37,066 bases of DNA from contig JBIIOS010000003.1 of NCBI GenBank assembly GCA_044336805.1, positions 1 through 37,066 of the forward strand. Reading direction: 5' to 3'. Each line of letters opens with the position of its first letter. The stretch's first letter is position 1. The notes under the pieces were generated by a model. The model had not been told where the DNA came from. It saw only the letters and a list, made by a program, of their open reading frames with translations, and searched no databases. The position numbers were made by a program, and so were the translations under genes. This document shows, piece by piece, positions 1 through 37,066 of the stretch. The DNA comes from Candidatus Nanopelagicales bacterium (GTDB lineage Bacteria; Actinomycetota; Actinomycetes; S36-B12).

Positions 1-393
1 GGCCGTTTGGTGCTTCCGGCCAAATATCGGGAGGGCCTGGCAGCCGGACTGGTTTTCACCCGCGGCCAAGAAAGATCGATCGTGGTGTGGCCGAGCGCTG
101 AGTTCGCCACCTATGCGGAGCGACTAAGTGTGGCTTCGCGTTCTGATTCCAGTGTCCGCGCCTATCTCCGAGTCCTGTTTTCGGGGGCGGTCGACGAAAT
201 CCCAGATCGTCAAGGTCGAGTGATGGTGCCCGCAGAGCTTCGCTCATACGCGGACCTCGATCGCGATGTAGTTGTCGTTGGTAATGGCAGCACCCTTGAA
301 ATTTGGAATGCCCCTGCGTGGGAGGAATACCTCTCGGGCCAAGAGGCTGGATTTTCCGCCTTGAGTGAGGAGGTAATTCCGGGAATCTTCTAA
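1..393 (+). CDS. mraZ: Division/cell wall cluster transcriptional repressor MraZ (5'-truncated by window edge)
   Basis: Frame open from base 1 (GRLVLPAKYR...); second AbrB-like repeat DRQGRVMVP and LEIW motif; first gene of a dcw cluster. Confidence 0.95.
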   Translation, partial: GRLVLPAKYREGLAAGLVFTRGQERSIVVWPSAEFATYAERLSVASRSDSSVRAYLRVLFSGAVDEIPDRQGRVMVPAELRSYADLDRDVVVVGNGSTLEIWNAPAWEEYLSGQEAGFSALSEEVIPGIF

Positions 394-399
394 TTCGGT

Positions 400-523
400 T
401 TGGCCAATGAGGTCTCCACCCGCTCTTTGATCCTGACATCACTTCCCCGATGTCAGGGCCCGCTACAGGCAACATGGTTTTGGCGAGAGTTGGTGATAGC
501 GGGCGGAGACCTGATTGAGCCAA
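400..523 (+). ncRNA. mraW RNA motif-like cis-regulatory structure
   Basis: Perfect 9-bp hairpin CCTGACATC(432-440)/GATGTCAGG(449-457) with loop ACTTCCCC; long outer stem 400-424 pairing with 498-523; lies between mraZ and rsmH (mraW), the known position and loop of the actinobacterial mraW motif. Confidence 0.8.
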
Positions 524-590
524 GCACGTCACTTCAGAAAAAAGCAATGAACCCGACCGCGAATCGTGTTCCACGAGGGAAGGAAAAAAA

Positions 591-734
591 ATGAGCACAA
601 TCAACGAATATCTCCACAATCAGGCCGACCTGATTCCTAGTGGAGTTCGCACCGGAGCATCTGTCGTTGCAGCCGGAATTGCCACTGGCAGCTTGGTCTA
701 TCTTTTGTCAATCCTCGTAGGGACCTGGGGATAA
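591..734 (+). CDS. Small (47 aa) putative single-pass membrane protein, not in ORF track
   Basis: ATG 591 to TAA 732-734: [47 protein letters not shown]; strong SD GGGAAGGA at 577-584; hydrophobic C-terminal half; stop 5 nt before rsmH ATG. Confidence 0.65.
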
Positions 735-739
735 ACCAC

Positions 740-1726
740 ATGTCAACAGCGCCCCGCCATATACCGGTCCTCGCGGACCGGGTTTTGGCGTTGTTGGCTC
801 CAGCTCTGGATCAACCCAATGCGGTCCTCATTGACGCAACTTTGGGACACGGTGGACACAGCGAGATGGCACTTAACACTTTTCCACAACTCACCGTTAT
901 TGGTCTAGACCGGGATCTCAGTGCCGTTGAGTTATCTACTCAAAGACTGGCACCATTTGGATCGCGCGTGGTTCTTGTTCATGCGGTTTACGACCAAATT
1001 CCAGAAGTGCTTGCCGATAACAATTTTTCGGGTGCGCAAGGAGTTTTATTTGACCTCGGAGTTTCCAGCATGCAACTCGATGAACCTGAGCGCGGATTCT
1101 CTTATTCGGTGGACACTTTTTTGGATATGCGGATGGATCAATCCTGCGGAATCACTGCAGCCGAGGTGTTAAACACCTATGAGCCTGGGCAACTAGTACG
1201 AATTTTACGTAGTTTCGGTGATGAAAAATTTGCAACTCGAATCGTGGAACGTGTGGTCCGTGAACGCACGCTTGAGCCTTTTGATTATTCAGCTCGCCTC
1301 GTTGAGTTGATTAGAGACGCGATCCCGGCTGCTGCTCGCCGCACCGGTGGCAACCCTGCGAAGCGAACTTTTCAGGCTCTACGAATTGAAGTGAATTCCG
1401 AACTCGCCGTTCTGGAGAACGCGATCCCGCGCGCCATTGATTCACTCACAGTGGGTGGTCGCATCGTGGCAATGTCCTACCAGTCTCTTGAAGACAAAAT
1501 TGTCAAGCGGGTGTTCACTCAGCGCAGCGTGGCGAATGTTCCACATGACTTACCGGTGATACCAGACGCGGCTAAGCCTGAGCTAAAGCTTTTGACACGC
1601 AGCTCAGAAAAAGCAACCGAACAGGAGATTGCGCAGAACCCGCGCTCGGCTTCAGTTCGACTTCGTGCTGCAGAGCGCATTCGGATTCAGGACCTTTCCG
1701 AAAATCGAGAGGGAGTCGCCGCATGA
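740..1726 (+). CDS. rsmH: 16S rRNA m4C1402 methyltransferase RsmH (MraW)
   Basis: [42 protein letters not shown] and NPRSAS motifs. Confidence 0.97.
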
Positions 1727-2358
1727 GCGCTGCACCGCATCTCGATCATTCCCTCGATCAGTCAACCGAATCCGTTACTGAGTACGCGACACGTGGAGTG
1801 CGCAAACGCACTCGTGAGAACCTGCGTTTGGTTGCGCCGATGCGAGTCCGTAAGGCAAGTAGAGGTGTGTTCGTAATTGTGCTTGCCAGTATTTTAGGTG
1901 TCGGCCTTTTCGGGATGCTCTTGATTAACACCACGTTGGCCCAAGGGGCATTCACTTTGAGTGAATTGAGATCCACCCAGTCCGAACTTAGTAGGGCGGA
2001 AGCGACTCTGATCGAGAGCGTTGCGGCCCTGGCGGCGCCCACGGTCTTGGAAGAAAAGGCACGCGAACTGGGAATGGTTCCAAGTTCTACTCCTGCGTTT
2101 ATTCAAATCCCCAGTGGAAAGATTTTGGGCAAGCCCAAACCTGCACCTGGAGTGCCTCGGGCAACACCCGCAGATGCGACGGTAGGTGAAGGTGTCGAAG
2201 CGCCTCCGAGTTCAGGTTTACCACCTGCCTTAGGGCAAACCTACGATCCAGCTGCAGCGGATTCCAAGAGGGCACCGGGTGAGTGGTCAGAGCCAACACT
2301 CATAAACTCTCAGGTGATAGTCGACGATCTCTCACTTGATTCAAATGCGGTGGAGTAG
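1723..2358 (+). CDS. ftsL: Cell division protein FtsL-like, with long Pro-rich C-terminal tail
   Basis: Single TM followed by coiled coil and [12 protein letters not shown]; position between rsmH and ftsI; ATGA overlap with rsmH stop. Confidence 0.8.
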
Positions 2359-2388
2359 GTCGTACGTGAAGTTAATGGCTGCGCATCC

Positions 2389-4182
2389 ATGAACTCAAAT
2401 AGGGATGGACGTAACTTTAGTGATTTTGGACGTAACTTTAGTGATTACGGTGCAGCCAGAATCGACTTAGGTAATACCCGCAAGCGAGGAACCGCTCTCA
2501 TCGTGGCATCAACCCTGATTCTGATGATTTTTGCGGGCCGACTTGTTGACTTACAGGCTGTTCAAGGCGGCAAGCTTGCTTCTGCGGCGCTGGACCAAAG
2601 ACTGAAAACCGTTGAATTACCGGCTGAACGCGGGTCGATTTTGGATTCATCGGGTGAACCCTTAGCCATAACTGTCGAAGCTAAGAATGTAACGGCTGAT
2701 CAAACAATGGTCACGGATCCGATTGTGGTGGCACAGGCCCTTTCTCCAATTCTCGGAGCAGATGCCGATATTTTGGCACATCGATTAACGGGAGACCGCC
2801 GCTTCATGTATCTGGCGAAGGAAGTTACTCCACAAACTTGGGAACAGATTTCGGCATTGCGTTTGCCGGGAATATTCAGTGAGAATACTTCGCGACGAAT
2901 CTACCCTGCCGGGGAACTCGCTGCGAACGTCATTGGATTTGTGGGCGCGCAAGGATATGGTCTTGGTGGGTACGAATACGCCTTCAATGATCAACTCAGC
3001 GGTACGCCGGGAGAAACAACCTACGAACGGGGACCAGGGGGTAGGGCAATCCCCACCGGATCATCCGTTCGGGTAGATGCCCAACCTGGCGTTGACATTG
3101 AGCTCACAATTGATCGCGACATTCAATATTTTGCCCAAAAGGAAATCGCATTGGCGGTTCGGAATTCCGGTGCAATTGACGGAACCGTTGTAGTCATGGA
3201 CCCACAAAGCGGACACATTTTAGCCTTGGCAACCGCTCCCACTTTTGACCCCAATTTCCCGACTCAAAGTACCCAGAAAAACCTCAACAACAGACCATTA
3301 ACTTCGGCATTTGAACCGGGTTCGACAAGCAAAGTTATGACTCTGGCCGCCGTCATAAATGAAGGCGCAGCAACTCCTTACACACCAATTAAAGTCCCTG
3401 GTTCCTTGTCTCGAGGCGACAAAAAATTCCATGATGCGATCCCGCATGGAAACATCAACTTGACACTCAGCGGCGTGATGGCAAAGTCCAGTAATATCGG
3501 AACGATTCTGGCTGCCGAACGGATAGGTGGGAAAAAGCTTTCCAAATATCTAAAGAAATTTGGGATAGGCCAGCCAACCGGGCTGGGATTTCCGGGGGAA
3601 ACCAATGGTTTTGTTCCTGATTACGAAGACTGGTCGCAAACGTCATTTCCTACAATTGCCTTCGGTCAGGGTCTGAGCGTCAATGCTGTACAGGTAGCGA
3701 GCGTTTTCTCAACCATTGCAAATGACGGCTTGCGTGTTGAGCCATCCCTAGTCAAAAGAATCGTTCATGTAGACGGCAGTGATGAAGAACTCGAGGCGCC
3801 AGTCACAACACGTGTGGTTTCACGTGAGACGGCGATTCAGGTCAGGGCAATGCTGGAAAGTGTGGTTGGTGAAGGTGGAACAGCAACAAATGCCAAAATT
3901 CCTGGCTACCGCGTTGGAGGTAAGACGGGCACCGCCCAAGTTATTGACGAACAGACGGGTGAATACAGCGATCAAGTTGTTGCATCATTTGCTGGCATGG
4001 TGCCGGCGGATGACCCGCAACTTGTTGTCGCGGTGTTTATCTCGCAACCTCGAAATGGCCGTTACGGTGGTGAGCTAGGTGGGCCGGTCTTCAAAAAAGT
4101 CGCCAAATACGCACTTGGCGCGTTAGAGATCCCCCCTACAGGTTCACACGCACCTAAACTTGCCTTGACTTTTGGGGGCTAA
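2389..4182 (+). CDS. ftsI: Class B penicillin-binding protein FtsI (PBP3)
   Basis: N-terminal TM, RGSILD dimerisation domain, SxxK (EPGSTSK), SxN (SSN) and KTG (GKTGTAQ) motifs. Confidence 0.95.
   Translation: MNSNRDGRNFSDFGRNFSDYGAARIDLGNTRKRGTALIVASTLILMIFAGRLVDLQAVQGGKLASAALDQRLKTVELPAERGSILDSSGEPLAITVEAKNVTADQTMVTDPIVVAQALSPILGADADILAHRLTGDRRFMYLAKEVTPQTWEQISALRLPGIFSENTSRRIYPAGELAANVIGFVGAQGYGLGGYEYAFNDQLSGTPGETTYERGPGGRAIPTGSSVRVDAQPGVDIELTIDRDIQYFAQKEIALAVRNSGAIDGTVVVMDPQSGHILALATAPTFDPNFPTQSTQKNLNNRPLTSAFEPGSTSKVMTLAAVINEGAATPYTPIKVPGSLSRGDKKFHDAIPHGNINLTLSGVMAKSSNIGTILAAERIGGKKLSKYLKKFGIGQPTGLGFPGETNGFVPDYEDWSQTSFPTIAFGQGLSVNAVQVASVFSTIANDGLRVEPSLVKRIVHVDGSDEELEAPVTTRVVSRETAIQVRAMLESVVGEGGTATNAKIPGYRVGGKTGTAQVIDEQTGEYSDQVVASFAGMVPADDPQLVVAVFISQPRNGRYGGELGGPVFKKVAKYALGALEIPPTGSHAPKLALTFGG
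2406..2446 (+). repeat. 21-bp-period tandem duplication at ftsI 5' end
   Basis: TGGACGTAACTTTAGTGATT at 2406-2425 and 2427-2446; encodes GRNFSDF/GRNFSDY. Confidence 0.95.
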
Positions 4183-4183
4183 C

Positions 4184-5677
4184 GTGAATTCGACTTCGGT
4201 TGTCGAGATTGCTTCACTTATCGGTGGCCAATTCTCGGGGGATTCAAGTGTTGTGGTCACTGGTGTTTCATTGGATTCCGCGGCAACCCAAGAGGGTGAT
4301 TTATTTGCTGCGCTTCCCGGGCGAAATGTTCACGGAGCTCGCTTTATAGAGCAGGCAATTCAACGTGGAGCATCAGCAATTTTAACCGATCCTGTGGGTA
4401 TTCAACTTATGAAAGAATTTGATAACTCGTTCGGGATTCCCGTGATTGAGGTGCGCGATCCACGGGTTTGTCTTGGTGTGGTCTGCAAATTGGTTTACGG
4501 GGATCCGACTTCCGACATAATCGTGATCGGCGTTACGGGAACCAATGGGAAAAGCACCACGACCAGCATGATTTATCAGGCGGCGCGCGCCGTTGGTATG
4601 AGTGCCGGACTTGTCGGCACCCTCGCAACATTGATTAATGATGAAGAATTGGCGAGTACGCGAACAACCCCTGAGGCTCCTGACCTTTATCGCACACTTG
4701 CACGAATGAAGGCTGCTGGAGTGAAAATTATCGCAATGGAGGTTTCCAGCATTGCCTTGTCTGAGCATCGAGTTAGTGGATTGAAATTCGATTGCGTTGC
4801 CTTCACGAACCTTTCACATGATCATCTTGATTACCACGGTTCAATGTCTGAATACTTTGCAGCTAAAGCGCAACTTTTTACACCAAAATTTGGGCGATTT
4901 GCGCTCATTTGCACGGATAGCCCGTGGGGTGTTGAACTCTGCGCACAAGCCACAATTCCCTATGAATCAGTGGGTACGGTGGGAACGCCTAATTGGAAAA
5001 TTAGCCGTGGCATTTCTACGCCATTAAATTCTTCCTGGAAAATCAACGGGCCACGTGATGAATTCAGTTTTGACTCGATGGCCATGCCAGGACAAATTAA
5101 CGTCCTAAATGCCGTGCTAGCAATGTCAATTCTGGATCACGTGGGTGTCCGCGGCCGTGATGTAGTCCAGGCAATATGCAGGGCAACCGTTCCGGGTAGG
5201 GGTGAGTTGGTCGGAACACGTGGTGATGTTTCATTTTTTGTTGACTACGCCCATTCACCTGAGTCTGTTGAGGAGTTTTTGACCGGCCTGAATAACGAAT
5301 TCAGTGGGCGAATCATTACGGTCTTAGGCGCTGGTGGGGATCGAGACGCGAGTAAGCGTTCGTCCATGGGGCGTGTGGGAGCAAGCCTGTCCGATATCTT
5401 GATTGTCACAGATGACAATCCGCGTTCGGAGGATCCAGCCCAGATTCGCAAACAGATCATTCAGGGCGTTGAAGGTTCATCACGATCGCAGTTAATCGAA
5501 ATAGGCGATAGGCGTGAGGCGATTGCTCGGGCTCTGGAATTAGCCGATGGCCACGACGTCGTGGCTATTCTGGGCAAAGGTCACGAGCGAGGTCAGGAGA
5601 TCATGGGCCAAACGATTGCATTTAGTGATGTCGACATCGTTCGCGAACTTTTGAGGAACGAGGGTCATCATGATTGA
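4184..5677 (+). CDS. murE: UDP-MurNAc-dipeptide--2,6-diaminopimelate ligase MurE
   Basis: GVTGTNGKST, TTPE, MEVSS, HLDYH, VDYAH and DNPR (DAP-type) motifs; GTG 4184 chosen from upstream GGGGG SD. Confidence 0.95.
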   Translation: MNSTSVVEIASLIGGQFSGDSSVVVTGVSLDSAATQEGDLFAALPGRNVHGARFIEQAIQRGASAILTDPVGIQLMKEFDNSFGIPVIEVRDPRVCLGVVCKLVYGDPTSDIIVIGVTGTNGKSTTTSMIYQAARAVGMSAGLVGTLATLINDEELASTRTTPEAPDLYRTLARMKAAGVKIIAMEVSSIALSEHRVSGLKFDCVAFTNLSHDHLDYHGSMSEYFAAKAQLFTPKFGRFALICTDSPWGVELCAQATIPYESVGTVGTPNWKISRGISTPLNSSWKINGPRDEFSFDSMAMPGQINVLNAVLAMSILDHVGVRGRDVVQAICRATVPGRGELVGTRGDVSFFVDYAHSPESVEEFLTGLNNEFSGRIITVLGAGGDRDASKRSSMGRVGASLSDILIVTDDNPRSEDPAQIRKQIIQGVEGSSRSQLIEIGDRREAIARALELADGHDVVAILGKGHERGQEIMGQTIAFSDVDIVRELLRNEGHHD

Positions 5678-7136
5678 TTTCACTGGACAACAACTTATTG
5701 AAATCACGGGTGGAACTCTCACTAACTGCGATCATGAACTTGCCCTCAGTGTTCCCGGATTTTACGTTGATTCTCGAAGCCCTATTGAAAATGGGATTTT
5801 TGTGGCGCTCGCCGGTGAAAAAGTTGATGGACATATTTTTTTGGCGGATGTTAAAGCGGCTGGAGCATCTTTAGCCATTGTCGCAACAGGCTCAAGTGCG
5901 CCACCCCCAGAAGGCCTACCGTTGCTTCATGTTCTGGACCCTTTGATTGCTCTAGGTCAGATTGCTCATTGGGTGCGCGTTAATGTACTCACGGCTAAGG
6001 TCATCGGCATTACGGGTTCCAGTGGGAAAACTACAACGAAGGACTTAATTGCTGGCATATTGGGCCAGTACGGCCGATGCGTTTCCCCTCCTGGGTCATT
6101 CAACACAGAGGTAGGTTTACCACTCACTATCCTGAGTGCTGATGCTCAGACTGAATTTCTGGTACTTGAAATGGGCATGCGTGGACTGGACCATATCGCC
6201 ACTCTGTGTGAAATCGCTGAACCTGATCTTGGTGTTGTGCTCAACGTCGGATCTGCACATATTGAAATGTTGGGCAGCATCGAGAATATCGCCGTTGCGA
6301 AGTCAGAGCTGGTTCGTTCCCTACCCGTTACCGGACTAGCTATCCTGAATCAAGATGACCCATATGTTGCGCGGATGAGCGAAGGACTGAAATGCTCACA
6401 GCTAACATTTGGAGAGACCCAAGGCAGTGACTTCTACGCCAGCGAGATAAACATTGAACCTGATGGAACAACTCGATTTCTCGTCACATACCAGGATGTT
6501 TCACAAATGACCCACGTAAAATTAGTTGGTGAACACTATGTCGCAAACGCGTTGGCGGCCCTTTGCGCAAGTGTTGGTGTGGGAGTGCCGATTGAGACTG
6601 CTTGCAAACTACTCAGTAATGTGAATGTGGTCAGTAAGTGGCGCATGGAAGTAACCGAGGCCACAAATGGGTTAACCGTTATCAACGACGCCTACAACGC
6701 CAATCCGGAATCGATGCGAGCAGCACTCAAGACCCTGGCTCAATTGGGCTCTCGCGGTCCGCGGCGGCGTACATGGGCGATTCTTGGGGAGATGCGGGAA
6801 TTAGGTGAATACTCCGTTGATGCACACGACGCGATCGGCAGATTAGCCGTCCGTCTCGATATATCTCGTTTGGTTTGTGTGGGCGCGGCCACGAAAGTAA
6901 TGCACCTGGCGGCTGCGAATGAAGGATCTTGGGGTGAAGAGTCGGTCTGGGTTTCCGACATCGACGGCGTAATGACGTTATTGGCTAATGAGTTGCAGCC
7001 GGGCGACATCGTATTGGTAAAGGCATCGCGATCAATCGGCCTTGACCGTGTGGCCAGCGAGGTTCTGGAGCTTTCATTAAGTAGTGTTATGGAGGACTTT
7101 GAGTTGGGGACTGATCGAGAGCAGGGAACTCCATGA
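5670..7136 (+). CDS. murF: UDP-MurNAc-tripeptide--D-Ala-D-Ala ligase MurF
   Basis: GITGSSGKTTTKD, LEMGM, NDAYNANPESM, LVKASR. Confidence 0.96.
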   Translation: MIDFTGQQLIEITGGTLTNCDHELALSVPGFYVDSRSPIENGIFVALAGEKVDGHIFLADVKAAGASLAIVATGSSAPPPEGLPLLHVLDPLIALGQIAHWVRVNVLTAKVIGITGSSGKTTTKDLIAGILGQYGRCVSPPGSFNTEVGLPLTILSADAQTEFLVLEMGMRGLDHIATLCEIAEPDLGVVLNVGSAHIEMLGSIENIAVAKSELVRSLPVTGLAILNQDDPYVARMSEGLKCSQLTFGETQGSDFYASEINIEPDGTTRFLVTYQDVSQMTHVKLVGEHYVANALAALCASVGVGVPIETACKLLSNVNVVSKWRMEVTEATNGLTVINDAYNANPESMRAALKTLAQLGSRGPRRRTWAILGEMRELGEYSVDAHDAIGRLAVRLDISRLVCVGAATKVMHLAAANEGSWGEESVWVSDIDGVMTLLANELQPGDIVLVKASRSIGLDRVASEVLELSLSSVMEDFELGTDREQGTP

Positions 7137-8200
7137 GGCTAGTCGTTATTGCGGGTGCGATAGCGACTTTAATTTCTTTTCTTGGAACACCTCTGCTCAT
7201 CAATCTGCTTCGCAAACACGGCTATTCCCAAGCGATTCGAGCTTCACAGGAAGGCCGGCTTTATCCCGCGCACGAAGGGAAGCGCGGCACACCATCAATG
7301 GGTGGAATCGCCATAATCGTAGCTGTACTTGGGGGGTACTTCCTCACACATTTAGTCACCTGGCGACCGGTTTCAATCTCAGCGTTGCTTGTTCTCTACC
7401 TCATGGTCGGGCTGGGCTTGGTGGGTTTTGCCGATGACTATTTAAAGATTTTCAAGCAAAGAAGTACGGGACTTAGGGCAAGGACGAAGCTGATTGGCCA
7501 GGCGGTTGTAGCGTTTTCTTTTGCGTATTTATCCGTTCAATTCCCCGATGCAGCGGGAAACACAGCGGCTTCAATGGCTATTTCTTTTGTTCGTGATACG
7601 AACATCATCCTGCCGTTAGGACTGTTTCTGCTGTGGGTGTGGTTCCTTGTGACGGCAACAACCAATGGGGTCAATCTCACAGATGGCCTTGACGGATTAG
7701 CTGTAGGTGCGGCGATCATGAGTTTCTTGGCTTATGTATTACTCGCCATTTGGCAATATGGACAAAATTGCGCGTTTGAAGTCACTGAATTTTGTTACAA
7801 CACTCAAAATCCACTTGATTTAGCAATGGTTGCGGCTGCTACGGCTGGCGCAAGCTTTGGTTTCTTGTGGTTCAACACTGCCCCCGCCCGAATCTTTATG
7901 GGAGACACGGGCTCACTCGCTTTGGGTGGTGGAATCGCAGGCCTAGCGGTGCTCACTCGCACAGAACTTCTGTTGCCGCTCCTTGCAGGCCTTTTCCTCA
8001 TCACAACTTTATCTGTGATTGGACAAGTCGGATCTTATAAATTAACGGGCAAAAGAATTTTTCGGATGGCACCCCTTCACCATCACTTCGAGATGCTGGG
8101 GTGGCCTGAGATCCAGATAGTTGTGAGGTTCTGGATCATCCAGGGTCTGTGTATTGGTGCGGGTCTGACTATTTTCTACGCAGAGTGGGTTAGGGCCTAA
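7133..8200 (+). CDS. mraY: Phospho-MurNAc-pentapeptide transferase MraY
   Basis: KRGTPSMGG, DDYLK, NLTDGLDGL, FMGDTGS, MAPLHHHFE; multi-TM. Confidence 0.97.
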   Translation: MRLVVIAGAIATLISFLGTPLLINLLRKHGYSQAIRASQEGRLYPAHEGKRGTPSMGGIAIIVAVLGGYFLTHLVTWRPVSISALLVLYLMVGLGLVGFADDYLKIFKQRSTGLRARTKLIGQAVVAFSFAYLSVQFPDAAGNTAASMAISFVRDTNIILPLGLFLLWVWFLVTATTNGVNLTDGLDGLAVGAAIMSFLAYVLLAIWQYGQNCAFEVTEFCYNTQNPLDLAMVAAATAGASFGFLWFNTAPARIFMGDTGSLALGGGIAGLAVLTRTELLLPLLAGLFLITTLSVIGQVGSYKLTGKRIFRMAPLHHHFEMLGWPEIQIVVRFWIIQGLCIGAGLTIFYAEWVRA

Positions 8201-9663
8201 TGCGTAATCTTGATGAGCTGACTTCCCGTGACGCTGACTGGTCATCACTTCGCGTTGGCGTTTTAGGCCTGGGCATCGCCGGATTTGCAGCGGCGGACGC
8301 CCTCATGCAACTGGGATCACAGGTAAGCATTGTTGACTCCTCATCAAATGATGCAGTTAGTGAACGCGCCAATATTCTCGGTTCCCTGGGTGCGTCGGTT
8401 TTCTTAAATGCCAGCGAACTGCCCGAAGAGAGTTTTGACCTGGTGGTGACATCCCCGGGATTGCCTCCCCAACACCACTTTCATAAACAGGCGGATCTAA
8501 ATGGAATTCCCATCTGGGGTGAACTCGAATTGGCGTGGCGGATTCGGCCGAAAATTGGTGGCGCGGAATGGCTGTGCGTCACCGGTACAAATGGCAAGAC
8601 CACGACAACACTTATGCTGGAATCTATTTTGCGATCTACTGGGCTACGTACGGAGGCAGCTGGAAACATTGGTCACTCCCTTGTAGGTGTCGTTATGCAT
8701 GACGAGCTAGATGTGATTGCGGTGGAGGTGGGTGCCCCTCAGTTGCCATTTGTGCACACCATGAGCCCATGGGCGTCGGTTTGTCTAAATATTGCATCGG
8801 ATCACATTGATCATTTTGGAAATTTCAATCAATATGCACAAGCAAAAGCTCGCATTTATGAGCGAACTCAATTTGCAGCCGTGTACAACGGCCATGAGGA
8901 TGCAACGTTGTCCATGGTCGAAGCAGCCGATGTAGTAGAGGGCTGCCGCGCGGTGGGCTTTACTCGAGGAATTCCCGGGTTGAGCGAGTTGGGCGTGGTT
9001 GACGGCGCCCTCGTTGACCGTGCATTTATTTCCAATCGCCGGGATTACGCCCAAGAATTGGCACTCGTGAGTGATGTCCATCCTTCGGGTGAACACAACA
9101 CGGAGAATGCACTCGCTGCCGCGGCTCTTGCTCGTGCTTTTGGTGCCATGAATGCGGGGGAGGAGAATCGTGTATCGCCGAAAGCGGTGCGTGATGGCCT
9201 TCGTGACTTTAGCCCCGCACCACATCGAAATGCGTTGGTTTCTAGCGCTCGGGGGGTCACCTATATTGATGACTCAAAAGCGACAAATGCGCATGCGGCC
9301 CACAAATCCTTGTCGTCTTACCCTTCGGTTATTTGGATAGCTGGAGGATTGGCTAAAGGGCAGGATTTTGATGACCTGGTGTTGGCTCATGCAGACCGGA
9401 TTAAATTGGCAATTCTGCTGGGAACTGACGCTCCAGTGATCGCCGATGCCCTCACTCGACACGCCCCAAATGTCCCAGTAATCACACTGGTCACTCGAGA
9501 GACTAGTGCCATGACGCAGGCGGTGCAGATCGCCCACGAACGAGCCGTCAGCGGTGACACGGTCTTGCTGGCACCCGGCTGCGCTTCATGGGACATGTTT
9601 ACCAACTATTCCGAACGCGGTGACATGTTTGCCAGCGCGGTATTGAATGAATTGGGCCGCTAA
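8200..9663 (+). CDS. murD: UDP-MurNAc-L-Ala--D-Glu ligase MurD
   Basis: VTGTNGKTTT, GNIG, DHID, DDSKATN, ASWDMF..Y.ERG. Confidence 0.95.
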   Translation: MRNLDELTSRDADWSSLRVGVLGLGIAGFAAADALMQLGSQVSIVDSSSNDAVSERANILGSLGASVFLNASELPEESFDLVVTSPGLPPQHHFHKQADLNGIPIWGELELAWRIRPKIGGAEWLCVTGTNGKTTTTLMLESILRSTGLRTEAAGNIGHSLVGVVMHDELDVIAVEVGAPQLPFVHTMSPWASVCLNIASDHIDHFGNFNQYAQAKARIYERTQFAAVYNGHEDATLSMVEAADVVEGCRAVGFTRGIPGLSELGVVDGALVDRAFISNRRDYAQELALVSDVHPSGEHNTENALAAAALARAFGAMNAGEENRVSPKAVRDGLRDFSPAPHRNALVSSARGVTYIDDSKATNAHAAHKSLSSYPSVIWIAGGLAKGQDFDDLVLAHADRIKLAILLGTDAPVIADALTRHAPNVPVITLVTRETSAMTQAVQIAHERAVSGDTVLLAPGCASWDMFTNYSERGDMFASAVLNELGR

Positions 9664-10889
9664 TGTCACTGCGCACTCAACCCGTGTCCGAGCGGATTAA
9701 CAAGATCAGTGATGCCTACAAAGGATCCCGATTGTCCTTGTTGGCAGATCACCCACTGAGCACGTACTACCTAATCATGGGGTCAACGCTTTTACTATTG
9801 GGGCTCGGGTTGGTCATGGTGCTGTCTGCCTCATCGGTGGAAAGTGTTCGCATATTTGGGTCGGCCTACACACTTGCCCAGCGGCAGACGCTCTTTGCTG
9901 TCGCTGGCGTCATTGCCTTAATTTTCGCCGCTCGTTCGTCAATTCAATTTTGGCGCAAGACCGCTTGGATATTTCTCGCGGGTGCGTTCGTGCTCCTTGT
10001 TTTGGTGCTCTTTATTGGCGATGAAGTTGCTGGCCAACGGAACTGGATTGAAATCATTGGTCCATTTAAGTTACAGCCCAGTGAATTTGCCAAGCTCGCT
10101 CTCGTTATTTGGGGCGCAGAAGTCTTGACGAGAAAGGATCGCCATATTCCCACTTGGAGGAATATTTTGGTCCCCATTCTTCCGGTAGCCGGAATCATGA
10201 TGATCTTAGTTTTGCTCGAAGGTGACTTTGGAAATACGTTGATGCTCGGTGCGATCCTGTGCGGAATTCTTTTTGCTGCAGGAATTCCGATTCGCCTTTT
10301 TGCACTCTTTGGTGGTTTCGGTCTCTTTTTCGTGTGGATGTTGACTCTTGCGGCGCCTTATCGCATGGAACGCATTACTAACTGGCTCAATCCGGATTCA
10401 GATCGCCTCGGGTTTGGCTGGCAGGTCGCTCAGGGTCAATACGCATTGGGAACGGGTGGAATTTGGGGAGTAGGACTGGGCGGCAGTCGTGAGAAATGGG
10501 GCTCACTTCCCGAGGCGCATACTGACTTTATTTTCCCTGTGATTGGGGAAGAATTGGGTTTAGTGGGAACTTCCGCAGTCCTGTTGCTATTCGGGATTCT
10601 GGCCTTCTCTATTTTTCGGTTGAGCAAGAATTCACAGGAACCATTTGTTCGTTTAGCCGCTGCCGGCGTCGGGTCGTGGATCGTTGTTCAAGCTGTAATT
10701 AATATCGGTGCTGTACTTGGGCTATTACCCGTAACAGGAGTTCCTCTCCCGCTCGTTTCGTATGGAGGGTCTTCATTGGTCCCCACATTGTTCGCCATAG
10801 GGATGCTGCTGGCGTGTGCTCGGAATGAACCCGGGGCACGCCGCATTATTCGACGAAGGCAAACAGCTTCCGCTATGCGTCGACGCTAA
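9663..10889 (+). CDS. ftsW: SEDS peptidoglycan glycosyltransferase FtsW
   Basis: VMVLSAS, QPSEFAK, LPEAHTDFIF, GVPLPLVSYGGSS; multi-TM. Confidence 0.96.
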   Translation: MSLRTQPVSERINKISDAYKGSRLSLLADHPLSTYYLIMGSTLLLLGLGLVMVLSASSVESVRIFGSAYTLAQRQTLFAVAGVIALIFAARSSIQFWRKTAWIFLAGAFVLLVLVLFIGDEVAGQRNWIEIIGPFKLQPSEFAKLALVIWGAEVLTRKDRHIPTWRNILVPILPVAGIMMILVLLEGDFGNTLMLGAILCGILFAAGIPIRLFALFGGFGLFFVWMLTLAAPYRMERITNWLNPDSDRLGFGWQVAQGQYALGTGGIWGVGLGGSREKWGSLPEAHTDFIFPVIGEELGLVGTSAVLLLFGILAFSIFRLSKNSQEPFVRLAAAGVGSWIVVQAVINIGAVLGLLPVTGVPLPLVSYGGSSLVPTLFAIGMLLACARNEPGARRIIRRRQTASAMRRR

Positions 10890-10916
10890 CCTCGAGTGTT
10901 ACCAGGGAAACGTGCA

Positions 10917-11993
10917 ATGAAATTCGTCCTCGCCGCCGGTGGAAGCGCCGGTCACGTTTATCCAGCCATTAATACTGCCCGAGCCATTCTGGAACTCGAT
11001 CCCGGTGCCGAAGTCACGATTATGGGGACGGATCGTGGTTTGGATACAACTTTGGTTCCCCCGACTGGACTTGCACTTGAGTTATTGCCGTCTGCTCCCT
11101 TTCCCCGGAAATTTGACGTGCAGGCAATCGCATTTCCCCCAAAATTTCTCAAGTCCATTCATCTGGCTCGTACGTTTATGAAGAAAAACAAGACGGATGT
11201 TGTTATCGGGTTTGGTGGATACGCCAGTGCTCCGGCGTATTTGGCCGCAAAGAGTTTGGGACTGTGCGTGATTGTCCATGAAGCAAATTCAACCGCTGGC
11301 TTGGCAAATAGATTGGGGTCACGGATCACATCCAATGTTGCATCCATGTTTGACGGCGTCATCCCTGGAGCTCGGGTAATCGGCATGCCCCTGAGTCGGG
11401 ATATTGTTGAGCTTGACCGGCTTCGAAGCCGAATTGAGGCTCGCGAGTTTTTCAGCCTTCCGCAAACCGGCCCTGTTCTTCTCGTTTTTGGTGGTTCCCA
11501 AGGCGCACAATCCCTAAATTCCGCATGTGTCGCGGCCTTACCCGAGTTACTGAGTGCTGGCGTGAACGTCATTCACTCGGTGGGAGGTGCAAACTTTCAA
11601 CCGGGGAGTGAAATCACAGACTCTTCTGGTGCGTGCTACATCCCTGTCCCATTCATTCATCGCATGGACTTGGCCTATAGCGCTGCTGACTTGGTTATCG
11701 CACGTGCCGGCGCCATGACCGTAGCTGAGATTTCGGCTGTGGGTATTCCCGCAGTCTTTGTTCCGCTTCCGATTGGAAACGGTGAGCAAAAGCGGAATGC
11801 TCGCAATTTAATTGACAGTGGGGCGGCACGCATATTTGAGAACTCCGTGTTCACGCGCGAGGTCATCGTGAGTGAATTACTGCCCCTGGTCCTCAATACG
11901 GCGGAACTCGAGCGGATGCACGCTGCATTCAATGTTGGGGACTCACTAAATGCTGCTAAAGAATTGGCGCGGTGGGGGTTATCGTGTTCATGA
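10917..11993 (+). CDS. murG: Lipid II synthase MurG
   Basis: GGSAGH, GFGGY, HEAN, FGGSQGA, RAGA, GEQ..NA; ATG 10917 preferred (SD AGGGA) over GTG 10896. Confidence 0.95.
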   Translation: MKFVLAAGGSAGHVYPAINTARAILELDPGAEVTIMGTDRGLDTTLVPPTGLALELLPSAPFPRKFDVQAIAFPPKFLKSIHLARTFMKKNKTDVVIGFGGYASAPAYLAAKSLGLCVIVHEANSTAGLANRLGSRITSNVASMFDGVIPGARVIGMPLSRDIVELDRLRSRIEAREFFSLPQTGPVLLVFGGSQGAQSLNSACVAALPELLSAGVNVIHSVGGANFQPGSEITDSSGACYIPVPFIHRMDLAYSAADLVIARAGAMTVAEISAVGIPAVFVPLPIGNGEQKRNARNLIDSGAARIFENSVFTREVIVSELLPLVLNTAELERMHAAFNVGDSLNAAKELARWGLSCS

Positions 11994-12027
11994 ACATGGC
12001 GCTCGCGTTGAAAAGGAGTTAGCGAAG

Positions 12028-13437
12028 GTGACTTTGCAGGATTTGGGTCGGGTACACGTCGTAGGCATTGGTGGCGCAGGGATGTCCGGGATCGCACGAA
12101 TCTTGGCCTCACGTGGTGTGCACGTCACCGGCTGTGATGCGAAGGACTCTCGCAGACTTGCGGCACTCAGCGCAGTGGGAATCGACACCGTGATCGGTCA
12201 TGATCCCGCTCACGTGGGTGAGATCGACACCCTTATTCTCTCCACAGCGATCCCAGCAAAGAATCCCGAACGCCTCGAGGCGTCCCGTCTGGGTAAACGC
12301 GTGATGAACCGCGCAGAGGCCTTAACCGCAATCATGAGCGGATTCACGGGTGTCGCAGTAGCGGGTACTCATGGTAAGACGACGACTACATCAATGCTCA
12401 CCGTTGCACTCCAGCATGCGGGAGCTGATCCATCTTTCGCCATTGGAAGTGAGCTCAATGAAAGTGGCGCAAATGCGCATCTAGGTACCGGCAGTCTTTT
12501 TATCGCTGAAGCCGACGAGAGTGATGGAGCATTTCTTCAACTGAATCCGAGTATTGCCATAGTGACAAATATTGAGGCAGACCACCTGGATTATTGGGGG
12601 ACTTTTGAGGCTATTGAGCAAGCATTTCTTGACTTCGCTTTGGGGGTAAAGCAGCGTGATGGATTTCTGGTCGTGTGCATTGATGACCCGGGAGCCGCTC
12701 GACTCATTGTTGCGGCGCGAGCCGCAGGAGTCGACATTCGCAGCTACGGCGAGTCCCCTGACGCGGATTTTCATATGGTGGACGTCCAGCCTTCTTCGCA
12801 GGGGTGGAGGTTTGATACGGCGCATCAAGGCGTGCGATTGGGCCAGGTACAACTCCAGGTATTTGGACATCACAACGCTTTAAACGCGCAAGCAGCCCTG
12901 GTAGCCATGATCGGAATGGGATACACCGCCCAACAGGCTATTGGGGGCTTGAGAAAATTCAGCGGCACTCGACGCCGTTTCGATTTCAAAGGTGAAGCGG
13001 GTGGCATCCGCGTATATGACGATTACGCTCACCATCCCACTGAGATCACCGCCACCCTTCGTGCAGCGCGCGAACTATTAGGGCAAGGCCAACTAATTGT
13101 GGCATTCCAGGCACACCACTATTACCGGACAGCTTTGTTTTCAAAGGAGTTTGGTGCAGCGCTTGGTTTAGCCGACAAGGTTGTTGTACTTGAAGTATTT
13201 GCACCGGGTGAGGAGCCCATCCCGGGGGCTAGCGGTCAAACAATGGCTGCGAATGTCCCGCTAGCCGCGGATTGCGTAATTTTTGAACCGTCCTGGTCTG
13301 CCGTTGCCCAAGACCTGATTCGAGGTGCCTGCAGCGGTGACATCATTATGACTTTGGGCGCAGGAGACATTGGTTTGATCGCCATCGAAGTTGTTGAGAG
13401 GCTGCAAGAACGCGAACCAGGCCGCGGACATGACTGA
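12028..13437 (+). CDS. murC: UDP-MurNAc--L-alanine ligase MurC
   Basis: GIGGAGMS, GTHGKTTTT, EADESD, DHLD, DDYAHHPTE; GTG 12028 chosen from SD AAGGAG (ORF-track start 11950 overlaps murG). Confidence 0.95.
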   Translation: MTLQDLGRVHVVGIGGAGMSGIARILASRGVHVTGCDAKDSRRLAALSAVGIDTVIGHDPAHVGEIDTLILSTAIPAKNPERLEASRLGKRVMNRAEALTAIMSGFTGVAVAGTHGKTTTTSMLTVALQHAGADPSFAIGSELNESGANAHLGTGSLFIAEADESDGAFLQLNPSIAIVTNIEADHLDYWGTFEAIEQAFLDFALGVKQRDGFLVVCIDDPGAARLIVAARAAGVDIRSYGESPDADFHMVDVQPSSQGWRFDTAHQGVRLGQVQLQVFGHHNALNAQAALVAMIGMGYTAQQAIGGLRKFSGTRRRFDFKGEAGGIRVYDDYAHHPTEITATLRAARELLGQGQLIVAFQAHHYYRTALFSKEFGAALGLADKVVVLEVFAPGEEPIPGASGQTMAANVPLAADCVIFEPSWSAVAQDLIRGACSGDIIMTLGAGDIGLIAIEVVERLQEREPGRGHD

Positions 13438-14161
13438 TCAACCTACTCAGGATTTCACCGCTTATCGTGCGAACCGGCTGAGGAAAAAAATCTGGTTGTT
13501 TGTGGTTTCCGTCATCGTGATATTCGCAGGTTTCCTTATTTGGTTGGTGTGGTTTTCCTCGGTATTCGCTGTGAAGGAAGTTCAGGTTATTGCCTCAACT
13601 GGCGTGACCCTGTCAGCGGATCAAGTTGCACAGGTGCAGGAAAAAGCGAATATCCCACTTAATCAACCGATCGCCCGACTCGATACCGACACTTCGGCCC
13701 AAGCGATTGTAAATCTTCCATGGGTTTCATCCGTTGAGGTGCGTCGAGGCTGGCCCAACGAGGTTGTTGTGGCATTGGTCCCGCGGATTCCACTTGCTCG
13801 GGTCGCAGGCCAGGGTCAGAGTCAGGGAGTTGATGCCCAAGGAATAGTTTTTGCCTCACCGAATTTGGACGGCTTGCCACTGATTGAAGCTACCGGGCCC
13901 CCACTTGTGTCAGCGGTTGAGGTTGTGTCCCAATTGCCGAAGAGCCTGGCCCAAAAAGTAGTCCGGGTCAGGGCGCAGTCCATTGACAGTGTGGAACTGG
14001 ACCTGAAATCAGGGGCCGTGGTTCGGTGGGGCAGTGCTGACGAGCCTGAGTTCAAGGCGGCCGTTCTCGAGGCGTTGCTATCTCTCCGGGCCCAAATTTA
14101 CGACGTCAGCGCGCCGGAATTGCCCACCACAACGGATGAAAAGGGACCCAAGAAGCGCTAA
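13430..14161 (+). CDS. ftsQ: Cell division protein FtsQ/DivIB
   Basis: Short cytoplasmic N-terminus, one TM, POTRA (LPWV..V.R.WP) and C-terminal YDVSAP; ATG 13430 overlaps murC end; directly upstream of ftsZ. Confidence 0.9.
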   Translation: MTDQPTQDFTAYRANRLRKKIWLFVVSVIVIFAGFLIWLVWFSSVFAVKEVQVIASTGVTLSADQVAQVQEKANIPLNQPIARLDTDTSAQAIVNLPWVSSVEVRRGWPNEVVVALVPRIPLARVAGQGQSQGVDAQGIVFASPNLDGLPLIEATGPPLVSAVEVVSQLPKSLAQKVVRVRAQSIDSVELDLKSGAVVRWGSADEPEFKAAVLEALLSLRAQIYDVSAPELPTTTDEKGPKKR

Positions 14162-14229
14162 ACCTCGGACCTGAATCAACCCTTGGTGGAAAAAATGTTA
14201 AATATTTCTGAAAAATGTGGCTTTCTGAC

Positions 14230-14259
14230 TTGCGCTTTGGTATCTGGACCGTCTAAGGT
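14230..14259 (+). promoter_or_regulatory. Putative housekeeping promoter for ftsZ
   Basis: TTGCGC-18 nt-TAAGGT, with an AT-rich tract upstream (~14189-14218). Confidence 0.45.
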
Positions 14260-14285
14260 CCGCGCGGCCACAAGCGGACCATTTG

Positions 14286-14312
14286 CTTAGCCTCTGGTAG
14301 AGGTTGAGGGTT
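14286..14312 (+). promoter_or_regulatory. Inverted repeat upstream of ftsZ, FtsR-box-like
   Basis: CTTAGCCTCT-GGT-AGAGGTTGAG-GGTT imperfect dyad; the AGGTTGAGGGT half resembles my recollection of the actinobacterial ftsZ motif bound by MerR-type FtsR in Corynebacterium. Confidence 0.55.
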
Positions 14313-14372
14313 TGTGGCTAAAGAGTTCGATGGACCCCCTTTCATCGACACGAACGGAAAAGGAGAGCGGCC

Positions 14373-15458
14373 GTGGCGGCTCCACAGAATTACTTGGCAG
14401 TTATCAAAGTTGTTGGTATTGGTGGCGGCGGTGTTAACGCTGTCAACCGAATGATTGAAGTCGGCCTCAAAGGGGTCGAGTTCATCGCTATCAACACAGA
14501 CGCACAAGCGCTGCTCATGAGCGATGCTGACGTGAAACTTGACATTGGTCGCGAGCTCACCCGAGGTTTGGGCGCAGGCGCAAATCCCGAGGTTGGGAAA
14601 AGAGCAGCCGAGGACCACCTGGAAGAGATCGAAGAGGTGCTTCGCGGGGCTGACATGGTTTTTGTCACTGCAGGCGAGGGCGGCGGAACCGGCACCGGCG
14701 GTGCACCGGTTGTTGCCAAAGTTGCGCGATCCCTTGGCGCGTTGACAATCGGTGTGGTTACCCGGCCATTTGGTTTTGAGGGACGCCGCCGCATGTCACA
14801 GGCCGACCAAGGCGTTGATGAATTGCGTGCCGAGGTCGACACGCTGATCGTGATCCCCAATGATCGATTGTTGTCACTTGCTGACCGTGAAATCTCAGTC
14901 ATTGATGCATTCCGCCAGGCAGACCACGTCTTGTTACAGGGAGTAAGCGGAATCACCGACCTCATAACGACTCCTGGTCTCATTAACCTTGACTTCGCTG
15001 ACGTCAAGAGCGTCATGCATGCGGCCGGGTCAGCACTCATGGGTATCGGTTCCTCTCGCGGTGAAGATCGTGCTGTTCAGGCAGCTGAAAAGGCGATTTC
15101 CAGTCCACTGCTCGAAGCTGGCATCGACGGTGCACGTGGCGTGCTTTTGTCGATATCAGGTGGCAGCGATTTGGGACTTTTCGAGATCAATGAAGCGGCC
15201 CGACTCGTGGCCGACGCCGCACACCCTGATGCAAATATCATCTTTGGTGCGGTGATTGACGACACTTTGGGCGATGAAGTTCGAGTGACCGTTATTGCAG
15301 CCGGCTTTGATGGCGGGGAGCCACCTGCGAAAAAGGTAGCGGTAAAAGAGGCTGTGCTAGTTGAGGCTGCTGTTTTCGGACAGAGCGTTACCAAGCCCAG
15401 AGCGGTTTCATTTGATGACACCGACGATGATCTTGATATCCCCGATTTCTTGAAGTAA
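14373..15458 (+). CDS. ftsZ: Cell division protein FtsZ
   Basis: [35 protein letters not shown]-terminal DLDIPDFLK; GTG start with SD AAGGAG. Confidence 0.99.
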
Positions 15459-16232
15459 ATGATCCTTCCCCTTGCCAGTGGTGTTATTGCACCGGTGGCA
15501 CCTGGTGACCGTCCAGCTTTCTGGGCGGTCACTGGTCGTTTAGGCGGCCATAGTGTTGGTGAATTCTCGCAGGCAAATATTGCCCAGCATGTCGGTGATG
15601 ACCCAGATGCCGTGGCGCGTAATCTCGAGGAGTTAGGCGGACTCGTTCAGGTCCAAGGACGCGAGCTAGCCCTGATGCAGCCAATTCATGGAAATGGCAT
15701 TGGTCGGGTTACACATCCAGGAATGGTCATCGGCGTGGACTCACTTGTCACTGAAGAGTGCGGCATGGGGCTAGTAGCCATGGGAGCGGACTGTGTCCCT
15801 TTGATTCTTTATGGATCACGAGGACATGAGAAACCGATAATTAGCGCCGTCCATTGTGGATGGAAAGGCTTGGTAGCGGGTGTCGTCACTGCCACCATTA
15901 CTGAACTTCGGCTGCGTGGAGCGAATGAAATCCAATCCATAGTTGGGCCGGCAATCTGTGGCTCGTGCTATTTGGTTTCACCGGATCGTCGGGAATTGGT
16001 CAGGACTTCCACTCCCGCAGATGTTTCGGAGGCCGCGCTGGGCATTGCGGGTGGGATAGATGTCCGCGCAGGAGTGTTATCCGAGCTGACGCGTGAGCGC
16101 GTTGGCTCGCAAGTAATTGGAGGCTGCACTTTTGAGAATCCGGAAACCCTCTTTTCGTATCGCAAAAATGATGGAAGGACTGGGCGTCAAGGAATAATCA
16201 TTGCAATGCACGAGAGTCGGGAGCGGTCATAA
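15459..16232 (+). CDS. pgeF: PgeF/YfiH/YlmD family (peptidoglycan editing factor, laccase-like fold)
   Basis: HVGDD, ADCVP, H(C)GWKG, GPAIC..CY, FSYR..GRQ; follows ftsZ; exact start uncertain. Confidence 0.88.
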   Translation: MILPLASGVIAPVAPGDRPAFWAVTGRLGGHSVGEFSQANIAQHVGDDPDAVARNLEELGGLVQVQGRELALMQPIHGNGIGRVTHPGMVIGVDSLVTEECGMGLVAMGADCVPLILYGSRGHEKPIISAVHCGWKGLVAGVVTATITELRLRGANEIQSIVGPAICGSCYLVSPDRRELVRTSTPADVSEAALGIAGGIDVRAGVLSELTRERVGSQVIGGCTFENPETLFSYRKNDGRTGRQGIIIAMHESRERS

Positions 16233-16927
16233 TGGAAAATTTGATGGCGCGTCGCGATGAACTTAAGCGCAATATGGAAGCTGCTCGCGCACGGATCGAT
16301 GCCGCGAGCGGGGGTAGATCTGTTGATCTATTGGTGGTATCAAAAACGTACCCGGCTACCGATGTTGAAATCCTCGACGAGCTCGGGCAGAAAAATTTTG
16401 GGGAGAATCGCGATCAAGAGGCCAAGCGCAAAGCTGTGGAGTGCGACAGTGCTCGTTCTATTCAGTGGCACATGATTGGTCAACTACAAAGTAACAAGCT
16501 CAACTCTATTGCCCGCTGGGCCGACGTCGTTGAGTCTTTGGATCGGATTGACCTGATTGCGCCTTTGGAGAGGGCAGCCGCGATGGCTAATCGGACTATT
16601 CAAGTTCTGATTCAGATCAACTTGGATCCTTTGGACGCACCACATCGCGGTGGGCTAAATCAAGATGCCGTTCCTGGATTTCTTGAAGAATTGGAGAAAG
16701 CTCCGCACCTGAAATTAGGAGGAGTTATGGGTGTTGGGCCGCATCCTGACCTCGGGGTCGACATAACGGCGGCTTTTGAGCAACTGGCCGATGTCTCAGC
16801 CGCTATAACAGCATCCCACCCGCAGGCAACCGTAATTTCAGCGGGGATGTCAGCAGACCTGGAGGAGGCGATACAGGCGGGGGCGACACAGGTGCGCCTC
16901 GGTAGCGCGATCCTCGGCCAGAGGTAA
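16232..16927 (+). CDS. yggS: YggS/YlmE family PLP homeostasis protein
   Basis: VSKT (PLP lysine), FGENR.QE, WHMIGQLQSNK, SAGMSADLE.AI..GAT.VRLG. Confidence 0.95.
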   Translation: MENLMARRDELKRNMEAARARIDAASGGRSVDLLVVSKTYPATDVEILDELGQKNFGENRDQEAKRKAVECDSARSIQWHMIGQLQSNKLNSIARWADVVESLDRIDLIAPLERAAAMANRTIQVLIQINLDPLDAPHRGGLNQDAVPGFLEELEKAPHLKLGGVMGVGPHPDLGVDITAAFEQLADVSAAITASHPQATVISAGMSADLEEAIQAGATQVRLGSAILGQR

Positions 16928-17003
16928 TGTGTGCAGTAAAGTTAGGTTATGCGCTGTGGGTTCATTAACTTTTCATTCGTGTTCGATGCTAGGAGGGTAG
17001 ACA

Positions 17004-17600
17004 ATGGCTAGTGGTATCCGCCGAATGGCCGTCTACCTCGGGTTGGTTGAAGACGATTCCTACTCTGATGAAAGTTCGAATGGGGGCTACGACGATCCCC
17101 GAAGTACTCGAAATTCACCCGAGCGCTACGAATCTAGGGTCCAAACGTCGAATCGGGCCAGCTCATCCCGTGGGTTCGCTGATGAATACGGTTACGAATC
17201 GTCATCCAATTCACAAGCGACGCGGACTCGTGAGCCCAGAGGTGTCAGGACTATCCGTCGCGATGAAGAACTGCCCAGTCGCAATGTTGTAGCGTCCTCC
17301 CAGCCGCAGCGAAATTTTGAATTCGGTCGCATCGAATCGATCCACCCACGTTCATACAATGACGCGCGTCGAATTGGTGAAGAGTACCGCGAGGGAATCC
17401 CGGTGATCATGAATCTGGGTGACCTTGACGACAGTGACGCAAAGAGGATTATTGACTTCGCTGCAGGGCTAGTTTTTGGTTGCCGTGGCAGTATTGAGCG
17501 GGTGACCAATAAGGTCTTCTTGCTTTCGCCAGTGAACGTTGATGTGGGAGACCAAGCGCGGGCGCAAGTTGCCCAAGACGGTTTCTACAATCAAAGTTAA
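17004..17600 (+). CDS. sepF: Cell division protein SepF
   Basis: N-terminal amphipathic RRMAVYLGL, disordered linker, C-terminal PVIMNL...RIIDFAAGL...VFLLSP; SD AGGAGG at 16991-16996. Confidence 0.96.
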
Positions 17601-17606
17601 CTCGGG

Positions 17607-17612
17607 TATGTT
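17607..17612 (+). promoter_or_regulatory. -10 element for leaderless yggT
   Basis: GG-TATGTT 6 nt before GTG 17619; no SD. Confidence 0.5.
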
Positions 17613-17618
17613 GGCCTA

Positions 17619-17903
17619 GTGAATACGGTCGGCGCATGGATCGCCAATATCCTTTTCCTTTACCTACTTGTTCTCATTGGCCGCTTGATATTTGACTTTG
17701 TCCAGGTTTTTGCTCGCGACTGGCGTCCATCCGGCTTCATCCTGATCATCGTTGAAGGTATTTATACCCTCACCGAGCCCCCATTGAAACTGATTCGGCG
17801 GTTTATCCCACCGTTACGATTGGGTCAGGTGTCTCTGGATCTGGGGTTTTTAATCCTTCTGATTGGTCTTCAAATTCTGATCGGGATTTTTCGAGGCCTT
17901 TAA
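17619..17903 (+). CDS. yggT: YggT family membrane protein (SepG/YlmG)
   Basis: TEPPLK.IRRFIPPLR.G..LDL motif, hydrophobic termini; follows sepF. Confidence 0.93.
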   Translation: MNTVGAWIANILFLYLLVLIGRLIFDFVQVFARDWRPSGFILIIVEGIYTLTEPPLKLIRRFIPPLRLGQVSLDLGFLILLIGLQILIGIFRGL

Positions 17904-20900
17904 ACTTTCTCTAGTCCAAAGTGTGCATCGATTTCACTTTCAGTCCCGCCGATGACAAATCCGGTGACGGGTTCAGCCACCTTTTTCAAGCTCAACGCAA
18001 GTACCTCATTGGAGATCTCGCCTCCGTGAATACTCAGGGTTTCAACAACGTCCGGGTTGTCTGAATTCCACGTAACATTTATGCGATCGCTGATTTCTAA
18101 GCCAGCATTTTTTCGTCCCTCTTGGAGCAATCGCACGATATCGCGTGCTATGCCGGCGAGGGCAAGTTCGTGGGTTATCTCTAAGTCAAGCGCAAAGCTT
18201 TCACCGGCATCGGCAGCAACAGCCCAACCTTCGACGGGTGTTTCCGTGATCACGAGGTCAGATAGTTCAATAGTTGAAGTTCCATCAACTCCGTCAATTT
18301 CGTAGTCAACTTTTCCGTTATCTCGCAATGCATTAACCAATTGGGTTGGATCCTGCCGTGATAAATGTTCTGCCACCAATGGAGTCTGTTTGCCAAATCG
18401 GGCACCAAGGGTTCGGAAGTTGGGCTTGAGTGAAATATTGACAAGATCACTGTCGGAGACGTCAAGGGTGAGTAACTCTCGAACGTTAAGTTCCTCAGCC
18501 ACTTCGGCGACTAGTTCAGCGGAGAGCTCACTCCAACCGGGCGCACTAATGAGTGCGCGGCCCAGTGGCTGCCGGGTTTTCACTGAACTGGTTGCGCGTG
18601 CTGAGCGTCCGAGTTCGGTAACCCGGCGAGCAAGTTCCATGTGGTCCTGTAATTGGGAATCAGGCTGTAACTCGCTAGGCCAATCTGCAAGGTGAACCGA
18701 TTTCGGCAGATTTGGCTGAGTTTCGCGGAAAAGATCCTGCCATACCCGTTCGGTGATAAATGGTGTGTAGGGAGCCATGCACAGGGTGACAATTTTAAGA
18801 GCCTCATGCAATGTTGCGAGAGCAGCTGGTTCTCCCTCCCAGAAACGTCGACGAGTTCTGCGTACGTACCAGTTGGAAAGATCATCGATAAATTCCGTTA
18901 TGAGGCGGCCGCCGAGTTGGGTATCAAAATTTTCAAGTGCACGGTCAACCTGCGAACTCAGTGAGTGGGCTTGCGTCAATAGCCAACGATCCATGATGGG
19001 TCGTTGGTCAACTGGCGGCGCTCCGTCGGCCGGTGACCATGGAGCGCTTCGCGCATATAGAGATAGGAAGGAAACCGTATTCCAGTAGGTGAGTAAATTC
19101 TTGCGCACAATGTCAGCAATCGCGGTGTGCCCAACACGGCGCGACTGCCACGGAGAACCGCTTGCGAGCATGAACCAGCGCACTGCATCGGCTCCGTGCT
19201 GGTCCATGAGGGGGATAGGCTCAAGAACGTTACCTAGGTGCTTGCTCATCTTGCGGCCATCTTCATCAAGAATATGGCCGAGACATACGACGTTTTTATA
19301 TGAAGATTCGTCAAATACCAATGTTCCGATTGCCATCAGGGTGTAAAACCAACCGCGGGTTTGGTCGATGGCCTCACAAACGAAATCAGCCGGATACTGA
19401 GCGGCGAAATTTTCTTTATTATGTTGCGGGTACCACTGGGCAGCAAATGGCATTGCTCCTGAGTCATACCAGCAGTCAATGACTTCGGGGACTCGAACCG
19501 CGGTCGTATCACAGTGCGGGCAAGGAATTGTTATGTCGTCGATGTAGGGGCGATGCGGGTCAAGGTCTGCGATTTCTTGCCCGGCAAGATCGCCCAATTC
19601 AGCGAGGGATTCAACAACGGTTAAATGTTCGTTCTCGCAGCGCCAAATGGGGAGGGGGGTGCCCCAGTATCGGTTGCGGGAAAGTGCCCAGTCGACATTG
19701 TTGGTGAGCCAATCGCCGTACCGGCCCCATTTAATCGTGTCGGGGTGCCAGTGAGTCTTCTCATTTTCGGCCATGAGTCGGTCTTTGATCATGGTCGTCT
19801 TTATGTACCACGAGGGTTGTGCGTAGTAAATAAGCGGAGTGTGGCATCTCCAGCAGTGCGGATACGAATGCTCATAAGATTCCTCGCGAAAGAGAAGTCC
19901 ACGCTCACGCAAGTTGACGGTGAGCGCTGCATCAGCTTTCTTAAAGAATTGGCCACCTACAAGAGGCGTCTCTGGCACGAAGGTTCCATCGGCTGCAATT
20001 GGGTTGACAACGGGTAATCCATAAGCGCGACAACTAATCAAGTCGTCAGCGCCAAAAGCTGGAGCCTGATGCACTAATCCGGTGCCGTCTCCGGTCGTGA
20101 CGTAGTCAGCAAGAATGACGAAGTGAGAGTCAGGAATATCGATTAAATCAAATGGTCGCTCATATGCCAAGTGTTCTAATTGTGAACCGGGAAAAGTTTC
20201 CTTGACTTGATAACGTACCGAGCCATCTTCATCAATTGGAGATCCGAATAAGTGCTCAACCAGATCCTGAGCAACGATGTAGTGCTGATCCGCGCTCGCG
20301 AGAACGCAATAGATTGCTGTTGGCTTGACCGCTACGGCCGTATTGGACACCAATGTCCACGGGGTCGTAGTCCACACGAGGAGGGATAGATCCGAGTATT
20401 TTTCGGCGAGCGCGCCCAGCTTCACCGGGAACCGAACATAAACTGATGGGTCGCTCACATCTTCATAGCCTTGGGCCAATTCGTGGTCGCTCAACCCGGT
20501 TCCGCAGCGCGGACAATATGGGGATACTCGGTGGTCTTGAACGAGAAGTCCAGCATTGAATATTTGTTTCAGTGACCACCACACACTTTGGATGTAATTT
20601 GAATCCATGGTCCAATAGGCACGGTCCATGTCAACCCAATATCCCATCCGGGTAGTGAGTTCGGTAAAGGCATCAACGTGACGAACGACTGATTCGCGGC
20701 ATTTCGCATTGAATTCGGCCACGCCGTAGTTTTCAATATCCTTTTTGCCGGAAAACCCAAGCTCCTTCTCGACTGCGAGTTCAACGGGAAGCCCGTGGCA
20801 GTCCCAACCAGCTTGGCGGACTACGTGATAGCCCTTCATCGTCCGGTAGCGAGGGAAAATGTCCTTAAAGGCTCGGGCCTCAATGTGGTGGGTGCCAGGA

Positions 20901-21058
20901 GCGCCATTTGCGGTAGGTGGCCCCTCGTAAAACGTCCAAGTGGGGCGTCCCTGGCTCTGGGCCATCGAGGCCGCGAAAGTACCCTCGGCTTGCCACAAGG
21001 CGAGTACTTCGTGTTCCAGATCACGAAGGTTCACCGTGGGTGGGACCACTTTGTACAT
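17900..21058 (-). CDS. ileS: Isoleucine--tRNA ligase, type 2 (IleRS2)
   Basis: EGPPTANG, GWDCHGLP, WTTTPWTL, GTGLVHQAP, DQTRGWFY, KMSKH, RQPL; type-2 C-terminus without zinc finger. ATG 21058 preferred (MYKVVP); ATG 21094 possible. Confidence 0.96.
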   Translation of the reverse strand: MYKVVPPTVNLRDLEHEVLALWQAEGTFAASMAQSQGRPTWTFYEGPPTANGAPGTHHIEARAFKDIFPRYRTMKGYHVVRQAGWDCHGLPVELAVEKELGFSGKKDIENYGVAEFNAKCRESVVRHVDAFTELTTRMGYWVDMDRAYWTMDSNYIQSVWWSLKQIFNAGLLVQDHRVSPYCPRCGTGLSDHELAQGYEDVSDPSVYVRFPVKLGALAEKYSDLSLLVWTTTPWTLVSNTAVAVKPTAIYCVLASADQHYIVAQDLVEHLFGSPIDEDGSVRYQVKETFPGSQLEHLAYERPFDLIDIPDSHFVILADYVTTGDGTGLVHQAPAFGADDLISCRAYGLPVVNPIAADGTFVPETPLVGGQFFKKADAALTVNLRERGLLFREESYEHSYPHCWRCHTPLIYYAQPSWYIKTTMIKDRLMAENEKTHWHPDTIKWGRYGDWLTNNVDWALSRNRYWGTPLPIWRCENEHLTVVESLAELGDLAGQEIADLDPHRPYIDDITIPCPHCDTTAVRVPEVIDCWYDSGAMPFAAQWYPQHNKENFAAQYPADFVCEAIDQTRGWFYTLMAIGTLVFDESSYKNVVCLGHILDEDGRKMSKHLGNVLEPIPLMDQHGADAVRWFMLASGSPWQSRRVGHTAIADIVRKNLLTYWNTVSFLSLYARSAPWSPADGAPPVDQRPIMDRWLLTQAHSLSSQVDRALENFDTQLGGRLITEFIDDLSNWYVRRTRRRFWEGEPAALATLHEALKIVTLCMAPYTPFITERVWQDLFRETQPNLPKSVHLADWPSELQPDSQLQDHMELARRVTELGRSARATSSVKTRQPLGRALISAPGWSELSAELVAEVAEELNVRELLTLDVSDSDLVNISLKPNFRTLGARFGKQTPLVAEHLSRQDPTQLVNALRDNGKVDYEIDGVDGTSTIELSDLVITETPVEGWAVAADAGESFALDLEITHELALAGIARDIVRLLQEGRKNAGLEISDRINVTWNSDNPDVVETLSIHGGEISNEVLALSLKKVAEPVTGFVIGGTESEIDAHFGLEKV

Positions 21059-21112
21059 ACTGGTGTGCTCTTCTCTGAAAAAGTCGAATTTCATAAATGT
21101 TCGTCAAGGTGC

Positions 21113-21143
21113 TTGTCTAAGTCCGGGGCAGTGGGTAACTTTA
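21113..21143 (+). promoter_or_regulatory. Promoter for the dksA-like gene, with an overlapping reverse -10 possibly for ileS
   Basis: TTGTCT(21113-21118)-17 nt-TAACTT(21136-21141); minus strand TAAAGT at 21143-21138. Confidence 0.55.
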
Positions 21144-21246
21144 GCGCTCGGGCAATACCATACGCACGTGCGTCGCCCGGCGCACTTTCACATATGCACA
21201 TGAGGGCAACCACGGAAGTCTAGTGATTTATAAGGGGGCGGCGATT

Positions 21247-22122
21247 TTGGGCGCGAAAAAAGTACAGTCAAAAAAGGTCGCCGCAAAAAGGGCTCCCTCG
21301 GCCAAGGCTCCTGCAAAAAAGGCTCCCGCTAAAAAAGGTGCCGCGAAAAAGTCCGTGGCCAAGAAGGCACCTGCTAAAAAGGCACCTGCGAAAAAGTCCG
21401 TGGCCAAGAAGGCACCTGCTAAAAAGGCTGCGACGGTCAAGCCCCTAAAGAAGGTCGTTTCTATTCCACCCGCAAAGAAATCTTCACCCGCAAAGAAATC
21501 TTCACCCGTAAAGAAAATAGCGTCGATCGATCTTGAACAAAAGGGATCCGCAAAGAAAGCGACCGCAAAAAAGGAGACCACGTCCGAAGTAGAAGTGGTA
21601 GTTGTAGAGCCCGAGCCGGTGGTGAAAACTGTTTTTGAGAAGTTGGTCCCGGTGACTACTCCACCCGCGAAGGGTAAGAAAGCTGCAGGGATAGTCAAGG
21701 TGATTTCACCGCGACCCTCAACAAAAACTCCAAAGATCGTTGTGCGCGAGGACGAAAGCCCATGGACCAAAGTTGAGCTAAACAGGGTTCGCAAGGCCCT
21801 CGATGAAGACGAAACTCGCTTATTGGAAGAGATCGCCATGACCGAGCAAGGACTCGCGGACCTCATCCGCGATTCCGGTGACGGGGCAGGCGATGACCAA
21901 GCGGATGCGGGAAGTAAGACCTTCGAGCGTGAGCACGAAATGTCACTAGCAAATAACGCTCGGGACATGCTCGATCAGGTTCGACAGGCGCTGGCTCGCA
22001 TCGATGATCGCACGTACGGTGTCTGTATCACTTGTGGGAAGGGAATTGGCAAGTTGCGTCTGCAGGCTTTCCCCCGGGCAACTTTGTGCATGCCATGCAA
22101 GGTTGCTGAGGAACGCATTTAA
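21247..22122 (+). CDS. TraR/DksA family regulator with N-terminal histone-H1-like (PAKK) region (DdbA-like)
   Basis: KKAPAKK repeats, coiled coil with acidic tip GDDQADAG, C4 zinc finger CITC...CMPC; TTG 21247 follows SD AAGGGGG (ORF track starts at 21223). Confidence 0.9.
   Translation: MGAKKVQSKKVAAKRAPSAKAPAKKAPAKKGAAKKSVAKKAPAKKAPAKKSVAKKAPAKKAATVKPLKKVVSIPPAKKSSPAKKSSPVKKIASIDLEQKGSAKKATAKKETTSEVEVVVVEPEPVVKTVFEKLVPVTTPPAKGKKAAGIVKVISPRPSTKTPKIVVREDESPWTKVELNRVRKALDEDETRLLEEIAMTEQGLADLIRDSGDGAGDDQADAGSKTFEREHEMSLANNARDMLDQVRQALARIDDRTYGVCITCGKGIGKLRLQAFPRATLCMPCKVAEERI
21343..21428 (+). repeat. 45-bp-period coding duplication in the histone-like region
   Basis: 41 identical nt GCGAAAAAGTCCGTGGCCAAGAAGGCACCTGCTAAAAAGGC at 21343 and 21388. 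Confidence 0.9.
21467..21516 (+). repeat. 18-bp coding tandem repeat (PAKKSS)
   Basis: CACCCGCAAAGAAATCTT x2 plus a partial third copy. Confidence 0.9.
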
Positions 22123-22180
22123 TCAGGTCGGTTAAACAGGTCGGTGCCAGAGCACGAGCGAGTACTGGGTTGTCCTCGCG

Positions 22181-22186
22181 TAGACT
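22181..22186 (+). promoter_or_regulatory. -10 element for leaderless lspA
   Basis: TAGACT 6 nt before ATG 22193; no SD. Confidence 0.6.
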
Positions 22187-22192
22187 GACTTC

Positions 22193-22762
22193 ATGTCCGA
22201 ACCTAGTGCTGTCGCGAATGGTGTTCAACGGCACAGCAATCGGCGTGACCTAACTGTTTTTGGTGTAACCGCGTTCCTCATCATTGGTATTGACCAATTG
22301 ACCAAGTTCCTGGCTCAGGAGTATTTACTCCCGCGCAGGACTTCGGGCGAAGGACCCATTGAGTTCTTGGGTGGCTTTGTGAAATTCACTTATGCTGAAA
22401 ACACAGGCGCCGCTTTCTCGATTGGTTCCGGAGTCACGTGGCTCTTCACGTTGGTCGCGTTTGTCGTAGTCTTTGTCATCTTTCGATACGCTCGCAGGCT
22501 CGCAAGTCTACCTTGGGCGCTGGCTCTTGGCGGACTACTCGGTGGCTCATTAGGTAACTTGATTGACCGAATGTTTCGGGCGCCAGGACCATTCCAAGGT
22601 TTCGTGGTTGACTTCATCCAGTTGCCATACTGGGCAATATTCAACATTGCTGACATGTCAATTGTGATTTCTGGAATAGGAATTGCGATCCTGCTGCTTC
22701 GTGGAATACCCATTGATGGAAAGCCTGTGGTCCTAAGCGCGCCCGACAGGGTGGACTCGTGA
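22193..22762 (+). CDS. lspA: Lipoprotein signal peptidase II
   Basis: DQLTK, NTGAAFS, GNLIDR, VVDFI, FNIAD. Confidence 0.96.
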   Translation: MSEPSAVANGVQRHSNRRDLTVFGVTAFLIIGIDQLTKFLAQEYLLPRRTSGEGPIEFLGGFVKFTYAENTGAAFSIGSGVTWLFTLVAFVVVFVIFRYARRLASLPWALALGGLLGGSLGNLIDRMFRAPGPFQGFVVDFIQLPYWAIFNIADMSIVISGIGIAILLLRGIPIDGKPVVLSAPDRVDS

Positions 22763-23685
22763 TCCGTGAGTTCACTATTCCCGAGGGATTAGCAGGGGAG
22801 CGAATTGATATTGCGCTCACTAGACTCCTTGGCCTCAGCCGTTCCGCTTCCGTCGCGCTCATTGAGGCAGGAGCCATCCGGTTATCTGATCGGCCGTTAG
22901 CGAAAAGTGATCGTGTCGTTGAAGGCCAACGCATTGATGTCGATTTGGATGCGGCACCCACAAAAGAGACAATTGAAATTATTGCTGAACCGGTACCAGG
23001 AATGACGATTGTCTATGACGACTCAGACCTAGTCGTTGTTGATAAGCCCGCCGGAGTTGCGGCGCACCCCAGCCGTGGCTGGCCAGGACCAACGGTCATT
23101 GGGGGATTGGCCGCCGCCGGGTACACCATCAGTACCTCCGGAGCCCCTGAGCGCGAAGGAATCGTGCATCGACTGGATGCAGGAACGTCGGGCCTTATGG
23201 CCGTTGCGAAAAATGAAGTTTCCTACTCCCGGATGAAGAACCTGTTTCGAAACAGGGAAGTACATAAGGTCTATCACGCTGTTGTTCAAGGCCTACTCGA
23301 TCCACTCGTGGGAACCGTTGATGCGGCTATTGGACGCCATCCGGGGCATGAGTACAAATACGCGGTCACAAAGGATGGGAAGCCGAGTATTACCCACTTT
23401 GAGACCCTGGAAGCTTTCCGTCACGCTTCATTGGTGCAAGTACTCCTGGAAACGGGCAGGACCCACCAAATTCGGGTCCACATGTCCGCGATGCGTCACC
23501 CAATCGCCGGTGACACCATGTACGGTGGAGATCCGGTTTTAGCGGCTCGACTAGGGCTGGATCGTCAGTGGTTACACGCGGTCGAACTCAGCTTTGACCA
23601 CCCGCGAACTGGGGAACGAGTTGAATTGAAAAGTGAATACAGCGAAGATCTCACCCGCGCACTTGGAATTTTGCGCGACGCTTGA
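22759..23685 (+). CDS. rluD: RluA-family pseudouridine synthase with S4 domain (RluD-like)
   Basis: N-terminal S4 domain, VDKPAG, VHRLDAGTSG, GRTHQIRVH, GD..YG, LHA. Confidence 0.9.
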   Translation: MIREFTIPEGLAGERIDIALTRLLGLSRSASVALIEAGAIRLSDRPLAKSDRVVEGQRIDVDLDAAPTKETIEIIAEPVPGMTIVYDDSDLVVVDKPAGVAAHPSRGWPGPTVIGGLAAAGYTISTSGAPEREGIVHRLDAGTSGLMAVAKNEVSYSRMKNLFRNREVHKVYHAVVQGLLDPLVGTVDAAIGRHPGHEYKYAVTKDGKPSITHFETLEAFRHASLVQVLLETGRTHQIRVHMSAMRHPIAGDTMYGGDPVLAARLGLDRQWLHAVELSFDHPRTGERVELKSEYSEDLTRALGILRDA

Positions 23686-23771
23686 TTACTGAGTTTGGCA
23701 CCTTCCCCTTGTGCCAGTTGATGTGTGGAGTGGCTCCAGTGAAGTGATTGACGCAAAGATTTGTTCAGTAA
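23686..23771 (+). ncRNA. Putative structured dnaE leader resembling the mraW motif
   Basis: Hairpin TGGCAC(23696-23701)/GTGCCA(23711-23716) with loop CTTCCCCTT; second hairpin TGGAG/CTCCA (23726-23738); outer stem TTACTGA(23686-23692)/TCAGTAA(23765-23771). Confidence 0.45.
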
Positions 23772-23778
23772 ACGTGTT

Positions 23779-23814
23779 GTGATTTTGATAAGGGTGATTT
23801 TGATAAGGGTGATT
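23779..23814 (+). repeat. 15-bp tandem repeat (2.4 copies) duplicating the dnaE RBS
   Basis: GTGATTTTGATAAGG x2 + GTGATT, ending 2 nt before GTG 23817. Confidence 0.95.
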
Positions 23815-23816
23815 GC

Positions 23817-26800
23817 GTGAGTGAGTCCGTGGGCAAGGGCGATTTCGTTCACCTTCATGTGCACACCGAGTACTCGATGCTGGATGGTGCCTCGAAGCTT
23901 GATGACCTTTTTCTAGCGGCAAAAGAGCAAGGCATGCCGGCAATCGCTATGACAGATCACGGCAACCTTTATGGCGCCTACGATTTCTGGAAGATGGGTA
24001 AAGCGTACGGGGTAAAGCCGGTCATCGGACTTGAAGGCTATTACGCACCTCAGGGCCGATTTGAGCGCACTCCATTTGATTTTGGTGGTGGCTTCGATGA
24101 AGGAGCCCCGGAAGATCCCGGGGCGGGTCGAGGCAAACACAGTTACACGCACATGACCCTCTGGGCCGAAAACACCGTTGGCATGCACAATCTTTTTCGA
24201 CTCTCATCCCTGGCCAGCATTGAAGGCTATTACCACAAGCCACGATTTGACCGTGAGCTTTTAGACCGTTACGGCAAGGGTCTCATTGGTACGACAGGGT
24301 GTGCGAGTGGTGAAGTGAATCGTTGGCTCCAAGCGGGACAGTACAAAAAAGCTTTAGCCACTGCAGCCGATTACCGGGATATTTTTGGTGTGGGAAACTT
24401 CTTTGCCGAGATTATGGACCACGGTCTTGCTATTGAACGAAATTTTATGCCTGATTTGATCAAGATTTCGAAAGCCCTCGATTTGCCACTAATTGCAACC
24501 AATGACATGCACTACGTTCATGAAAGTGACGCTGACACACACGATGTCTTATTGTGCATTGGAACTCGAACCACACTTGATGACCCGAAAAGATTCAAAT
24601 TTGATGCCCGTGATTTTTACTTGAAGTCTGCAGCCCAAATGCGAGATTTATGGAGTGACTTCCCCGAGGCTTGTGACAACACTTTGCTGATCGCGGAGCG
24701 GTGCGACGTTGAGTTCAGCGAAGGTGCAAATCTCATGCCCCGCGCTGACATCCCTCCTGGAGAAAGTGAAGATTCCTGGCTGGTTAAGGAAGTGGAGATT
24801 GGTTTGGCGCGCAGGTACCCGGCCGGCGTCCCTGACAGAGTGCGAACGCAGGCTGAGTACGAATTGAGAGTCATCTCCCAGATGGGTTTCCCGGGTTATT
24901 TCCTAGTCGTGGCTGATCTGGTGCAACATGCCAAAAATAATGGAATTCGAGTCGGACCTGGTCGTGGATCTGCCGCCGGTGCCATGGTTGCGTACGCATT
25001 GGGAATTACTGACCTGGATCCCATAGAGCACGGTTTACTGTTTGAGAGATTCTTGAATCCAGAGCGAATCTCGATGCCCGATATCGACATCGACTTTGAT
25101 GAGCGGCGACGTTCGGACATGATTCGTTACGCCACGGAGAAGTATGGGGAAGAGCGCGTCGCCCAGATTGTCACCTACGGTTCAATCAAAGCAAAAGCCG
25201 CAATCAAGGACAGTGCGCGTGTCCTGGGCTTGCCCTACTCTGTGGGTGACCGAATCACGAAAGCTATGCCACCGTCCGTAATGGGCAAGGACATTACTCT
25301 TAAAGGCGCATTTGATCCGAGTGATTCTCGGTATTCGGAAGCTGCAGAGTTTCGGGCACTTTACGCAAGTGATCCCGAGGTACAGACTGTCATTGACACG
25401 GCTAAGGGCCTTGAAGGACTGAAGCGCCAACCGGGTGTACACGCCGCAGGAGTGATTCTGTGTAGTGAGCCGCTCATGGACGTGATTCCGGTCTGGAAAC
25501 GTGAACAAGATGGCGCAATCATCACTCAGTTCGACATGGGTGCGTGTGAGTCCCTTGGTTTGCTAAAAATGGACTTCTTGGGATTGCGTAACCTCAGCGT
25601 CCTTGATGACTGCTTGGAAAATATCAAGCGCAACACGGGTGATGAAGTTGTTTTGGAAACCTTGGCGCTCGACGACAAGATGGCCTACGAGCTTCTCTCG
25701 CGGGGTGACACGCTAGGGGTTTTCCAACTCGATGGTGGCCCGATGCGTTCGTTATTGCGTTCCATGGCTCCGGACAACTTCGAAGATATTTCAGCGGTGC
25801 TTGCGCTCTACAGGCCTGGACCCATGGGCGCAAATGCGCACAATGACTATGCAGATAGAAAAAATGGACGCAAGCCGGTCGTCCCGATTCACCCTGAACT
25901 TGAAGGGCCACTCAGTGAGATTCTCGGCGATACCTACGGACTGATCGTCTATCAAGAGCAGGTCATGGCGATTGCCCAACAGCTGGCTGGGTATTCACTT
26001 GGCAAAGCAGATCTACTTCGCCGAGCAATGAGTAAAAAGAAAAAGGAAATCCTTGAACAAGAATTTGTCCCATTTAGTGAGGGCATGAGTGAACGCGGAT
26101 TCTCTGATCCTGCGATAAACAAGTTATGGGAAGTCCTGGTTCCCTTCTCGGATTACGCATTCAATAAGGCTCATACGGCCGGATACGGACTCGTTTCTTA
26201 TTGGACCGCGTATTTGAAGGCCAATTACCCGGCCGAGTACATGGCGGCACTGCTCACTTCAATGGCCGACGACAAGGAACGTTCAGCAATATATCTCAAC
26301 GAATGTCGTCGCATGGGAATCAAAGTTTTGCCACCTGATGTCAATGATTCAGATGCAAATTACACCCCTCGTGGAACTGATATTCGTTTTGGATTGACGG
26401 CCATTCGCAACGTGGGAACTAACGTTGTGGATTCGGTAATCGCCACTCGAAACAAAGTTGGTCGCTTTTCAGATTTTCACGACTTCATCGCCAAAGTAGA
26501 TATCGCTGTCTGCAATAGGCGAGTTGTCGAGTCATTGGTCAAAGCAGGTGCTTTCGACAGTTTGGGCCACACGCGCAAGGGGTTAATCGCAGTGCACGAG
26601 CAGATAATTGATGCTGCCGTTGACATCAAGCGGTCTGAGGCGGTTGGGCAGTTTGACTTATTTGGCGGGCTCGAAGAAGATTCTGATGTTTCACTGATCG
26701 AACGACCCGTCATCGGAATCACCGAGTGGGAAAAGTCGCTTCTTCTTGCACACGAGCGCGACATGCTGGGCCTGTACGTCTCAGACCATCCACTTTTCGG

Positions 26801-27362
26801 CATGGAGAGCGCGTTGGCACAACTATCGGATCGAAGCATTGCATCCGTTTTGATTGATGAACACCTCGACGGCCAGGTAATTTCACTGGGTGGTTTGGTT
26901 ACCAGCGTCGTCCGAAAAACTACTAAGAAGGGCTCAGCTTGGGCAATTGTCACTTTGGAGGACTTGGAGGGAAGCCTCGAAGTCATGGTTTTCCCAGCTT
27001 CATATGCATCCTTTGGAACCCTCTTGGTAGATGACTCGATTTTGGTTATTCGCACTAAAATTGATCGAAGTGATGATGAGGGAGTCCGTGCCATTGCACT
27101 TGAAGTAACCGCTCCGGATCTCTCGGGTGCCCCAACAGGTCCGGTTCGATTAACTATGTCAGCTACCCGTTGTGTTCCGCCACTTGTCGCTCGCCTAAAA
27201 AACATTCTGGCGCAGCACCCGGGAACCACAGAAGTGCAATTGCACTTAACCGGTGGTACCTCAACAACGGTCATGAAGCTTGACGATGTCTACCGAGTGA
27301 CGCCTTCCCCCTCGCTTTTTGGCGACCTCAAGGCACTATTGGGCTCGTCATGTCTGATTTAG
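23817..27362 (+). CDS. dnaE: DNA polymerase III alpha subunit DnaE1
   Basis: PHP domain (HLHVH, TDHG, TGC, NDMH), GRGSAAG, MPDIDIDF, KMDFLGL, FNKAH, clamp motif QFDLF, OB fold; no intein-sized insertion. Confidence 0.98.
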   Translation: MSESVGKGDFVHLHVHTEYSMLDGASKLDDLFLAAKEQGMPAIAMTDHGNLYGAYDFWKMGKAYGVKPVIGLEGYYAPQGRFERTPFDFGGGFDEGAPEDPGAGRGKHSYTHMTLWAENTVGMHNLFRLSSLASIEGYYHKPRFDRELLDRYGKGLIGTTGCASGEVNRWLQAGQYKKALATAADYRDIFGVGNFFAEIMDHGLAIERNFMPDLIKISKALDLPLIATNDMHYVHESDADTHDVLLCIGTRTTLDDPKRFKFDARDFYLKSAAQMRDLWSDFPEACDNTLLIAERCDVEFSEGANLMPRADIPPGESEDSWLVKEVEIGLARRYPAGVPDRVRTQAEYELRVISQMGFPGYFLVVADLVQHAKNNGIRVGPGRGSAAGAMVAYALGITDLDPIEHGLLFERFLNPERISMPDIDIDFDERRRSDMIRYATEKYGEERVAQIVTYGSIKAKAAIKDSARVLGLPYSVGDRITKAMPPSVMGKDITLKGAFDPSDSRYSEAAEFRALYASDPEVQTVIDTAKGLEGLKRQPGVHAAGVILCSEPLMDVIPVWKREQDGAIITQFDMGACESLGLLKMDFLGLRNLSVLDDCLENIKRNTGDEVVLETLALDDKMAYELLSRGDTLGVFQLDGGPMRSLLRSMAPDNFEDISAVLALYRPGPMGANAHNDYADRKNGRKPVVPIHPELEGPLSEILGDTYGLIVYQEQVMAIAQQLAGYSLGKADLLRRAMSKKKKEILEQEFVPFSEGMSERGFSDPAINKLWEVLVPFSDYAFNKAHTAGYGLVSYWTAYLKANYPAEYMAALLTSMADDKERSAIYLNECRRMGIKVLPPDVNDSDANYTPRGTDIRFGLTAIRNVGTNVVDSVIATRNKVGRFSDFHDFIAKVDIAVCNRRVVESLVKAGAFDSLGHTRKGLIAVHEQIIDAAVDIKRSEAVGQFDLFGGLEEDSDVSLIERPVIGITEWEKSLLLAHERDMLGLYVSDHPLFGMESALAQLSDRSIASVLIDEHLDGQVISLGGLVTSVVRKTTKKGSAWAIVTLEDLEGSLEVMVFPASYASFGTLLVDDSILVIRTKIDRSDDEGVRAIALEVTAPDLSGAPTGPVRLTMSATRCVPPLVARLKNILAQHPGTTEVQLHLTGGTSTTVMKLDDVYRVTPSPSLFGDLKALLGSSCLI

Positions 27363-27895
27363 TAAACGAGAGCACAGGTGTTACGCATGGGCGAAGGCGT
27401 AAAGCCATTACAGTTTTCATCACGGGAGTAATCGCGGGCGGACTATCGGGCGCTGCTCTGGGTGTCATGTGGTGGGCCTTAGCGCCGCGTGTCTCGGTCG
27501 TAATCACTCCGGACCGGGTTTTTCCTGAAAGTTTTCAACCACAAGAATACTTCGCCGCAAATATTGCATTTGGGGCAATTGGCGCAACGGCCGGTGTATT
27601 GATGGCTATTGGATTGGTGGCCATGCGTCGTGAACATTTGTTGGCATCGCTGGTTGCCGCATTGGCATCTGCGGCTGTCGGTACTTGTGCAATGTGGTGG
27701 GTGGGCTCGCACCTTGGTTTTGTCGACTTAACAAATATTGATACTCCCGATTCAACCGTGGTCGACGCTCCGCTTGAAGTTACATTGCCAGCAATGCTAT
27801 TGATGTGGCCTCTCGGTTCAAGCATAGTTATTCTGGTTATGGCCATTGGCGATTATTTGGCCCAACACAGGCGGCAGTCGAATCACTCCGACTGA
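27350..27895 (+). CDS. Multi-pass membrane protein, possibly DUF2567-like
   Basis: About four hydrophobic segments, WWALAPR motif; overlaps dnaE end; family assignment from memory of similar loci only. Confidence 0.6.
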   Translation: MSDLVNESTGVTHGRRRKAITVFITGVIAGGLSGAALGVMWWALAPRVSVVITPDRVFPESFQPQEYFAANIAFGAIGATAGVLMAIGLVAMRREHLLASLVAALASAAVGTCAMWWVGSHLGFVDLTNIDTPDSTVVDAPLEVTLPAMLLMWPLGSSIVILVMAIGDYLAQHRRQSNHSD

Positions 27896-28353
27896 ATTTC
27901 AGCAGTGGTTGCGCCCAGGACCCTGATTAGGTCAGTCGGTGAAATGCAAATTTCCAGGCCACGGCGGCCCCCACTGACGTATATATTCTCAAATAGGAGT
28001 GCGCTTGTGTCGATCACCGTTGTGAGTGTTTTCTTTTGACCGAATGGACTGATGCCACCGACCACGTAACCGGTGAGGCGTTGGGCAAGGGCCGCATCCA
28101 TCGGTTCAAGTGAGCGCAGGCCGGCTGCAGCGGCGAGCTTTTTCGTGCTAATTTTTCGTGAAACTGGGGCAATGCCAACGACAGCAATGTTCTTGTCTCC
28201 AAAAATTATGGTCTTGAAAACTTGATTTTCATCAAGATTCATACTGTTGGCTGCCTCTTTGCCAAACCCTGATCCGGCAACACTGTCATATTTGTGAAGT
28301 GTGTACGAGATACCGAATGAGTCAAGTGCGAGTGCTGCAGGAGTGATTGCCAC
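27883..28353 (-). CDS. ybaK: Cys-tRNA(Pro) deacylase YbaK/EbsC family
   Basis: TPA N-terminus, VFKT (catalytic Lys), TGYVVGGISPFG, SGGRRG; GTG 28353 preferred because TACAAT lies 7 nt upstream (leaderless). Confidence 0.92.
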   Translation of the reverse strand: MAITPAALALDSFGISYTLHKYDSVAGSGFGKEAANSMNLDENQVFKTIIFGDKNIAVVGIAPVSRKISTKKLAAAAGLRSLEPMDAALAQRLTGYVVGGISPFGQKKTLTTVIDTSALLFENIYVSGGRRGLEICISPTDLIRVLGATTAEIQSE

Positions 28354-28374
28354 GGCCCACATTGTAAATGCATG

Positions 28375-29055
28375 TCAATTGAGGGATACATTTCCTTGTA
28401 CTAAATCGATAGCTGGCAGCGCGCCAAGTTGAGTTATGAGCCCCGTTTCGCGCTGAAGAAGCGCCCTAATCATTGTGAGACGGCTAGGTGTGTCCTGGGC
28501 TGCTAGCAGTTCCTGTCGCTCGGCCGTGGGCAGGAGAATGGCAGCGGTCAGTAGAAATGAAACAACTGTTGGATCCGCGGGAAAATCTTCAAACAGGGAA
28601 AAGTCACTATCGAATTCCCCTGAAAGTGCAATGCGATAGCCCGAAAAATCTTGGAGAGTTTTCTGGGTAAGCCGCGTGAGTTGCTCTGTTTGCTCAGGTT
28701 GAGGTTCGGGCAACCATTCCACCTCAGCACGCAAAAGTGGGGCGCTGGTATCCAATGAAGTAATCCGAAATCGACGAGAGCCGGTGGTGACAACATCGTA
28801 TCGACCATCTTCATGGACATTTGCCTCACGGAGAATTGTTGAAGTGCCTACCGGGTGCAAGGCGGCAATGCCATTTGATGAAATATCGTGCCCGTCGCGT
28901 ACAGCCACAATTCCAAATTCGCGCTCCTCTTCATCGGGAATTTCCAGCAATTCTTGGACCATCAACCGATAGCGGGGTTCGAAAATGTGTAGTGGGAGAA
29001 CCAAACCCGGCACCAGAATCGTGTTCAGTGGAAAGAGCGGGATATGGGAACTCAC
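28375..29055 (-). CDS. Stand-alone LON peptidase N-terminal substrate-binding domain protein
   Basis: [29 protein letters not shown]; no AAA+ or protease domain. Confidence 0.9.
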
Positions 29056-29078
29056 CGGTACAGACTAAACTGACTTAC
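29056..29078. promoter_or_regulatory. Bidirectional promoter for two leaderless divergent genes
   Basis: AGACTAAACT (29062-29071): plus-strand TAAACT 7 nt before hisD ATG; minus-strand TAGTCT 6 nt before LON-domain GTG. Confidence 0.65.
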
Positions 29079-30392
29079 ATGATCCGGCTCATCGATCTTC
29101 GCGAGAATCCTTTTGTTGGCGATTCTGTGAAAAACATGGTGCCTCGAGCCGCAACTAATGTCGATGACGCAACGGAAATAATCGCCCCAATCTTGAGAGA
29201 TGTCCGCGAAAATGGTGCAGAAGCTGTTGCGCTGTGGTCACAGACACTTGACGGCACCACGCCGCCTTCCCTAAGGGTTCCGGCCGCAGAGTTGGAAAAG
29301 GCTGCAGCAAACCTTGATCCGGCTGTCCGCAAGGCATTGCTGGAATCCATTCGTCGGGCACGAATTGTGCACTCGGACCAAGTTCGCGGCGAAACCGTCA
29401 CTGAAGTCGTTGAGGGTGGAACGGTAACCGAGCGCTGGATTCCGGTGGATCGCGTGGGGCTTTACGTTCCTGGTGGACAGGCTGTTTATCCCAGTAGTGT
29501 CGTCATGAATGTTGTCCCGGCCCAAATAGCTGGGGTGAGATCTATTGCCGTTGTCTCTCCACCGCAGAAAGACTGGGGTGGTTGGCCACATCCGGTCATT
29601 ATGGCTGCCGCTCACCTTTTGGGGATCGACGAAGTTTACGCAGTTGGCGGCGCGCAAGCTATTGCCATGTTGGCCTACGGGGTGCAACTGCCCGAGGGTG
29701 AATGTAAACCGGTTGATCTGGTGACGGGTCCGGGAAACATCTATGTGACAGCGGCTAAGCGCGCTTTGCGCGGGATCATCGGTATTGATTCTGAAGCGGG
29801 ACCAACCGAGATCTTGATTTTGGCAGATCACAGTGCTGACCCCATTCACGTTGCCGCAGACTTGATTAGTCAAGCTGAACATGACGAACTCGCGGCCGCG
29901 GTCTTAGTGACAGACAGTGAGGAATTGGCTCACGCGGTTGAGGAATCCTTAGCACTACAGGTCCCTATGACCAAGCACTCGGAGCGCATTGAGACCGCGC
30001 TCCGAGGAGTTCAGAGCGCCATTGTCCTGGTTGCTGATCTTGAGCAAGGTTTGGCCGTTGTCGATGCCTATGCCGCTGAGCATTTGGAAATTCATGTCGA
30101 GAATTCACGAGAAGTTGCTCGCAGGGTTAAGCATGCGGGGGCAATTTTTGTAGGAACCTACGCTCCCGTTTCACTCGGTGACTACTGCGCAGGATCCAAC
30201 CATGTTTTGCCGACAGCCGGATCGGCGAAACACTCTTCGGGTTTATCGGTTCAGACTTTTCTGCGGGGAATACACATTATTGAATATTCACAGCAAGCCT
30301 TGGTTGAGGTTGCCCCGCACGTTCTCGCGCTTTCGAGTGCCGAGGATTTGCCGGCACATGGGCAGGCGATCTCGGTTCGGATGCAACAGTGA
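29079..30392 (+). CDS. hisD: Histidinol dehydrogenase
   Basis: [43 protein letters not shown]; true start ATG 29079 (track start 28821 overlaps the opposite gene). Confidence 0.96.
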
Positions 30393-31483
30393 CCGGATTT
30401 GATTTACCGTTACGCAAGGACCTCATTGGCCAAACACCTTATGGTGCACCCGAAGATACTGTTCCTGTTCGGCTCAATGTCAACGAGAATCCATACCCAC
30501 CCAGTGAGAAAATGATTGCGGCGATTTCACAGGCTGTCGCTGTGGCGGCGAGCGATATAAACAGATACCCCGACCGTGACGCAGTTAACTTGCGTGCAGC
30601 GTTGGCGATTTACCTGGATGTCGAATCCGGAGTAAAAGTTAATGTTGAGCGGATCTGGGCGGCTAATGGGTCAAACGAAATTATGGCGCAACTATTTGGC
30701 GCATTTGGGGGCCCTGGGACGAAAGCCTTGACATTTGACCCCACCTATTCAATGTACCCGGAATACGCCCGTGATTCATTTACCGAATTGATATCGATTC
30801 GACGGAGAAAGGATTTCACTATCGACCTTGCCGCAGCAATCGAAGCTGTAGCTGTGCACAATCCGAATTTGATAATCCTCACTTCACCCAATAACCCGAC
30901 AGGTACATCAATCTCATTGGCTGAAATCGAAGAGATTTGTCAAGCAGCTCAAGCAAGCGGAGCCCTGGTTGTGGTTGACGAGGCGTACGCAGAATTTCGG
31001 AGCGATAGAGGGGCAACTGCCCTGACCTTGCTTGATTCGTATCCCAACATAGTCGTTTCACGAACCATGAGCAAAGCATTTGGCTATGCGGGCGGGCGCC
31101 TCGGATATTGCGCCACAAGTACCGGTGAGATTGTTCAGGCTCTTAAATTGGTACGTTTGCCGTATCACCTATCAGCCATCTCCCAGGCGGCGGCGATTGC
31201 GGCATTGAGTTTTGCGAGCGAGTCACTTGATCGCGTGGCGCAAATCACTGATGCGCGAATTCAAATGGCGGCTGAGCTTGCCGACATAGGCCTTCTTGTC
31301 GCTCACAGTGACGCAAACTTTCTGTTCTTTGGTGAGTTCGCTGATCGACATGCGATTTGGAGAGGACTTTTTGAACAAGGCATTCTTATCCGGGAAACCG
31401 GCCCTTCGGGTTGGTTGCGAGTGAGCATCGGAACCGCTAGTGAGAACGAGTTATTTCTCAACGCCTTAAAAGCGTTAGTCTGA
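30389..31483 (+). CDS. hisC: Histidinol-phosphate aminotransferase
   Basis: NENPY, NRYPD, NGSNE, SPNNPTG, DEAY, RTMSKA..GRLGY. Confidence 0.96.
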
Positions 31484-31499
31484 GTACAGGAGGAAAGAT

Positions 31500-32099
31500 A
31501 TGACCAGAATGGCACGGATCGAACGCGAGACTAAGGAAAGCAGCGTGCTCGTTGATCTCTCACTCGATGGCACGGGGCAGAGCACCATTGAGACAGGTGT
31601 TCCTTTTTTTGACCACATGCTTGCGCAATTGGCAAAACATGGTGGATTTGATTTAGTGGTGAATACTCGAGGCGACCTGCATGTTGACGCACACCATACG
31701 GTCGAGGATACGAGTTTGGCACTGGGACAGGCAATAAATCAGGCATTAGGGGATCGAGCCGGATTGACTCGTTACGGAGACGCCCTGGTTCCACTAGATG
31801 AATGTCTGGTGCAGAGTGCGGTTGACCTTTCGGGTCGTCCATATTTGGTGCACACTGAACCTGAGTTGGTTGAACTCATTGGGGCTTACGATACGACGTT
31901 AACTCGCCATATCTGGGAATCAATTGTTGCTACATCGCAAATCACTCTGCATGTCAATGTGCTATCGGGGCGTAATGCTCACCATGTTGTTGAAGCGCAA
32001 TTCAAAAGTGTCGCCCGTTCACTACGTACCGCGGTGGCGAGGGACCCGCGCGTGGTCGGAGTGCCTTCGACTAAAGGCACACTCACTGCATCGCAGTAA
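31500..32099 (+). CDS. hisB: Imidazoleglycerol-phosphate dehydratase (monofunctional)
   Basis: RETKE, FFDHML, DAHHTVED, NAHHVVEAQFK, PSTKG. Confidence 0.97.
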   Translation: MTRMARIERETKESSVLVDLSLDGTGQSTIETGVPFFDHMLAQLAKHGGFDLVVNTRGDLHVDAHHTVEDTSLALGQAINQALGDRAGLTRYGDALVPLDECLVQSAVDLSGRPYLVHTEPELVELIGAYDTTLTRHIWESIVATSQITLHVNVLSGRNAHHVVEAQFKSVARSLRTAVARDPRVVGVPSTKGTLTASQ

Positions 32100-32113
32100 G
32101 GCAAACATAATTC

Positions 32114-32749
32114 ATGTCACCCACTGTTGCAGTTCTTGACTACGGCTTCGGAAATGTTCGTTCGGCGCTCCGCGCGGCTGAGTATGTTGGAGCCACGGCA
32201 ATTCTGAGTTCTGATTTTGACACCTGTCTAAACGCAGATGGTTTGATCATTCCTGGGGTGGGAGCGTACGCAGCTTGTATGCAGGGAATCGATCTGGTGC
32301 GTGGTGGCGCACTCATTGACGCGCGAATGGTGGCTAGTCGTCCGGTCTTGGGTATTTGTGTGGGCATGCAGATCATGTTTGATCAGGGGATTGAGCATGG
32401 AATTACGACTCGAGGGCTGGGCCAATGGCCGGGTACGGTTGATCAGCTAGTCGCCCCGATCGTCCCGCACATGGGGTGGAACAGCGTTGTGCCGCCAACT
32501 TCGTCATCCTTGTTTGCTGGGGTGGAGTCCGAATTGTTTTATTTCGTTCACTCCTATGCAGTTCAAGAATGGGTCATGACTGATTCAGATCCGTATCAAC
32601 ACCCACCCACGGTGACTTGGAGTGATTACGGGGCGCCATTCATCGCAGCCGTTGAAAATGGTCCACTTTCGGCAGTTCAATTTCACCCAGAAAAGAGTGG
32701 TGAGGCGGGACTCACGCTGATCAACAACTGGGTCGGCACCCTCACCTAG
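32114..32749 (+). CDS. hisH: IGP synthase glutaminase subunit
   Basis: DYGFGN, PGVG, GICVGMQ, PHMGWN, FVHSY, QFHPEKS. Confidence 0.97.
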   Translation: MSPTVAVLDYGFGNVRSALRAAEYVGATAILSSDFDTCLNADGLIIPGVGAYAACMQGIDLVRGGALIDARMVASRPVLGICVGMQIMFDQGIEHGITTRGLGQWPGTVDQLVAPIVPHMGWNSVVPPTSSSLFAGVESELFYFVHSYAVQEWVMTDSDPYQHPPTVTWSDYGAPFIAAVENGPLSAVQFHPEKSGEAGLTLINNWVGTLT

Positions 32750-32752
32750 ACT
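32747..32752 (+). promoter_or_regulatory. Internal -10 for leaderless priA, containing the hisH stop codon
   Basis: TAGACT (TAG = hisH stop) 6 nt before ATG 32759; no SD. Confidence 0.55.
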
Positions 32753-32758
32753 GCACCC

Positions 32759-33517
32759 ATGAAATTCACTCTTTTACCCGCCGTCGACGTCAAAGATGGA
32801 AAAGCTGTTCGCCTTGTCCAAGGAAAGGCCGAAAGTGAAACTGTTTATGGATCGCCGCTCGATGCCGCCCAAGCGTGGGTGAATCAGGGCGCAGAATGGA
32901 TCCATTTAGTTGACCTTGATGCTGCATTTGGCACCGGAAACAACTCAACCCTCATTGCCCATGTTGTCGAAAGAATCGGTCGAGAAGTCAAGGTTGAACT
33001 CTCAGGCGGAATTAGAAATGATGAGAGCTTGAAAGCGGCACTTGCTACCGGCTGCGCGCGTGTGAATTTGGGAACAGCGGCACTGGAAGATCCCGATTGG
33101 ACCGAAACGGTGATAGCCAAGTATGGGGATCGAATTGCAGTAGGACTTGATGTGAAAGGGCACACGTTGGCGGCCCGTGGGTGGACAACCGAGGGTGGAG
33201 ACTTGTGGGAGGCAATTGGCCGGCTCGATGCCGCCGGCTGTACCCGATATGTCGTCACCGATGTTGAAAAAGACGGCATGATGCATGGACCCAATTTTCA
33301 CCTGTTGAAGCAGGTCACGGAGGCAACCCGGTCTCGAGTAATCGCATCAGGTGGAATCCATAGGTTAGAGGATCTCCACAAACTTGCCGAGATGAAAGGG
33401 ATTGAAGGTGCGATTGTTGGTAAGGCACTTTACGAGCAGGCCTTCAGTCTTCCTGAAGCACTCGTCGCGGTTGAAGGTCGCTACGACCCCTACCAGTGGG
33501 GACCGCCACAGCCGTGA
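32759..33517 (+). CDS. priA: Bifunctional phosphoribosyl isomerase PriA (HisA/TrpF)
   Basis: [24 protein letters not shown] (SGG rather than HisA GGG), ARGW, ASGG. Confidence 0.9.
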
Positions 33518-34296
33518 CACTCGCTGCCCGAGTAATTGCATGTCTTGATGTTGATGCCGGCCGGGTCGTTAAGGGTGTGAATTTTGTTGACCTCATTGAT
33601 GCAGGTGACCCAATCGAGTTGGCATCGATGTATGGGGCGGCCGGAATTGATGAACTTGTGTTTCTTGACATTACTGCGTCAAGTTCAGATCGTGAGACCA
33701 CACTGGAATTAGTCCGTCGGAGCGCCGACCAAGTTTTCATCCCGGTCACCGTGGGTGGAGGGATCCGCAGCATTGAAGACATTGATGCCCTTTTGCGAGC
33801 AGGTGCTGACAAGGTCTCAATTAACACCGCGGCAATTGCTCGCCCGGAACTTTTGCGCGAAGCTGCACAGCGGTTCGGCTCCCAATGCATTGTGCTTTCA
33901 TTGGATGCGCGTCGAGAATTTGGTCAACCAAGTGGCTTTGGAGTGACCACACACGGCGGCAGAGAATCCGCCGACCTCGATGCCGTTCAGTGGGCGCAGA
34001 GTGCGGCCGATTTCGGAGTGGGTGAGATCTTGCTCAACTCAATGGATGCCGACGGCACCAAAGCAGGATTCGACCTAGAACTCATCAGGGTGGTTCGTGA
34101 AGCCGTAAATATTCCGATTATTGCCAGCGGGGGAGCAGGTGTTCCCAGTGATTTTGTCGCGGCAATTAATGCGGGCGCGCAAGCCGTATTGGCTGCAAGC
34201 ATCTTTCATTTTGGTGAGGTATCCATTGCTCAGGTGAAAGGTGCACTAAAGGCTGATTCCATCCCAGTTCGTGAACCAACTAGGTTGGTGTCATGA
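33514..34296 (+). CDS. hisF: IGP synthase cyclase subunit
   Basis: [46 protein letters not shown]; GTG 33514 overlaps priA stop. Confidence 0.97.
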
Positions 34297-34631
34297 ACGC
34301 GGTCGGGGAGTTCATTGCTCGGATTAGATTCAATGAAGATGGCCTGGTGCCCGTGATTACTCAGGACTCGGTAAGCAAGGAAGTTCTCATGATGGCTTGG
34401 ATGAATGCGGAAGCGGTGCAGTTAACCATTGACACTGGACTGGGTACCTATTTCTCTCGTAGTAGAAATAGAATCTGGATTAAGGGCGAAGAATCAGGAA
34501 ACAGCCAATTAGTGCGGAGCCTGCGAGCAGACTGTGACGGGGACACGCTTCTCATGGTTGTTGATCAAAGTGGGCCAGCTTGTCACACTGGTAATCCGAC
34601 CTGTTTTTTTGATCAAGGAATAAATACGTGA
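34293..34631 (+). CDS. hisI: Phosphoribosyl-AMP cyclohydrolase (stand-alone)
   Basis: FSRSR..W.KGE.SG, DCDGD, ACHTG..TCF. Confidence 0.96.
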
Positions 34632-36172
34632 ATAAGAAAAACACGGACACGCCCGATTTTGCTAATTTTCAGGAGTTGGCCCGTGTCCAAAGAGTTGTGC
34701 CAGTTTCTCGAACGCTCCTCGTCGACCATCTCAGTGCAATTGGCCTTTTCTACGCCTTATGCGGGGATCGTGCTGGAACATTTCTACTTGAGTCGGCCGA
34801 AGCTGGCGTGCAATGGTCACGTTATTCATTCATCGGGGTAAACAGCGCCTCGATGCTCTCAGAATCGCAGGGCAAAGCGGTGTGGAGCGGCCGCGTTCCT
34901 GAAGGTTTACCGGAGAGTGGTTTAGCCCTTGAAGTACTCGAAGCCACCCTCGCCCAATTGCGTACGCAAAGGTCAAAGACTTCAGAGACCGGAGACTTCC
35001 CCTTTACCGGAGGGCTGGTCGGGTACATGGCCTATGACATTGTGCGCAATTGGGAAGAAATCGGTGATTCGACAACCGACTCACTAAAAATCCCAAACCT
35101 CAGTTTCTTGTTGGCCTCCGACATCGCAGTCGTGGATCACCTTGAAGGTGACGTGACGTTAATTGCAAACGCAATAAATTTTGATAATTCTGCTGAGCGT
35201 GTCGAGCAAGCTTATGAGGCGGCTATTGCCCGCCTTGACCAAATGCAAGAATCAATTACCCACATTTTGCCAACCGGAGCCCAGGTAACGCCCGCACTCG
35301 ATACTGAATTGGTTTTACCACCGCGAGTTACAAGCGAGGAAACGTATTTAAAGAACATTGACACGATCAAGGAATACATTCGCGCGGGTGACGCCTTTCA
35401 GGTCGTTCTATCCCAGCGATTTAGCGTTCCAACGCAGGCAAACGCTCTGAGTATTTATCGGATCTTAAGGTCGACCAACCCAAGTCCATACATGTATCTG
35501 GTTCGAGTTCCTGATCCGCATGATTTCAATCGTGTGGCTTTTGAAATTATCGGTTCATCGCCGGAGGCGTTGGTTACCGTACGTGAACGCAATGCGGTCG
35601 TGCATCCGATCGCGGGGACTCGCTGGCGAAGCAAAGACCCTGAGCGTGATCGTCTCTTGGCTCAGGATTTACTGGAGGATAAGAAAGAACGCGCGGAGCA
35701 CCTCATGCTGGTTGACCTAGCACGTAATGATCTTGGTCGGGTCTGCACTCCGGGCAGTGTCAATGTCATTGACTTCATGCATGTTGAACGTTATTCGCAT
35801 GTAATGCACTTAGTGTCGACCGTGACTGGCGAACTAAATACTAATGAGGATGCGTTTACTGCGCTGAGGGCAACTTTCCCAGCAGGCACACTTTCTGGTG
35901 CACCCAAGCCGCGCGCCATGCAAATCATTGAGGAAATGGAATCAGAAAGGCGTGGGCTTTACGGTGGTTGCATCGGATACTTTGACTTCGCGGGGAATAT
36001 GGACATGGCAATCGCCATTCGAACTGCTCTTTTGAAAGATGGAATCGCTCATATTCAAGCTGGCGGAGGTATTGTGGCCGATTCAGTTCCCGAGAGTGAA
36101 AATAATGAATGCGTTAACAAGGCAATGGCCATTATTCGTGCTGTTGCCTTGGCTGAGCAACTTGAAGGTTAA
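34628..36172 (+). CDS. trpE: Anthranilate synthase component I
   Basis: FLLESAE, FQVVLSQR, NPSPYM, GSSPE, PIAGT, EHLMLVDLARND, FPAGTLSGAPK, AGGGIV. Confidence 0.96.
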   Translation: MNKKNTDTPDFANFQELARVQRVVPVSRTLLVDHLSAIGLFYALCGDRAGTFLLESAEAGVQWSRYSFIGVNSASMLSESQGKAVWSGRVPEGLPESGLALEVLEATLAQLRTQRSKTSETGDFPFTGGLVGYMAYDIVRNWEEIGDSTTDSLKIPNLSFLLASDIAVVDHLEGDVTLIANAINFDNSAERVEQAYEAAIARLDQMQESITHILPTGAQVTPALDTELVLPPRVTSEETYLKNIDTIKEYIRAGDAFQVVLSQRFSVPTQANALSIYRILRSTNPSPYMYLVRVPDPHDFNRVAFEIIGSSPEALVTVRERNAVVHPIAGTRWRSKDPERDRLLAQDLLEDKKERAEHLMLVDLARNDLGRVCTPGSVNVIDFMHVERYSHVMHLVSTVTGELNTNEDAFTALRATFPAGTLSGAPKPRAMQIIEEMESERRGLYGGCIGYFDFAGNMDMAIAIRTALLKDGIAHIQAGGGIVADSVPESENNECVNKAMAIIRAVALAEQLEG

Positions 36173-36180
36173 TCGAAAGT

Positions 36181-36690
36181 GTGGGTGACATGTCGCCAGG
36201 GCGAAAATACCTTCTCACAATAGCTCTACAGTCGATCCTGGCCGGGGTTCTGTTGTGGGTTGGGGGGCTTATCTGGGGGTCGATCCCAAGTGACTTGGTT
36301 TCACAGGATCTTGTTGGAACAGATCTTGACTCACTTATTTTTGCTGTTTGGGCGGTTTCTTTAGCGGTGGTGATTGGCGTCTTGGCAACCCGAACGTGGG
36401 GGCGAAGGATATTAGGAACCATGGGCGCCGTCGTTGCTGCGGCAGGCGTTTATTCCTTAATCATTCTCGATAAGGAAGGACTCAATGCGCTTTGGGTTTT
36501 TGCGATTGTGCTCAGCTCAGGACTGATGATCACGAATCTTCTTATCGTTTTCACGTCCAAAAATTGGCCGACTTTGAGTGGAAGATATTCTCGCTCGGTC
36601 GCACCGGAGCAAGACGCTTGGACGCTACTTGATGCAGGCGTTGATCCAACCATCGAGTCAGATCCCGATCAGCCACGATCACGTGATTAA
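36181..36690 (+). CDS. Trp biosynthesis-associated membrane protein (Trp_oprn_chp-like)
   Basis: Several TMs, WP.LS.RY and C-terminal W..LD.G.DPT motif; follows trpE; start may be ATG 36190. Confidence 0.8.
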   Translation: MGDMSPGRKYLLTIALQSILAGVLLWVGGLIWGSIPSDLVSQDLVGTDLDSLIFAVWAVSLAVVIGVLATRTWGRRILGTMGAVVAAAGVYSLIILDKEGLNALWVFAIVLSSGLMITNLLIVFTSKNWPTLSGRYSRSVAPEQDAWTLLDAGVDPTIESDPDQPRSRD

Positions 36691-36698
36691 ATACATCC

Positions 36699-36908
36699 AT
36701 GACTGAACAACACGAGGATCATGGTTCCACCCCGGCTGCTTGGACAACGGTTGTGATCGTTGTTTTGGCATTCGTCGTGGGAACGCTGGCGCTGATTTTA
36801 GGGAATTGGCCTTTGTTCTGGGTTGGAGTCGGGATGGTAGTCCTCGGCGGTGTTGTGGGCAAGGTCATGGCCATGATGGGTCTGGGCAAGAAAACCGTAA
36901 ACGCGTAA
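36699..36908 (+). CDS. HGxxPAAW family small membrane protein
   Basis: HGSTPAAWT followed by two TM helices and MGLG. Confidence 0.9.
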   Translation: MTEQHEDHGSTPAAWTTVVIVVLAFVVGTLALILGNWPLFWVGVGMVVLGGVVGKVMAMMGLGKKTVNA

Positions 36909-36933
36909 ATTCAACAGAACACATGGTGACCAC

Positions 36934-37066
36934 ATGAAAGTTCTCGTGGTCGAAGATGAACGGGCGATTTCAGACCTCATCGGTGTCTATCTAAGGCGTG
37001 AAGGTTTCGAGGTGCGGGCGTGTTTCGACGGCGAATCGGGTTTAGACGCCGCACAGAGTGAAAATT
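36934..37066 (+). CDS. Two-component response regulator receiver domain, probably OmpR-like (3'-truncated by window edge)
   Basis: ATG 36934: MKVLVVEDERAISDLIGVYLRREGFEVRACFDGESGLDAAQSEN, open to window end; absent from ORF track. Confidence 0.85.
   Translation, partial: MKVLVVEDERAISDLIGVYLRREGFEVRACFDGESGLDAAQSEN

Follow-up and report, generated by a model that had tools for sequence, protein, structure and literature searches.

A covarying hairpin with an invariant CUUCCCC loop in the dnaE leader of a Nanopelagicales bacterium, and the same heptamer in leaders of wall and division genes

The window, by which we mean the whole 37,066-nt stretch of DNA analysed here, is contig C104 of a draft genome of a Candidatus Nanopelagicales bacterium (G000; 1.99-Mb, 219 contigs, 53% G+C, 92% complete), and it contains an actinobacterial dcw cluster. 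On its plus strand, a gene for a RluD-type pseudouridine synthase (22759..23685; Pfam PF00849, E = 3.4e-29) lies upstream of dnaE (23817..27362), whose product, the DNA polymerase III alpha subunit, is recognizable by its Pfam PHP, DNA_pol3_alpha, finger, HHH_6 and OB domains. The two genes are separated by a 131-nt spacer that runs from the end of rluD at 23685 to the GTG start of dnaE at 23817 and forms the leader under study. In this spacer lies a short plus-strand hairpin, P1 (23696..23716), recognized by sequence, fold and covariation; its arms TGGCAC (23696-23701) and GTGCCA (23711-23716) are extended by a U.G pair (23695/23717) and enclose a 9-nt loop (23702-23710) that reads CTTCCCCTT in the DNA and CUUCCCCUU in the RNA. 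The invariant alignment columns mark the heptamer CUUCCCC (23702..23708) as the unchanging part of this loop. Further downstream, the dnaE ribosome site AAGGGUGAU (23805-23813) precedes the GTG start codon (23817-23819), the two together occupying 23805..23819 of the plus strand, and the ribosome site is complementary, with one bulge, to the loop bases UCCCCUU.

The sequence AAGGG occurs twice in the leader, at 23790-23794 and 23805-23809, and both copies are complementary to the loop, as the first-pass annotation of the locus had pointed out. There are two copies in this genome because of an exact 15-nt tandem duplication of GTGATTTTGATAAGG (23779..23808, plus strand), which holds the upstream one. 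Among 15 aligned genomes the exact duplication is found in G000 only; other short duplications occur in the leaders of G006 and G018, and the part of the leader that separates the hairpin from the ribosome site varies and readily acquires them.

Judged from the G000 sequence alone, P1 goes beyond chance only marginally. The isolated hairpin has a folding energy of -8.2 kcal/mol (z = -2.0), which 6 of 200 shuffled sequences equal, and the folding of the whole rluD-dnaE spacer is not above that of shuffles (z = +0.66). A census of the kind proposed in the first-pass annotation counted 246 copies of CTTCCCC in the genome, of which 25 lie within hairpins of at least 5 bp. The hairpin is followed by GUUGAUGUG, which has no U run of the kind that marks an intrinsic terminator; no terminator-like site was found in 23400-24000 and no sigma-70-type promoter near the dnaE leader. 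Metatranscriptomes were uninformative on leader transcription: two runs contained 7-8% of the sampled words and yielded three short contigs, all of them in rluD or dnaE coding sequence.

The picture is different across genomes, where the hairpin is clearly beyond chance. Forty relatives were searched with the DnaE N-terminus and the rluD-dnaE spacers were then cut out, which recovered the spacer from 19 congeners (G001 gave no dnaE match and G017 a fragment only). P1 is present in G000 and in 14 of the 19, with the 9-nt loop invariant. In an ungapped alignment of 31 columns, 15 genomes and 13 distinct rows, all eight stem pairs show changes on both sides (14 cells), and 83.7% of the cells are paired; none of 500 shuffles reached the observed value on any of five measures, slid controls were at most 64% paired, and a longer alignment gave the same result for P1. 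The compensating arm variants include GGCAC/GUGCC, UGCAC/GUGCA, CACAC/GUGUG, UGCUC/GGGCA, UGUAC/GUACA and UGCAU/AUGCA. The hairpin described in the first-pass annotation, and the invariant loop and covarying stem that it expected of related dnaE leaders, are thus real and well supported by covariation, although genomes inside one lineage are not independent, which bears on all conservation counts given here. At the dnaE ribosome site, all aligned genomes but one (14 of 15) keep GATAAGGGTGAT; the exception, G010, deviates at the aligned position and has AAGGGTGA about 17 nt upstream. The dnaE leader element is dispensable. The heptamer is absent from the short spacers of 5 of the 19 congeners, whose DnaE proteins are about 82-85% identical, and it was not found in three sister genera, which have a short rluD-dnaE spacer or none. 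A search of 88 sources with a covariance model built from the hairpins of the genus scored the window's own hairpin at 41.7 bits and otherwise returned mostly palindromic dnaE codons of the form GTGCAC..GTGCAC; it was dropped because it was too genus-specific to gather wider hairpins.

The first-pass annotation had also assigned to the leader a second hairpin and a closing stem, and had compared this layout with that of an element at 400-523. In G000 the complement is exact, TTACTGA (23686-23692) facing TCAGTAA (23765-23771). Over the 15 genomes, however, the closing stem and the inner second hairpin (23686..23771, plus strand) are unconserved, with 63.6% of cells paired; between 97 and 371 of 500 shuffles reach the observed value on four of the five measures and 26 of 500 reach the covariation score, and we exclude both from the element. 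Since these parts are not conserved, the claimed match of layout fails, and what the two elements share is the loop core CUUCCCC. The element at 400..523 lies on the plus strand between mraZ and rsmH, folds far better than shuffles (MFE -64.3 kcal/mol, z = -6.3) and consists of a long outer helix, a hairpin at 432-457 with the loop CACUUCCCCG (core 442-448) and a second hairpin. Its first hairpin gives a local match to the mraW model RF01746 (23.2 bits, E = 0.014) that does not attain the family's cut-off of 50 bits, and we read the element as a probable divergent mraW motif. A hairpin with the loop CACUUCCCCG and a covarying stem is present in all 13 mraZ-rsmH spacers recovered from the genus. 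No gathering-level match to Rfam 15 was found anywhere in the window, and the mraW model, which the first-pass annotation would have run on the dnaE spacer, found nothing in 23600-23900 at E up to 10. The dnaE element matches no Rfam 15 family.

The association of the heptamer with dnaE is older and wider than the genus. The best 80 DnaE relatives among named genomes gave 78 loci with full flanks, and in 28 of these CTTCCCC is present in the 200 nt before dnaE, at positions -38 to -138 and in every case in sense orientation. It is the commonest 7-mer upstream of dnaE, the runner-up occurring in 16 loci, and no other non-overlapping permutation of C5T2 is found upstream of dnaE in more than five. 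The antisense strand carries the heptamer in two of the 78 loci and the first 200 coding bases carry it in none, while a control of whiB1 upstream regions from 78 comparable genomes gave 3/78, so that chance is excluded. A stem of at least 4 bp encloses the heptamer at 19 of the 28 sites, whereas shuffling of the 3' flank leaves 8.2 such sites on average and never more than 14; at the other nine the stems are shorter than 4 bp. The stems vary by lineage, being for example ACCGG/CCGGT in Geodermatophilaceae and GCCG/CGGC elsewhere, and the carriers include Geodermatophilaceae, Nocardioidaceae, Streptosporangiaceae, Acidothermaceae, Motilibacteraceae and several lineages known from MAGs. A pattern scan of all genomes returned at least 119 stretches; being biased by design, with tens of matches possible by chance, it was used for naming genera only. 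The matches listed include Opitutia and Verrucomicrobiota MAGs. Cultivable, harmless genera among the carriers include Nocardioides, Geodermatophilus, Blastococcus and Klenkia, which makes experiments practical.

Within G000 the enrichment of intergenic CTTCCCC is modest. With crude gene calls, about 26 copies are strictly intergenic (33 when copies up to 60 nt inside a called gene start are included), where about 16 would be expected. Ten other sites of the genome were followed into relatives, and seven fetched sites (on C86, C11, C213, C105 and C89, and two on C179) were left out. A conserved site lies in the leader of a gene for a class A penicillin-binding protein (PBP), 3' of a DUF5318 gene (Pfam), where a hairpin carries the heptamer in 20 of 20 genus loci. 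In 17 of these it reads GUCC (GUCU in one)-CCUUCCCCGAU(A/U)-GGAC, the 3' arm containing the ribosome site, and in the remaining three ACUCA-CCUUCCCC-GAGU. Distant Nanopelagicales lineages have at the same position a third stem, CAGGU-UCCCUUCCCCG-ACCUG, followed by GAGGA and ATG; the gene behind it is only a candidate PBP, as these loci end inside an Arg/Ser-rich N-terminus. Overall, CTTCCC is found downstream of DUF5318 in 23 of 29 loci, and three of the six misses have at most 126 nt of sequence.

In the leader of a whiB1-like gene, a stem CUGGCC/GGCCAG presents the loop in 6/6 genomes; CUUCCC is fixed while the loop flanks vary, one genome having CUUCCCA, and the site is specific to the genus. 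The heptamer is likewise kept in six of six genomes in a GH18 leader, where no clear hairpin presents it, and in front of a LysM gene, where it forms the spacer between Shine-Dalgarno (SD) sequence and AUG (GAAAGGCUUCCCCAUG). At the junction of the ftsZ stop and the start of a pgeF-like gene in the window (ATGATCCTTCCCCTTGCCAG, 15459..15480, plus strand; Pfam Cu-oxidase_4 for the ORF), CUUCCCCUUGCC is invariant in six of six genomes despite its position in the first codons, and no presenting hairpin was found at 15459-15480. Other candidates did not hold: the sites in the leaders of a peroxiredoxin gene (C174), a thiolase gene (C6) and a MerR-type gene (C19) are not conserved in five congeners, that in the region of an excisionase-like gene (C49) is unconserved beyond close relatives, the region orthologous to a site on C76 is absent in five of five congeners, and a site on C51 has partial matches in two of five. 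The ribosome sites of the heptamer genes differ from one another, being AAGGGUGA, GAGGGAAAG, AGGACA and GGAGUGA. An Rfam scan at E up to 1 of the PBP, whiB1, GH18, LysM and dnaE loci, and of four dnaE loci of other families, found nothing relevant.

For dnaE taken by itself, a simpler explanation would be a purely cis-acting anti-SD sequence, in which the pyrimidine tract and part of the 5' arm of P1 pair with the ribosome site and the start codon of dnaE and so lower translation, P1 being the alternative, permissive fold. Temperature, or the load of ribosomes or helicase, would tip the balance without any dedicated reader, and the recurrence of CUUCCCC would merely reflect the CU-richness that any anti-SD needs. 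The pairing of UCCCCUU with AAGGG(U)GA comprises seven pairs and one bulge, with 99% of the cells paired in the 15 genomes; it is chosen by RNAalifold, and pairing of the tract with the ribosome site appears in the MFE folds of four of five relatives (G016, G015, G009 and G010) and in the centroid fold of the fifth (G008). The UU that follows the core is invariant in the dnaE loop only and pairs with the AA of the dnaE ribosome site. Among the loci of the wide survey, 12 of the 28 carriers, as against 10 of the 50 non-carriers, have near the start at least 5 nt complementary to GGGGAAGG. The duplex, however, is worth only -7.4 kcal/mol, a value equalled by 11.6% of loops after shuffling and by 9.6% of 9-mers drawn at random from the window. 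Four of its seven pairs never vary and none shows change on both sides; loop and SD are both invariant, and covariation therefore cannot test the pairing. In 13 of the 28 carriers the complements near the start are no longer than 3 nt. A canonical anti-SD core would moreover be CCUCC, and selection for pairing by itself does not explain an identical heptamer in front of differing ribosome sites. Nor does it account for the PBP leaders, in which the position of the ribosome site, in or next to the stem, prevents the loop from serving as anti-SD. We regard this explanation as possible, the strongest of the alternatives, and judge that pairing of the loop with the SD may contribute in dnaE as a local read-out.

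The identity of the heptamer across differing ribosome sites, together with the geometry of the PBP leader, argues for a common outside partner. We propose that the rluD-dnaE spacer contains an RNA element acting in cis on the dnaE message, a short hairpin in which nothing but the heptamer is fixed and whose role would be to display CUUCCCC in single-stranded form. The same heptamer is displayed in the leaders of rsmH and the dcw cluster (as the mraW-type element), of the class A PBP gene and of the whiB1-like gene, and in many other Actinobacteria it stands close to the 5' end of the dnaE leader. On this view a single trans-acting reader of the exposed CUUCCCC would jointly set the translation or stability of messages for replication, wall and division genes. 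In the dnaE leader, occupancy of the loop would select between two states, one with P1 formed and the ribosome site free, the other with the pyrimidine tract paired with AAGGGUGA. A shared reader is favoured because the heptamer is identical across ribosome sites, is kept in the PBP leader and is alone fixed in the whiB1 leader. We give this reading, one post-transcriptional regulon with a trans-acting reader of the displayed heptamer and a loop-SD switch in the dnaE leader, a probability of about one half; that a reader exists, what it is and in which direction it would act is what we infer from the comparative data. The suggestion in the first-pass annotation that one RNA module or loop-binding factor might control both the dcw operon and the replicative polymerase is strengthened by the 28/78 dnaE loci and extended by the further wall and cell-cycle genes, its mechanism belonging to the same inferred part.

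The reader would more likely be a protein than an RNA. A search by eye for a G-rich partner among the 26 intergenic GGGGAAG sites in G000 found two plain ribosome sites and no evident small RNA gene. Candidate proteins are KH proteins of the KhpA/KhpB type and RsmH itself. KH domains prefer single strands rich in C, division in Firmicutes is influenced by KhpA/B, and G000 encodes proteins of the KH_KhpA-B family (64.2 and 33.4 bits). As for RsmH, the 16S site that it methylates, which we take to be CACCGCCCG, loosely resembles the mraW loop CACUUCCCCG. The most far-reaching form of the proposal, in which one RNA-binding protein reads the heptamer in the rsmH/dcw, dnaE, class A PBP, whiB1 and wall hydrolase leaders and so ties replication, wall synthesis and division to one signal, strikes us as rather doubtful in its entirety.

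A quite different possibility is that CTTCCCC is a signal in the DNA, or close to the transcription start, which would be read while transcription initiates and not as folded RNA; it could be an initial-transcribed element, an operator or an element near the promoter. The heptamer of high-GC relatives is placed 5-26 nt downstream of what looks like a -10 element, TAnnnT. In Nocardioidaceae (TAGGCT-gacgtc-CTTCCCC) it follows the -10-like TAGGCT by 6-7 nt, which would leave no room for a transcribed 5' arm, so that here the heptamer may stand at the very 5' end of the message and not in a loop. Three other families of the order have a -10-like TAGGGT or TAGGCT before dnaE and, about 20 nt on, a hairpin of the type GCCG-ACUUCCCC-CGGC, and the GH18 leader carries the heptamer 8 nt after CACAAT. 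Several of the 50 heptamer-negative loci have a -10-like TAGGGT about 6 nt before the start codon, and dnaE therefore looks leaderless in them. Against a signal in DNA stand the compensatory changes in the dnaE leader stems and the PBP stems, wholly different between lineages, which would be expected of an RNA and not of a protein operator. In this genus the element also begins 10 nt after the rluD stop, in a region where no sigma-70-type promoter was found, and the antisense heptamer is confined to the two loci mentioned. This leaves a DNA-level role unlikely.

Still less probable is a trans-acting small RNA similar to 6C, released by cleavage from the 3' end of rluD or the 5' leader of dnaE and acting through its C-rich loop on G-rich sites of other messages. 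A short stem with a C-rich loop immediately behind the rluD stop would suit such an RNA, and 6C itself was not found in the 92%-complete genome, so that its niche may be open. No terminator-like site follows, however, the hairpin is single and matches no 6C model of Rfam, the RNA data contain no short transcript, only the three contigs from within the rluD and dnaE genes, and other lineages keep the element next to dnaE where rluD is not adjacent. Finally, a role in terminating rluD transcripts or protecting their 3' end, or an origin of the hairpin by chance, is very improbable: the hairpin does begin 10 nt after the rluD stop and is weak on its own in a spacer that is unstructured overall, but it lacks a U run, its invariant 9-nt loop and covarying stem are not expected of a terminator, and the heptamer goes with dnaE, not rluD, in other families.

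If a regulon defined by displayed CUUCCCC exists, the mraW motif would gain its missing function, and the presence of an rRNA methyltransferase gene at the head of the division cluster would become easier to explain. The mraW motif has been a structured RNA without an assigned function since 2010, and its invariant loop is not unique to rsmH. What was an orphan motif would become a testable regulon, with one 7-nt bait for the reader and one type of mutation for several leaders.

Among known systems, the mraW motif (RF01746; Weinberg et al. 2010, PMC2864571) is the closest. A table in that paper lists it as a likely cis-regulator of Actinomycetales, and the seed alignment in its supplement file 4 displays an invariant CUUCCCC (PMC2864571); another paper gives the function of the motif as unknown (PMC5640933). 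In the literature covered, with subscription journals outside it, no paper on the dnaE leader element or on the function of the loop was found. Both elements are actinobacterial leaders in sense orientation with no function assigned, and both have a terminal hairpin loop with an invariant CUUCCCC, the dnaE loop CUUCCCCUU being invariant in 15 of 15 aligned genomes and the model consensus being A.CUUCCCCg. They differ in that neither an outer helix nor a second hairpin is conserved in the dnaE element, which lies between a RluD-type gene and dnaE and not upstream of rsmH and gives no RF01746 match even at E up to 10, the gathering cut-off of that family being 50 bits; its loop is closed directly by the stem, whereas the mraW hairpin has (C)ACUUCCCCG.

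The 6C RNA (RF01066) is another actinobacterial RNA with a C-rich hairpin loop. Its C-rich loops presumably base-pair with G-rich targets, ribosome sites among them. It is, however, a free-standing small RNA with two such loops, unlike the single conserved hairpin of the dnaE leader, and its model found no match in the spacer or in the 92%-complete G000 genome. Generic SD-sequestering leaders and RNA thermometers resemble the dnaE leader in having a CU-rich tract complementary to their own ribosome site and an alternative fold, but theirs covary with that site and are not identical between genes, whereas the heptamer does not change from gene to gene or from family to family, and its pairing energy is unexceptional. 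In logic, the nearest parallel is with the CsrA/RsmA regulons, in which a short GGA loop motif on variable hairpins recurs in many leaders and is read by one protein. A tiny invariant loop sequence on unrelated stems in several leaders, often at or near the ribosome site, is common to both; the motif here is CUUCCCC and not GGA, and the resemblance is one of logic, not of family. The class that we propose, CUUCCCC display, is defined by an invariant single-stranded heptamer in a sense-oriented leader that is kept as its flanks and stems vary, and it takes in the dnaE, mraZ-rsmH, PBP and whiB1-like leaders.

Downstream of its hairpin the dnaE leader turns over fast, since short tandem duplications and insertions in this part (window 23720-23810) differ among members of the genus (L003-L011): the leader carries a 15-nt tandem duplication (two copies) in G000, the genome of the window, and a 19-nt one (two copies) in its relative G006, while G018 has a partial copy of the SD and G003 and G021 have longer inserts. 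In the window sequence, GGCACCTTCC (23697-23706), made up of the 5' arm of the hairpin and the start of its loop, is 90% complementary to GGATGGTGCC (23882-23891), which lies within dnaE codons 22-25.

A TAGGGT hexamer is located about 6 nt upstream of the GTG or ATG start of dnaE in sister genera, as well as in several further MAGs of the Nanopelagicales (L108-L117 and L021-L023); judged from sequence, the gene appears to be leaderless in these lineages. The pattern scan of all genomes, which is biased by design, also revealed CCCUUCCCC about 50 nt upstream of the dnaE start in MAGs labelled Opitutia/Verrucomicrobiota (L334, L340, L356, L376, L382, L393, L398 and L403 among the matches listed), one of them labelled Akkermansia. 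These occurrences could be due to chance, which is conceivable because of the size of the collection.

The mraZ-rsmH spacer features a 33-nt block, GAACCCGACCGCGAATCGTGTTCCACGAGGGAA (window 549-581), between the mraW-type element and rsmH, which is invariant in all 13 of the 13 spacers from the genus. It is followed by a conserved ORF of 47 codons (window 591-734), the C-terminal half of which is hydrophobic; a Pfam search of its product gave no match. The mraW loop is complementary to the ribosome site of this ORF, GGGAA(A/G)G.

Immediately 3' of the ftsZ stop codon (window 15459-15480), the pgeF-like gene opens with codons that read CCUUCCCCUUG, the same sequence as the dnaE loop together with the bases that close it. 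At this junction CUUCCCCUUGCC shows no synonymous changes across six of six genomes, while the adjacent codons do vary.

Elsewhere in G000, an exact complement of CUUCCCC is found within the intergenic stretch GGUGGGGAAGCCCGACCGCGCAUG (C164:880-940; L325), next to the 10-mer CCCGACCGCG, which this stretch shares with the invariant block of the mraZ-rsmH spacer; the arrangement may be a matter of chance. On another contig (C71; L083 180-300), a conserved block of palindrome-like sequence, AAACACATGTTCGAAATGTG, lies upstream of a LysM gene that has CUUCCCC as its SD-AUG spacer; we take this block to resemble an actinobacterial LexA box.
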